This document shows, in pieces, positions 1 through 64,000 of a stretch of 64,000 bases of DNA. How positions within the stretch are numbered: position 1 is the stretch's first letter; each line of letters starts with the position of its first letter. The notes under the pieces were generated by a model. It worked only from the letters and a program-made list of their open reading frames with translations, was not told where the DNA came from and searched no databases. The stretch is from Minutocellus sp. GHC0000111. Lineage: Eukaryota. The stretch lies in the NCBI GenBank assembly GCA_977018835.1, contig OZ361261.1, positions 1,860,001-1,924,000 on the forward strand, given 5' to 3'. The translations under genes were made by a program, and so were the position numbers.

Positions 1-2
1 CG

Positions 3-824
3 CCAAATCCAGTCAGCAGAGAAAGAGAAGAGCTCGAGCGTATCAAGGCCGCAATGCTCGAAGACGACGAAGAACTCACAGCCGAAGCAGTCAAAGCCAA
101 ATTTGAGGAAGCACTCGATGAAGTCAAGGATAGTGAGGAGCAGCCAGTCAAGGTATTTGTTGAGCCACCAGGACCTGATGCAGCGCCTGAGGGTCCCATG
201 TCAATCGACGAGGCAGATGCCAAGGTCGCCGAAACAATTGAAAAGATGGATGTTGCCGTCGACGCCGAGGCAGCATCGGCCACCAAGATATCAATGACCG
301 GGGACGACATTGACAAGGATACTAGCAAGGAGACTGAAGAGATTGAGGAGGAGACATCTGGTAGTGGCGATGAAAAGCTGGACAAGGCTGTTGATAGGTT
401 GAAGTACCGCGTCGAGTCGATGGTTGGGCGACTGGAGGCTCAGCTCACCGACGTCGAGGCCAAGATCGGCGACAAGCTTCATTTGCTCGATAAGGATCTT
501 GACGAAACCATTTCCACCGAGGAGATGTCAGATGTGTTACAACAAGTGCTAAAGCGCAAACTAAGTGCCGAAGAAGCAGAAGCCATCGCTGCCGATATGG
601 ACGCGGACAAGGATGGCTTCCTCACCGTCGCCGAGCTCTCCAAATGGGTCGATAACAATAAGGTGATTAAACTCTTGGAGGAGGGACGGGAAGGCGAAAT
701 CGACCGAATGATTGAGAGGAGGAAGGAGAAGTTGTTGCGCGAGATGCACGAAGCTGAAGCTGAGGCTGAGAATGGGGATGAACCTCAAGACGAGGCGGCT
801 TCCAAGGCGGCCAACAAGCAATAG
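3..824 (+). CDS. LETM1: LETM1-like mitochondrial inner-membrane protein, C-terminal part with two EF-hands (5' partial)
   Basis: Frame is open from the window edge. A coiled coil (RVESMVGRLEAQL...KIGDKLHLLD) is followed by EF-hand loops DKDLDETISTEE and DADKDGFLTVAE, the usual LETM1 C-terminal layout. The LETM domain itself is outside the window. Confidence 0.7.
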   Translation, partial: PNPVSREREELERIKAAMLEDDEELTAEAVKAKFEEALDEVKDSEEQPVKVFVEPPGPDAAPEGPMSIDEADAKVAETIEKMDVAVDAEAASATKISMTGDDIDKDTSKETEEIEEETSGSGDEKLDKAVDRLKYRVESMVGRLEAQLTDVEAKIGDKLHLLDKDLDETISTEEMSDVLQQVLKRKLSAEEAEAIAADMDADKDGFLTVAELSKWVDNNKVIKLLEEGREGEIDRMIERRKEKLLREMHEAEAEAENGDEPQDEAASKAANKQ

Positions 825-916
825 TTGATATCATTTTTGACTCTAGACTAGTAGGTTTTACTACATCCCCAGCGTAGTCATACTTTAGCTAGCTATTGCT
901 CTAGTAGTCTATTATA

Positions 917-3900
917 TTACGCGTAGTAGACATGTGATAGTCCAACCGTCGTGTGGGGCTGCTCTTGAGAACGAAGTCGTATGCCGATTTCAACCTCGCC
1001 CCCGGCGAAGGAAGGGTCGTCCATTATCGGCCACAGGGCGAAGTTTTTCACCAATTCATCCTTGTACGTCATAAACTCTTCACTGTTCATTGTTTTCGTG
1101 ATCTTGCCATTGATTGCGATGTCGAATTGGAAATCATCGGTCACCCATTCCACGCCCAAGGAGCGTGACCGAGTAGCATTGCCGTCGTCGGTGAAGTAGG
1201 GCGTGGTATCTTCGGTCTTTCCATCGTTGACTTCGTTCCATTCTTTTGTCCTTGCATTTCCTTGGTTGGCGTGCCAGGCCTCCATGCGCACCAGTATAAT
1301 GCCTTCTTTTACATCGGGCAGGGTGAAGACCATCCAACCTGCCAGAGGATCTCCTTGGAGACATCCACGGCCATCATTGTGCCCAATAGCGAGGCAATTG
1401 TTGCCCGGATCACGCTCGCAAGTAGACATGTACGTTCCATCACAGAAACCAGTATGCGTTGTTTCGCTCACGACCCATCCTTGTCCTGGAACGACCTTGT
1501 CGTCGTCCTCACCAAGGCCGCGGTGGCTTGTGATAGTTGTGCTATTCAGAGTAGACAGTGATCGAAGAGAACGTCGTTGAATTGTTCTTCGCCTGTCTTG
1601 CTCTGCTTGATCCCATTTTGCTCTAAATGCCTTCTTTGCTCGTTGTAACCTTTGGCCCATGGTGTGTCGAGAGTTGTCCACAAGGCGTCTCCTCTCGTCT
1701 TCACCAGGCAAGCTATGGTCCAGATCTGGCGCAGCTTTGTGCGTAGCAATGGCAATCATGTGCACGTCTACTTCGTCGTCAGGAATTCGAGGGAACACGC
1801 CCTTCTCGGGATTATCGAGGAAAGCCACATCTACCCCTTCGTAGACATTGCTCTCCTCGATAATGGGTTTGTAGCCATTGGGAGCAGCCTTGATAATGGA
1901 CCGGAAGGAGGAAAAGTCTGGATTCGCCCGAGGCTGCCAATCTCCATACGCTTTCATTGGAATTCGGCACACTCGTGGGTATTTCTCCCACTTCTTCTCA
2001 CATGCCGCCCTGATATCTTCTTCACCTTCTTTTACCGTCAGAGGCTTGGCATCCATGTTCTTACGAAGTGTGTTTTGGATATCAAGATATGATTCTCCAA
2101 CGTGCCAATGCTCGTCAGCCAATGGGAAACCACCTTCCTCGCCAATCTTTGTCTTCCACATGTCCAACGCTGCATCTAGCGCATTCAGCACCAATAAACA
2201 CCAGACTCGTGCCATTCGCTTGTGAGCAATGTCGCCGGGATGCCATCCTGCTCTCCCGCCGACGAAATCAGTCTGCTCTGTGGGTGGCGTTACGTCCTTG
2301 CGCTTGGTCCAACAAACAGAATTGTATTTGTGAGCCTCGCACAAGTCTTTGCGGTCGGCAGAGCACTTGGACCATCGCAGAGCCCACGGGACAGTATCGG
2401 CTTCCTTTTCGTCAGTAGTTTCAATATGATCAAGATTATTGCCGTTCATATCGGTTGTCCCCAACCAGATCTTTCCCTCGGTCTCTGTCTCAATGTCTTG
2501 GCGCGGACAGTCGAATATCACCGGCACTCGTTCGCCGCCGATGATGGCCTGCTTCTGGAAGGTGTCGCTCGCGCCGGGATCGCGCTCCGTCATCGATGAG
2601 TCCCAAAGCAAGATGTCCTTTTCTCCATAAATGACACCACCGGCAAAGGCGGAAGGGGCCGTCCCAACTCCTCCCTGGGCACTGTTTCGGCTGATCAACC
2701 GAACACCCAGCTTGTCAAAGATGGGTTCCATCAGATGGTGAAATTGCATCGCCTTGGTCTGGCGAAAGTTGTTGCCGTGTCCGGCAGCGCTGGAATGTCC
2801 ACCGAGGACGACGTAAAAGTCATCGTGCGTAATGATGGCATGCAACAGCTTGCGGATGAGCCCGTTCCACGAGGCCTCGTTCAACTGCGCAATGCCCTTG
2901 GCGGCCTGTTGTGTTTCTTCGCCATCCTTGAGAATGTCCACACCCCACAGCTCATCTCGTGCCTTTTTTTCGTCCTCCGACATGGTGGTTCCATCGGCCT
3001 GTTTCGTTGGTTTGCCATATTCGGCATAGATGCCCTCTCGTACCCGATCGACCAATGCCTTGGATTCCTCAATGAAGTGAGTCTGATAGTCCCTGTCGGT
3101 CTGCCACGATCCCTGGGGGAAGTCCGCGGATGGCACATCTCGGTACGGGGTCTGGGTAAAGTCCACCGTCGGTCGGGGGCCCTCGCCCCCCTTGGCCGCC
3201 CAAAAGGTGTCGGAAAAGTTCCACGCCCCCCACTCCTGTCGAATGCGGGCCATCTTGGCCAGGAACCGTTCCTGCTCGGCATCCAATTCGGCCTGCGGAC
3301 GATCGTACAAATGACTGGCGTACGGCGATCGATGCTCATCGTGGATGTAATGGCCCTGCAAATTGAGTACGTTCTCCACCGTGATGGATTGGACGGCGTG
3401 CGACACCGAACTGATGGGCACGTTGATCACCTCGTCGTCAAAGTGTCCCTCCTCGGCAGCCTTGGCACCGGCCGGGTGGCCCATGTTGTAGATGCCGCCG
3501 AACGCGGTGTCGTGCGCATGGAACCGATATCCGGCGCTCTCGTCAATGTCGTTCCCGCTGTTGTTGGTAGCGAAGAGCACAATGTCCTCGTTGTCGACGA
3601 ACAGGAACGTTACTATGGCCAACCCGGCGATGAGGACGACGTTGCGCAACGTGCTGCTGTTGGCGTTGTAGAACCGTCTTAGCGCACTCGCCGAATTCGA
3701 CGATGACGGTGTCTTCCTGTTGGCTCTCGATGGCAACGACGATCGGCGGCTCATGCCCCCGTCGAATCCGGCCGTCTCCCTCATCAAGCTCAGTGTTTCG
3801 TTGTCGTCGTCATCGTCGCCGTACATGTTTTCGTCGCCCGCATCAAAGACCGAATCGGAATCGTAATTGTCGGGTTCCAGTTCCAATGCCGACATTCCGC

Positions 3901-4003
3901 GCTGGGAGGCGAGGAGCAGGGCGATCCGATCCTTTTCGGCGGCCTTTAGCTTGGCGGCGGTGGCCGCCGAGGTGGCGTCGTACCCGTCGGGATCCACCGG
4001 CAT
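917..4003 (-). CDS. Uncharacterised type II membrane protein with an SGNH-hydrolase-like luminal domain
   Basis: 1028-aa ORF with one TM helix (VVLIAGLAIVTFLFV), block-I-like VVLGGHSSAAGHG, NSAQGG, a late WHP motif and many luminal Cys. Confidence 0.55.
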   Translation of the reverse strand: MPVDPDGYDATSAATAAKLKAAEKDRIALLLASQRGMSALELEPDNYDSDSVFDAGDENMYGDDDDDNETLSLMRETAGFDGGMSRRSSLPSRANRKTPSSSNSASALRRFYNANSSTLRNVVLIAGLAIVTFLFVDNEDIVLFATNNSGNDIDESAGYRFHAHDTAFGGIYNMGHPAGAKAAEEGHFDDEVINVPISSVSHAVQSITVENVLNLQGHYIHDEHRSPYASHLYDRPQAELDAEQERFLAKMARIRQEWGAWNFSDTFWAAKGGEGPRPTVDFTQTPYRDVPSADFPQGSWQTDRDYQTHFIEESKALVDRVREGIYAEYGKPTKQADGTTMSEDEKKARDELWGVDILKDGEETQQAAKGIAQLNEASWNGLIRKLLHAIITHDDFYVVLGGHSSAAGHGNNFRQTKAMQFHHLMEPIFDKLGVRLISRNSAQGGVGTAPSAFAGGVIYGEKDILLWDSSMTERDPGASDTFQKQAIIGGERVPVIFDCPRQDIETETEGKIWLGTTDMNGNNLDHIETTDEKEADTVPWALRWSKCSADRKDLCEAHKYNSVCWTKRKDVTPPTEQTDFVGGRAGWHPGDIAHKRMARVWCLLVLNALDAALDMWKTKIGEEGGFPLADEHWHVGESYLDIQNTLRKNMDAKPLTVKEGEEDIRAACEKKWEKYPRVCRIPMKAYGDWQPRANPDFSSFRSIIKAAPNGYKPIIEESNVYEGVDVAFLDNPEKGVFPRIPDDEVDVHMIAIATHKAAPDLDHSLPGEDERRRLVDNSRHTMGQRLQRAKKAFRAKWDQAEQDRRRTIQRRSLRSLSTLNSTTITSHRGLGEDDDKVVPGQGWVVSETTHTGFCDGTYMSTCERDPGNNCLAIGHNDGRGCLQGDPLAGWMVFTLPDVKEGIILVRMEAWHANQGNARTKEWNEVNDGKTEDTTPYFTDDGNATRSRSLGVEWVTDDFQFDIAINGKITKTMNSEEFMTYKDELVKNFALWPIMDDPSFAGGEVEIGIRLRSQEQPHTTVGLSHVYYA

Positions 4004-4402
4004 GGCAACGATGTGTGACTACGAATCATACGACTGTGTGTTATGAATGAATGAATGAATGAAGAGCATGCCATGCGTGGAGGCAGTCAACGCAACGAGC
4101 AACGTCTGCAAATACATGTACTGGAAACGGCACAGCGGGCGGTGTCCCTCGCCATGTTTGGGTTGTGCTTATTTATTTTTGGCTCTGGCCACGCCACTCG
4201 GCGAAATTGAGAAACTTCACCGATTAAATGCGTTCTTTCCGTCGTCCGTTTCCATTACGTTTTCGACCGCCCAAGTTCAACCATCATGCACCGACCGTAC
4301 CGCCGATAGCAATTGCATCGTCCCTGGCTCGGCCTCCCAAGCACTGCTGCTGCATTTCTCTCCATTCATATACACAGCACACACAAAAATATATAAGCCA
4401 CC

Positions 4403-6340
4403 ATGCCCACTCTAGCGGTAAACCGCGACGATCTGTTCGCGCACATCGGCCGAACGTACTCCGACGAGGCCTTCGACGAGCTTTGCTTCGAGTTTGGGGT
4501 GGAGCTCGACGAGATCACCTCGGAACGGGAGGAGGCATTGAAATCCTCCACGGTCAAGCTGTCCAAGGATCAGATCAATGCGTTGAGTTCTTCCGTGATT
4601 TACAAGATTGACGTTCCCGCCAACAGGTACGATCTGCTGTGCATCGAGGGATTGAGCCGTTCGCTCAAAATTTTCCTGGGCGACATGGAGGCACCGGTCT
4701 ACACCAAGACGACGCCCGACAAGATGGAAACCATGACGGTCCAGCAGGAAACGACCGCCACGGTCCGGCCCTTTGTCGTCTGTGCGATTTTGAGGGACGT
4801 CACCTTCACCCCCGAGCGGTATGCCTCCTTCATCGATCTGCAGGATCAGCTCCATCGCAACCTCTGCAGACAGCGGACGCTGGTGGCCATCGGCACGCAC
4901 GATATGGATGCCGTGAAGGGACCCTTCCATTACGACGCCCGCAAGCCCGACGACATTGAGTTCGTTCCCCTCAAATCCTCGGACGATACCGCCGGTCAGG
5001 CCTTCACCGGCCGGACCCTCCTGGAACACTACGAGACCCATCCGGATTGCAAGCATCTCAAGCCGTACGTGCCCATCATCAAGGACTCGCCCCTCTACCC
5101 CGTCGTCCTCGACAACGAAAACACCGTCCTGTCCCTGCCCCCCATCATCAACGGCGACAAGTCCAAGATCACCCTCGACACCAAGAACGTCTTCATCGAG
5201 TGCACCGCCACCGACCTGACCAAGGCCAACATCGTCCTCGACACCGTCGTTACCATGTTCTCCGAGTACTGCTCCCAACCCTTCCAAATCGAGCCCGTGC
5301 AGGTCAATTACGTGGATGCCTCCGGGTCCACCACCAACTCGTACGTGACTCCCGAGCTGCCTACCCGCCGCGTCCAGGCCGGGGTGGACTTCATCAATTC
5401 CATGATTGGCATCCAAGAGTCGGCCGATCGCATGGTCGAGCTGTGCAACAAGATCCAGCTGGGTCCGGCCTCCCTCGAGCAGGGACCCGATGGCAAGCAG
5501 ATGCTCGAGGTCAGCGTCCCTCCGACGCGATCGGACATTTTGCATCCCGTGGACATTGCCGAGGACGTGGGCATCGCCTACGGATACAACAACATCGTCA
5601 AGAGGGTGCCGCATACCAACACCGTCGGTGGAGAACAACCGCTGAACAAGCTGGGCGATCTGCTCCGCGATGAGATTGGCCGGGCGGGATACACCGAGGT
5701 CCTCACCCATGGACTTTGCTCCATCCGAGACAACTTCACGGCCCTGCGCAAGCAGGTGACCGCCGCCGTCAGCCTGTCCAACCCGGCCAACGTCGAGTAC
5801 GAGGTGGTCCGGACCACCCTCCTCCCCGGACTCCTCAAGACCCTCCAGCACAACAAGTCGGCATCGTTCACGTCGGGATTCAAAATCTTTGAAATCAGCG
5901 ACGTCGTCCTCCCCGACGATCGGCACGCCATCACCGGCACCGTCGTCGGCGCCCGCAACGAACGTCGGCTGTGCGCCATCTACGCCGGACCTACCTCGGG
6001 CTTCGAGATCATCCACGGCCTCGTCGACCGCGTCCTCACCCTCACCGAGGTGGCCCCCGAGGAGGAGTACGTGTCCAACTCGACCAAGGGCGACGAGGAG
6101 AAGTTCCGCGTCGCCCGGGAGGGGTGGTACTACACCATCCGCGAGTTGAAGGAGGGCGACGACGATGCCGGCACCTACTTCCCCGGCCGTGCCGCCGAGA
6201 TTCTGCTCACCAGCCCCGCCACCGGTGGGGAGCGGGTCCGGATCGGTACCTTTGGCATCCTCCATCCGGAAGTTTTGGGCGCCTTCGACGTTGGCTACCC
6301 GGCAAGTTGCCTGGAGATCAACCTGGAGCCATTGATGTAA
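4403..6340 (+). CDS. FARSB: Phenylalanyl-tRNA synthetase beta subunit (cytosolic)
   Basis: MPTLAVNRDDLF, FDELCFEFGVELD, IDVPANRYDLLCIEG, QDQLHRNLCRQRTLVAIGTHD, PPTRSDILHPVDIAEDVGIAYGYNN, VVRTTLLPGLLKT. Confidence 0.97.
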   Translation: MPTLAVNRDDLFAHIGRTYSDEAFDELCFEFGVELDEITSEREEALKSSTVKLSKDQINALSSSVIYKIDVPANRYDLLCIEGLSRSLKIFLGDMEAPVYTKTTPDKMETMTVQQETTATVRPFVVCAILRDVTFTPERYASFIDLQDQLHRNLCRQRTLVAIGTHDMDAVKGPFHYDARKPDDIEFVPLKSSDDTAGQAFTGRTLLEHYETHPDCKHLKPYVPIIKDSPLYPVVLDNENTVLSLPPIINGDKSKITLDTKNVFIECTATDLTKANIVLDTVVTMFSEYCSQPFQIEPVQVNYVDASGSTTNSYVTPELPTRRVQAGVDFINSMIGIQESADRMVELCNKIQLGPASLEQGPDGKQMLEVSVPPTRSDILHPVDIAEDVGIAYGYNNIVKRVPHTNTVGGEQPLNKLGDLLRDEIGRAGYTEVLTHGLCSIRDNFTALRKQVTAAVSLSNPANVEYEVVRTTLLPGLLKTLQHNKSASFTSGFKIFEISDVVLPDDRHAITGTVVGARNERRLCAIYAGPTSGFEIIHGLVDRVLTLTEVAPEEEYVSNSTKGDEEKFRVAREGWYYTIRELKEGDDDAGTYFPGRAAEILLTSPATGGERVRIGTFGILHPEVLGAFDVGYPASCLEINLEPLM

Positions 6341-6675
6341 AGGTCCATGTATGTAGGAGGGTAACAGTGGGCATTTGATCGCTCACCGGTGGGACGATCC
6401 TGCCGATGCCCTTCACAGTTTAATAAATAAAAATATATGCAGATAAATTCGCAGATGGCGATATTGTACGTAGTTTGTTGTATGGGTAGGTTGAAGGGAT
6501 TGCCTCATATGTAAAAGTTTACATGCTATTGGGCCAGATCGAAAATATTATTCTTCTCCTGGCAACCCAACTGACTAACTAATAATCCATGTCGGTCCCC
6601 GCCCACGCAAGAGCCCGCACAAATAAATAAATGGCCATGGTAGCCTAGAGCCTACTAGCCTCCAACAAAACTTAC

Positions 6676-7614
6676 TTAAAACACCACGGTATCGAGCATG
6701 GTGCCCAAACACTGGATGATGTTGAGCTGCATCAGCTCGGCGACGCCGGCCTCCAGATGCTTCTTCGGGTCGACCTTGCCCACGTTCTCCACCAGGACCT
6801 CCTCCGCGGTCTTGCCCTCCTCGGCCTTGATCCGTTCGCCGTACGAGGCCGTCAATTTGAGCATCCGGTCCACGACAGCCTCGTTCTTGGTGGCGTGGTC
6901 CTCGAACTTGTCGACGGTCAGCCCCGCGGTCCAGTTGCGCTTGTGGAGATTCATGAGCATCTGCTCCTCGAGCTCGTTCTTGCGGTAGTCGATGACGATG
7001 GAGTAGTAGTGCCGGTTGAGGCCGTGGATGAGGGCCTGGATGGACGGTTTGTTCAAATGTCCGACGTTGCTGGTCGTCTGACGGGGTTCCTGGCCGAGCA
7101 TCATGAGCTGGGGGTTGATGAGGCGGAAGCAATCGATGACGACCTTGCCCTTGACGGATTGGATGGGATCGACGACGAGGGCGACGGCCCGGGGATTGAG
7201 GGCCTCGAAGGAGGATTGGGTGTTGATGTCGGTCGAGCTCAGCCAGCAGCCGAAGCCGGGATGGGAGTGGTACCAGCCCACCACCATCTCTCCTCGGCCG
7301 GTCTGCTGGAGCATATCGAGCATCTTGGTCTGGTAGACGGGATCGACGGCCTCGACGCTCACGGACGTACCGGACTGGGGCATGCTGAACACATCCACAC
7401 AATTGATGGTGTAGTCGTCGACGAACTGGCCGAGCATGAGGCCCATGACCTCCATGGGGACGCCGGCCCGGCCGTGCTTGAGCATCTTGAGGAGGGCGAG
7501 GGAGGACACGTGGACCTTCTCGGTGGTGTCGGGCGTCGGGGCGTCGGAGGCGCCGGCTCCGCCCATGCCCCCTCCGCCGGGCATGCCCCGCATGAGCTGC
7601 TGGATCCGGTCCAT
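6676..7614 (-). CDS. RPN11: 26S proteasome lid deubiquitinase Rpn11 (PSMD14)
   Basis: [30 protein letters not shown] motif [30 protein letters not shown]. Confidence 0.98.
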
Positions 7615-8030
7615 TGTTTGGTTTGAGTGTGTGTTTTTGTGTTGCGATTTACGCGTGCTGGTTTATGGATTCAGCGGACACTTGTGATGGCAATCAGTAT
7701 TGAACAGCACGCGAGGCTGCTGTGCGATGTGTATATTTTGGTAGCGGCGCTACTAGTATCCAAACGTGATGCGCAACGGCGGCCGCCAAAATCCCCATTG
7801 TGGAGGGCCGAAGAGAGAGATGGAGGGCAAGAGGTCCCGCTCGCTTTTTGTCCCGTTGTTTTGTCACCATGACATCATTTTATTCGATTTTTATTTATTT
7901 ACGTACGGCCGTGCCATACCGTACGGCAGACAGAAAAACCGGCCGTTGCTGCTCTCTTCTCCTGCTCTGCCGCAATCTGCCGCCGCCGGTATTGATTGCG
8001 GTGCCTCAGGTAGCAGGGGTGGGCGCTGCA

Positions 8031-9200
8031 ATGGGGAAGAAGTCCAAGAAGAACGCCGGTAGTAGGGCCAAGGCCAAGGCCAAGGCGGGGGGTTCGTCTT
8101 CGGCGGCGGCGGCTGCGCCATCGGCACTTTCGGCGGCGGCTCCATCAGCGGCGGCGGCTACTTTGACGACCAGTGGCATGTTTGACGCTCGAAACGGAAA
8201 TGGCTTCGAAAGCAGCAACGTCGGTGACAGAGAGGCTGGCGTTCTGGCCATCGGTGGAACGGCGGGGAGCAAGAAGCTCAAGTGCGTTCGCTGCTGCTGT
8301 GCGCTCAAGGACCTGGCCAAGGCCCATCAGTGTCCCGGCTGCGCTCAGCTGTACTGCTGGCGGTGTGAAAAGAAGGCATTTAGGGAATGCCTCAACGGCA
8401 AGAACTGCGTCGACCCTCTGCGGCGGTGCATGGATTGTACCGGCGGCCGAACGATGGCGAAGTTGAGTGGGAAGCCGTTCCTGTTTGATGCGGGTGGCAT
8501 CCTCACCATCGATAGATCGGACTACCAAGGAATGGTGGAACTCATTGCCAAGGACGAGCGTCTTTCGGACGCTGCTATCCACTTCAAAACTTGCTCGTCC
8601 CCCAAATGTCTATGGGACAAGGCTGTGGCCGATGAGCAGGGTCGTCGGTGGAGAAATCCCTCCGAATGCTACCCCTGTTACTCAGTCACCGACACCTTGA
8701 GATCGTCCTATTTTCGCAAGTGCTCGCAATGCATTCATATGCGGTGCACCATGTGCCATGAAGATGAGAACGAGCGGGTGCTCGCCTTTGTCCGCGACTT
8801 CCGCGATCGGAATCGAACGGATGACTACTCGGCAACGTCCCTCCTTGCGGACCTTCGGTCCGAATTTGACAGGGCATTGGTCAGATGTAACGTCTGTGAG
8901 AAGGATATCTGCATACGCTGCAACACTACCGATGTCAAAAGGGAAGGAGTCATGCATTTCGACTTCGAAAACAACCGCTTCCACACCACCTGCCCACCGT
9001 GCACCGAGAAGAAGTACTGGTCGGCCAAGCCCTGTACCAATCCGACCTGTCCCAACGAGGTGGGCGTACCAACCAAGCGATGCGGTGGCTGTCATATCGA
9101 CCGGTGCTGCAGCGTGGAGTGCCAGGGGATGGCTTTTCCGGCTCACAAGGGCAGGTGCCTCGCCATATCGACCAAGAGGGCTGCTGCCGCTGGGAAGTAG
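8031..9200 (+). CDS. Cys-rich protein with C-terminal MYND-type zinc finger
   Basis: Likely ATG at 8031 (MGKKSKK). Many CxxC pairs; C-terminal CTNPTC...CGGC...CSVECQ...HKGRC. Confidence 0.7.
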   Translation: MGKKSKKNAGSRAKAKAKAGGSSSAAAAAPSALSAAAPSAAAATLTTSGMFDARNGNGFESSNVGDREAGVLAIGGTAGSKKLKCVRCCCALKDLAKAHQCPGCAQLYCWRCEKKAFRECLNGKNCVDPLRRCMDCTGGRTMAKLSGKPFLFDAGGILTIDRSDYQGMVELIAKDERLSDAAIHFKTCSSPKCLWDKAVADEQGRRWRNPSECYPCYSVTDTLRSSYFRKCSQCIHMRCTMCHEDENERVLAFVRDFRDRNRTDDYSATSLLADLRSEFDRALVRCNVCEKDICIRCNTTDVKREGVMHFDFENNRFHTTCPPCTEKKYWSAKPCTNPTCPNEVGVPTKRCGGCHIDRCCSVECQGMAFPAHKGRCLAISTKRAAAAGK

Positions 9201-9482
9201 AAAGATGATGAGTAGTACTGATTAGAACTGCATCTCACGGGATTCGTACTTACTACAGGGATGATGTAGGCCGAAATTGATCTAAAGTAAATATCCATTC
9301 ATTTATTCGACTATCAGAGGTTATGGTACCTAGGTACTCGCTTTCTGCTGGTATGTATGTTGATTTATTTTTCTTCCTACGTGTACGAACCATGGTAGAA
9401 GGACTATCTGGTAGTCGTCCATTCCTCGTCTCAAGTATTCGCCCATTTGAAGCGCCATAGAATTTCCTCTAGCGCAAATATG

Positions 9483-10055
9483 CTATACAGCCACAGCTAT
9501 ACGTCGAAGTCTCGGAAAGAACTCCGACATAATTCTCTTCGACCAATGCTGACACTGCTCGTTGGTGTGCTGCAAAGCTGAGATTTCCAGAGCATACGGA
9601 GCCACCGCGTCAATGAAATCACTTGTGACATTATCACTCTTCTCAAATGTACCCGCCTGAAGCACTCCGTGAATTCCAGAAAGGAAGTGCGATGAAGTAA
9701 AGCCACGACCTTCATTATCTGGCTCATCAAATTGTCCTACATGTAGGGCGCTACAGAGCGATGCAACGACGCCCTCGTCGATGAGATTGTTCACATGTTT
9801 GGCCGATCCAACGTCCAGGTCGATGGCTACCGATTTGCCACCGACGACGTCGGTCGCTACATGAATCAGACTATTCTTGTAGTATGCCTCGCGAAGGTCC
9901 GAGCATGACGATCCGGCTCGCATGGCCTCGGCGTAGGAGAGGAAACGCATCGTGAGGGCCAAGGCGTCGACTGGCGCGTCCTTTAGGAGACCAGCACTCG
10001 GGGGTGCGGCTGATGCCGATGCCGATGCATCGGACGATATGGCCTCGATCGCCAT
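9483..10055 (-). CDS. Hypothetical protein with F-box-like N-terminal motif
   Basis: 190-aa ORF. LKDAPVDALALTMRFLSYAEAMRAGSSCSDLR resembles an F-box. Confidence 0.45.
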   Translation of the reverse strand: MAIEAISSDASASASAAPPSAGLLKDAPVDALALTMRFLSYAEAMRAGSSCSDLREAYYKNSLIHVATDVVGGKSVAIDLDVGSAKHVNNLIDEGVVASLCSALHVGQFDEPDNEGRGFTSSHFLSGIHGVLQAGTFEKSDNVTSDFIDAVAPYALEISALQHTNEQCQHWSKRIMSEFFPRLRRIAVAV

Positions 10056-10412
10056 TGTTTATTGCAGTATAGGATGATTCGGATACGGTACTTGCGCGAT
10101 GGGAGTGCGTCAAATTTGTTGGCGGCGGTAGGTAGGCAAGAACTTGGAGGAGACCACTGGAGGATTGACTGATTCTCGCAAGAAGATCGCACGAACTTCC
10201 GCGGCGCGTCTCGTGATTACTTGTGTCCGCTCTGATAAGACTGCCGAAGGAGACCACCCAGGGCAGCTGTAGAAGGCAAGTGCTAGGTATAATCACCTCA
10301 ATTGAATGGTATCGCTGAAAGGACGAGGCGATTCCACTCCACCCTTCGCATCTGGAGGTTGTGCCTCATCCGCTCATGCGCCTTCTTAATCTTGCTTGCT
10401 TGGTCGCTTGGT

Positions 10413-10564
10413 TAATCGAATTCTGCCAGGAATACGAATTCCCAATACTGCTAAAAGAATGCTACGGGACTCGCACCCGCACAACCGGTTAACTACTCAG
10501 CGCATTCAAGCACGGAAGGCAGTCTCTACTTATGAATGCTAAATTCCCCGGCTGATTTTGTCTA
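10413..10564 (-). repeat. LTR copy (3' LTR in minus orientation)
   Basis: TAATCGAATT...TTTTGTCTA on + strand; 150/152 identical to 10751-10902. Confidence 0.95.
10456..10507 (-). ncRNA. Putative 52-nt tRNA-like RNA in the LTR (second copy at 10794-10845)
   Basis: GAATGCG-20 nt-GCGGG/TGCGAGT/CCCGT-AGCATTC-T-TTT: acceptor-like stem, 5-bp T-stem with 7-nt loop, discriminator, then a U-run. Confidence 0.5.
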
Positions 10565-10631
10565 CTCCCCTTAGTGGCTGCACCCAGACTGTCTGGATCT
10601 GCCACTAACCAGGAAAATCTGCCTCCTCAAG

Positions 10632-10675
10632 GGAATCGAACCCGAGCTCCTCTCAGGTCATGAGCCACTCCGCTA
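10632..10675 (-). promoter_or_regulatory. RNA polymerase III type-2 internal promoter-like A and B boxes (degenerate tRNA-derived segment)
   Basis: A-box-like TAGCGGAGTGG (10675-10665), B-box GGTTCGATTCC (10642-10632), TTTT at 10617-10614. Confidence 0.55.
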
Positions 10676-10750
10676 ACGTCGACATTTACCTCAAACGCGA
10701 CCTCGCTGCAAGTGCTGCTCACACTGCGTGTCTCGCAGTAGCATTCTCCA

Positions 10751-10902
10751 TAATCGAATTCTGCCAGGAATACGAATTCCCAATACTGCTAAAAGAATGC
10801 TACGGGACTCGCACTCGCACAACCGGTTAACTACTCAGCGCATTCAAGCACGGAAGGCAGTCTCTACTTATGAATGCTACATTCCCCGGCTGATTTTGTC
10901 TA
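10751..10902 (-). repeat. LTR copy (5' LTR in minus orientation)
   Basis: Direct repeat of 10413-10564. Confidence 0.95.
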
Positions 10903-11221
10903 TGGTCCCCGCCCGGCGAGCAGGCGCCAAGCTTCCCCCCTATAAAAGGGGCTTTCCCTTTTTGGCGAGGATGGACGCTACATGTGTAGCCGAGGTCCTG
11001 GTGTCCTGGTGAAGGTTGCCTCGATCTTCTACCGGTAGCTAGATCTACTGTAGATCTACATGCACGACGAGTCGTTGGCTAAATCCACATCTCCAATGAT
11101 ATGATAGCAATTGCTACGGATAAACATAGGATACTAATTCCATAAGTTGCGATTTATGCTACAAATAAATGCAAATGCATGGAAAAAAAATCATTACCAT
11201 CATCATTCCTGCAAACGTCCA

Positions 11222-13204
11222 TCACTCTGCCGTCTTTTTCTTCTTCTTCCGCCGCCGAGCCTTTGCCGCCTCGGCCTTTTGTCGAAGCATTTCCATCTTT
11301 TCTGCTTTTCTCTTGGCCTCTGCAGCGGCAGCCTCTGCCTCTGCAGCGGCCTTGGCAGCCTCCTCTTCGGCTTGCCGTAATTCATCTTCATCGTCGACGA
11401 CAGTGTCGGCAGCATCCCAACCCTCTGGGACAAACTCCGATGCATCGGCTCCAGACTCCACGATGCCCATGACGGCACCGCTGTCTCTTTCAATCCCCGC
11501 AAAAGCTTCCACCTCGGCGTCAAACATGTTCAGTCCATTCTTGAAACGACGGCACGGTAAGCTCTGTAACTTGCCAATCGCATTGGTTCCTTCAACAATT
11601 ACTTCGAGACCATCTAACGGATCCACGGGTGGTGGCAACGGCGATTGGCCGGCTCCCTGAGCTTCGATATCAATTCCGCCACCGAGCTGCAAACCCATTG
11701 GCTCCATCTTTGACAGTATCGAATCAGGCCGGCGGATGAGCGTCAGACCGACAGTTGTGGGCTCTCCCGTACCACCTTTTTCTGCAATCGATGTGATCAT
11801 ACCGGCCTTGATCTTGCCAGCAGAACCAAGTACGTAGATGTCGTCACCAGGGATAGGTTGTTTCGAGCCACTCTCATCACTAAAAGGAGAGGTAGCATCG
11901 GCACCGAGCAACGAAGCAAGATCCATCATATTGTCGTCGCCCAGATCATCTGCCGGCGAAGTACCATAGGCATTATTATCCTCATGAAAGACCACCGAAT
12001 AGAGTGACCGAGGAATGCCCCTCTTGTTCTTGAGTAGCGCCGATATCGCTTCTTGGCCTAGATAGCACCCCTTGGTTTCATCTACTGCAGACTCAAGATG
12101 CAGCTCCAGCGGACTCGCCTTGGCTCCCACACCAATTGCTGCATTTTCGCCACCAGCACCATCATCCTTATCGTTGTCTGGATCGATGTCACCAGTCATT
12201 TCACGGCCATATGCCGGCCATCCACCTTCAATGCGCAATGTTTCCCATTCAAGAGGACCAAGCTCCACTGGTGCCTGATCATCGAACTCGGCAGTGAGGG
12301 CATCCCAAATGCATTGAGCTGTATCTCCATTACCTGTTCCAGATATCACGAATGTGTACCCCACACATACACATTCCGGCAAGAAAGTAGACGGCAAAAT
12401 TATGATATCGGTGCCATCGTCGGTCGATACTCTGGTGCACTCTCCACGTTGTGGCAGCGTGAAGCCCACCGACAAATTCAGATTGGACGTCACATATCGC
12501 ATTACCGATTCCTCTACATGGCTCAGCTTGGTCGCGGCCACAGTGATAACCCGAGTGGGTGCCTTGGATGTGTCCATCATGTCGGTCAATTTCACACCGT
12601 CCATGGGAAACACGTAGGGGTCCAACCGATTGAACAACGTCGATCCACCATGACCAGGTGACGTGAGGAGATATGCTTCGGATGATTCATCATCATCGTT
12701 CTCACTCAGGCTAGGAAAGAGTGAAACTGATATTCTGTCAACAGTCCGACCTCTTGGCGTCAACAAACAAGAGTCCACCAGCTTGCCATGGCCGTCACTT
12801 TTGGTGCCACCTTCCAAATCAAAGGAATTGCTCAACTTGCCCTCCAAAAATTGCTGGACGCCGCTACCATCGACTTTCACAACTCCCACACCAAACTCGT
12901 CGTGGGAGGTAAAGTCGATGCACACCCCGTTGGGTGAACGGAGTGCCGATCGGACGGCCTCACCGCGCATCCCGGCGGGCAGCTCTCGGGGGAATGTCGA
13001 TGCCAGTTCATCTGACTTTGCTTGGGCGCTGTTGTTGTGGGAGGTACTAATATCGGATGACGCACGAAGCGCAAGTGATGAGATCGGAAGACGATGGTTC
13101 GGCCTGCATGTGCTCGTTTTGGGAGTGAAGGAAAAAGCAGCACATGTTATTATTTGGGCCCCAACGAGAGCCAGAAAAGCGACGCTTTGGGGAGGGAAGG
13201 CCAT
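11222..13204 (-). CDS. YgfZ/Iba57-family folate-dependent protein (GcvT fold), probably plastid-targeted
   Basis: Signature KGCYLGQE; LLTPRGRTVD; ETLRIEGGWP. N-terminal signal peptide ending CAA-F followed by a Ser/Thr-rich transit-like segment. Confidence 0.88.
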   Translation of the reverse strand: MAFPPQSVAFLALVGAQIITCAAFSFTPKTSTCRPNHRLPISSLALRASSDISTSHNNSAQAKSDELASTFPRELPAGMRGEAVRSALRSPNGVCIDFTSHDEFGVGVVKVDGSGVQQFLEGKLSNSFDLEGGTKSDGHGKLVDSCLLTPRGRTVDRISVSLFPSLSENDDDESSEAYLLTSPGHGGSTLFNRLDPYVFPMDGVKLTDMMDTSKAPTRVITVAATKLSHVEESVMRYVTSNLNLSVGFTLPQRGECTRVSTDDGTDIIILPSTFLPECVCVGYTFVISGTGNGDTAQCIWDALTAEFDDQAPVELGPLEWETLRIEGGWPAYGREMTGDIDPDNDKDDGAGGENAAIGVGAKASPLELHLESAVDETKGCYLGQEAISALLKNKRGIPRSLYSVVFHEDNNAYGTSPADDLGDDNMMDLASLLGADATSPFSDESGSKQPIPGDDIYVLGSAGKIKAGMITSIAEKGGTGEPTTVGLTLIRRPDSILSKMEPMGLQLGGGIDIEAQGAGQSPLPPPVDPLDGLEVIVEGTNAIGKLQSLPCRRFKNGLNMFDAEVEAFAGIERDSGAVMGIVESGADASEFVPEGWDAADTVVDDEDELRQAEEEAAKAAAEAEAAAAEAKRKAEKMEMLRQKAEAAKARRRKKKKKTAE

Positions 13205-13267
13205 CGTTTCAAAATGAGACCGTCATCTTGCCGCTTCTATGAGGTTAGTTAGGTAGTTAGCATTATA

Positions 13268-16200
13268 CCAATGACCCCAAAAAGACGTGTCACAACCAGC
13301 CCTCGAAAAACACCTCTGTCATTTCTCGTGACTTGGTCCGTTGGGGAACACCTTTCGGTTTCAGAGGATTTGTAGAGGGTATACCAATAACCCCTAAAAA
13401 AGGTCATTCTTGCACCCATTTCTCATTTCCCACCAGGTGTTTTGTTAGTCGACATTCTCTTCGGGAGGAACGCAAACACTCCTCAACTCGTGGATATCTA
13501 CTGGACCTGCTCATTCAGTAGGTTGCCACCGACCAGTAGTATCCACTGAATTCGCAGGTCCAGTAGATTCTGGCAGGAACACATGTATTTTTTGGTCCCC
13601 CGCACAACACCCCCCCTCTCAACTCACACACACCGCAACCCGCAAATTTTGTGACGAAGACGACGACCAACCAGACCACGCCCAAAAAATACAAACGCAG
13701 CAGAACTTCGTTCTCAGGGAGCAAGAGAGGCAACTCCAAGGCATCCAGGAAGGCGGCAAAGGCGGCAGCTGAGCCGAAAACACCATCGCCGAGCGCAAAC
13801 ACGTCGAAGAAGCGGCCACGGTCGTTCGTCTCAAATTCGCCGCCCGCCAAACCGTCACCGTCGTCGGCGAAGAAGAGGACGGCCCCTCCTCCTATCCCCA
13901 TGGCCTTTCTCCTTGCAGCAGATGTCATTCGAAGGGCTGGTAAGGATCTGTGGTGGAGAGCAACCCCCGATTCCTGCGGCAAAGATGACATTTTTGTGTT
14001 GGTTCTCGGCAGAAATGGGAAGACGTCCTCCCCCTGCTTTCATCGAGGCCGACTTGTTGCGTTCCAAGTCCGTCGGTGGAGGAAAGCATGAGCTACAGTG
14101 CAACGAGGAAAAATGGAAGGACATGCAGCAACATCTCAAGGAGCGTTGTAGTTTGAAGTTGCACTTGTCGACGCATCGGCCGAGAGGGAAGACAAGACGC
14201 AGGGCGCTTTGTGTTTGTGCTCACAGGTTGCGCAAAAAGAAGGAGGACAACCACCCGAAATTCTCTGGACCGGAGGGACAGAAGGTGCACGAGAAAAGAA
14301 ATCCCGATGAAGTTCTGTTCTCTGGGCGCTCGACTGTCTTAGCTACTAAACTAGGTGAGAGGTTGTCAGCTCACAGAAAGGAGGTGCAGTCAGCGCATTG
14401 CGAAGCAAGAGCAAAATCACTAGTCGACGAGGCCAAGAAACTGGGTTGGATGCCAGCAAGTCTCCTCAGCATGCTGAAGGGAACTGGTGATGCTTCCGCC
14501 ACTGAAGCAGCTGCAGCCTCCCCCAATGATGAAGGTTTAGGAGAGGAGCCGACACTTCCGTTGTCTCTGTGCCACCTCCAGTGACATTGATGAACAGGTG
14601 AAGGTCGCGCTCTCGGCCTCGACTTTGTTGTTCGGATGGCCAACGATGACATGCTCCGTCCTCCTCGTCCCAATGCAACCGTCACCGAACCAACACCAAT
14701 CAGAAAAGAAAAAAGCAGGCGAATGAAAGAATGCGGTTCAGCGCCGTGGCTCTCGCGGATTGGTGGGGATGCGGCGACCCAACTCGCACGCATGAAGACC
14801 GGCAACAAATTGCAACTGCCGCGCGTGTCGGCAAGTTGCTGCGCACGATCACGGTTGTGCCAAGTCAACCGGTGGTTCTCAGCTTTACAAGTGGAGAGAC
14901 CAGCTCTACAAAAGCCTTGCTGATGGCATCAGCAATCCCATCGGCAGAAAGGAGGTTCGTGGAAGGAAGGCATGCACGGACATGATCGAGGAGAAGGAGC
15001 CAGGATGTCTCCGCGAGCTGCATCGGTGTGCTGCTCGGATGAAGGGTGCGATGGCAACCTTTAAGGAGGAGCTAGCTGACTGCATGAGCGCAAAATCAGC
15101 TACTCCAGATGATGAAGACAGGCTGACAATTAGTCTCCATCGTCTTCAGCTTTTTCGCTGGTGGAAAAAGCAAGGCGGTGAGGAGAAGTCGTCGATCGAG
15201 AAGCCGAGGCTCACCCCCGAACATTGCAGGGGAAGCGACTTGATTGGATCGAAAAGTGGGAGGACACCACGACCGATCCCAACATTCCTGTAGCGTGTCT
15301 TGATGAAAAGTGGTTTTACACTGCTACTCGGCGACGAAAGATCAAGATGTTGCCTGCCACTTTCTGACGAAGAGCTAAGCAGTCCGAACCTCGCGTCTGT
15401 CCATGCTTCCGAGGCAAGCCCGAAAATTCGATCCAGAAGACACCCTGTCAAAGTTGTGTGTCTTGGAGTTGTTGGCCGACCAATGAAGGATGAAACCAAA
15501 GACGTTGATTTCAATGGGCGCATCATGATCAAGAGAGTCGCCAGGGAGCAGAAGGTGGAAAAGCTTGCGCGTAATCAGAATTTCTCTCCAGATGCTAAGG
15601 TCAACGATGCGCTAAAAATGACAAAGATTGGCGCGACATTTGCGACGAGAATGCTGACATGACCGCCGGCCATCTTTGCGACCACATTGCCGAAATCTAC
15701 GGCCTTTCTGAGTTTGTTACAGAGCGATTGGAACTTCAACACGAGGACTATAAATCCGACGGTCAGGCAAAAAGTCGCAAGCATGCCGCTGTTGGCTACA
15801 ATCAAAAGTTCTCGAGTCTCAAGCGACACACACACTCCTGATAGCAATGGAGAGAAGGTGAAGGTTGAGATCGACGACCTTGAGCTCGGGGTGCGGTATC
15901 AACGGGGCGATAAGGTTACCAAGGACTGTAGCTGCGACTCCAAATGGATGTTGGAGACTATGAGAATGAGGTCGGGAAGGCGATTCGAGACGCACATCAT
16001 TGGGTGAAGTGGGATCCACAAAATATTCAGGAGTCTGATGTCATGTGTCTTATGATGGACAATGCCGGCGGTCATGGGTCCAATGAAGCAGTTGAGAAGT
16101 ACACCGAGGACCTCAAAAACAAATATAAGATTGAGATAATCCAGCAGGTTCCTCGGTCGCCCGAGACAAATGTTCTTGATCTCGGCATCTGGATGTCTTT

Positions 16201-16979
16201 GCAGTCGGCCGTTGAAAAGGAGCATCGCGGTCAGAAGAATGATGCGAATGCTCTTGACAAGACTGTGATGAAAGTGTGGGCCAATGTCGCATCAAAAGAG
16301 GCCTTTCTCAATGTATTTGGAAAACTTCCAGTGATATATAACAACATCAAGAGAAGTCGTGGCGGTAACAATCTTGTGGAGACCAGACGGGGAAAGGCTG
16401 GTGGTCTCTCGCAAAAATTGCCGAGGAAGAGAAGCTGAAGAGGATGGTGAACCACTCTGGCCAATTGATGCTCCCGGCGAAGATGATGACATTGAGGACG
16501 ACATAGATGAAAATGATGAAGACGATGGAGTCATTGATTTGCTATAACTTATCATAGCATGTCCATTTCTATTCATTACATTTTGATTTGGTTGGTGCTT
16601 CCATCCAAAAATGTGTTTTTTCCCGGGGTGAGGAATGTGCAAATGTCGAAAAAAATCATCACATAATGTACATTTATTGGTTCTGGTGCACAATATCTCT
16701 CGACTATATGTAGGCCTAGAAGTTGGTGACCATAACTTGGTTCTTGCCCCGACTTCCATCTTGGCCGTCATTTATTCCTCGGAGTTAGAAATAGTGAGCT
16801 TGGATTTTTGGTCTGGTGTGGTCGTGTTTCTAATACGTCATCATCGCGTCACTTTCAAATCCTCTGAACTCGAAAGGTACCGCGGCAAGCAAGATAGGAA
16901 GATACCGGCCCGAGAGGCAACACATCATAGCCACACAGACGCAACGACCCCCCTCTACAACTATTATATTATCCATTGG
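13268..16979 (+). mobile_element. Decayed Tc1/mariner DNA transposon, DD39D (plant-mariner-like) type; ends uncertain
   Basis: Frameshifted transposase with LDEKWFYT (D at 15302), KVVCLGVVGRP, MDNAGGH (D at 16058) and PRSPETNVLDLG (D at 16178); 39 residues separate the last two Asp. Only short candidate inverted ends were found. Confidence 0.75.
13900..16547 (+). pseudogene. Fragmented DD39D transposase
   Basis: Successive + strand fragments (13913-14584, 14982-15293, 15300-15662, 15659-15841, 15687-16007, 15944-16438) end in an acidic tail and a stop at 16547. The 5' limit is approximate. Confidence 0.75.
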
Positions 16980-17080
16980 TAGAGGCGGGGAAGGAAATTC
17001 GTGTCACATCCCGGGGGGCAAGTCTTGGTTGAAAATCGCGGCACAAATAAATTTCAAAATAAACAAATTCCGGAAACGAA

Positions 17081-20000
17081 ATGACCGCCGAAGCCGAGGG
17101 CAGTGGTTCTTCTGCCGCCGCCGCTGCTGCCGAGGCGGCGCCGGTCTCGCTGTCCCGGCAGGTGACTCCTGTGTTGTCCAATGATTCCTCCGATCGAGAT
17201 CAAAATCGAGACAAGGAACGAAAGGGCAAGTTAAAAACTGGGCTGCTCCTCGGCGGCGGAGGCGGAAAATCGAAGAAGTCGGCGGCCGACAAATCCAAGA
17301 CAGCCAAGGCAGCGGCGAATGCAGCAATGGATACTACCGAAACCGCCACAATAAACACCACCGCCACGGGCAGCAGCAACAGCATCACGGCCGCGACGAG
17401 TTTGGGGACGGGCAACATCATGGACGCCAGCTCGGGCAGCGGACGGGTTTCGTCGCATGCCGGAAGTTTTACCTGCGGTCAGCCGTCCCCGTTGATTACC
17501 CACAAGAAGCACGCCGGTGCCGCTCATCCCGGCAAGGGAGGGCGGTTGCACGCCGCCGCCGCCTCGGGGGCGATACCTCCCATGCCCTTTTCGGATGGCG
17601 GTGCTGCTGGTGGTAGTGGCGGTGCAGCAGATGCGAGTGGTAGAAGTAAGAAGAAGGCATCCAAGAGTCCCAAGCGAGGGGGCATCAAGACCAGTACTGC
17701 AAGTGCAAGTACTGCCAAGATGGACGAGCAAGAAGCAACGTCCGGCGACGAAGCAATATCAAGTGGGGGTGGTAAGCCCAGTGCCGTCGGTTCGCACAAT
17801 CGATCGGCGAGCTTGCCGGACTACTTTAGCCATTCCATCTCGAGCGATCCCGGTGCCGCGGGCGCAGTCGGAACAGCGGCCGGTGCAGGCGCAGGCACGG
17901 GATCCCTGGCCGACGCCGCCAGCGCCGCCACCTCCGACATGGACACGCTGGCCCCCGTCGACATCCACATCGACGACGACAGTCCCGCCGCCGAGGCTCT
18001 GCGGGCCAACGCGGCCGTGTCCGTGTCGAGGTTCAACAAGGCGGCCCGGGGCATCAACGCCCAGACCTTGCCCCGGGCCGTCAAGAGGGGGATGGGCATG
18101 GTCAAGGCCCGGTCGTCCTTTGGCGATCGGAGGGGCAAGCCGCCCAGAGTGCCCGAGCACGGCATCAATACTAACAGTATACAGCGGAGCAATTCGTTCG
18201 GGACTTTCCCGCCGACCATCCCCTCCATGCGGGACATTTGATGAGTCTGGCCGAGGAGGACGAGGAGGGACACATGAGCTCGGACCTGTCCCAGGAGGCC
18301 GCCAACAAGGCTGCAGCAGCCGCGGCGGGGGGTGCAGGTGTTGGTGTTGGTGCTGATATGGGCGGGGAAGACCTGGAAACGCAGAGCCTGCCGGAGAAGT
18401 TGCCCGGGCGGCAGCATGTGAGTTTTGCGGCGGAACCAGTCGCTGGTCTTGGAGACGATGGGGTTGGCGAACATTCCGTACAGGAGGAGGAGGAGGAGGT
18501 ACCCTACGGCCATGTCGGGGAGCTCGACTCGACAGTTCGTACCGGCCAAAAGACGAAGCCATTGAGAGGGGATGAAGAAGAAAAGACAGAGGTCGAACCG
18601 GCAGATGCAGCTCTCGCAGCGGCGGCTGCCGTTGGCGCTGGGGCAGCTGTTGCCGGGGCTGTAGGGGCGGCTGCAGCGGCTGTCCCTCCAGCACTGCACA
18701 TACCTGCCGCTCTCGACGGGGACAGCGAACCAGACACAATATCTCCCCTCAATGCGACGGGTATGGATCTCATTGTGGACTTCCCAACTACCATCGACAT
18801 TGTGACTGGCCATGAGGAAAGTCCCAGCATTGGCAAATCGGCCCTATCTCGTTTGCGGCATTCACATGCTGCGTCCCCAGATGGCGAGAAATCTGCCAAG
18901 TCCCACCGGAGCAAGGAAACACGTTTTGCGCGATCCCTGGACAAACATTTGTCGGAGCAGCTGCGACGAAAAAAACGCAAGAAGGAGAAGCTAGCCAAGC
19001 GCAAGTCGTACGTTCGGGGCAAGGTGATTGACGGCAAGCACGAGCTGTACACTCTGAGTATTGCCGTCATGCTCGGGTTGCGAACCAGTATCAGCCAAAC
19101 CAACAAGCAGCTCATGACCAACGCATCGAACTTGACCGGCACAGACAAGCATCGGCATCAGCTGCAATGGCTCGATGGGGATGATTTCATGGCGGTGGAA
19201 AAGTACGAGTTCCGACCCCGTGGAACGGACAGGACGCCGCCTCACAAATTGTCGCACACCTTCAAGTTCAAGGATTATTCTCCTTTGGCATTTGCGTACA
19301 TTCGGCGGATGTTTGGCGTGAATGAGTATGAATTCCTATCCAGCGTTTGTGGCAACGCCAATTTCATCGAGTTCATATCCAATGCCAAGTCGGGGCAATT
19401 TTTCTTCTACAGTCACGATGGTCGCTACATGATCAAGACCATGACCAATGCTGAGTCCAAGTTCCTCCGTCGGATACTCCCCCATTACTTTCGCCACTGC
19501 TGTCAGAATCCCAACACTCTCTTGACCAAGTTTCTGGGAATGTATCGCGTCAAACTTTACCATTTGCGGCGAAATGTCAAATTCATCATTATGAACTCGG
19601 TCTTTGATACCGACAAGCATCTGCAGATTTTCTTTGATCTGAAGGGATCGGTGACGGGAAGAGAAGCCAAACCCGGAGAAGAAGTCAAGAAAGACAACGA
19701 CGTTCGAGCCGGCCTTCCCGAGTCGGCATTTACTTTGCCACGGGAGATTCGCGGGCGCATGCGGGAACAGGTTCTTGCGGATTGCAACTTCCTCAAGGAA
19801 ATGAAGATTATGGACTATTCGATGCTTATTGGAGTCCACCACATTCCTGCTGGGACTTCAGTTGGTGGAGGTGCTGCGCGTAAGTCTGGAGGAGCGTCTG
19901 TTAGCTCGGCTAGTACAAGCAGGAAAGTAGCAGGGGGTCGCAATTCATCGATTCGTTCCGCTGGAGGGGGCAGCGGCGGAGGCTTAGTCCCATGTGATAC

Positions 20001-21342
20001 GGATTCGTTGGCCTCGTCGACTGGGCAATCTCTGCGAAGTATGATTGGCAATACACTGAAAGATCGTCCAGCTACCAAGGCCGTCACTGCAGCTGGTGTA
20101 GTCGTTGGAAATACCGTCTTTCCAAAGTCAACGAAAGAAGGTGCGGAAGCAACAGCCGCCGCAGCTGAAATTCGCAGGGACAATCCAAGCAGTATTGAGA
20201 AAAAGAGTAGCTATCTTTCCGACGCTGGGGAGAGCGATCCAAAGCCAAAAAGTGCAGATGTTCATTTGAATTCGACAGGCAACGGGCTCGAATCTGGGTC
20301 GATCAACAAGAAGGAGCCAGACAGTAGCGTGCCCGCTCCGCCTACTCCTGTGGTTTCAATGCCTATACCCCCAATTGAGCCAGTGCTTTCATCGGAGAGC
20401 AAGGTCACTGCTCCCAGCGCTATTGGTGGCGGTATCGACGGCGTGCTATCCGATCGATCAGTCACTTCATACAGCACTATGGACATGATGTATTACGATG
20501 ATGACGATGACTACAGTTACCTGGAGGGAACCTTCACTAGGAAGAAATTGGCCACTGGTGCCACTGCATCCGGCGGCTCCGTCGATGACTGGGATCGATT
20601 TGATCCGGAAATGGCAGTACTGCAAGAAGGTTTAGAGGAGCTCGAGCGCAGGAAGGAGGAAGCCACAGAACAAATGTACTGGCCATTCCATCGGCTTTAC
20701 AATGTCCACGGTAGACGCCGGATGGTTCCTCTTGCCTCCGATGGCCTCGACAGTAACGACAGTGCCGATGACCTCCACGCTCTTGAAGGCGACGATGCCG
20801 CAACTGCCGTCGTGGAGAACAAATCCAAGAATAAAAGTGCCAAGGAGCATTGCTCCTGTCCCCCGAGCCGAGACTCAGTACGAAAGTGGCCTACTCCAAA
20901 GTTTGTAACTCCGATATCCAACCGCAAGGACGGTGGTCTTGTTATGGATACTAGTGGTTTTGAGCTGCCCCTACGACGCGTAGATGCCAAGATGGGAAAG
21001 GTCCAGTACTACGAAGGGAAGATCTTCTACATGGGCATCATCGATGTGCTTCAGCAGTTCAACATCCGCAAGCGTGTGGAGGCCAGATTGCGTCGCCTAC
21101 AGGGTGGTGGATGGCAAGACGCAAGTTGCGTCCATCCAGACTTGTATGCTGACCGATTCGTTCGTTTCTTCGACGAATACTCGCAGAGGATGGCAACAAT
21201 CTCTGAGGGTGCCGAGGAGCAAGACGATGCCGACCTTGAGAATGTCGAAGAGGTTGTGTTTTACAAAAACGAACACGACCGAAGTGACCGTTCGTTGGGA
21301 GAACCTTTGTTTGACGAGGCCGATGATAAGGGTGAAAAATAG
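17081..21342 (+). CDS. Phosphatidylinositol-4-phosphate 5-kinase with long low-complexity N-terminus (one frame break at about 18238)
   Basis: FKFKDYSPLAF, KSGQFFFYSHDGRYMIKT, FDLKGS, KIMDYSMLIG, FYMGIIDVLQ, SCVHPDLYADRF. One extra T at ATTTGATG joins ORF 17081-18241 to 18238-21342. Confidence 0.9.
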
Positions 21343-21747
21343 TAGTCTAAGTTAAGGTGAATTGGTTGAGTCCTCTCTGTTACTTGCATTTATGATCTCA
21401 AAGTACAAGGTCTGTCACTCATGATGATTTATGCAACAGTGAAGGGTATACGTTCGCAATAGATCTGCTTGCGAAATCGTGAAAGATTAGAGTTCAGTCG
21501 AAAGACCAAAATGGTTTCACAAGCTCGGAGACGAAATTTCCTTTCGGCATATCCCAGTCCAAAGATATCGATAAGAAACAATACAAAGCAAGTGCCATAG
21601 TACCCGGTAGTTGGTTTAGATTTGCTGCTTTTTTTTCTTATGTATGTGTTACTTTATCGACAGAAAAAAGGAACTTCGCACATGTGTGCCATTAATTGTC
21701 ACACCAGCTGCCCAATCGTCCCGCCGACAAGAGCAACGGCACGCAGC

Positions 21748-23007
21748 TTAGAGCTCGCCACGGGCCTCGGCCTCGGCGCGCTCCTGAAGGATGGTCTTCT
21801 TGATGCCACGGCCCTTGGGGAGGGTGACCTGGGGCTGGTTGGCGGAGCCGATGACGAAGACGTTGCCAAGTCGGGTGGCGAAGGTGTTGCCCTTGGAGTC
21901 CTTGATGGTGACGATGTCGAAGGAACCCTCGTGGCGCTCAATGTGCTGGAGGGTACCAACGCGGCCGGCGTTGCGGCCCTTGGTGAGCATGACCATGGAT
22001 CCGAGCTCGAACTTGAGGATGTCGGACATCTTGCCGGTGGCAATGTCGACCTTGATGGTGTCGTTGACCTTGACGTCGGGGTCGGGGTAGCGGATGGTGC
22101 GTCCGTCGTGGGTGACGAGGACGGGGATCTTCTTGCCGGAGATGAAGACCTTGTTGACACGGCAGAGCTTGTAGGTGGACTCCTCGCGGTTGATGCGGTG
22201 GAGGACGAAGCGGCCCTTGGTGTCGAAGAGGAGGCGGAAGCGGTCGCCGGACTTCTCGAGCTCGATGACGTCCATGAAGCCGGCGGGGTAGTTGAAGTCG
22301 GTGCAGACCTTGCCGTCGACCTTGACGCAGCGCTCCATGCAGATCTGCATGCACTCCTTGCCGGTCAGGGCGTACTTGAGGCGGTCGCGGAGGACGACGG
22401 AGATGGGGAGGCACTCGCGCATCTTGTGGGGGCCAGTGGAGGGGCGGGGAGCCCAAACACCGGCCATCTTGCCGAGGTTCCAGTGACGGGGCGCATTGAG
22501 GCGCTTGAGATGCTTCTTGGGACCGCGAGCCCTGTTAGTTGTTTCAGCGGTGGGATTAGAATGATTTTGTACGAGAGTGTTGTATTGATGATATTACGCG
22601 AGGTAATGTACATCCACATCATCGTTTTTCAATCGTTTTGCAAACAATTTCTATGTCAGGGCATGGTCATGGTCAAGCAATATCATGTGCTCGAAAACAC
22701 ATGGAAAAAAAAGCAATACTGACAATACAAAGAAACACATGGCGCAAGGCTATCGGGGAGAATTCAGAGTGGCTGGGCGTGGGTTTGTCGCCAGTGAGCT
22801 GGCTGGGCCAGTGCTGCCAACCGAGACGGACAAGCTGGGCAGCAGCGGTAACCGGCAAGGCACCTTCGAGCACGTGCCGAGAGACCATCGCCGACGCCAC
22901 CGTCAGCCGACCAGCAAACTGCCCACGCAGCGCAGCCCACATCTGCTTCTCCCTTCCATCCTTGGCCTTTCTTCAATTGCGGTCATGGCAGGCGCAGATA
23001 CGTACAT
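21748..23007 (-). CDS. RPS4: 40S ribosomal protein S4 (eS4); inferred intron 22532-23005
   Basis: [14 protein letters not shown]...[39 protein letters not shown]. Acceptor CTAACAG ends at 22532; donor GTACGT starts at 23005. Confidence 0.95.
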
Positions 23008-23340
23008 GGTTGGATAGACTTCTTCAACAAATTACGTGCAGGAAAAGTAAGGCGGTAGATGGGAAAATGGCGACGTGACTCATAACCCTTTTTGACTTTT
23101 AGAGAATAGGCATTTTGTACTCTTATTCAGTAATAGGGCTAAAGTAATATATAAAGTAGAAATGTAACTAATTTTATCCTGGAAATTAGCACAACCTGCA
23201 CGTGGTTTTACTGCTTTTGATAAAAACGTCAAAACATGAAATCAAATTTTACTTATGCCTTTTCGTTAGTAAGGGTGACGAGGTAAACCACCAGTCCAAC
23301 CCATACCATCTCACAATTCGTCTCTCGTCGTTGTCGATAC
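23008..23340. promoter_or_regulatory. Likely shared bidirectional promoter of RPS4 and RPS13
   Basis: Short AT-rich spacer between divergent first exons, with CACGTG, other ACGT cores and a TATATAAA. Confidence 0.5.
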
Positions 23341-23919
23341 CGTAACTTTACTGGAACGTGAGTTGTGTCGGTGTCTCGGTACCCTCGTGTATTGAGATTG
23401 CTGCCTGCTGCACTATTACAGACCAAGGAGGATGACGGGCCATGCGTTCGCCGCGCCGTCGCGCTGCCGCCATGATGGGGCGTCGTCGCCATTTATCATG
23501 CCGTCGGTCCATCCAACCGAGCCAGCCACCAGCGCCACCCATCCGATCAAAGCCTCGCTGAGTCAGAGAGCTTCCCTCTTCCATGCCCGACTGCCTCATG
23601 CAACTACTGAATCGGACTGTGTCTTCATGATGCGGCGCTGAATTCTCGAGTTTTTCATGTTGTATTGCTCGGTCTGGTCGAGAGAGCTCTCTTATTTTCC
23701 GCATTTTCCGGCTCTTTCGGTATGGGTGGTCCTGGCGCGGGCTTTGGTTGTCTGTGGCGGGCCATGGTGGCGCCCGGCATGCACGCAGGCAGGCAGGCAG
23801 CGCATGCCGTCTCCTCCTTGGGTCTAGTGCAATTGTTTGTTTGATCATTCATTTTTATCGTCCTGCATGTTTTGCTCAACTTTTTCCCACCACGAAATAA
23901 CCTGTTCTTCCAAAACAGC

Positions 23920-24375
23920 ATGGGCCGTCTTCACGCACCTGGAAAGGGCATCTCCAAGTCCGCTCGCCCCTACAAGCGCACTCCCCCCTCGTGGCTCAAG
24001 ATCTCCGCCCAGGAGGTCGAGGAGCACGTCTGCAAGCTCGCCAAGAAGGGCCTCACCCCCTCCCAGATCGGCGTCATCCTCCGTGACTCCAACGGCATCG
24101 CCCAGGTCAAGTCCGTCACCGGCCAGAAGATCGTCCGCATCCTCAAGGCCCACGGCCTTGCCCCCGAGATCCCCGAGGATCTTTACATGCTCATCAAGAA
24201 GGCCGTCCAGGTCCGCAAGCATCTTGAGCGCAACCGCAAGGACAAGGACTCCAAGTTCCGTCTCATTCTCATCGAGTCCCGTATCCACCGTCTCGCTCGT
24301 TACTACCGTACCACCCGCAAGCTCCCTCCCAACTGGAAGTATGAGTCCGCCACCGCCTCTACCATGGTCGCCTAA
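23920..24375 (+). CDS. RPS13: 40S ribosomal protein S13 (uS15); probable 5'-UTR intron 23358-23918
   Basis: [15 protein letters not shown]...[14 protein letters not shown]...[26 protein letters not shown] donor at 23358 and CAG acceptor 1 nt before the ATG. Confidence 0.97.
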
Positions 24376-24769
24376 ACAAGTTTGCCTTGTTTAGGTTGCC
24401 AAGGGGAACCCGGCAACATATAATAAAAAGAAGAGGCCCCAATTTGCAGCCGGGTGGGCCTAGGTTGTTGCTATCGTTGTTCTTGGAGCCATGTAACAAT
24501 CTTAGTCAATCGGCTGCAAAAACAGCAACTTAATTTTTATATAGAACTTTGTACACTAGAAACTATTCTCTAATATGGTGTGAAACAACAAAACGAGTTC
24601 GGGATCGTACCCCTGATATCTCAGGCTATCTACCGGTACAGACCTGGCTGGTTCCTCCATCACTTTGGAAAACTAGCGAAACTCTCCAAGATATTGTGAG
24701 ACAACGAAACAAGAACGGAATCTTCTCCTATCCTTGAATACTGCATGTAGTATAACAATACCATGTCAT

Positions 24770-26638
24770 TTACTGACTTGGTTCCTCATCGCCCTGGCTG
24801 ATATCGATGCCAGAGCTCAGAGGGGCATTCCTGCTCATGCGAGAGTACTCGAGTGAATTCCGAGCGGTATCAAATTTGGATGCATTCGCAGTCTGCTCGA
24901 CCCAGTTTTTAATCGGAGGAAATAGATTCAACAACACTCCAAAGATGGCAATGCCAAACATCAACCACCAATAGCGATACACTGAGGCTTGTGTGTAGAG
25001 TTCGAGAGTGCTAAGGTCGGTCGTTCCAGCGTCGTTGGTAAACCAGCTTCGGCATGCATTGTAGAGGGCAACGGCGATGAAGTTAGTGACGCCAATGAGA
25101 ATGAAGATATTCAGAGCCGACGCGAGGCCTTTATTTTGCTTTGGCGAGATGGTAAAGGCAGCTTCATAAGCCGCGCTAATGCTGAATATTTCGGCAGCAC
25201 CGATTGGAACATAGGCAAATATCTGCCACATGATCGAGATGGGTTCTCCGGTGGCCTGATACACCTTGCGAATCTGATATTCAATAATCAAGATCACAGC
25301 AATGGCCAGGGTACCAAATGAAGTACCAATTGCAAACTTCGTGGCGATTGGCAGGTATATGCCTCGTTTTGTAAGGGAGGGGTAAAACACACGGCCTGCC
25401 AAGAGACCAAAGACGATGACGGAAATTGCATCAAAATTTTGCATCAGTGCAGGATCAAATGGCCCAGCAGGTTTCATAACTTCGCCTTGCGTAATGAACA
25501 CGGTAGATAGCTGGTTGTATACGAGGGTGAAGGGCATGACCAGAGCGGAGACGGGAATAACGTAGAGTAATCTTCGGACACTCTCCAAAAAAGAATCGTC
25601 ATATTTTCCACCACTGGATTCCTTGAGCTTGTCAAGGCCGGGCAGAGAGGGTTTGATTGTTCGCTCGGAACTTTCTTCTCCAGCACCACCTCCTCCTACC
25701 GTCTTGGAAGACCAGCAAAACAATGAACCGACCATGATCTTGAGAGTGTTTATCATGACCTTGCCATTTGCTTTCATAAGAATATAACGCTTCGTGCCAA
25801 GGAGGAATATGATGAGCGCCAATGTCAGGCCACAAACAGGAATCATGTAAGCAGCAAAGGCATCATGCTTCACAACGCTCGGAACGACGAAGCCACCGAC
25901 CAAGGCACCGATGTTGATGCAAAGATAGAAGTTAATGTAGTATTGCTCGATGAACGATGATTGGAGAACTGGGTGGTATTGTTTGGCACCCATGACATTG
26001 ACGACGGACTTGATGGCTCCTGCTCCCATCGGGTAGAGGGCCAGTAACGATGCCGTCAGGGCGCCAAGGTTGAAGGTTTCCCCAAGAAGGTACGGGTACG
26101 CCGTAAGCGCAAGGAGGAGCAGGCCTGGAATATAGAAGATAAATACACCTCCTACAATGACCCAGTAATCGCCGAGCCACACATCCGCAAGTATGCCCCC
26201 AATAAACGGCATCGTGTATGTAAGACCAGTCGAAGTACTGATGAAGGTGCTAGCCTGGATGCTGGTCAAATTAGCATTCCATTCAGAGTTGTACGCTCCG
26301 GTGAGATAAAGTTCTTGAGTGAAGGCGACGCCGTAGTATGAGAATCTCTCAAGTGCTTCGATGAGCAGAATAAAGACGACGGAGTAGAAAAGCGGGCGGA
26401 GAACGTGATTGTACGTATTGCCAAACTCGTCGGCTGATTGTAGCGGATGAGTTGGATCATCGCTCAGATATTCCTTGGGAATTGTTGACAACTGATCCTC
26501 ACTGTCGACGTCGGTGGGAATTTTAACATCTTCCCCGGTATACTCGGCGTCTGCGGTCTTGTCAAGACTACTCCGTGCCTTGGGAGGTGCCGCCTCCTCG
26601 AGGTCGACGTCGGTAATGGGCTGAACAGATGAGCTCAT
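24770..26638 (-). CDS. Proton-dependent oligopeptide transporter (POT/PTR/NPF family)
   Basis: ExxERFxYY motif (EALERFSYYG), GGILADVWLG, FYLCINIGALVG, about 12 hydrophobic segments. Confidence 0.93.
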   Translation of the reverse strand: MSSSVQPITDVDLEEAAPPKARSSLDKTADAEYTGEDVKIPTDVDSEDQLSTIPKEYLSDDPTHPLQSADEFGNTYNHVLRPLFYSVVFILLIEALERFSYYGVAFTQELYLTGAYNSEWNANLTSIQASTFISTSTGLTYTMPFIGGILADVWLGDYWVIVGGVFIFYIPGLLLLALTAYPYLLGETFNLGALTASLLALYPMGAGAIKSVVNVMGAKQYHPVLQSSFIEQYYINFYLCINIGALVGGFVVPSVVKHDAFAAYMIPVCGLTLALIIFLLGTKRYILMKANGKVMINTLKIMVGSLFCWSSKTVGGGGAGEESSERTIKPSLPGLDKLKESSGGKYDDSFLESVRRLLYVIPVSALVMPFTLVYNQLSTVFITQGEVMKPAGPFDPALMQNFDAISVIVFGLLAGRVFYPSLTKRGIYLPIATKFAIGTSFGTLAIAVILIIEYQIRKVYQATGEPISIMWQIFAYVPIGAAEIFSISAAYEAAFTISPKQNKGLASALNIFILIGVTNFIAVALYNACRSWFTNDAGTTDLSTLELYTQASVYRYWWLMFGIAIFGVLLNLFPPIKNWVEQTANASKFDTARNSLEYSRMSRNAPLSSGIDISQGDEEPSQ

Positions 26639-27204
26639 TTTGAGTTGCGATGCACTGAAAACTTTTACTTCGGAGCTCCTATTGTTGTATCCATGCAGAA
26701 TAGCTGATGGACAAAGCTGCTAATTAGATGCTTGCAGGCGAGATATCGCGAACTTGATCAAAGCGAAGCGGCTTGATTTGATTGATCAGAAGAAAGATGC
26801 ATGAAACATTTGGCCGAGCGGAAAGTCGGAAAACGCGCAGTCATTTCTCTCAGCAATCGGTCTTCGAGGGCACAGTCGCCGTCTTTTTAGTCGGACCTCA
26901 ACGCTCTCGCTGCTGCTCTCGCCACCACAGTCATCAGATGCTTTCTTGCATCTAGCAGCTCTGCAGGCGAGAGCAAACCAAAACAAACGAATACATGCGC
27001 AAAATGAGAAAGCCACCAAAGCAAGAGACGACGAAATGCCGGAAGAGTGGCACCCAACGGACGCTCCTCGCGGCAGCGAAGGGAAAATACTCGTGATGTA
27101 ATTCCTTCTATAATTAATTGTAAGTTCAGCTCTCATCATCGACAGACAATTGTAGAAAGGCCAAAGTACATATAAGAAAGACATCTCGTCGTCCGGATTG
27201 CAAG

Positions 27205-29653
27205 ATGTCAAAAAAGTTGCAAAAAATGATTGCACCCTTTCTCATCATCGCCATGGCCGGGCGTGCTGCGGCCGCAGGCTCGATGAAGCTTTCGTCTCCA
27301 ATCACACTCCACGTTGCACCCTTGAATCCTAACTCCAAGTCCATCGCTGTGGACGAAAACTTCGAACATAAGTGCAGCTGTATCGGAGATAACATGGAGC
27401 CGTCCCCTTTTGCTGCTTTCATTGACGGTGAAAATGTTCCAGCATGCATTGTCACTTTAGTCTGTTCCACTATCTTGATTACGGCGCATCATCCTGATTT
27501 AGGCTCCTCGCAGTTTGAAGTTGACATCAACGAGACGATTACAGAAAGCGTCGTTGAAGTCCATCTTGTTTTTGGCGAAGAACATGCCATTGCAATTGAT
27601 GCCGATGCCGTGGATGATAGTATCTCCGCCGATCAAGTTGCTCCATCAAACGATATGTGTGAGAATGCCGCTGCTTTGAGCGAAGGTTTTCCAACAATCG
27701 GTTCAACGATCGACGCGACCTTTGACAATGTTGGAACTTGCGGAACAAGCAACACATCTCCAGGAGTCTGGTACTCATTTGTACCAGACGTATCAGAATA
27801 TATTGTTGCTTCAACCTGTTCTCTCCTTACTAGTTATGACAGCAAAATCAGTATTTTTACTGGATCGTGCAGCTCTCTTTCTTGTATAGACGGCAACGAT
27901 GACAATTGGGGATGTGGCTTTCGATCAGAGGTGACATTTTTTGCCGAAGCTGGCATTGAGTACTCTATTCTTGTTCATGGCTATGAAGGCGACACTGGTA
28001 ACTTTGAGATTGCCCTTTCACCCATTCGCATTGCAAATGACGTGTGCCAAAATGCCATCGAGTTGAGCGCAGGATCAAGCATCGCCGGGTCAACGATCGG
28101 GGCTAGCAGTGAAGGAGTTGCAGTATGTGGCACGTCCAATTCACCAGGTGGTAGAGGCATATGGTACTTGTACGAAGCAAAAGAAACGGAGCTTGTAACC
28201 GTATCGACCTGCAGCTTTGCTGATTTCGATACCACACTTAGTGTCTATTCTGGGTCCTGCGATTCTTTTACCTGTGTAGATGGAAATGACGATGCATGCC
28301 CCGAATTTAGATCAACTGTCAATTTTTTGGCAGATGCCGGTATCAAATACTACATCCTTGTTGATGGCTTTCAAGGCGACACAAGTGATTTTGAACTCAC
28401 AATCTCTTCTGTCACACAAGGATCTACCTGTGACCCTTATCCCTTTTTTGCGACACAATTAGTGGCATCCTAGACAGTGTTGGGAATTCGTATGATGTGG
28501 TGATTGGACCAGGTGGCAGCATTCTACAAAATAGTCCGCCCGGTGTTCTTATAGGTGACTACGATCGCACTGATTCCAACGACGTTCTACGATACAATGG
28601 AGGCAGTTCTTGCATAGGCACAGTACGAGTCGTTGAGTCAAATGTTCCGGGCCCCACGACAGAAGTCTTTGAGCACGAAATAGATAACGTTTGCGCCTAC
28701 GAATTCATTCATACAGTTCCTTCTTGCTTGAGTGAGCCCGAGGCTAGCATCGTTCCAAACTACTGGGTCCCACAACTCGATAAGCCCGGACTATCTTGTG
28801 ACCATGTGCGAATCAAGATTCCTGACCACGGAGAATACACGTGCCTATCGACTGGCGAAGCGATATGCCGAGACAATGGGGGCACGATTGGCAAGTGGCT
28901 GTTTGGCGTTGACGAGATCGATATGCCGAAATGTATCAGTGACTCGTGTATTATCCAGAACGGCATCAATACTTTCCCTACTCTTATCGACCCTGACACC
29001 GACAAGTATCCTGTCACTGGAACGACTTACACCGACAGTGAGACGGGCGAAGTATGCAAGAATCCCAGCGGTGAAGCCATTCGAGGGTGTAAGTAGTTCA
29101 TCTGTACTTTGGACAATCGAATATATATCACAGGTTGTGCTCACATTTGACATCTCTATCTCTATTCTTTTATCCTGAATGAACAGGTAACTGCGCCGGC
29201 ACTACGCACATATGCATCGGCGAAAACAACCAGGCCGATGCAAATAGATACTCCCCCGAACGTCCATATCTTTTCTTCTACGATGAGAAGAGCAATCGGT
29301 TCCTCTACCAACTTGTCTGTGACGGTATTGGAGAAGAAGGCAAGCTGCCTCAACTGAAAATGGTCAACAACGAGGGCCTCAATCAGGACATGTACTTGGA
29401 TTATCCCGTTGACATTAGCAAGTTCAAGAAGGGACCGACCGCTGATCCTGACGATGACAACGAATTGTGGAAACTATTCGTTGACCGCGATGGCAGCAAT
29501 GATCTTGCCGCTTTCATCGACACCGTTGATCCCAAGTTGTGCAAGCAATATGTTTCGCCGACGACCAGGGCTTGTTGGAAGGAAGATTGCGATGCCGCTG
29601 ATGCCAATGTTGCTACGCCGGCTGCTTACGAAAGAGCCAACTGCGAGTTTTAA
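27205..29653 (+). CDS. Putative secreted Cys-rich protein with two tandem ND-x-C beta-sandwich-like repeats (interrupted model)
   Basis: Two copies of about 120 aa: NDxC..A...GST..A...CGTS...G.WY....STC....D...S...GSC....C.DGNDD. Continues through ORFs 28497-29096 and 29360-29653 via a T-run frame break (about 28445), a likely intron (GTAAGT at 29089) and another break near 29350. Confidence 0.55.
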
Positions 29654-30217
29654 GGAGTCCGGTATTTGTCTTTGTTTTGTATTGAAAATGGAAAACTAGT
29701 TGTTCCGTCGGGATCTAAATAAAAATGCACCAATATTTAGAGTTGATCCTTTGCGATTCAATAGAACAAAAACTTTGAACTCGGTTCCCACGTTATCGTG
29801 CCAACGCTTTCGAGCCGAGTCTTTCCACGATCGTAGATGAAACCCTAATTGATTTCATACTGCTCATGCCTCGATCAGTGGCCGCTATGGATGAAGCCAA
29901 AACTCGTACGCCAACTGAACTAAAGGCGAAAGAAACACTGAGCGTCAGAATGAAGCCACCAAAGAAGAAGCAGCCGACGATGGCGACTCCCCCCAGCAAG
30001 AAATCTGGAGAGAGAAAATCTCCACGTAGGAAAGTTATTTCCGGCCGTCGTAAGAACTCGACCAAGTTCACATCTCTGAAGATGGCCGAGAACTGGGCCG
30101 ATGCGCTCGATGGAAATCTATGGATTCATGACAAGGCCGAGAAACAAATCCAGACTGTTCCGGCCGTTCCCAAAGAGATAATAATCCTCCGCCCTAGCAA
30201 TGCAGATTAAATCCTAG

Positions 30218-30914
30218 CTAATAGACCTCGCCTCTGGACACAGCACCACAAGCATTTGGTAGTTGATCTGTCGGCGCCCAGCTATATAGTCCCCCACGCC
30301 GATCCAAGTGGATAAAATCTGCCAAAGGGATGGTGGCGTTTGAATCAGTTGGGCTTGCAGAGCTAATATCCTCCCCCAAAATTGATACTCGAATGGGCGG
30401 AGCATTTCCCCCTTGATCAACTTGCACGATCTTGAAGTTATCCCAGCCGACTCCCACTCCAAAAAAGCTATCGCAGATCTCAAAAGAATGTTTGTCACCC
30501 TTGAAGAGTACAACCGGAACGTCGTATCGCTCGAAAGAGTTTCGGATTAGTTGCAGTGAATTCTGGGACAGATCGGACTTGGTCAAGGCATGAGAAAATA
30601 TGACGACCGCGCGTGTTCTCCCGCTCGAAATGCTCTCACCGTGCTTTTGAATCTGTTCCACGATCCAAGCATCGTTATCAGCCATCCGTGCAGCTGTGCG
30701 ACTATCCTTGCCGCCCCCCAGCCAGTGCAAGCTAAAGAAGAGTACCCCCTGAGTTACAAACGAAAAATTTTCCTCACGAATTGCTTGGCGCTCCACCGCA
30801 GATCCTTGAAAGGGTGCAAACTTAGCAGTCCCATTCCAATTATTTTCAAAGGCCATGAAGTGCTTCTCCCATAGCTTCAATGCCGCACCGCGGCTAGGAC
30901 AATCGTTCCAGTCG
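30218..30914 (-). CDS. Calcineurin-like metallophosphoesterase, C-terminal exon only
   Basis: DWNDC, ENFSF, VVIFSHA and GDKH motifs. The exon starts after a pyrimidine-rich TAG acceptor; exons with the first metal-binding motifs were not found. Confidence 0.55.
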
Positions 30915-30987
30915 CTATGATGGGATAAAAATGAAGGCAAAGGTGAGATCATATCTACGAATTTATTGCCGGTATCGATAGAAATAA

Positions 30988-33574
30988 AATATAAAAATTG
31001 CGCCTGCTACTGCTACCACCACGAACAGGACGAGCAGCACTAGATCTCGCTTCCCCCGAGGCGCGGGTCCGGGCGCGTACCACGTTGTCCCTCGGACCAG
31101 GGCGTCCCTCACCGGCGCCCCTACGGGTACTTCTTCGAGCAGCATTGGCAGTGGTGGCGGCAGTGCCGTTCACGTGGACACGGAGAGCGTGAGGACGGAC
31201 GAGGCGGAGGTTATGGCGGCTACAGCAGTGGAAACCCAGCCTAGTAACACACGAAGCTCCGAGCCCTCAGCCTCGGCCGATAGGGACATTATGCTGCCGG
31301 TCCCGAATGGCTTCGTCCAGCAACAACGACGAACGACGTCACAACGCCAAAGCGAGACGAATGCTACTGCTGGTAGCGGGCGGAACAGCAGCAGCCGGAG
31401 GAGTTCCTTCGCCACGTCGTCGGTGCCCGGGGCCCATCCGGTCGATGGTATCAACAGTGGCACTAGCGGGGGTGGCATCGGCATTGGCGGCAGCAGGCGA
31501 AGTTGTTCAGCCAGCACAAACGACATCACCACAGCTGCAACCGGCGGCTCGGCGTCAGGTTCGGGCAGAGCATCGTCCTCGTCGGTAGGAGTTGGCGACG
31601 TGGAGAGCGGTGGCGAGGCTCAGGTGGACGTTGCCGTGGATCCCGAGGTGACCGCAACGGCGTATCTGGTCGAAGATCGACAAGAGTTGGAGGATCTGCC
31701 CTCCGCGGAGATTGTGGATCTGGACGAAATACGACCTCCGCCCGGGCCGTTTCATCGTCGGAGGGAGGGACGCGTCACCCTCTTGGTCATTGGAGTTCTC
31801 CTACTGGCACTGGCCATCATCCTTGGAGTGTTGCTGACCAATGGCTCGTCCAGCTCCGCGGAATCGTTGGAAGACAATATCGCCACCGAAATGCCGACGC
31901 AGGCACCGACCTTCGATCCACGCCCGACGTTGGAGGCCGTGCAGAGCCGAGGCGTTGTCCGATGCGGCATCGAAGAGGCAGCCGGTGGTGCAGTCCGATT
32001 CGGACAGTACACCACAGACATGTGCCAGAGTCTAGCGGCCGCCGTCCTGGGCGATCCCTCCAGGGTCAGGTTGGTGCCCGTGGGAGACGACGATAGGTAT
32101 CGGCGTCTGCTAGACCGAGATGTCGATGTGCTCTATGCCGGTGACACAATTACGCTCGAAAAATTGGTCCGAGAGTCATCCACTGGATCTGGTCTCGCAT
32201 TTGGATATCCCTACTACCAGGCAGCGGTCGTATACGCCGGTCTTCCTTCCTTCGTCCAGTGCGCCAACAACCAGAAGCGGCATGACGAGTGCAATGATCT
32301 GTCGATCTGTGCCGTCGAAACACCCGAGATCCGTTCTCTCATTACCTCGTTTTTCCCCACATCTTTCGTCACCTTTGGCTTGTTCCCAGCTATGGAAGCT
32401 TCTCTCCGATCAGGAGCGTGCAATGTCATCGTTTCGGATACCTACCGTCTATCAGGTTCCAGTTTGCAAGAAGATATTGATAGCGGACGATACATTATAT
32501 CGGACTACTACATCTCTCGTAACTTGATCTCGAGTGTGGTTCGTCTCGGTGACCCGGTGTGGTACGATGTGGTGGAGGGTACGCGACTTACTGGTTTTCG
32601 AGCCAGTCAGATCGGTTTGTACCAAGACCTCGACAGATGTCCTGCCGACCCATCATCTTCGGGCACCGACGCTGGAGTTGCCGGAGTTTCTTTCTACAAC
32701 GCTACAATGTGCGTTGGCAATGCCGTCGAAGTGTTCCAACGAAGTCTGGGTCAGACCGTGCTGAGCTATGGAACATACCTTCCCATTATAGATGCGCCCA
32801 ATTTTGGATCGTTGGAGTGCAACGACTGTCCTGGAGTCGAAGGGCGGACTACAAGAAATCAATGATCGCGGCCATTTGAATTGTGCTGTTTACCTCAATC
32901 CGATGTACAACCTTACGCTCTCAAGCCTCGCAACACTGGTCAATGTCAAATTTTGCGAATTGTTGGCTGTGGCAATTTTCCAGGGCAAAGCTGATGCTGT
33001 GAATGTTACCTACATCGACGAGATGCACTATTCGGTATTTCCGCAAGAATTCGACGTCGTTGCTGGAGCTGGATTTGAGAGCAAAGTCGGCTGGGATGTC
33101 AAAAACGCCGGCTCCATGAGTTTCAGTTGGCCTTATTTCGTCCATGACAAGTACCAATATGGAGGGTCTGTCTACGATGGAGTTGGTCTATTCATCTCAT
33201 TCGCTATTGACAACGACAACTCGTCGCTTATTTTCGTTGCGACTGCTGTAATCATTGCTACAATGTACGCCCAAAGGCAAGGGATTACCAGAGAATCATC
33301 TTTCGACATGCCCCTTATCCACACATTCGGAGATGGGCTCACCTTCATGCTGCGCGATGTAATTTCTTACGGTGGTAACTACGATGATATCCTCTCCGAG
33401 GCGCTTTCGAGCTCTGATGGAACGGCAGTTCGTGGGTGGAATGTCGTGATTCCAAACTACTTCCTGGCGGCCAAGACCCCCGTGTCATACTGCGATTACA
33501 CTGGCAACTGCCCTCCATGTGAATGGTTGCTGTTTGATGGGACCTACATATGTATTAGCGTAGGACCTTACTAA
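30988..33574 (+). CDS. Membrane-anchored protein with bacterial amino-acid ABC solute-binding-like (AapJ/BztA-type) domains; 5' end missing, frame break at about 32835
   Basis: Disordered N-terminus with PGAY/PGAH motifs, TM helix VTLLVIGVLLLALAIILGVLL, then TLEAVQSRGVVRCGI...DMCQSLAAAVLGD and a second LQEINDRGHLNCAV...FCELLAVAIF...GGNYDDI. Confidence 0.7.
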
Positions 33575-33722
33575 CTCATTGTTCTAAATCTTTTATGTAA
33601 AGTTACATTTCGAGTAACTTCAGATCTGCTGAGTATCGGTTGAGATCAACCTCACATCTCGAGGCTTCCGAGCGCAAGGAATGATAGGAACCCCAAATCA
33701 TAAAAAATAATTCCTTAATTGT

Positions 33723-36244
33723 CTAGTCGCACGAAACCAGAACGGGCTGGACCCTCTTCTTTTCTTCTTGGGCTGGAGAATATTGGGCTCGGCCGCCGTG
33801 GCCGTGGTAGTCTCAGCAGCCACCATCGTCGTCACGACCGCAGCGGTGTCGGTGCCGCTGCCGGTGACATCGGTCGAGTCCTCCATCTTGTTGTCCGCAG
33901 CGTCGGTAACCATGGCATTGGTCTCATTGATCTCCGAATTCCCAACGGGGAGGAGGGTAGGGACGACCCTCTTCTTTCCAGCCTTGTTGGTCACCTTGGC
34001 GGCATCACCGCCTGTATTGGGAGGAGTCACACTGACTGCCTTGGTAGAGGTATCGTTGCTGGGTGTAGCCGCTGCCGTAGAAGTAGTAGCGGCCCGGGGC
34101 ACCGGCACGATCGGCGTCGAGGCGAGCTTGGCGGCCTCCTCCCGAACAATCTTGGTCTCGGCAGCTACCAGGGCCGGCACGTACCTTTCCCCGAGCTCCC
34201 CATCGGCAAAGTTGAGGATGCTGATGTACCCATCCCGGCTGCTCACCATCAGGGTCAGTCCATCGGGCGACCAAACGGCATCGGTGAGGTTGGCATAGTG
34301 CAATCCACGAGCGATGGCCAGGGGAGTGGTGTGGTAGGTATCGTAAATGACGACCGAATCGAGGGTAAGGACGGCAAAGATGGACCGGTACGGGAGGTTC
34401 AATGACGTGGACGATGGGACACCGGCGGTATCATCCTCCGATTCAGATACCTTGGGGCGGGTGGCACCGGGAGGGAGCTTGAAGAACACGGGGTTGGGAC
34501 GGACGACGACGGAGGGCTTCTCCAGACCACTCAAGACCCGGGCGGGCTGCTCGAAGTGGTGGCGGGAGAAGAGGCAGGTGGCGTACGACGGTCCCTCGGC
34601 GGCGCCGTCTGCGGGGGTGCCACTGTCGTCGGACTCCTTCTTGTCGCAGTGCCAGAGGGCGGCGGGACAGATGAGGTAGGCGCCGTCGGCGGTCCAGCTC
34701 AGACGGCGGAAGAAGGACTCGACGGTGGACTCGTCGCCAAACAGATGCTGGCGGCGGACATTCTTCTCCTTTTCCGGCTGGGGCTGAGATGTAGCGGCAT
34801 CGCCCTCGGCAGTGGTAGCAGCTCCTGCTCCCTCCTGGCCTTCCTTGTCCTTGTTGTTCTCCCCCTCCTTGTCCTTGTCCTCCTCCTTCTTCTCGAGGCA
34901 CGAGTTGTCCCGGAACTTGATGATCTTGGCCTTGTTCAGCTCGAACTTGCCGTTGGTGAAGGCCCGGCCGCTGACGACGTTGATCCTGGCCCGGGCGAGG
35001 AGCTGTTCTTCGGCCGACGGCTCCGGCTTGGCCTTCGGCGGCTGCTCCTCCTGATCCTTGGGTGCATCGGCAGCAGTGGCATTGGCCCCATCTCCACCCT
35101 TGGCTTCAGCGGCAGTGTCATTGCTACTCTTCTCGGCGGCATCCTTGTCAGCCTTCTCCTTGCTACTCTCCGCCTGCAGCTGCATCTGGATCTGCTTGTC
35201 GATCACCTTCTTCTTCCTGGACCAAACCCTAACGGTCCGATCGGCCCCCTGACTGGCCAGATAGACCCCCCTCGGATCCATACTCACACCCTGCACGTAT
35301 CCGCAGTGATCGGTGGTCGATCTATGGACGGTCGACCACTTGGGTTCCTCGTCGGCGATGCCGGTAATGTCGTGATGGACGTTCTCGTAGGTCACGAGGG
35401 TGTGATCGAGGCAGGCCACGGTGAGACGTTTGGAATCGTGCGACCAGGAGACGTCCAGGACGTCATGGGTGGACGGGGAGGGGAGGGCCTTGATTCGGAG
35501 GAGGCGCTCGCCGTCGTTGGTGGAGGGGGCGGTGGAGGTGGCGGCGGTGGAGCTTTTCGTCGCATTACCTCCGGTAGTGGTGCCCGTAGTACCAGCCGCG
35601 GCGGTCTCGCTGCCCCCGTTGCCAATGACCTCGCACCAAACTCGTCCGTTCTTGGCCGGTGCCTGCGTGGGATCGAGAATGGGAATGTGCGCTCTTGGCA
35701 GAGTGTAGACCACTACCACGCCGCCGTCCCCGGCAGCGGCTAGATGCCGTCCGTCGGGGGAGAACTTGACGGCGTTGAGGGAGCGGTCGATGGTCCGGCC
35801 CAGAGTTTGGACGTGCCGGATGACGTGTTTGAGGGGAGAGGCGGTGGTGATGGAGGAGGAGCCGTCCTGGAGGATCCGGCTGCGCTTGCCGCTGCCGCTG
35901 GTGGTATTGGCGGAGTTATTGTTGGGATTGTTGGCAGCCTCCTCGGCCGTTACGTCCATCTTGGTCGGCTCGGCGGTATTCCCAGCATTCGCAGCCTTGT
36001 CGTTGACACGAGAGAAGCCGACCTCCCACAGATGGATCTCGGGGGTGTTTCCGACGGTGGCCAGGATGTTGCGCGAGGAAGTATGGCTGGAACTACCGGA
36101 GGAGGAATTGCCGCTATTGCTGTTGCTGTTGGTATTATTGGCCGTCTCGACGGGAAGCATCGAGCACGAGTGCAGCGGCGCCGCCTTGCCCTTGTCGACG
36201 TCGGCGTTGCTGTGCCACAATATCTGGGGAGTTTCGATCTTCAT
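33723..36244 (-). CDS. CHAF1B: Chromatin assembly factor 1 subunit B (p60/Cac2/FAS2), WD40 protein
   Basis: MKIETPQILWH, NAVKFSPDG, YVQGVSMDP, SFFRRLSWTADG, LPYRSIFAV, LHYANLTDAVWSPDG. The end assumes one missing A near 33760. Confidence 0.9.
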
Positions 36245-36823
36245 TCTTGTGTGTGATTTATTGTACGGATTGAATATTGTGCGATGGATTGGTTCGCGGT
36301 TTGGCCCGATCAACTTGTAGTATGTGGGCAACGAGGGGCAGGCGCGGATATGCTCATTCAAGATTTTTGCGCGGGAAAGTTTTTTGTGGCACGCGTTGTG
36401 CTGGTTTTCCAAGGAAGCAAAGGGGAGGAAGATACGGATCAAATCAAGCCAACTGCGTGGTCCAACAGAGATATGCGCTCTCGACTAGACGGTGTGGCGT
36501 ATCTTCCAAGCAGCGTGTCGAGCGGAGCGGTAGCGGCGGCAGGTCGAGGTCCGTCATTGTGGTGGCGAGGCGAGAGGGTCGCTGGCGGTTTCGGCGGGGG
36601 CCTCGCGCGCCGGCCGGCCTCATTTTTGAAACTGAGGCTGGGCCGGGCAGGCTCGCCATCGAGCAAAAAAACGGCCTGGCCGTCGAATGCGAACAACATT
36701 CGGCGATGGCGGAACGAGACCTCGAGACGACTTGACTTGCCACGCAGCAGCTGGTGCCCGAAGATTGCCGAGAACATGGGCACTCGTACTCTCGAGAGGA
36801 ATTGAATTGAATTTTCAACCACC

Positions 36824-37813
36824 ATGGCAGATGTGGCCTCGAATGATGAGCTGTTACACGAGCTGATTTCGGCGATGGCCGACCAGCTTGCGGAGGCGAA
36901 ACTCGATGCTGGAGGCAATCACACCGACGAGGTGCCTGACGATGACCCTGAACTATGGAAGCCCCACCCGCCCAATGCAGACTGCCCCATTTGTCTAATT
37001 CCGTTACCTCGTCTTGCAGAGCAATCCATGTACTTTCCCTGCTGTGGCAAGCGTGTTTGCAGCGCATGCGACTGCGAACATTACCGAGCCACCAACATCA
37101 CAAACGCCAAGAGGAAGAGGAAGGAATTGCCGCCTCTCCCTTTAAGCTGTCCGTTTTGCAGGGTTCCCGATTGGGATACGGACGCGGAACTAATCAAACG
37201 GTACCAAAATCGGGTCGAAAAGGGCGACGCGCAGGCTATGTATGTCTTCGCTGGAAAATTTAGATTCGGAGAAAATGGAGTACCAAAGGACACGTTGAAA
37301 GCTTTGGAACTATGGCAGCAAGCTGCAGATTTAGGATGCGCTGACGCATTTTCTGAATTAGGGCGTTGCTACACATTCGGCGATGGCATTGATGAAGACG
37401 AATTGAAAGGAATGCATTGTCTCAACATTGCTGCGAAGAAGGGAAGCGTAGATGCTCGTCACAACGTTGCTACCATCTTTAATGAGCTTGGAAATGACGA
37501 TCTCGCTATCAAACACCTGAGACTAGCAGTCGGAGCTGGATTTGACACCTCAATGGACGCATTGTGGGCCTTTTTCCACACAGGCAAGATCAGAAAAGAC
37601 GATCTCGAGGATTGTCTCAGGGCCCACAAGCGAGCCAGCGATGAGATGAAGAGTGGAGAGCGCGAAAGATGGCTTGCATGGAAGAAGGCCGAAGAAGATG
37701 ATGATATTGATTATTTTGATTTGAAAAACGTTTACAAATGCTATTATGCGGGCATGCTAAATGCAAAAGAATTAAAGAAGGCCTTGGAAGTTCATGGGTC
37801 GGCGAACACGTAA
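36824..37813 (+). CDS. RING-like zinc finger plus Sel1-repeat protein
   Basis: DCPICLIPLP...PCCGKRVCSAC...CPFCR, then Sel1 repeats (GDAQAMY...GVPKDTLKALELWQQAADLG) and LRAHK..DEMKS.ER. Confidence 0.85.
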   Translation: MADVASNDELLHELISAMADQLAEAKLDAGGNHTDEVPDDDPELWKPHPPNADCPICLIPLPRLAEQSMYFPCCGKRVCSACDCEHYRATNITNAKRKRKELPPLPLSCPFCRVPDWDTDAELIKRYQNRVEKGDAQAMYVFAGKFRFGENGVPKDTLKALELWQQAADLGCADAFSELGRCYTFGDGIDEDELKGMHCLNIAAKKGSVDARHNVATIFNELGNDDLAIKHLRLAVGAGFDTSMDALWAFFHTGKIRKDDLEDCLRAHKRASDEMKSGERERWLAWKKAEEDDDIDYFDLKNVYKCYYAGMLNAKELKKALEVHGSANT

Positions 37814-37963
37814 TTTTTAGAACATGTAGGAAGTGGTGAAGAGGATTTAATTTGGCCATGCTACTGCGAAACTTGAGTTGCTGAGAATGCGTACGAACAT
37901 ATATAAACTATAAAAAGAAAGATTATGTTTCTGACCTCTTTACAGTGCACATTTTGTAACTAC

Positions 37964-39376
37964 CTACTTCGACTTGCCCATACCCTTGGCAACACGCTTC
38001 TTGAGCTGCTTGACGCGCTTGTTGGCCTTGGCCTCGGCGGCGGCACGCTTACTAACGCCCGCCTTTCTACCTCCGGCCTTGAATTTATTCTTTTCGGATG
38101 ATGGAGCACCACGCATGCGCTTCTTCTTGCCACCAGCACTGGCACCCGCCTTGAGGAAGGAGGCAGCACCAGTCGATGGGCCCGAAGACGATTCCTGCTT
38201 CCTCTTCTTTCCTGATACTCTCCGAGCCCCGCCGGTGACCTCGGTGGCACGCCGTCCCTCGAATTTGCGCGACTTGCTGGACGAGCCCTCTCCATCGGCC
38301 GGTGCGTCGACACGTCCCTTCTTGCCCTTGAATCTCTTACCACAGACCATGACGCGGATATTTCGTCGCATGTACTCGGTATCGTGCATCTGCAGCGCCG
38401 CAGCGACGTGGCTGCGATCACTCAACAGAACATATCCAAATCCCTTGCATTGCTGCGTCTCGGGATCACGGATGATTCTCACGCCCTCCACGTCGTCGTC
38501 TTCCATTTCGCAGCCCACAATAAAGTGCTCCCGGAGTGACGCTTCGTCGGCAGCATAGGGCAGGTTGCCCACAAATACCGACCGAGTACTGTCAATACTG
38601 GGTTTGGACCGGTCGACACGCAACCTTAGGTTCATCCCATCAGCCTTGATTGCCTCGTTGTTCATCTTGAGAGCTTCCGCCACGGAATCAGCAGAGACAA
38701 ACACAACGTAGCCCTGAACAGTCTTCTTGGGAGTGTCGGTGCTGACCTTCTTGGTATTGACGCACACCTTGCGCATGAGGTTTTGATCACCGGCCTTCTC
38801 GGGGGGCAGCTTGACACCCTCGACGGCAATGGATCGAAGGCGGGTGCTCTCCACCTTGCCGCAGGGTTTGAACATGGTGGCCAAAGACTTGCGCGTGGTG
38901 GAGGGTGGGAGATTGCCAACAAAGATGGTACGATCGCCGTTTTTGTCGGTATCTTCCTCGTCTTCCTCTTGAGCTGCGGCGGCAGCGGCTGCTGCAGAAG
39001 TATCTTCCGACTTCTTCTTCTCCTTCCTCCTCTTCTTTTTCGGCTCATCCTTCTCCTCGGTTTCTTCAGGCGGCGACGCATCGGACTCTCCATCACTGGA
39101 CGAGCCATCGTCATCAGAGGACGAATCATCGCCACTATCCGACTCCTCCCTCTTCTTTTTCTTCTTCTGCTGTTGTTCTTTCAAGGCATCTTTTGCCGCC
39201 TGTGCAGCCGCCGACACCTTCTTCTTTTCTTCCAAACTTTCCAGCTTGGCCTTCCCATCGAAGAGGCTGTTGAGGCCTTCGCCGGAGGACTCGGCGCCGC
39301 CAACATTGCGCTTCTTGTTCTTTTTGGTGCTGGCGCTGCTGCCGCCGCCGCCGAAGATGGACGACAGGAGGGACAT
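37964..39376 (-). CDS. NOP12: Nucleolar RNA-binding protein Nop12/RBM34 (two RRMs)
   Basis: RTIFVGNLP...GKVESTRLRS, SVFVGNLPY...VRIIRD...KGFGYV, with Lys/Arg-rich termini. Confidence 0.85.
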   Translation of the reverse strand: MSLLSSIFGGGGSSASTKKNKKRNVGGAESSGEGLNSLFDGKAKLESLEEKKKVSAAAQAAKDALKEQQQKKKKKREESDSGDDSSSDDDGSSSDGESDASPPEETEEKDEPKKKRRKEKKKSEDTSAAAAAAAAQEEDEEDTDKNGDRTIFVGNLPPSTTRKSLATMFKPCGKVESTRLRSIAVEGVKLPPEKAGDQNLMRKVCVNTKKVSTDTPKKTVQGYVVFVSADSVAEALKMNNEAIKADGMNLRLRVDRSKPSIDSTRSVFVGNLPYAADEASLREHFIVGCEMEDDDVEGVRIIRDPETQQCKGFGYVLLSDRSHVAAALQMHDTEYMRRNIRVMVCGKRFKGKKGRVDAPADGEGSSSKSRKFEGRRATEVTGGARRVSGKKRKQESSSGPSTGAASFLKAGASAGGKKKRMRGAPSSEKNKFKAGGRKAGVSKRAAAEAKANKRVKQLKKRVAKGMGKSK

Positions 39377-39610
39377 GGTGAGGCGAGATGAAAGTAGCGC
39401 AAGTCAAAAATGAAGCAAACATCTTGGTGGTCCTCGCGGTCTCGCGAGCTGGGCGGTCGACGGAAAGGTCAGGGTTCGCTCCAGCCCAGGTGCGAACCTC
39501 TCCAGCGGAATGGAAAAGAACAACACCAAACTGCATACCTATTCTACTAGCTAGGTATCCGAACAGATGAGAACGCTCCCATTTCCCCCAAAACAAACGA
39601 AATACCAACT

Positions 39611-40219
39611 ATGATATCACCGCTCGCATTCATACCTGCCGCCATCGCCTCGGCCATGGCCCTTCTGGTCGTATCTGCAACTAAAAGGTGGCACAAAGAA
39701 ACAGAAGCTGACATGACGGCTCTTTGCGATGAAATAGAAGCGAGTTCCTCTGAAGATGTCAATGAGACTACTAATCTCAAAGGTTTGCCTCTGCCAATAC
39801 AACGGCATCTACAAATATCGCTCGGCCTGGAATCCCCAGACGAAGCGGCCAGGCGAATCAAGATGCTATCCATCAACCAACTAGGTCGATTCCTGCTGAA
39901 TGGCAAGTGGATCGACTTTACAGCGAGACAATTATTTTCGGCGTCGAATGTAAATCCAGGCTTTGTCTGGGAGGCCAATATGAAATTGCCCATGTTTTCG
40001 CTATTCGGACGATCGTTGGTAACCCTTCCCATCCATGTGAAGGATGCCTATGTGAACGGTCGTGGCACGATGATTGGCAAGTTACTGGGCGCGCTGACCA
40101 TTGTTGACATGAGAGATACTCCCGTGCTCAACGAGGGCGAGCTATCGAGGTGGTTGGGAGAATGTATTGTTTTTCCGACCGCTCTCATCCCCGCCGGTAG
40201 CAAAACCGGCCAGAAGTAG
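39611..40219 (+). CDS. Bacterial-like domain of unknown function (DUF6544-like) with N-terminal anchor; apparently 3' truncated
   Basis: LPLPIQRHL, WIDFTARQLF...PGFVWEA, VKDAYVNGRG.M..KLLG, GELSRWLGE...FPTALI. Family name is from memory. Confidence 0.55.
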   Translation: MISPLAFIPAAIASAMALLVVSATKRWHKETEADMTALCDEIEASSSEDVNETTNLKGLPLPIQRHLQISLGLESPDEAARRIKMLSINQLGRFLLNGKWIDFTARQLFSASNVNPGFVWEANMKLPMFSLFGRSLVTLPIHVKDAYVNGRGTMIGKLLGALTIVDMRDTPVLNEGELSRWLGECIVFPTALIPAGSKTGQK

Positions 40220-40887
40220 TTTGCTTTTGGCTTTGCTGATTTTACTTTCTTCACTTCTCGTTGCCTGATTATGTCGATCCTATATATATTAACGTTTACG
40301 TACCGGTGGTAGAAAATTGTCATACATGTACATGAAAACATTCTCTGTTTCGACAGCGATCGTCCGATGCGATGGGCATATTATGTATAAATGTTTCTAT
40401 CACATAGGCATGTCGCGGTAATGGCATTAGCTACGTAGTAGATAGACCGCATGTACGATCGTTTTCATGGTGGTGGCCATTGCAGTGACTTCGGCCCAGC
40501 CCAGCCCCACGCAAATTCGATCGACCGGATCGGCCGGATTTATTTCCTCGACGACGTTCGTACGTCGTCCGTCCGTCTCATCTTCGCTTTTGTGCCAAAC
40601 TTGCAAACTCCCAAACTTGAGCCGTATCCATCTGCTGGCATCGACCGTCCCTCTGTACGGTAACAGAGTACCTCTGGCGAGCACAGCAACTTCTGTGAGC
40701 CAATTGCTTCTCCTACGGGTAGGAAAGATAGGTGCTGCTGTCTTCTTGCCCTTCGCTGGTCGGCCCAGGAGCAACTGCAAAACCAGGCGCAGAAAAGCCC
40801 TTCGCTCTGCGTCCCGCTTCCCGCACAACTTCCAGAAGCACAGCAAGCACTGGTCATAACAAGTATACAGAGGGTCAGAACCAAACC

Positions 40888-43847
40888 ATGTCGGCCAGCC
40901 CAATGTCTTCGCCGCCACAGACTTTGCGCCGACCGCCGTCCAATCGGTCGGTGCAATCACAGTCGAACTTCAAGACGGCGCTGGGGCGCATACCGGTGCC
41001 CGCTCAGCTGATGGAGGGCCTTCCGGTGATGAAGGTCAACTCGGTACGTTCTCCAATTACTTGTCGTCACTTATGCCGCTTGTCGTGATTTTGCTTCCAA
41101 TGGAGCAGTTTGCAGTGTTGCATTTGATAACGCGGTTTTCTTTATGTCGTGGCTCATTCTTTCTTTACACTCCCCTGCCTGAACATAACTCCCATTCAAT
41201 TCCTTCGGTCGGTTTCGTCGCTTTATATCAACGCCGTAACACATAAATAGAACGGCATTCTGAAGCCAGCCTTCCTCACCCTGTCGGAGGACAAGTTCAC
41301 TCTCTACATCACGTCGGCAAAAGTGAAGAACAGCTCATCCAGCACTTTGTCGCTGATGAAGCCATCCAATCTGGTATCGCGAGTTCGCAGCATCAGCATG
41401 GGGTCGGGAACCGGCGCCTCCACCGACGATGGGTTGGAGAGCGTCAATACCATGGCCGAACTGAACAAGGAGCTGGCCGTGGAAATTGGTTCGTTTGATC
41501 GCATTCAGAGAGGCCAGAATACCCTCCGCTTTGAGAAGGCTCGGTAAGTACCGCTTGGACTTTGGCTTTATCGTATTTCACGTTTGTATTAACTCTTTAG
41601 CCTCCATTTATCTAATAATTGAATGCCGTCCACATGCATGATTGGGCAAACAGAAAAGCAATGAAGGTGACGCTGGGATCTCCCATGAAGGTGGCAAAGA
41701 AGGGATATGCGGAAGCTTCCATGGATTCCACAAAATGTTTCTCTGTCATCTTTCGGGGCGGCAAGACTTTGGATTTGATGACGACCGATCAGGACGACCG
41801 CGATGAAATCCTCGATGCGTTGGATCGGCTCCTACATGCATACCAGCAGGCCAAGAAACGAGTTGGAAATGATATGCTCCTGCTTCGTTACATCTGGACA
41901 GACGTGGATAGAAACAAAACCAATTTGATCAATGCAGCTGAGCTGGGAGCAATCTTGGACAGGATCAATTACTACATGAAGAAGTCGCAACTGAATTCGG
42001 CCTTTGAGCAATTTTCCAAGATTATTGGTCTGGATCGGAGTGAGAGGAAACGAGGTCTTACATTTGAGCAGGTCGTTACCTTCCTTCACAAGCTAAAACG
42101 AGATACGTGGCAGGTCAAACCAGTGCATCAAATTTGGGTCGATGTGTTTGGAGAATTCATGAACAATGGCAAACCGCGGCAACGAGTGTCGGCGCAGACC
42201 TTTCTCGACCGGTTCCTCAAGAGGACCCAGGGGCAAGAGGATGCAACAATTGAGTATGTTAGTGATTTATTTCTCAGATTGAATGAAATGGAGATTGCCA
42301 ACACATCGACGCAAGGTCAGATCGAGCCTGCCATGAGAAATCGCTACATCACCAAGGACACCTTTGAGGCGTACCTCGCCAGCAACGAAAACAGCGCCTT
42401 CGACCCCTTGCGAGAAAAGTTCGATGAGCACAACATGTCCAAACCGTTGTCGGAGTACTGGATCAACACCAGCCACAACACCTACTTGACGGGCGACCAA
42501 TTGACATCGACATCCAGCGTGGAAATGTACATGACCGCATTGTATCGCGGATGTCGCTGCGTCGAGCTCGACATCTGGGACGGTGATCGAGATCCCAGGG
42601 ATGGCCTCCCGATGCCGGTGGTGAAGCACGGCCACACAATGACATCGAAGATTCCCTTTGCCGACATTCTGAAATCGATCAAAATGTTCCTCAACTTCAA
42701 TCCGTACAGCTATCCTATCATTTTGTCGCTCGAGAATCACTGCAGCATCCCGTATCAGGAGGTGATGGCGGATCAATTGACCATCATCCTTGGAAGCCGC
42801 CTCTATGTGCCCGATGAGGCCTCGCTGGAAGGCCCTCTGCCTTCGCCTGAACGGTTGAGAGGTATGGTGGTGCTGAAAGGCAGACGGCCTCTTGGCGCTG
42901 CGGCGGATGATGTAGCCGTGTATGATTCCGATGACGATGAATCGCTCCTTACCGGCACAGGCTCGGTAATGACAGGCGCCAACACAATGAGTACGGTCAA
43001 GGCAAGCAGTGTGGATATCAAGATTGCTCCGCAGCTAGCCCAACAAACTCTCTTCCACGGCACCATGTTCAAGAAGTGGGAGGACAGCATGGCCAATCCA
43101 AGGCACCATATGCATTCCTTCTCGGAATCCAAGGTCCGCAGTCTCTGTCGATCTCGTCAATCTCGGTCCTGGATCGTCTACAACCAAACCCACATGTCAC
43201 GAACCTACCCCGCCGGCAAGAGGGTCGACTCTAGCAACTACAACCCTATGCTCGCCTGGGCCACCGGCTGTCAAATGGTCGCCTTGAATTTCCAAACATC
43301 GGACGCAGCCCTTCGTATCAACGACGGTCGCTTTCGTGAGAACGGTAACTGTGGCTATATCTTGAAGCCGTCTCACCTCATGGTGAAAGATCGCGATATT
43401 GATCCAGCCCCAGTGCAAATGACGATCAAAGTCCTCACGGGCTCTTGCCTTCCCAAACCAAAAGGCAAAAACAAAGGAGAGTGCATCGATCCCTACGTCT
43501 TGGTCACTTTGTTCGATGTGAATGCCAACGAGGCGAAGGAGATTTGCACAACATACCGCACAGGGACCGTCCCTGAGAACGGCTTCTTTCCAATTTGGAA
43601 TACCGATCGCGACAAATTCAAGTTCCAGGTAGAGAATCCAACATGTGCCATCCTCCAACTGACAGTCTATGACAGCGACGTTGGCAAGGACGATTTCATC
43701 GCGAGCGCGTGCATTCCCATATCTTGCCTGCGACAGGGCTACAGATGCGTCCGTCTTTACGATGCCAATAATACCCGCAGTGGGGCCTTCGACTTTGCCA
43801 CGTTATTGATTAGGATCAAAATGAGAGCAAAGCAGGCAGAGATATAA
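40888..43847 (+). CDS. Phosphoinositide-specific phospholipase C (PH-EF-X-Y-C2); introns 41044-41250 and 41544-41653
   Basis: YWINTSHNTYLTGDQL, GCRCVELDIWDG, YPIILSLENHC, SRTYPAGKRVDSSNYNP, GCQMVALNFQT and a C2 domain. Both GT-AG introns preserve the frame. Confidence 0.95.
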
Positions 43848-44049
43848 TTATTTTGGAGGTTTGGTGGTGCGGATTTTGGCGGGAATCGGTCGATACCAAT
43901 CAACGATGATGATGACTATCCGAATCCTCTGGAAAACGTTTTTACGAGAAGGTTAGGCGAACGCGTTGTTCCACGGCCACTGAAAAACTGTTCCACGTCG
44001 TCTTCTCGATATGGTGGTCCGCATTTTTTATTTAGCGGAACAACCCGTC

Positions 44050-45431
44050 ATGAAGCAACTCAGCTACCTGTTGCACCATGGCGTGGCAACCACCGTCGTC
44101 GTTGTGCTCATCATTCCTCGAGCGTTCTCTGCCAAGGTTGAAGACCCACCGTACCATCTTCCATTCGATTACGATCCCTTTTCGGAAACCGGACCTTCAC
44201 GGTGGGGAGAAGTCAACGTCACCGGTAATGAGTGGATGAAATATGTTGGGAGGAACCACATTGACCTCGACATCGATGGCAATGAATGCCTTAGCCTTCG
44301 CCGCCCCTCACCACTCAACCTCGTTGCAAATGATAAGTGCAGAGACAACCACGAGATCCTCACCAGGCAGATACGCGACACCGACTGCAAGTTCCACCAT
44401 TTGAACTTTACCATCACGCCTCACACACTGACCGCAACCTTTCCATTGAATGACCGTTTCTGCGAGCGTCCAACCATTGATTTGCCGAATGGCTACCCGT
44501 ATCGCTGGCACGCTCATCGCATCGAGATTCACATCAGGGCCGAGCACGTTTTAGATGGGAGAAGATACGATGGAGAACTGCAAAGTGAGTAACACTCCAG
44601 CAAGTGAGACCCTGCTTTTATCAATTACATTTGCTATTGAACCAATCCAACAAATGATCCGCTCATCATTCTGTCATACATTTCATCCCCGCAGTGAATC
44701 ACCTCGGCCAGAAGGACCAAAAGCGGAAGGTCAGCACCGTGTCGGTGATGCTCGACGCGTCGGGCTACAAGGATAATCCCAAGCTCCAAGCATACATTGA
44801 CAAGTGGCAAGCACACGCCGATGAGATACAGAACGCATGCGCTCGAAGAAATCTCGGCGATAGCAACGGGTCTGAATTCACTATCACCGATCAGACCGAT
44901 ATTTCGCCAAGCTCGTCCTCTGAAACCGGAGAAGATGCAGATGACGCCAACGAGTTCTACTCACCGATGACAGCATTTCAAGCTGCCGATGACAAAGAAC
45001 ACCGGGACGGTACAAATGGCAATGTGAAGAACCCAGGCCTGCGTCGTACCGAAGAGGCCGCAAATGGGACCGACCCAGAAGACGGCGAGGAGGAAGAGCG
45101 AGGGCCTCGCCGAAAGATGTTCCCTTATGATCTTTGGCCAACTATTTTTTATTACAGGTATCAGGGCCAACTTACAATGCCCCCGTGCAGCGAAATCGTT
45201 GTTTGGCGAATTCTGGACGAACCTCTACTTATTTCTCGAAAACAGTTTAAGCAGCTTGGTCGTCTTTTGACGAGCTACATCGACCCTGACACTTGTGAGA
45301 GCGCCGCTGCTGTGTCGCCCCAAGGGGAGAACTACCGACCTTTGGAAAGCATCAACCATGAGAAACAAGAAATGACGCATTGCACCGAGAGAGACTTCAC
45401 CTTTTGGCAGTACCCACCCGATCAACAGTAG
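44050..45431 (+). CDS. Alpha-carbonic anhydrase-like secreted protein; intron 44585-44694
   Basis: GPSRWG, PSPLNL, EHVLDGRRYDGELQMNH, YYRYQGQLTMPPCSEIVVW, NYRPL, plus a hydrophobic N-terminus. Confidence 0.85.
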
Positions 45432-45531
45432 GAACGTCTAAATTAACTAGCTACATAGTAAAAGACACTTTAGTATTTGAATTCGTTTCAGGTTAATCAA
45501 GTGGGCAGTTTGGGTTGCCACCATTTATTGT

Positions 45532-48345
45532 CTAATATGGGTACAGAAAGTCTTTTGATTCAAGATAGCCGCATGCGGTTTTTCGGTCTTGGTCGGGGGC
45601 ACCGCATATCTCTCTCCTCGCCTTATCTCTCTTGTACCGTCCTCTGGAAGTGATGTAATCCCTATCGTTCATCTCGGAAGGTTCAAACAACCTTGTGATC
45701 CTCGCGCTCTTTGGCACAATTATAGTTCTCTCCTCTGGCCTCATCTCTCTCATGTCGTTTGTCTTGACTTTGCCTAGAGCAACAAATCTACTGCCGTCGC
45801 TCAGGCGCATGAATTCCCAGGAATCATTCGGTATCCTATAACGTGGATCCTTGGTGGACAATACGTATATATTGGAAGGGTAAACTCCCTTCAAGCAGTA
45901 GTGAAGATTGTTGCCATCCTCGTGGAGCACCTCGTAGCCAAGAAGTCCAAAGAATGAGTCCACCATCATACGGCACTTGGCGCAATTCTGAAGGGGCATG
46001 TTATAAACGTTTTGAGGCATCCACACGCCGCCATCACTGTGGCCACGGACAAAGTCAATGGCTGTTCCTCCAATATAGGGCTCAGGGATGACAAAGTTGT
46101 TTAGGCCATTCCACACATCATAAACAGGCTTTGGGGATCGATTCTTGGAGACGGTCAAAAAGTTGTGAATTTTGACCATGTCCAAATCGTTGGCCTGATA
46201 TCCATCAAGCGCATTCGGCCCATGTGCAAAGTTCTGATGAGCATAGACGTCTCTATTCACTAGGATGGTGAGCTCATGTTGCAGAGCAATCCGCGGTGTT
46301 GTCCTAGTGTCTGATGCAAAGCCATCCAAACCATGCTCCCGAGGGATTTCAAGAAAATGCCGGCGAACTTCTGGCCTCAAGAGTTTGTCAACGTCAAACA
46401 GCAGGGAATGATTCTCAGTGAAGGAATGCACATCGCACAGCCAAGGCCAACTGCCATAATTCCAAGGACGCGAGTAAATTCCGCCGTTGGATCCCCATTC
46501 GCACACATCGTGGCCATGTGTCTCCAATGGCAGCTCCGTCATCGTTGGGAAGTCCTCAAATAAGAGCGGCCCCATGGCAAGGATCCCGTATATATTAATT
46601 TCTCGATTCTTTTTTGATTTAGGTAGATTGTCCGCCAGCGGCATTGGAGCTTGTGGTATTTCAGGATAACGATGCGGCTCACGTTGAGCTCGTGCCAGAT
46701 AAAAGTCTCTGATCATCTTCTCCATCATCCTCTCCAAGTCCATGTGCATTGCGTGCGCCTCGGGGAGGGGATGAACGTCGCAATTCATTTGATTGAGAAA
46801 CTCCAGCTTCCGATGATTCCGCATTTCCTCCCGTTCCAGGAAGTCCACTGCTAAACGCCTACCAAGCAGCTCACCGCCAGTATTGTCGAGCATCAAAATA
46901 TGGGCTCCGAGTGTCTGATCGCAGGTTGCGCTCTGCACAAGCTTATCGATCCCCCACATTTGGACGAATTCTTCGTTGAGGATGAATACAGTCTCATAGC
47001 GGGGCGAAAGGTACTGCTCAAACGAATGACAGCCAAGATTAACCTCTCGGTTGGTGACTGCCATAAGCATTGGAAGAGAATTGGCCCTAGGAGGGCATGC
47101 CTGCGAATCTACTCGATTGATTACATGTTCGTAATTGTCCAGATATGTCGGCCGGGGAGTCGGCGATTGCGTTGGACCCGTTGGGCTCTGACTCGGTGAC
47201 TGGGTCGGTGCAAATGTGGGAGATGGAGACGGACCGGGCGTAGGAGAGATCCTTGGCGTCGCCGTCGGTGCAGCCGTGGGATCTGGGGTGGTCGCTACGA
47301 ACCCGTACTTATCAGCAGCGGTGACGGGATTAACGTGAAAGGATCGGCCATTGCCATCACCATCTGACGACGATTTTGATCGCATCGTCAACGCAATGGC
47401 ACAAACAAGGACGACGACCAGGGCCAGGACAGACCACACGGCGATGCGTTCTCTTCTTCGCGATGACGATCCGTCACTTCGCCGAGGGCTGTTGGCTGTA
47501 TTGGCTTTGTAGGGCGACCCTCGCTCGAGAGAATCTTCTGAATCAGCTGTCAAGGTCCGTGCAATGCCAATCGATGGCGAATTCAACTTTGCCTTGAGGA
47601 CGGTGGGACTTGTTCGTTTTCGTGGCGTTGGGGTGCCGGTCTTGCCAGTATTTTGTCGGTAGGGAGAAAATATCAAGGCGCCGCTGCCACTGCTTCTGCT
47701 GCCATTGTTGTTGTTTTTGTTCACTGCTCCAGTACTCGTTCGGCTCTTGATGCGCATCATTTTATCCGTCACATCGTCGACGCTGAAATTGCAATTGGAT
47801 TGTCCCTCACTCCTCAGCTCTTCCAATGCCTGAAGCAATTCATCCTCTCTGCCAGCATATTTGGACAACAACATCGCCCGACCGTCGGTATCGTTTGGCA
47901 GAATCTGGACGAGGACACTCTCGACCTGATCTCGAATGTTGGTAGTCCTCGGTGAGAATGTGCTGTTTTGGGACGCATGCCGCTGCTGCTTTTGTCGTGG
48001 CGTTCGGCGCTGCTTGAGACCACTCGAGGCCGACGATGGTGCTGCTGCAATTTTTGTCTGCACTTTGGGAGACGCAAATGGTATTGGGTTTGATTGATGA
48101 TGGTTGTTGTTGCTGGTTTCGGCGATACTTGCCGGGTCGGCCTCCCATCGGACCTCCTTGGTAACGGTGTGGTAGTAGTAAGTTCTACCTCTGCTCTGGT
48201 CATATGCTGCCTTCCATTCGCCTCCGCCATTTGACGACTGAGCAGACCTATCATTTTGCCTACGCTCGGGGAGTTTGAGCTCCACTTGGCCCGTTCCGTC
48301 ACTCTTTTGGGGGTATGGTCGATTGGAATGTGCGTTGGACGGCAT
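45532..48345 (-). CDS. WW-domain single-pass membrane protein with uncharacterised luminal domain
   Basis: WW motif EWKAAYDQSRGRTYYYHTVTKEVRWE, TM IAVWSVLALVVVLVCAIAL, P/T/S stalk, then a globular region of about 530 aa. Confidence 0.65.
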   Translation of the reverse strand: MPSNAHSNRPYPQKSDGTGQVELKLPERRQNDRSAQSSNGGGEWKAAYDQSRGRTYYYHTVTKEVRWEADPASIAETSNNNHHQSNPIPFASPKVQTKIAAAPSSASSGLKQRRTPRQKQQRHASQNSTFSPRTTNIRDQVESVLVQILPNDTDGRAMLLSKYAGREDELLQALEELRSEGQSNCNFSVDDVTDKMMRIKSRTSTGAVNKNNNNGSRSSGSGALIFSPYRQNTGKTGTPTPRKRTSPTVLKAKLNSPSIGIARTLTADSEDSLERGSPYKANTANSPRRSDGSSSRRRERIAVWSVLALVVVLVCAIALTMRSKSSSDGDGNGRSFHVNPVTAADKYGFVATTPDPTAAPTATPRISPTPGPSPSPTFAPTQSPSQSPTGPTQSPTPRPTYLDNYEHVINRVDSQACPPRANSLPMLMAVTNREVNLGCHSFEQYLSPRYETVFILNEEFVQMWGIDKLVQSATCDQTLGAHILMLDNTGGELLGRRLAVDFLEREEMRNHRKLEFLNQMNCDVHPLPEAHAMHMDLERMMEKMIRDFYLARAQREPHRYPEIPQAPMPLADNLPKSKKNREINIYGILAMGPLLFEDFPTMTELPLETHGHDVCEWGSNGGIYSRPWNYGSWPWLCDVHSFTENHSLLFDVDKLLRPEVRRHFLEIPREHGLDGFASDTRTTPRIALQHELTILVNRDVYAHQNFAHGPNALDGYQANDLDMVKIHNFLTVSKNRSPKPVYDVWNGLNNFVIPEPYIGGTAIDFVRGHSDGGVWMPQNVYNMPLQNCAKCRMMVDSFFGLLGYEVLHEDGNNLHYCLKGVYPSNIYVLSTKDPRYRIPNDSWEFMRLSDGSRFVALGKVKTNDMREMRPEERTIIVPKSARITRLFEPSEMNDRDYITSRGRYKRDKARREICGAPDQDRKTACGYLESKDFLYPY

Positions 48346-48795
48346 TGTATTGTAGCAAGTTCTGGATTGTAGCCGAGAGGACTATTATGTGCCAGTTATG
48401 ATGTCTGTGTAGGCCGGCTGATTGGCTGACGAGAGAGTTGCAGAAGGCGGCCTCCGAGATAGTCCAGACAAGATACTACCCTTGTATTGGCAGCTACACG
48501 TACGAACTCGTATGAATGCCAATGAATGGCAACAAATGAAGCCGAGGATGTTCGGATTCGATCCTGGATCCTGGAGCTGGAAAAAACGGTTGGCACAGAG
48601 TTTGGGGGCGGGAGCCAAAACCTTCGAAGCGTAAAATTTGTACCAGCCAGCAAGCAGCACAACTAACTTGACGGGCCTGGCTGGAGGGCCGAGAAAGGTC
48701 AAGTCAAAGCGAAGGCAAAGTAGCAACAAGCCAACGTAGCAATAACGTGCTTGGACGAGACTCTACCAATCGCATCAGCCTAGCCATCGCAAAGC

Positions 48796-49713
48796 ATGAT
48801 CGACTCAGCTACTGATCTTTCCGCTGCCACGACCATTGGCGTCGTCGTGCTATCCACAACCATTCTCTTCACACTCCTATCTCGCAGCCGCAAATCCAAA
48901 CCAGCACATGATCCGTCAACATCGGCCATTCTGATCACAGGCGGTGGAAGAGGCATTGGAAAGGCCACTGCCGACCACTTGCTATCGCTCGGATATCACG
49001 TCTTTGTTACCGTTCGCAAGCAAACGCAGTATGATGCAATGGAAGCGAAGGCAGGTGCACAACAAGGCGATGGCGACGCCGCACACCCCGTCCTTCTCGA
49101 TGTATCCAATGACGACCACATCGCACCGGCAACAGAGCGAGTTCAATCACTGTGCCAATCGCTCAATTGCCAACTCATTGCCGTCGTCAACAATGCAGGT
49201 ATCAATCCAGAGGGCGATGCCATGTCCGAGGTATACACCAGCGATGGCACACCCGAGAATGTGCTGGCCGATCCCACCGTCGCTACGAGGGTGCTACAAA
49301 CCAACGTGGTGGGAGTGGCGAGAGTGTCAAGAGCCTTCTTACCACTGTTAGTCGACGGGGGACGGATCGTCAACATTGGGAGCTACTTTGGTTCGATTGC
49401 GGGACAAGCGGGACTTTGTCATGCCTACTATGAAAGCAGCAAGTTTGCCTTGGAGGGACTGAGCGACAACATGCGTCGATCATTGCGCAAGAAGGGCATC
49501 CACGTGAGTCTCATCAAACCGGGCAACATTGTCACCGATATGAACAGCTTTGGAGAATCCCCATCGAGTGTGGTGGCGAAGGATGTGGAGCATGCAGTAT
49601 CATCGCAACGTCCAAGGGCGCGATACTATCCCGGAAAGGTAAAGGGGATACCAGTACGTTTGGTGTGTTGGATCTTTGAGATGCTACCTACATCGGTAAC
49701 AGATGCGTTGTAG
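48796..49713 (+). CDS. Short-chain dehydrogenase/reductase (classical, membrane-anchored)
   Basis: TGGGRGIG, VNNAG, GRIVNIGS, catalytic YESSK, PG motif. Confidence 0.92.
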   Translation: MIDSATDLSAATTIGVVVLSTTILFTLLSRSRKSKPAHDPSTSAILITGGGRGIGKATADHLLSLGYHVFVTVRKQTQYDAMEAKAGAQQGDGDAAHPVLLDVSNDDHIAPATERVQSLCQSLNCQLIAVVNNAGINPEGDAMSEVYTSDGTPENVLADPTVATRVLQTNVVGVARVSRAFLPLLVDGGRIVNIGSYFGSIAGQAGLCHAYYESSKFALEGLSDNMRRSLRKKGIHVSLIKPGNIVTDMNSFGESPSSVVAKDVEHAVSSQRPRARYYPGKVKGIPVRLVCWIFEMLPTSVTDAL

Positions 49714-49775
49714 AATCAAAGGGGCTAAGTAGTGTTATACATGTGTCGTTTGTGCGCGTTCAAACGAAGCGAGGC

Positions 49776-51138
49776 TCATGCCACAGGCCGAAGATGACGA
49801 AGATTCTTCTTCGAAACGGAAAGTCGACGGACAGCTGCAACGTCGCCACTGACGTAACGATCGCTGATAACATCCACGACGATCAGCTTTGAATCAGCCT
49901 CCTTTGCAATAACCACGGCGAGCCAGCCATTATAGGTCGAGTCACCACCAGTGAGGCGTTGGACAATCACACGATCACCAAGAAAGAAATGACCGAACAT
50001 TTTACAACAGTGTCGATGTCCCCTCTCCCATGCTTTGGCTTGGCATTCTCGAGAACAGTAATGTGCTAATCGACAAGCCGAGCACATTAGCAGCGCGCGA
50101 GGAAAGTCGGCGTCATCATCATAAGCAAGCTTACCACAGCTGTCGCAAAACAGCCCTCCTTGGAGAGAGAAGTAAGTACTAAATGCGTCAATTTTTTATG
50201 TTTGGAGCTCGGCAATAATTTGCTTGATGTCTTTCCCATTTTGAATAATAGCTGGGATAGACGGGACTGCACCCCTTCTCAGGATCCTAGTCGATTCCAA
50301 CAGGATAGTGCTGAAGACATCACCCGGCCACTCCAATTCGTCGAGCACACCATCTTTTCCTTCCACTAGCAAAAGGTCCACTTCTTCTAACACAGATTCG
50401 TTCAAGGACAAACCATACTCACAGAAGGCGATGGCCCGTCGCCTATAGCATGCCTCAGCAGTTGTGAGTGCTCCCTGACTAGCAACCAACGAGGCGCGGA
50501 TGACCATCGCCAAAGAACGAAGAAAGAACGGCTCTTCTTCATTCTTAGAAAGATTGCTCATGCATTGCGCTAAACGCCTATCCTCACAATATTCGTCGAT
50601 TATAGAGGAGTCAAGGCCAAGTTCAAGCTTACTATTCTTCCGGGAAGCGATGATAATGTAAATTAGTACGAGGAGTATGATTCGGTACCCAGGCCCTTGT
50701 GCTCTGAGAGTTTCAACTGACTCTACAACGTAATAAACGGGGTATTGTATCAAACCACTTGATAAAGTCGGTCTCGGATAGCGGCAAAGCGAGGGATGGA
50801 GGGACGGGAGGGAGAATAGTACGAAGCTTGACCGTCATCTCATATAGTTCCTTGACTGGCGCAACCTCAAATGCAGCCTTTTCAACTTTCTTGCTCAATT
50901 CAAGCATGTGCATAACCTGCTCGAGAGGCGGGGAGGACCGGCAATGCTTGAGTTGGCTCTCAAACATGGACGTAACATTTGCTTCGCGAAGCGTAGCAAT
51001 GTTCGTGGCGCTACGCCAGTCACCAGGGAAACCTGAATCAATCGAGTCAGCATTGTTATCCGAGTCGCCATTGGTCTCGACCGAGGGCAGGGGCAGAAGA
51101 GCCTTCTTCGTTTCTCTCCTGCGATTCTTCTTCCCCAT
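49776..51138 (-). CDS. MYND zinc-finger protein (three single-base frame breaks)
   Basis: Starts MGKKNRR. Reconstructed CDSC...CSACRLAHYCSRECQAKAW..GH...C, followed by GDRVIVQRL...YNG. Confidence 0.7.
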
Positions 51139-51380
51139 TGTCTGGTGACTGTAGAACCTAGGTACGAGTATTGTGCTTGCACTGTAGCTCTAGCTAGATA
51201 GAAGGGTCGCGACAATTAGAGCTGGCTTCAAGTGGACTGGGTCTCCGCGATACTCGCTTTGGTTTGGCATGTTCAGCGAACTCACTCGGGATATTATTCA
51301 TTCATTAGTTCTTTGCCACATGTCCTCAAATAGTTCCCAACTTAACTTTGGCATCTATCTAAATTCATTCATTTTCATGT

Positions 51381-52543
51381 CTACTGAGCCTGGGAATTAC
51401 CGTTCTCCTGAAGCGATAGAGCGATAGCCTTGCGCATTTCTTCATCGTCAAACCCATCGATTGTTTGCCCACCGCCGGTATAGGAACCTTCACCTAGATT
51501 TGTGCTTGCGTTGTTTGCTTTCGCAGGAGGCTCTTGACCGACGCCTTCATTGCTGCCTTGGTCTCCACCAATGTCATCGAGGCATGTAGCCTTTTGGAAT
51601 TGATGATTTTCGGGGTAGACCCAGAATTCTTTCACAACTTCGATGGGAAATGCCTTGGTCTTAGAGCAAAGATAGCATTCATAAGGGATTGTCAGAAGGA
51701 TGGTGAGGCTGCAGATAATATACCAGGTTGGAGTGAGCAGAAATGGTAGCGATTTGTCATCATGGGTCACTAGGAAGCTTGGATGATATCCAGGGATTGT
51801 GAAGTCCTCGGAAAGATCGTAGTGCTTGTCTCGCTTCTTGTGTTGGGCTATAAAAGTATCCTTGACAACTTGTTCATCACCGAACTTGATTTTTTTCATG
51901 ATGGCAAAACGATACAAATTGCCTTCTTTAATGTCGGCAGGGTTGACATGAATAGAAAGATCGTTGCACTTGTAATAGTCTAGGTCCATTGAAGCCTTGT
52001 GAGTGTTGACTCTCTTCTTGGTTTGACCGCCGCCCTTGGATGTTTTCACACCAGTATTGAGGTCTTTTTACCACATTGTGTAATAAGTTTCTCATTGTGG
52101 TAACACTGAATAGTCCAACGAAGCTGGGCATCGGCGGCATACATTGAATCCATCTTTTTTTAGAACTCGTCGACACTAAGTACGCCAAAGCGGAGGGTAT
52201 TGTAGGTAACCCCAGTGAAGGCAAGGTATAGGTTAGCAATGAAGATGAAACCAGCAATCAATCCGAAAATTCCCCAAGGAATGACTCCCGCCGCAGTGAT
52301 AATGAAAGCGACGAAGAAGAGGATGCTAAAAGTTGCTCTGAAGGCATCTCGAATTTGGAGGCCTTCAAATTCTTCGTCCTCTCTGTTTGATGGGTTTCCT
52401 TCATCGATATATCCCCACCGGTGACGGCGTGGCTGGTCTCCTTTCTCCAAATCAATTTCTGGTTTGCCATTATTGCCTGACGGCGCGGAAACGTCCAAAC
52501 CTGTGATGGCGAATGTCGACGAGGTGTCTACTTTGGCGGGCAT
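51381..52543 (-). CDS. TMEM151-like membrane protein (interrupted)
   Basis: Two N-terminal TM helices, IQCYH...KRVNTH motif, a late TM (WYIICSLTILLTIPY) and a UIM-like EEMRKAIALSLQE. In-frame TAA at 52160-52162 and a frame break near 52080. Confidence 0.55.
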
Positions 52544-53126
52544 GATTGTAGAGATGGGATAGATAGCAGAGACAGGAGTAAATAATGGGAAGGTTGCGTA
52601 CTCTCGTATATGATTTCGTAAAGGCTGATATTGCGCTTCTGGTTCGTTTTGTTGTTTTGTGCGTTTTATGATTCGATTTATTGGCTGTTGATTCGTTCGG
52701 CTCTTTGCATGCTTCGCATCGTTCGGCCTCTCCGAACTCCGAACGAAAGAAAAGCCGTCTTGTCTTGAATTTCTTTCGTGCGAAGCATTATTGCATCTTG
52801 GCGCCTAGCTAGCTAGAGAGTCTATTGCGATACACATCTCACCTGCATAACGATAAAGTTGAGAGCACAGTAGGCTGATAGTACCCCTTCTAGAGTATCT
52901 GTTCCAGCGTCGTCGAAGTGATGACATGACTGATCCATCACAGCGTACCTAGGCCTAGGTACTAGTATCTTGCTAGTCGCAAAATAAAAGTACCCAAAAC
53001 CCCTACGAGTAAATGTGGAGTACGTACAATACCGCGTACGTACCGACGGTCAATGACGGCACGGAACACTTCATGCACTTCCGCTTGTGCTCTCATGTAG
53101 AAGATCTATTTTAGCAGACCAGGGCG

Positions 53127-55244
53127 CTACATATCGCAATGTCCCTCCCAGTCTTTGTAGTTACGCACTGAAAATTAAAGAAACGGAGGAGAGAAATTGG
53201 TGAGAACGAGACTCATACATGTAGATCTCTCTAGATGCAAAGCCAAGGCCACGAAATCGTCACATAATCTTCATACACATCAAGCTGACCAACCCCTCCA
53301 ACTCACTTCGCAACCACGCATTGGCGCCAAATTTCTGTCCTTTCTTGACTGGCTGGGCTTCATGCCATGCCCAGTCCTCAAGTGCATCCGTATCATCGTT
53401 CGTCACACTCGGCCATATCAGTGCCATTCCTTTCTTGGGCTTGACGTCGATGTTCAGCGCATTTAGCCGAGTTTCTCCGCCCTCCTCCACGTCGTTGAGG
53501 TAAAGAAATACCGTGATGATTCGGTTGCCGCAGAAGAGTTCGTTCCAATGCCACACGGCGTCGTGGTGTTCTTCATAATGTTCGTCCACCTCGTACTTGA
53601 GCAGTTGTAAGTCTTCGCTGTTCTCCTTGGGGATGCCTGTCAAAGCTTCAATGCGGTTCATGACGGCCATGTTGATTTCCGAATCGTAGCAATCATCGCT
53701 GCAGAACGTATTGCGACTAGTCCGGCCAGAGTCCACTAATCCTTCGTCGCTCATCATGCCTTCATCTCCCAGATCCACAACCTTGGTCGACTGCTCAAAG
53801 CCCAATCGATATCCCTCCTTGATGAAATGGTCGCATTCTTCATCTGACAAAAAGTTGTCCAACGTTATCACATATGGCTTTTCGTGGTCCAGATCCTCGA
53901 TCCAATCCTTTTCCTTTTCGATCCATTCGTTGAAATTTTTATATCCCAACGCGGTATAGTCCACCGCTTGCTCCACTTCGGTCAACTCAAGTCCATGAGA
54001 CTCAAGAAAGTCCTCTCTGCTTTCGGGGTAAGACAGTATTGAGATCTTATCCTTCGGGTAGTTTTCAATGATTCGTTCAAACAGCGGCACCATTTCCTTA
54101 TCGCCCATGACGTCCTCCATGTCGGGTTTGGACCCGCATCGGTGCCAGTAGTCCACGGTCATGCAGGCCTGAAAGGCCGGGCCGCACGTCGTTTGCATCC
54201 ATCGCAATTCCAGCTCGTTGGTGCACCATCCCGTGGCGGCGTAGTAGCTGCACTTGGGATCGAAGTTGTGGCAATCCCTCCGCACGTTCTCGAATCGTTC
54301 CTCCGCCAGTACGTGATTGAGCATGTACTCGGCTGTCTCCTCAATGTTTTCACGGATTGCGGCGTTGGTTGCCTCGTCGTCGTGGTATTTGTAAGTTGCG
54401 GCACTCCAAAATTGATTACGTTCAATTCACCCTTCGTGTAGCAAACGTTGCACGATCTTGGACAGTACTCCTCCATGTATTCGTAGTTGTGCCAACATCC
54501 TTTGTGCTCCCAGATCCATTCCTTGCACCGTTCCTCGTAATCGATGCATTCATATTCCTCCTCCTCCTCCTCCTCTTTTTCGGCATCACCCTCTTCGCCA
54601 CCCTCCTCTTCCTCTTCCTCATCCAGAATGTGATAGTAGTACACATACCCCCTGGCGGCGTCCTCATACATTTGTTCCTCCGTCAGATCCTTGGCGGTAA
54701 CGCCGGCAATGTCCCGACAGGCATCGGCACACCGTCCCAGCATCTCGGGACGATGGTTGGGATGGAGACGCCGGGTGGCATCCTCGGTCACCCACTTGGC
54801 ACAGGTTTCGGGGTCGACGTTGGATTCAACGTAGGCGCTTTCTTCCTCCTCTTCTTCGTCTTCTCCCTCGCCGCTAGATACAGTGTCATCTTCCTCATTT
54901 TCTTTGTCCTCGTCTTTGCCTTCACCAGCAGCAGCATCGGCATTGGCACATTCACCCTCCTTGTCGGCATTGGACCCAGCGCCGCACATGCGGCTGGCGA
55001 ACGATTTCGAGGGCGGGGGCTTCATCATCTTCTGCTGCTGTTCGGCAGCCGACGCAAATAAAAAGGAAGGGAGGAGGTGGTGCAGTTTATGGATATCGTT
55101 TGGATGGTGGGTCTCGTTGGACTGCTCGGTGGTGGCACCAGAGGAGGTAGTAGCACATGCCGTCAGCGAGGTGGCCAAAAGGGCTACCGCCAGCGACATG
55201 CCGGCGGAGGAGCTCTGGCGATTGCAACGACGGCTTCTCGTCAT
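53127..55244 (-). CDS. Prolyl 4-hydroxylase-like 2OG-Fe(II) dioxygenase with ShK domains; intron 53168-53306, frame break at about 54396
   Basis: Signal peptide, ShK-like Cys repeats, DNFLSDEEC, RTS, HHD, TVFLYLNDVEEGGET, HEAQPV..G.K. Confidence 0.88.
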
Positions 55245-55514
55245 TGCTAATGCGATGCAAATGAGTGAAGCAAGAGGCAGGGCGCCGTTATGTTACCGTA
55301 TAATTATGGCACCAATGCGAGCCACCAAACAAGGTGAAACAAGGTGGCAACATGAAGCAAAAATTTGAACGGCTCGAAATTTTGGCATAGGCCGACGTAC
55401 GTACTGCAGTACGAGGTCGTACCGATCTATCGCATCGAAGATGGAAAAGAACCCGGAATTACCACCCGAGATGATACGCAGATTGCATTCCTCATCAAGG
55501 CTGCTCGCTCGACC

Positions 55515-56498
55515 ATGCTCTCCTGCTCCGCCCGCCATTTTGTGGCAAATTCCGCACGCCGTCTACCCCGGCATCGCCTTCGCTTGGCGTCCAATGACGC
55601 TACCAAGGAAGCGGCAACTTCTGCAGCACAGAATGTAGCAGTCGAAGAACCCACGCATCGTCAGCTCCTAATCGTAGCCCTTCGAAGTGCCATCCCCATG
55701 GTAGGCTTCGGCTTCATGGACAACATCGTCATGATCCAGGCCGGAGATCTCATTGATAATTCCATCGGCGTCACCTTTGGATTGTCCACGCTGACGGCGG
55801 CGGGATTTGGTCAGTGCATCAGCGACGTCGCTGGCTTCACTTCCGGTGGGATCGTCGATGCGGCCTTGTCGAAACTGAATATGCCCACCCACGGCCTGTC
55901 GCAGGCGCAGCTGGGATTGAAGTCGGCCCGCATCTACCACACGGCCGGTGGGTGCGTCGGCGTGGTCGTCGGATGTTTGCTGGGCATGTGCAGCCTGTTC
56001 TTTATGGACACCGACAAGAAGGAACGGGAACGCAAGGCCAAGGAATTGAAGACCATCTTTGAGACCATTACAAGAGATGGATCCAAGTTGGTGCGGGCCG
56101 AGCGGTGCAGTCTTTGGATACACGATGAAAACAAACACGAGTTGTGGACGCAGGTGGCATCGGGCACCAAGAAAGGGGAGATACTGCGCATACCTGATAA
56201 TACGGGAGTTGCCGGCGCGGCCGTGCAGGAGGCGACCATTATCAACATACCCGATGCCTACGAGGACAGCCGGTTCAATCCAGAAGTCGATAAGAAGACG
56301 GGATATCGAACTCGGTCGATAATAGCCGTGCCCATCATGCAGGAAGAGGCCGGAAAAGTTATCGGTTGCATCCAAATGGTCAACAAGAAGAACAATGACT
56401 TTACCGATGGTGTATTTGACGAGAACGATGCCAAGCTCCTTCGGATGTTGAGCAATCATGTCAAGGCTTTCACTAAGATTGTGACAGGAGACGACTAG
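55515..56498 (+). CDS. TMEM65-domain plus GAF-domain fusion protein, probably mitochondrial
   Basis: Arg-rich presequence. TMEM65 signature PMVGFGFMDN..MI.AGD.ID..IG...GLSTL.AAG.G...SDVAG. GAF: AERCSLW...GVAG....INIPDAYED.RFN..VD..TGYRTRSI..VP....IG..Q..NK....F...D. Confidence 0.88.
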   Translation: MLSCSARHFVANSARRLPRHRLRLASNDATKEAATSAAQNVAVEEPTHRQLLIVALRSAIPMVGFGFMDNIVMIQAGDLIDNSIGVTFGLSTLTAAGFGQCISDVAGFTSGGIVDAALSKLNMPTHGLSQAQLGLKSARIYHTAGGCVGVVVGCLLGMCSLFFMDTDKKERERKAKELKTIFETITRDGSKLVRAERCSLWIHDENKHELWTQVASGTKKGEILRIPDNTGVAGAAVQEATIINIPDAYEDSRFNPEVDKKTGYRTRSIIAVPIMQEEAGKVIGCIQMVNKKNNDFTDGVFDENDAKLLRMLSNHVKAFTKIVTGDD

Positions 56499-56757
56499 CT
56501 AGATTTACTATCTCAAGAATATTAATTAAATGCATGACGAGGTTCAAAGCAAATCTAAAAGTTAGCAACTGACTACCACCATTTTTCTCCTTTGTCAAAG
56601 TGTTCACCGTTGCCAACACCTCCGCCGCTTGACAGCAGACAAAACAATTTATCAACGGCTTTCTGCAACAGAGGATTGATCTCGAGACTTTCATGAATAT
56701 CCTTTATTTTGGACAGTCGTATTATTTCCTTTACCGGAAGGTTGCTGCAGGTTGCAG

Positions 56758-58385
56758 CTATACGCTGGAAAAAAAGCTTTCCCTTTTCGAAATGGTAACA
56801 ACGAGGGATACCGGTAAATGATCCTTTTTGTCTCCGAGGCGACCAAACAAAGATTCTTCTGTATTATCTGAAATCTCGATATCCTTGTCAAATACAACTT
56901 CTGCAAATTCCACCGCATCGACCAATGGTAGGCTTTCGTTTTCAAACACTTCGTAAGGAAGTGAATCGGGAGGAGTCGATGAAATAATTCCTCGAAGAAT
57001 CTCGGGTGTTGCAGATACGTTTTCAGCGACCATTTCCACGATGTCGATATCATCATCTTTCGCCAGTGCCTCCAGCACATGAATAGGTGCGCTCTCGTTA
57101 CATGCAATTCGTCCCTTGCAAACATTATCATTGAGTAAGAGTTCAAGCGTCGCTGCGCTTGCATTTTTGTTTCCTGCTACCCCCCTTCGCACTCTTTCAT
57201 CTTCAGAGGTTGCAAGACGGGCAAGGACTTCTTGCGAGGTATTTGGATTGCGGGCGACAAGGTGATCGTAACTCCCATCGTCCATCCCGATAAGGCGGGA
57301 CAGTAGAGCAGCATTGCTGCTATAGATAGCCATCAATGGACGGTGTTTTTTCTCGCTTCATTGAAAATGACATCGAAGTCTTTCTTGCGATTCTCAGCAA
57401 GAAACTCAAGGACAGCATCACTGTCATCTAATGCCAACCTTGACAAGAGATCCAAGCCAGCATTCGGATTTACCGCAACTCCAATACGGACTTGTTCCGA
57501 CGCGTCAATACTGAGCGAAATGAGCATGTCTCTCGGCGTCCTTGGGTTGGTGGCAACCGCAACTCGGACCGTTACTTCACGGTCGGCAGAGAGTTTACGC
57601 AGAACATATTCGGGAGTGGACGTATTTGAGGCGACATCTCTACGGACATAACGATCACCATGTTCCGATAAGAAATGCAAATCCAGCGGTCCGGTGTTTA
57701 GGTTTGTCGCAACTCGCCCCGAAATGGTAAGGTCGTCGTTTGCTCCTCGCAAGAGAACAGCAGAGAGAATTTCCGAAGAAGCGTTCAGGTGATGGGCGAT
57801 GTTCCAGAAGAGGCCCGGCTTAACCAGGCAGAGCAGCTTTGTAAGAATCTCAACCGAATTGCTGGGTCTAAAAGAGATCGTCTTAAGTTTCTGAGCACCG
57901 CAATCTGAACTGATCATACCTTCTATCACCGCATTCGATGTGAGAGGCGATTTGACAAGAATTTTCCACCCGAGCTCACTCAGTGTCCAGCCTGAGTCCT
58001 GTCCTGGGTATGCCGACGAAATAGGTTCCGTCAACATTTGGCGCAAAAGTGTAAGGTCTACATCGTCGGGGCGCTCAACTACTGGAAGCTTCAGCGCTCG
58101 CAAATCATCGGCCGGTAGATCATCCATGGCCTTGCGCCACTTTTGATCGCCTCGCAAGTGGGCAATACCCTCGGGGCCAGCATATCGCAGGAGCTTCGCA
58201 TATAGCTCGCCACCAAAGACCAACGCAATAGCCTTTTGATATAGCTCCTCTTCCGTCTCGGCGTTCTGAACTGAAGCTGCGGTGAGAAGTCGCTGCTTCT
58301 TGGTCTTGGGTTCGGAGTCTCCACGGTCATTATCATCTCCGACCGCCGAGCGAGATACGCCCGAGGTCTTGGCCTTGCCACTCAT
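56758..58385 (-). CDS. Leucine-rich-repeat-variant/HEAT-like repeat protein (frame break at about 57345)
   Basis: Tandem units of about 24 aa, D...VR..VA.NP.TP..L..L, run across ORFs 57333-58385 and 56758-57336. Confidence 0.7.
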
Positions 58386-58926
58386 GGGACCGAATCAAAA
58401 CAAATGTAAGCTTGGTGGCAAATGAATGATAGTTTGATGTAATATTCCACTCGCAGTGCCAATTCAGACCCCACTCGACTTGCTTGCACGAACGTCTCGC
58501 TTCGGGTGCGTGGTTCAGATAAATCTCGGCTCAGGTGGTGTTGCGCGGAATCAATCACCGTGGTCCGACCAGATCACCGAGGACGACTACTAGCTACGTA
58601 GAGATGGACACAAACCTTATGCCTCGGTGGTATCTGTCCTCATTCCGCAACCAGAACCGTGTACCACCAGCGTCAAATCCCCGCCGTTTTGCAAAAAATG
58701 AGCAGGCAGAGGCCGCTCATTTCGCTTTCCGTGTTCGTTCTTCGAGCGAGTTTATTTTGGGTCCGTCCGTCGCCTCCACCCAGCAAAGCTCAAATCAAAT
58801 CAGCACGTCTTGTGTCGGTTTGCGTACCTAGGTACTAGTATCTGCCATCTGCCGCTCTCCCGCAACCTTCTGCGTATACATTGGAAGACCAACACCACCA
58901 ACAAGAAGCAAGATTCGAGCAAGAAG

Positions 58927-61900
58927 ATGAAGGAGATAAAAAAGATGAAGGTGGTCGAACTCCGGGCCGAGCTAAAGCGGCGGGGTTTGCCCACCGACGG
59001 ACTCAAGGCGGTGCTGGCCGCACGGTTGCAGGACGACGAGGACCAGAAGCAGCAGGCGGAGGCTGCTGCTGTTGAAGAGGCACCTGCTGAAGAGGCAGCT
59101 GCTGAGGAAGAAATGGAGGTGGATCAGGAGGAACCAAATGCCGAAACTGCACCAGAGCCAGAAGAGGAGCCCGCGGCCGCTCCAGCTGAGCCGGCACCTG
59201 CGGTCGAACCGGTGGAACCAGCCAAGCCGGAGGAGGCACCGGTACCTGTACCAGCGCCAGCGGAGGAGGCGGAGGAAGACAAGATGGACGTATCCGGCGA
59301 TGATGACGAGGACGATGAGACGAAGGAGGCAGAGCCGGAGAATAACAACGGCAAGGAGGCCGAGCAAGAGAAGCCATCGGCGCCGGCAGAGGAAGCCAAG
59401 GCCGAGGAAGAAAAACCGGCGGCTGAAACAGCTGCAACTGCTGCGTCGGCGGCGCCTCCACCCCCGCCTCCTGCCCCAGTGACTGCGGCGCCAGCTCCCC
59501 CAAGCGCCGGCATTCAGCTGACCCCCGAAATCTCCTCCCTCCTCAACGCGGCCACGTCCCATCTCGAAACCCACCGCGTCCACCTGACCGAGCTGGAATC
59601 GTCCCTCCTACTATCGACCACGCTGCTCCGACATCCGGAGGGACGGTCCACTGCCCAGGCTACGAAGTTGCCAGGAGCGGTGAGAGACGCGTGGCACGCA
59701 CTGGGAGATGGCTGCCGGCCGATGGGACGGGAGGCCGCCGCTTCCGGAGAGGACTTGGGCGTGCTGGGCATCGAAGCGGCGGGTGCTGCAACTACATCTG
59801 CAGGAGGTGGCGCTGCTACCAGTGGTGGTGGGGAGGATGGGGGCGGTGCCAAGCCCGGCGATGGGATGGAGGTCGTCGTCACCCCCGGCCAATTGGGGGT
59901 GGCATCCCGTTCGGCGGCGCTGTCCACCGCCATCCATCGGGTGGTCGAGGTGTCGCAGCAGTTGGCCAAGACGAAGAATGGCGATGTAGAAGGAGGAGGA
60001 AAGAGCGAACAGCAAGTGCAGGTTGTCCGGGACGTAACGGACATGCTCCGCCAGATTGACGACGTGGCCAAGGAGGCCGAGGAGGCTGCTGCTGGTGGTG
60101 AGGCTGCTGCTGGCAGTGGTGGTGCCAAGATTATGGGCGCCGCCATCAATACCACCAAGGGATCGACCGACGTCCTCCTCGAGGCGTTCTACGCCCGCCT
60201 TTCCGAGGTGCGGGAGTACCATGCCAAGCACGAGGTGGCCGAGGACGCCGTCATGGCGGCCGTTGGTGGTGGTGGTGCAATGCCCGCCGCCGCTGCTACC
60301 GCTGCCGACGATGCTGCCATGGATATCGACGAATCGTCCCGTCAAAAGATACTGGCCCTCACGCAGGGTTCCAAACGGCGCAAGATCCGCCATGGCAACC
60401 CACAGGCCGATGGGTACGATCTGCACTCGCTGCTGCTGACGGAAATGTCCAAGGTCCGCGGAGGAGATCTGTACAGTCCCCAGGAGGTGTTTGGCAAGTA
60501 CCTCGATCTGACCGATGTGCACGATGGTCTGGCTGCCGGCGTGGGGGGTGGAAGTAGTAGTGGTGGAAGTGCCACGCTCCGGACGGAGCTGGCCAAGGTT
60601 GCTGCTGCCGCGTCGGCGTCGACATCGGCGGGTTCTGCAACGGCCAAGCCAGCGGCGTCCTCCGCCGACATGGAAGAAGAGAAGAAAGATGACGATGGCG
60701 CAAGTGCATCCGTCGCATTTCCCTACGTCGACTTCCTGTCGCTCCTCACCCAACCTCTGGGCACGCTTCTTCCCGAACCCACCAAGCTCAACAATCGCAA
60801 GGCGTACGTGCGATTCCTTTCGGCGCTGTATGACTACCTCCTTGGATTCCTTCGCCGGACGATGCCCCTGCTCGATGTCGAAGGGGAGGTCATCCGACCG
60901 GCGATGGACGAGTTCGAACGGACATGGGGTGAGACCGGGGGCTATCCAGGGTGGGAGAGCAGGGTGGCTGAAAAGGTGTTAGCATCGACGTCCTCCGGGG
61001 AAGGTAATGCCGAATCTTCAACATCGTCTGCAAGCACTGGCACAAACATTGACTTGGCATCCTACACCGGCCCTCAAGAGCTTTGTGATGCCATCGACGC
61101 CGATACTCTTAAGGCCGAACTGTCCCGCATCGGGCTCAAGTGCGGCGGTGCACCGCTTGATAGGGCCAAGAGACTCTTCCTCCTCAAGGATACAGCCTTA
61201 TCTGATCTTCCTAAGATGGTTTGGGCAAAGGGACGCGGCCCTCCACCTCCTACAGCTGCTGCCGATGGCGACAAAAAGCCCGAGGGAGCGTCAGATGGTA
61301 GCGACGGCGGTACCAAGGCTTCGGTATCCTCGGCATCCTCTGCCCTCACTTCGTCCTCTCTTGCCGGATCGTCTCGACGAATTGACGTCTCCCGACTTGA
61401 AGTAGCGACACAATCATTGCTTGGCCAGCTCCGTCCCACTCTGGATGCTACCGTCCGCCGTGCCGAGCGCCAACTGTACCAAACCTCCAATGAGCGAGAG
61501 AACGAGCTCGATGAGGAGATCAATGGCATCGCCGGAGTGCGGGGAAAGAAACCCAAGGATGGCAAGGACAAGGGCGACGAAGAGGATGGGGACAGTGACA
61601 ACGACAGCGACGAGGAGGATGCACCCATCTACAATCCCAAGGGCGTACCTCTTGGTTGGGACGGCAAACCCATCCCATATTGGCTCTTCAAGCTGCACGG
61701 CCTAAATCACTTTTACTCGTGTGAGATCTGCGGCAACGAATCCTATCGTGGCCGGCACAACTTTGAGAAGCACTTCCAGGAGTCCAAGCACGTCTACGGA
61801 ATGCGATGTTTGGGCATCCCCAACACCCGTCACTTCCATGGTGTTACCAAGATCGAGGATGCGCAGCATCTATGGGCCAAGTTGCAGCAGACTGTTGAGG

Positions 61901-62004
61901 GCAACGTCTTTGACGGTGAGAAGGAGGAGGAGTACGAGGATTCTCATGGCAATGTGCTTACGAGAAAAACGTATGGGGACTTGTCGAGGCAGGGTTTGCT
62001 CTAG
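58927..62004 (+). CDS. SF3A3: Splicing factor 3A subunit 3 (Prp9/SF3a60) with extra N-terminal SAP domain
   Basis: FYARLSEVREYH, E.FGKYLDL, GLKCGG...RA.RLF, YNPKGVPLGWDGKPIPYWLFKLHGL, CEICGN..Y.G...F..HF.E..H, EEYEDSHGNV...TY.DL.RQGLL. Confidence 0.95.
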   Translation: MKEIKKMKVVELRAELKRRGLPTDGLKAVLAARLQDDEDQKQQAEAAAVEEAPAEEAAAEEEMEVDQEEPNAETAPEPEEEPAAAPAEPAPAVEPVEPAKPEEAPVPVPAPAEEAEEDKMDVSGDDDEDDETKEAEPENNNGKEAEQEKPSAPAEEAKAEEEKPAAETAATAASAAPPPPPPAPVTAAPAPPSAGIQLTPEISSLLNAATSHLETHRVHLTELESSLLLSTTLLRHPEGRSTAQATKLPGAVRDAWHALGDGCRPMGREAAASGEDLGVLGIEAAGAATTSAGGGAATSGGGEDGGGAKPGDGMEVVVTPGQLGVASRSAALSTAIHRVVEVSQQLAKTKNGDVEGGGKSEQQVQVVRDVTDMLRQIDDVAKEAEEAAAGGEAAAGSGGAKIMGAAINTTKGSTDVLLEAFYARLSEVREYHAKHEVAEDAVMAAVGGGGAMPAAAATAADDAAMDIDESSRQKILALTQGSKRRKIRHGNPQADGYDLHSLLLTEMSKVRGGDLYSPQEVFGKYLDLTDVHDGLAAGVGGGSSSGGSATLRTELAKVAAAASASTSAGSATAKPAASSADMEEEKKDDDGASASVAFPYVDFLSLLTQPLGTLLPEPTKLNNRKAYVRFLSALYDYLLGFLRRTMPLLDVEGEVIRPAMDEFERTWGETGGYPGWESRVAEKVLASTSSGEGNAESSTSSASTGTNIDLASYTGPQELCDAIDADTLKAELSRIGLKCGGAPLDRAKRLFLLKDTALSDLPKMVWAKGRGPPPPTAAADGDKKPEGASDGSDGGTKASVSSASSALTSSSLAGSSRRIDVSRLEVATQSLLGQLRPTLDATVRRAERQLYQTSNERENELDEEINGIAGVRGKKPKDGKDKGDEEDGDSDNDSDEEDAPIYNPKGVPLGWDGKPIPYWLFKLHGLNHFYSCEICGNESYRGRHNFEKHFQESKHVYGMRCLGIPNTRHFHGVTKIEDAQHLWAKLQQTVEGNVFDGEKEEEYEDSHGNVLTRKTYGDLSRQGLL

Positions 62005-62314
62005 CTAGGCCTACGTAGAACACCATACAGCTAAGGTTGCTATATAGTTTTCACTTATAATAATGTTTTTGCTTTATGTGCATGTAACGACGACACACTC
62101 TATTCTGCATGTGCACCTGTCATGCATACTGTATTGTTACCTTTTCATAACACTATTATTACGTCGTATTTCAAGTCATCAAAATTGTCTACACCACGCG
62201 GCCTACCGGTATTTGCATATCATAATCTCGTGGGAGAAGAGTGACGTAATACTAGAGTAGGCAGATATAGGCACTTCTGCACTTCCACCGAAAGTCGGTC
62301 GGTTGCTTGGCTGG

Positions 62315-62815
62315 TTAATCATGAATTGGCACCTCGTAACAGTACTCGTCGTTCCCGAGGATGCTCTCCATGGTTACGGACTGTATGCCCTGACGCGGCC
62401 TTCGTGAATCGTCCTCCGAAGATGGCTTCACCGCGGATGATCTTCGGTGCATAAGGTGACTGCTCATCCGCCTGGTCCTGTCTAGAAATTCAACGATGCA
62501 TTCGTTGATGCTTTCAACGCCAGAGAGCGCCGAGGCGAGCGAATCCAAGCTGGTCCGGCGCCTTCGTCCGCTGCCTCGGCGACTTGAACGGCGAGGGCGG
62601 GAGCTCGCCGGCTGCTGCTTTGGCGCGTTTGTGGCAATCGCCTTGGCAGACAATTTTTTGACCAGTAGGCCTACATTGTCATCGTGACCTCGTTTGTTGG
62701 TGGTCGAATCCTTGTCGGCCACGACGCTGGCAGTTTCAGCCGAGTCATCGCACTTGACGGGGCTGCCTGAGGGCAAGTCGACGACCACTTCATCCACGGA
62801 GTAACAAGTTCCCAT
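62315..62815 (-). CDS. Small hypothetical protein with N-terminal acylation motif
   Basis: MGTCYS start and several RRxS motifs. Confidence 0.45.
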   Translation of the reverse strand: MGTCYSVDEVVVDLPSGSPVKCDDSAETASVVADKDSTTNKRGHDDNVGLLVKKLSAKAIATNAPKQQPASSRPRRSSRRGSGRRRRTSLDSLASALSGVESINECIVEFLDRTRRMSSHLMHRRSSAVKPSSEDDSRRPRQGIQSVTMESILGNDEYCYEVPIHD

Positions 62816-63366
62816 GATGATGGTTACACACATCAGGACAAGGATGTGGATGGAATGGGAGAAGGTGCAACGCTTGATATTTTGGGTATCTCTTGTGTTT
62901 TGGGAATTCCTATTGACTGAGCGAGAGGCTCGGCATGCGGACAAAGACTGCTCACTACTTTTGGCGTGTCAACTGCTACTTCCAAATACACAAGGCGACG
63001 CACATAATATGAAAAGTGACATGCATTGGGGGGAGTAGCCTTCGACGATTTCAGATGCCGAGTCCGAGTTCCGTATGTTATCGTAGTCGGATTTGTCGTC
63101 GGTCACGCGACGGCACGGTGTCCGAAGTCAATAGCAATCTGACTCTACTTACATGTCATGTACTTAGGCCTACACTTCGCAATAGTAGATCAAGTGCTGT
63201 GCGTGGCAACTTCAACGTGCAAAGTGATAAAATAAGTCAGAATAGAGGCTGAATTCGTGCTTGCCTTCAAGCTTCAACGTGGCCTGTAGTACCGTGAGTA
63301 TCTTTCTCGCGAAAGATACCATTGCCTTGGCCGGCGCTTCTGCATCGACACTCCCAGCAGCTGAAG

Positions 63367-63955
63367 ATGTCGTCCGAGGAAGTAACTCTCAAATGCAAAT
63401 GCGGCAAGATCGAGTGCAAGTTCGACGCACCGCCCCGGCTGGTCTTCAACTGCCACTGCCACTCCTGCGTCGGAGCGATGCGAACAATTGAGGGAAAGGA
63501 GGGCTTCGACGGCATCTCCGCCGCAGTGGAAGGAGGCGTCGGTGGTGCCATCTACAAATCCAACAACGTGTCGGTCGTCAAGGCATCCTCCGATGACATT
63601 GGCTTCGTGAAGGTCGGGGAGGCGGGCCAAATTTTTTAGGCCATACTGCTCTTCTTGCGGCACCATGGTGTTCAATGTCTTCCTGAAGAACTGGGTCGCT
63701 GCGAATCGCAATGCCATCACCAAGCGTGACGGTTCTGCCTTTGTGCCCGATGGCACCATCAAGAACATCAATTGCAAGTATGCCTTTGATCCCGAAGCCA
63801 CCCCCGAGCCCAAGCATGGCACTGTCCCCCTGAGCATGCTCATGAGGTTCATGCCTATTATCATGGGTTTCGGGTGCGATGGAAGCAATTCAACTGAGGC
63901 TCTCCTGCCGGAGGATATGGACAAGGTGGAGGTTGTCCCGATCACCTGGGAATGA
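63367..63955 (+). CDS. GFA/CENP-V-family zinc-binding protein (frame break at about 63635)
   Basis: CKCG...CHCHSC. Removing one T from the T-run gives RPYCSSCG in frame with ORF 63665-63955. Confidence 0.8.
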
Positions 63956-64000
63956 TCTGCCCAGAAAGACACTATTACACATGCACTATTACACATACGT

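Follow-up and report, generated by a model that had tools for sequence, protein, structure and literature searches.

A diatom TRIM with a remodelled tRNA-Ala(AGC) gene in its long terminal repeats, a candidate source of an element-made, CCA-tailed primer

Anatomy of the element

The window, as the whole stretch of 64,000 nucleotides from Minutocellus sp. GHC0000111 is called here, is gene-dense eukaryotic DNA, and the Rpn11 that it encodes falls in a 90%-identity cluster with named members from Cyclotella and Cyclostephanos. Its sole long repeat is a 152-bp pair whose copies lie 338 bp apart and delimit a 490-bp element on the minus strand (Table 1). With two LTRs, a length below 1 kb, no coding function (no ORF of at least 120 aa lies inside the 490 bp), a primer-binding site (PBS), a polypurine tract and a 4-bp target-site duplication (TSD), the element is a young TRIM in a diatom. 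The LTRs are identical at 150 of 152 positions and differ only at LTR 23 and LTR 88, counted along the element. Their termini (window 10902 and 10413) read TA...TA instead of TG...CA.

Strict A and B boxes are confined to the internal region, the B box of the LTR having one mismatch. The internal boxes are perfect and 22-23 nt apart, and such a pair arose in 1 of 20,000 shuffles. The surrounding stretch (window 10675-10614, minus strand) resembles a second, shortened tRNA-derived unit, with nearly equal isotype scores for Ala (z 4.2) and Asp (z 4.1).

Table 1. Features of the TRIM and its flanks, in window coordinates
Feature	Position	Strand	Remarks
Left TSD (ACCA)	10903..10906	minus	
Whole TRIM	10413..10902	minus	490 bp; non-autonomous LTR retrotransposon without notable coding frame
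5' LTR	10751..10902	minus	152 bp; G at 10880, A at 10815 (T-stem mismatch)
tRNA-Ala-derived unit, 5' LTR	10794..10887	minus	z 5.5, best of 48
Mini-tRNA copy, 5' LTR	10794..10845	minus	T-arm weakened
U5 stretch	10772..10781	minus	Predicted to pair with the T-loop and to unfold the mini-tRNA in read-through RNA
Internal region	10750-10565	minus	Between 5' LTR and 3' LTR
PBS	10738..10750	minus	Starts TGG (nt 1-3), immediately after the 5' LTR
6-bp hairpin (predicted)	10723..10739	minus	Directly behind the PBS
Internal consensus A box	10665..10675	minus	Sequence match
Internal consensus B box	10632..10642	minus	T4 after it at 10617-10614
Polypurine tract AAGGGGAG	10565..10572	minus	Adjoins the 3' LTR
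3' LTR	10413..10564	minus	152 bp; T at 10542, G at 10477 (T-stem intact)
Remodelled tRNA-Ala(AGC) gene, 3' LTR	10456..10549	minus	LTR 16-109; z 6.6
Mini-tRNA, 3' LTR (candidate primer precursor)	10456..10507	minus	52 nt, anticodon-less; LTR 58-109
T4 run	10453..10456, also 10794-10791	minus	Candidate leaky RNA polymerase III stop, putative function
Right TSD (ACCA)	10409..10412	minus	

Origin of the repeat from a tRNA-Ala(AGC) gene

Both LTRs were aligned to a panel of 48 distinct tRNAs, mostly bacterial, for which 30 of 94 bin tRNA matches count as background. The Ala(AGC) query was a T. pseudonana-type gene from two metagenome bins (L125 and L126), whose copies, from different bins, are identical over 159 bases. 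Behind L126 stands a 3-kb contig (L151, 405-2591 of G001:C198) that was assigned to a bacterial bin and carries 12 tRNA genes, including Ala(AGC), Ile(AAT), Val(AAC) and an intron-bearing Tyr; it is likely eukaryotic contamination of that bin.

Ala(AGC) aligned best to both LTRs, with z 6.6 and 5.5 for the 3' and 5' copy and 0 of 300 shuffles as good, against a panel median of 1.6-1.7 and runners-up at 5.2 and 4.9. A tRNA-Gly origin (Gly(TCC) came second, z 5.2) and a 5S origin of the Cassandra kind were considered and set aside, Ala(AGC) ranking first for both LTRs. LTR 16-109 is colinear with tRNA-Ala(AGC) from position 1 or 2 to position 70. Because both LTRs align best and colinearly to Ala(AGC) 1-70, each of them carries a whole, expanded and remodelled tRNA-Ala(AGC) gene. 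The first-pass annotation of this locus had described only a tRNA half; the tRNA-derived stretch begins 42 bases further upstream. What it had taken for a 5' acceptor strand is the old anticodon loop and stem of tRNA-Ala, from which the new strand differs by one substitution among the paired positions.

The end of the gene has been rebuilt. Positions 71-73 of the tRNA-Ala gene (the genomic CCA) are lost from the LTR, with a T-run in their place, and 3 nt have been gained between the T-stem and the acceptor strand. The distance from the T-loop to the end is 13 nt in gene and LTR alike, this register having been restored because the LTR gained the 3 nt. CCA added to LTR 109 recreates the end of a tail-less tRNA-Ala.

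Complementarity between the LTR and the PBS

LTR 100-109 (10465-10456 in the 3' LTR) is the exact complement of PBS nt 4-13 and leaves the TGG of nt 1-3, which has no Watson-Crick partner in the LTR, for an added CCA. The LTR end plus CCA matches the PBS at 13 of 13 positions, as the first-pass annotation had claimed, and its reading of the sequence at minus-strand 10507-10456, of the TTT that follows and of the PBS at 10750-10738 was accurate. Among 20,000 dinucleotide shuffles of the LTR, a 10-nt complement in this CCA-leaving register occurred 5 times, and any 10-nt LTR match to the first 18 internal bases 44 times. On the U5-PBS stretch, the calculated duplex energy is -25.0 kcal/mol for the LTR end with CCA and -17.1 kcal/mol for the LTR end alone, versus -11.1 and -10.9 kcal/mol for the L126 tRNA-Ala without and with its tail; the corresponding pairing lengths are 13 nt for the LTR end with CCA and 8 nt for the diatom-type (L126) tRNA-Ala.

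The same annotation had recognised no host tRNA behind the acceptor stem. This did not hold: CCA-less tRNA-Ala(AGC) complements PBS nt 1-8 to 1-10, depending on the species, and the LTR derives from it. Within the 48-tRNA panel, Ala(AGC) has the longest PBS complement (8 nt, the next 6 nt). Because tail-less tRNA-Ala complements the PBS and the LTR derives from that gene, 5-7 of the 10 LTR-PBS matches are, on the alignment, shared by descent. Bases specific to the LTR alone match PBS nt 11-13 when compared with the F. cylindrus type of tRNA-Ala, and nt 9-13 when compared with L126. A mature tRNA-Ala would call for two TGG units, of which the PBS has only one.

In cis, LTR 100-111 is predicted to form a helix of 10 Watson-Crick and 2 G-U pairs with the PBS, at a probability of 0.26-0.98 in 5'-end constructs. 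A second PBS complement, of 9 nt, lies at LTR 23-31 of the 5' LTR (10880-10872, minus strand) and is 8 nt long in the 3' LTR; it is situated in the old D-arm region and can also pair with LTR 57-63.

Comparison with tRNA ends and searches for relatives

A mature primer that pairs with PBS nt 1-7 must end in TT(C/T)TCCA. The published tRNA sets of T. pseudonana, F. cylindrus and E. huxleyi (PMC4156623, supplement file 5) were searched by term for such ends. TTCTCCA occurs 13 times in these sets, always inside Ala(AGC) and ahead of the added tail, and TTTTCCA once, in a broken Ser gene, so that the terms searched in the three sets gave no mature tRNA end that pairs through PBS nt 1-7. Without its CCA, the tRNA-Ala(AGC) listed there complements PBS nt 1-10 in F. 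cylindrus, 1-9 in T. pseudonana and 1-8 in E. huxleyi, the last value being shared by L126. Comparison of the PBS with host tRNA ends, proposed in the first pass as a check and made here on these three algal proxies, gave no mature end that fits and a tail-less Ala that fits over 8-10 nt. In the host itself, tRNA-Ala could match the PBS over a longer stretch than in the proxies.

A pattern joining the LTR acceptor strand to the PBS was found at 0 loci in metagenome contigs, and two scans of prokaryote genomes gave 0 loci and at least 120 loci, with 0 of the 120 listed being similar or repeated. A 15-mer occurred at 67 viral loci, none with similarity past the motif save for one 30-nt piece (L019, E 0.02). 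The mimic's end was present at 13 prokaryotic loci, one of which is a tRNA (Arg-CCG, L006); it has the same 7-nt acceptor strand but carries G73 and does not fit the PBS. At 44 metagenome loci with this end, inspection by eye revealed no tRNA at the match, a weak negative since the diatom coverage of the collection is uncertain, and ARAGORN returned only implausible calls with long introns.

Predicted fold of the mini-tRNA

In the 3' LTR, LTR 58-109 is predicted to fold as a three-way junction with pair probabilities of 0.93-1.0, made up of a 6-bp acceptor, a D-like hairpin, a 6-bp T-arm with a 7-nt loop, and a U discriminator. Its top half counts 12 bp (11 Watson-Crick, 1 G-U; probability 0.94-1.0). 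When the 96 upstream bases were shuffled while the 13 terminal ones were kept, the T-stem and 6-bp acceptor recurred in 7 of 100,000 trials, and in 0 of 100,000 when the T-loop consensus was added. The top-half geometry of the first-pass annotation therefore exceeds chance (0-7/100,000), but its stems are of 6 bp each, the base that it had left unpaired pairing with T 10481. Nor does the mimic extend equally to both repeats: the 12-bp top half belongs to the 3' LTR, and the T-arm probability is 0.94-0.96 there versus 0.04-0.09 in the 5' LTR, because A at 10815 (LTR 88) makes an A-C mismatch that breaks the T-stem. For the 5'-LTR piece taken alone (A88), the predicted values are about 0.6 for the acceptor and below 0.1 for the T-arm. 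Summed DNA depth for G88 and A88 was 107 vs 2 in run X10 and 829 vs 201 in run X1, which hints weakly at an intact T-stem as the usual state of the family.

T-loop position 55 is G, not T. By folding energy alone the mini-tRNA does not stand out significantly (z -1.31 in the 3' LTR, +0.19 in the 5' LTR), ARAGORN called no tRNA in the window or the element, and Rfam gave no tRNA and 2 chance lncRNA matches over three scans. The fold is predicted only with a leader of at most 8 nt and a trailer of at most 9 nt. In a transcript from LTR 16, the old Ala acceptor is the more stable by 2.5 (G88) to 4.7 (A88) kcal/mol, and CCA on that form fits the PBS, by eye, over at most 7 nt. One and the same substitution makes the new acceptor perfect and fills in a rival helix with LTR 26-32. 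With U5 present, the predicted acceptor probability drops to 0.00-0.06, and pairing between U5 and the T-loop reaches 0.99 in a construct of LTR 58-152 with A88. The human CCA-adding enzyme favours purine discriminators and disfavours U, according to PMC4477674.

RNA and DNA contigs

Contigs from 4 of 20 sequencing runs (X1, X3, X4 and X10) were compared by 31-letter words (k=31); such contigs show no ends, strand or level, and tips and bubbles are dropped from them. The RNA runs X3 and X4, which come from two studies, each contain one contig of 368 nt (338+30) in which the 338-nt unit forms a closed cycle, corresponding to window 10478-10901, with 0 and 1 differences and contig depths of 284 and 274, respectively. 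Neighbouring contigs have depths of 4-7, and the adjacent flanks of the element have no contig. Both cyclic contigs carry the 5'-LTR allele at LTR 88, and that of X3 the 3'-LTR allele at LTR 23. Given the word length, the cycle would need RNA over LTR 58-88 of the 5' copy that reaches about LTR 87 of the 3' copy. It fits an R region of LTR 58-112 and likewise a tandem array, a circle or a further copy bearing these alleles, and is a hint at most.

In X1 and X10, 10374 is joined to 10936 with 39 other letters between them, an allele without the element. The locus is polymorphic for the element, though with diverged flanks rather than as a clean empty site. A second haplotype in X1 and X10, about 8% diverged (10000-10375 and 11219-11400), is without the element; in X3 and X4 the RNA contigs nearby follow this haplotype. 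X1 and X10 also hold a variant element with 5 other letters over 10690-10814 and a 3-base insertion behind 10712, which the RNA contigs of X3 and X4 do not show. Loose ends at 10563-10565 and 10754, present in all four runs, join the LTR to at least 3 other flanks, two of which occur in the RNA runs as well; these may be further copies or solo LTRs. Among the 40 differences listed, none lies in the mini-tRNA or the PBS. One X10 variant has a T-run shorter by one.

Priming of reverse transcription

We tentatively favour, with a confidence that falls a little short of even, the reading that the element primes reverse transcription with its own repeat-derived short RNA, which the host would tail with CCA and which would then match the PBS at 13 of 13 positions. 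This reading builds on what the sequence itself presents, namely the anatomy, the tRNA-Ala origin, the loss of the terminal CCA, the 3-nt gain and the complementarity to the PBS. RNA polymerase III would start at LTR 58 or shortly upstream of it, or else the 5' part would be removed, and the internal B box may, as a speculation, serve the 5' LTR, whose own B box has G at 55. Some of the transcripts would terminate at the T4 run, giving a mini-tRNA of 52-55 nt that folds like an anticodon-less tRNA (52 nt); trimmed at its 3' end and provided with CCA, it would have an end identical to that of CCA-less tRNA-Ala. Transcripts that read through would be the genomic RNA, with the mini-tRNA as their R region, and in them U5 or the PBS would unfold the mimic and so protect the genome from processing. 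RT and integrase would be supplied by an autonomous element.

As for its evolution, the likely ancestor had an ordinary tRNA-Ala PBS with two TGG units and captured the gene of its primer. A mimic shifted by 3 nt would have annealed one TGG inward, and the PBS would then have taken on the mimic's sequence because it is recopied from the primer in every cycle. Such recopying during plus-strand synthesis is described in the account of priming in PMC7175516, and a primer made by the LTR would therefore be expected to draw the PBS after the LTR. The loss of the CCA accords better with a role that depends on the tail than with a fold-back, since the cis helix would have been better had the genomic CCA been retained. 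The private primer of the first-pass annotation gains from the failure of mature algal ends at PBS nt 1-7 and from the duplex energies (-25.0 vs -11.1), as also from the above-chance LTR-PBS match and geometry, the PBS bases matched only by the LTR, the conserved 13-nt register and the predicted fold of the 3'-LTR piece, while its status is still that of a proposal. The cyclic contigs would also suit it, as the trace of an RNA terminally redundant over LTR 58-87. Against it stand, in the models, the need for short flanks, the more stable old acceptor and the competing helix with LTR 26-32; the G at T-loop position 55 and the fact that the mismatched 5'-LTR allele is the allele of both RNA contigs; and the non-significant folding z, the ARAGORN and Rfam blanks, the U discriminator and a possibly longer match by the host tRNA-Ala. 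A shade more tentative is the fuller scheme of a fourth LTR priming route, in which a domesticated primer gene, its register shifted by 3 bases, would yield a private anticodon-less primer, read-through would make it the R region, and U5 would switch the fold off.

Three other readings were weighed. It is unlikely, though not far-fetched, that host tRNA-Ala(AGC), either CCA-less or with its CCA looped out, is the primer and that the LTR holds a captured copy of the Helenus type, with a match due to descent and perhaps kept by a fold-back that covers the PBS. The complementarity of this tRNA to PBS nt 1-8 to 1-10, the derivation of the LTR from the same gene and the predicted LTR-PBS helix all agree with such a course, and Drosophila mdg3 is reportedly a precedent for a tRNA primer shortened at its 3' end. 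It does not account, however, for the 3-5 LTR-specific matches (chance 1/64 to 1/1024), for the removal of precisely the CCA or for the regained register of 13 nt, and it offers only 8-10 bp (-11 kcal/mol with L126). From a full-length tRNA-Ala primer one would expect a PBS rewritten to two TGG units, given the recopying described in PMC7175516; the classification of PMC6317226, with its three primer types, does not list CCA-less priming; and complementarity between LTR and PBS was not found for Helenus in the relevant part of Kojima's study (PMC10886601). Improbable, in turn, is cis self-priming after the manner of Tf1, by which LTR 100-111 would pair with the PBS, be cut and be extended without CCA, the TGG being what is left of an earlier tRNA-Ala PBS. 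The sections on priming of PMC6317226, PMC4600332 and PMC7175516 treat self-priming from the 5' LTR as an established class, and the helix of 10 Watson-Crick and 2 G-U pairs, predicted at up to 0.98, would suit it. But Tf1 has its complement in the RNA's initial 11 nt, whereas the diatom element has it at the 3' end of a tRNA-like unit, ahead of a T-run; R would have to lie past LTR 109, with the RNA reading through T4 in both LTRs; and neither the tRNA top-half geometry nor the loss of a genomic CCA that pairs better would be accounted for.

A retrozyme-like alternative we regard as very improbable: the tRNA-like fold would be a cut signal in both LTRs that frees a 338-nt monomer or circle, with priming a separate matter. 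Besides the cyclic contigs, their depth in two studies and their bare flanks, the alleles of X3 (5' at LTR 88, 3' at LTR 23) are those that cleavage between 24 and 88 would leave, none of 100 shuffles folds as well as the circular monomer, and retrozymes, as characterised in PMC5680766, likewise have 4-bp TSDs and abundant circular RNA. Yet a linear RNA with at least 30 nt of redundancy, a tandem array or a one-LTR DNA circle would assemble into the same contig, the mimic is not predicted to fold in long RNA, and the match to the PBS would go unexplained.

Comparison with known systems and significance

Among known elements, Helenus and TRIMp3 are close in plan, being TRIMs below 1 kb with a PBS, a polypurine tract and a tRNA-derived sequence in each LTR, and the TSD of animal Helenus is 4 bp, as in the diatom element (PMC10886601, sections on these families). 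Helenus is there reported from fungi, animals and one plant, and is primed by host tRNAs (Kojima 2024, PMC10886601). Compared with the Helenus features given in that source, the diatom element has a tRNA-derived LTR but lacks conserved A and GGTTC B boxes in it: Helenus keeps GGTTC in box B, whereas the LTR box B of the diatom element is altered, its intact A/B pair is internal and it ends in TA...TA. A complementary match of the LTR's tRNA-like stretch to the PBS, sought for Helenus in PMC10886601 and reported there as not found, amounts to 10 nt in the diatom element. The supplement of that paper contains no diatom names and no copy of the element's PBS, and the main text of Maumus 2009 no PBS data.

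Tf1, Tf2, Tj1, Tcn1 and TAR resemble the diatom element in having a PBS that complements their own LTR and, if the favoured reading holds, in using the RNA of the element as primer (passages on self-priming in PMC4600332, PMC6317226 and PMC7175516). The Tf1-type primer, as depicted there, is the first ~11 nt of the RNA, freed by RNase H, without a tRNA fold or added CCA; in the diatom element, by contrast, no templated base faces three of the PBS positions, and the match lies at the end of a tRNA-like unit. Its cyclic contigs suggest an RNA that includes LTR 58-88, upstream of the match. Cassandra and Ajax share with it a small-RNA gene in the LTR, at which transcription has been proposed or shown to start and end, but their LTRs are 5S-derived and their primer is a host tRNA (PMC10886601, passages on these elements). 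Retrozymes too are non-autonomous LTR elements with a 4-bp TSD, an RNA structure in each LTR and a cyclic assembly of monomer length; they differ by a hammerhead ribozyme and a tRNA-Met PBS (descriptive part of PMC5680766). Rfam, at E values up to 10, matched no ribozyme family in the diatom element.

Small tRNA mimics matured by the tRNA-processing enzymes and tailed with CCA are familiar from mascRNA and menRNA, which are released from polymerase II lncRNAs; we know of no priming role for them. The LTR primer types recognised in the overview of PMC6317226 are three: a mature tRNA, a half tRNA and a piece of the element's own 5' end. The literature searched, which excludes most subscription journals, gave no report of an LTR-encoded, CCA-tailed primer. 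If the favoured reading is true, an element-encoded, host-tailed tRNA mimic would be a fourth type, and with the donor gene identifiable, the steps from a host primer to a private one would be legible in the sequence. Should CCA-less host tRNA-Ala prove to be the primer instead, the element would still be unusual, as a case of priming by a CCA-less tRNA and as a Helenus-like element in diatoms, a group outside the text and supplement of Kojima's study as searched (PMC10886601).

Follow-up and report, generated by a model that had tools for sequence, protein, structure and literature searches.

In the current study, we analyzed a 64-kb stretch of DNA (64,000 nt, here called the window) from a likely diatom and found that a region devoid of RTAY tetranucleotides sits within a 3.5-kb Tc1/mariner-type DD39D transposon (13351–16877). 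We are highly confident that the substitutions in it are real and represent a context-specific A:T>G:C hypermutation of this transposon family. Hypermutation of this kind has been described once before, in another lineage, and occurs here with new variant features. The direction of change (Tyr to Cys or His), a context of 5′ T and 3′ pyrimidine, strand symmetry and zero double hits are all seen in the data, with host genes and the final 830 bases of the element mostly untouched. With modest confidence, and on sequence evidence, we propose that a putative host TadA/ADAT-like enzyme deaminates the A of TAY in transposon copies, on both strands and after insertion. The documented transposon-mutating defenses that we found act on cytosine, and an A:T>G:C equivalent is described in the available text of one 2026 preprint, in a rhizarian alga and mainly in viral inserts (Mettrop et al., bioRxiv 10.64898/2026.01.13.699255). 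New here are the signature in a likely diatom and in a cut-and-paste transposon, the copy-by-copy states of its sites, and support from short reads.

The transposon and its RTAY-free stretch

The features on which the analysis draws are as follows, with strand where one applies.

4397–6340, plus strand: control host FARSB ORF (Pfam)
13349–13350: left target-site duplication, reading CA; the empty site has TA in RTAY context
13351–13372, plus strand: left terminal inverted repeat (repeat search; 23 nt, 91% complementary to 16856–16878)
13657–16547, plus strand: decayed transposase gene, start codon lost (tblastn to P0002, P0003 and P0027)
13693–15895: RTAY-free stretch (count of TA contexts)
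13693–16048: hypermutated zone, TAY>TGY on either strand (window and copies)
15302, 16058 and 16178 (15302–16180), plus strand: catalytic D, D and D codons (window translation; P0003)
16050–16877: 3′ part retaining most RTAY and Tyr (window and copies)
16856–16877, minus strand: right terminal inverted repeat (repeat search; a near-identical end followed by TA occurs in L001)
16878–16879: right target-site duplication, TA (sequence; joint of the empty site)

Contigs of sequencing runs X1, X3 and X4 join 13348 directly to 16878, leaving an empty site with one TA, and the insertion is therefore polymorphic. The left duplication reads CA and may itself have been mutated after insertion, an anecdotal case of a single site. 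Contig depth over the element exceeds that over its flanks about 100-fold (12209 vs. 117 in X1), which shows that the element has many copies, depth not being a copy count. The run majority at 13658 restores the ATG start of the transposase, and in the homologue P0003 the second and third catalytic Asp are separated by 39 residues, giving the DD39D signature. With the PlantMar (DD39D) family of IS630/Tc1/mariner elements the transposon shares the TA duplication, short inverted repeats, a length within 2–6 kb (here 3.5 kb) and the DD39D spacing; the likeness is by features described in the available part of the source (PMC7325037). The family is known from plants and stramenopiles, according to the same partial source. 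Pfam returned no DDE match for P0002 or P0003, and a PDB sequence search for a transposase alignment matched 0 structures. Two intact homologues, 852 and 961 residues long, match the 3′ query at 96% and 88%; the Tyr content of intact homologues is 3.4–3.9%. For one host gene, the two relatives with a name are diatom sequences (Stauroneis constricta and Nitzschia inconspicua, identity about 42%), which makes the host a likely, though not a firmly placed, diatom. On the left flank (12800–13348), X1 and X4 contigs carry six extra letters, probably close to the insertion site; on the right, contigs of the same two runs start exactly at the TA (16878), and filled and empty alleles may coexist in the runs.

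A preliminary description of this DNA had reported about 29 TA dinucleotides and zero RTAY between 13693 and 15895, abundant CpG, about 15 RTAY in the FARSB coding sequence, and three ORFs (13913–14584, 14982–15293 and 15300–15662) lacking Tyr. An exact recount reproduced all of this: the stretch holds 29 TA (0 RTAY, 11 YTAR, 6 RTAR and 12 YTAY), with an observed/expected ratio of 0.25 for TA and 0.93 for CpG, the FARSB ORF holds 15 RTAY among 32 TA, and the three ORFs are Tyr-free. The difference that it had predicted between repeat and genes was also found, with 0 of 29 TA in the stretch vs. 39–47% of TA in RTAY context in four host ORFs, a comparison of one transposon family in one window. 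The window as a whole contains 696 RTAY (10.9 per kb), and its longest RTAY-free gap is the one at 13689–15896 (2207 nt), the runner-up measuring 859 nt. Outside the element 33% of TA are RTAY, from which the probability of 0 in 29 is 8e-6, uncorrected for the post hoc choice of the stretch. At a local 5 RTAY per kb, a gap of this length is expected once per ~100 windows, and at 3 per kb it would be nothing unusual; the case therefore rests on comparative data and not on the count alone. Base composition (GC 0.53) was rejected as the cause of the loss, since RTAY persists in host ORFs with a higher GC content. The second-longest gap (59290–60149) lies in the GC-rich part of an ORF with SF3a60/SAP domains and is probably compositional.

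Spectrum, copies and sequencing error

The direction of change was set by 466 columns in which P0027 and P0003 carry the same residue, sequence contexts being taken from the window's own neighbors. The window differs from the shared residue in 35 of them: 19 are A>G changes at TAY, 1 is A>G at TAR, 2 are A>G outside TA, 7 are C>T, 2 are transversions and 4 are ambiguous. A:T>G:C transitions thus make up 22 of the 31 unambiguous changes, with 20 of the 22 at TpA and 19 at TAY. Per nonsynonymous opportunity up to 16050, changes occurred at 19 of 27 TAY, 1 of 11 TAR and 2 of 277 non-TA positions (Fisher p 6e-22); beyond 16050, TAY was changed at 0 of 11. Of 20 A>G/T>C differences listed against the run majorities at the DNA level, 16 fall at TA and 15 at TAY, in a context count that took in 31 of the 40 places listed among 61 that differ; in X1, a G or C of the window stands against an A or T of the run majority at 28 of 43 places. 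Twelve of the TAY changes are on the coding strand and seven on the opposite one, in accord with the earlier reading of TAY→TGY and TAY→CAY as A→G on either strand of TpA, and the spectrum against a reference is TA-biased, as that reading predicted. Cys or His had also been noted at three motifs expected to be aromatic; intact homologues do carry Tyr there, with His in P0003 at the third.

The apparent target is TAY on the edited strand; YTAY is altered as well, by A>G only. Within 13693–15895, ATA/TAT (4 observed vs. 42.9 expected) and GTA/TAC (14 vs. 46.9) are depleted and CTA/TAG (25 vs. 32.6) hardly is, a pattern that points to TAY on one strand. RTAY would be lost first because it presents a target on both strands. 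The preference for RTAY proposed in the preliminary description is therefore right in that RTAY vanishes, but the motif appears to be the one-strand TAY, and YTAY is also hit. Likewise, the return of RTAY and Tyr that it placed after 15896 corresponds to a spared 3′ part, but across copies the zone extends to ~16046. The reverse direction, in which CA or TG became TA in the homologues, was rejected on two grounds: distant homologues conserve the Tyr, and a site at which both Cys and His occur must have started as Tyr. DD39D elements transpose without an RNA intermediate, and RNA editing copied back into DNA was rejected on that ground and because both strands are equally hit.

Other copies of the element were compared as 41 listed fragments plus the window, drawn from protein clusters, one of which is represented by 15 of its 28 members. 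Forty fragments lie on ENA contigs of 0.26–5.3 Mb and unstated platform; they probably share their one or two source assemblies with the window, each is broken, and a single copy may be represented by several of them. The remaining fragment, P0175, lies on a 1642-nt JGI contig, likewise of unstated platform. The data are at the protein level, where nonsynonymous sites alone are visible; P0075 (an unrelated cluster entry) and 15 ‘L’ calls at site 816 (where the pattern matched elsewhere) were dropped. Up to 16046, the 11 RTAY Tyr codons that vary are called Cys 46, His 48, Tyr 15 and Arg 0 times, so that 94 of 109 are changed within the zone vs. 2 of 33 at three RTAY codons past 16050; P0175 is derived at 8 of the 11. 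At three further RTAY Tyr sites, all copies seen have His (8/8, 15/15 and 14/14). Six YTAY Tyr codons gave Cys 6, His 1 and Tyr 32, a skew to Cys that is expected where the coding-strand A is the sole target, and two of the YTAY codons are unaltered in 10 of 10 copies. Each of the 11 variable RTAY sites is Cys in some copies and His in others, and each of the nine copies with at least five derived sites mixes the two. Irreversible parsimony on nine copies and 13 sites required 43 events, vs. 20 without homoplasy and 44 ± 2 in 300 column shuffles. The site states are thus assorted as if independent, with no signal of shared descent among the copies; this fits separate mutation of each copy, and heavy gene conversion would give the same pattern. 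The lack of Arg is what sequential real mutation predicts, as TA>TG leaves the opposite strand's A without a 5′ T.

Long-read base-calling errors at a modified base of the transposon, left unpolished in an assembly of unstated platform, might in principle have made both the substitutions and the insertions described below. Untrained modifications gave thousands of mismatch errors in nanopore genomes, according to the available part of one report (PMC10687267). In line with such an origin, the run majorities are without the window's insertions, no long contig among the listed X1 and X4 pieces is identical to the window copy, and the long-contig fragments break at varied places. However, contigs lose rare variants, so that an absent copy proves nothing, and strand-specific miscalls predict copies that are all TG or all CA, or CG if the miscalls are independent, whereas every one of the nine informative copies is mixed and the 109 calls include no Arg. 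Derived alleles are, moreover, present in P0175 and in the Illumina RNA run X7, short reads being among the checks that the preliminary description had proposed. X7 has the His-type CA at 15027–8, and at 14694, 15785 and 15995 it shares the derived base of the window, as inferred from how many letters differ in its contigs 29 and 30 (3 and 4, respectively, all assigned to listed places). Three of these sites are T>C on the coding strand, a change that editing of a sense transcript would not produce. Both alleles occur in X7 at 14919 and the ancestral base at several places (e.g., 15567, 15642 and 15740), as expected from variation among copies. In X1, X3 or X4, 14 of 15 TAY places listed show the window allele at 3% or more of depth, vs. 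0 of 10 other places; these shares cover 25 of ~61 listed places, are distorted by contig ends, and come from runs of unstated platform, of which X1 may be the source sample. Outside the element, X1 shows 0 differences in 423 nt of flank, and over ~970 nt of flank 1 base and one 6-letter gap, vs. ~40 differing places in the element. The window's PTR2 protein differs from P0096 exactly as does the Logan protein P0161 (residues 37–625). The derived alleles in an Illumina run make a base-calling artefact unlikely for the substitutions, and such errors are a very improbable source of substitutions and insertions together.

The insertions themselves are a separate matter. Relative to P0027, the coding region has 16 net insertions of 2–5 nt and one 1-nt deletion. 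Eleven insertions are of +2 and, by one count, three are of +3, the rest being +4 and +5; none is of 1 nt. Sizes of 2–5 nt with none of 1 are unlike long-read homopolymer error. Most of the insertions duplicate adjoining bases, and the run majorities are without those listed; other long-contig fragments are broken at varied places, several of them with in-frame duplications. The single-base loss falls in an A run, is shared by five fragments or copies and resembles a long-read error. The reality of the insertions is about evenly balanced, and error confined to them comes close to an even prospect. No link of the duplications to TA sites was seen by eye, with 1 of 17 (15826) at a former TA. Elsewhere in the window, a 152-nt direct repeat (10413–10564 and 10751–10902) has two differences between its units, neither of the TA>TG/CA type, and is too short to inform.

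Mechanism and relation to known systems

In the mechanism that we propose, a putative deaminase would turn the A of TAY into inosine in inserted transposon DNA, and the inosine would be copied as G at replication, fixing A>G on either strand. The first hit, from TA to TG or CA, would remove the 5′ T needed by the opposite strand's A, so that CG would never appear. Most hits would strike each copy separately, and some would be inherited from progenitor copies, as the three Tyr sites that are His in every copy seen suggest; the outcome would be an inactivated transposase. Chromatin, small RNA or transiently single-stranded DNA might guide the enzyme to its target. According to the available parts of two sources, TadA-derived editors make A>G/T>C changes at TA with a preference for 5′ T/U (PMC13225742), and native TadA requires UACG (PMC12296453). 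Given real substitutions, adenine deamination is a reasonably probable chemistry. The repeat-targeted adenine process with an RTAY preference suggested in the preliminary description is thus partly supported: it keeps its TpA-bound A:T>G:C changes on both strands and its sparing of host genes, and exchanges its motif for TAY, its adenine chemistry, targeting by repeat homology and role in defense being hypothetical. The spared 830 bases at the 3′ end, the 5′ end and the two unchanged YTAY codons are unaccounted for by the deaminase model.

The spectrum is strand-symmetric, and an A lesion in TAY and a T lesion in RTA would leave identical sequence. All of the spectrum data consequently fit equally well a transposon-directed lesion on T (in RTA) or error-prone repair, with the small duplications as a second repair product. 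Such a lesion might be T oxidized to 5-hydroxymethyl- or 5-formyluracil, which mispairs with G; such repair might be the patching of transposon chromatin by a low-fidelity polymerase. TET/JBP enzymes modify thymine, and 5-formyluracil mispairs. The 2–5 nt duplications of adjoining bases, mostly off TA sites, would not be explained by a pure deaminase; on the other hand, they may be artefacts, and the TA(Y) motif agrees with the known TadA preference. We consider a T lesion or error-prone repair unlikely, while giving it appreciable weight. Another possibility is that a few changes arose in progenitors, by general bias or by selection against internal TA (the element's own target), and were spread by gene conversion. 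The three RTAY Tyr sites that are His in all copies would fit such a history, as would the presence of two catalytic Asp codons in the spared 3′ part, which selection might predict, and gene conversion also erases tree signal. Against it, the occurrence of both Cys and His at every variable RTAY site means that each was hit at least twice, and the hits include Tyr conserved in distant homologues, beside the first catalytic Asp. Intact homologues have 3.4–3.9% Tyr, host genes retain RTAY, and selection cannot yield a context difference of 70% vs. 0.7%. Progenitor changes of this sort are accordingly an improbable account.

The nearest precedent for deamination of the proposed kind is the chlorarachniophyte Bigelowiella natans, known to us from the available text of the preprint cited above (Mettrop et al., bioRxiv 10.64898/2026.01.13.699255). 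In two viral inserts, 230 of 231 de novo mutations were A>G/T>C, all of them on TpA, at a rate near 6e-7; TpA-poor coding sequences were enriched for DDE endonuclease and reverse transcriptase domains, and an ADAT2-like deaminase was proposed as a candidate. As far as that text goes, the two cases are alike in TpA>TpG and TpA>CpA changes on both strands, restricted to foreign or selfish DNA, and the signature, which had been treated as unprecedented in the preliminary description, already had this antecedent. Our data show the same combination of both-strand, TpA-bound A:T>G:C change (Cys 46 vs. His 48) with spared host genes. The hosts differ, B. natans belonging to Rhizaria and the host here likely being a diatom (Stramenopiles). 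The targets there are integrated NCLDV/virophage DNA, the large insert being single-copy, and here a multicopy cut-and-paste transposon compared copy by copy; the rate was measured de novo in B. natans lines and is inferred here. The preprint's main text, in its available form, is without a 3′ base preference, a spared element end or small duplications, all three of which we report. A literature search for a diatom report of TpA hypermutation found none, most subscription papers being outside its reach.

Fungal RIP, of ascomycetes and basidiomycetes, is similar in that dinucleotide-specific transitions wreck transposon ORFs while host genes are spared. RIP is homology-dependent and premeiotic, and requires an RID-type methyltransferase. 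It consists of C>T changes that create TpA, whereas here TpA is removed by A:T>G:C. The C>T signature with raised TpA was not found, TA being at 0.25 of expectation and the direction being set by Tyr in the homologues; the earlier statement that RIP runs in the opposite direction holds, with Tyr ancestral. The pattern works like RIP and is not RIP. TadA/ADAT2 enzymes and TadA-derived editors share with it the A>G/T>C change and the preference for 5′ T/U, in the available text of both reports (PMC13225742; PMC12296453). The natural substrate of TadA/ADAT2 is tRNA, and the DNA activity of TadA-derived editors is engineered.

The TAY motif, the rule that a first hit blocks a second, and the spared 3′ end are constraints for any candidate enzyme, and since diatoms are culturable and editable, the enzyme could be found. 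A natural DNA adenine deaminase, if this is one, would interest the fields of genome evolution and base editing. TA-poor and Tyr-poor transposon remnants in such genomes are liable to be misdated, and overlooked by RIP indices. Taken further, one could imagine a diatom adenine counterpart of RIP in which a TAY DNA deaminase saturates new copies, repair leaves duplications of 2–5 nt, and missense and frameshift together kill the element, an extension that we find doubtful. If true, it would, together with B. natans, imply an A-to-G genome defense common to SAR lineages and a naturally evolved DNA adenine editor.

Related elements and structural variants

A metagenome scan for DNA of related elements yielded one confirmed locus (L001; JGI contig, 1–548) from 388 candidates, and scans of viral (0/13) and prokaryote (0/142) sequences yielded none. 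Only the 3′ end of the element is present in L001, where 17 of 42 TA are RTAY and no depletion is seen. Among near-identical members of sister transposase families (clusters of P0027, P0042, P0005, P0009 and P0091), 9 of 79 variable sites in eight families are Tyr/Cys or Tyr/His, vs. 0 of 20 in a host gene, with p between 0.002 and 0.10 as set by the assumed base rate. These differences may reflect the same process at lower intensity in related hosts, but the contrast is too slight to count as evidence.

Two structural variants of the element were also observed in the runs. In one X1 contig (depth 213), positions 13993–14078 give way to an 18-letter segment with telomere-like TTAGGG repeats in it. 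Other contigs, from X1 and X4 (depth 50 and 116), skip 2140 bases at 13791–15932, and probably represent an internally deleted, non-autonomous derivative without most of the hypermutated zone.
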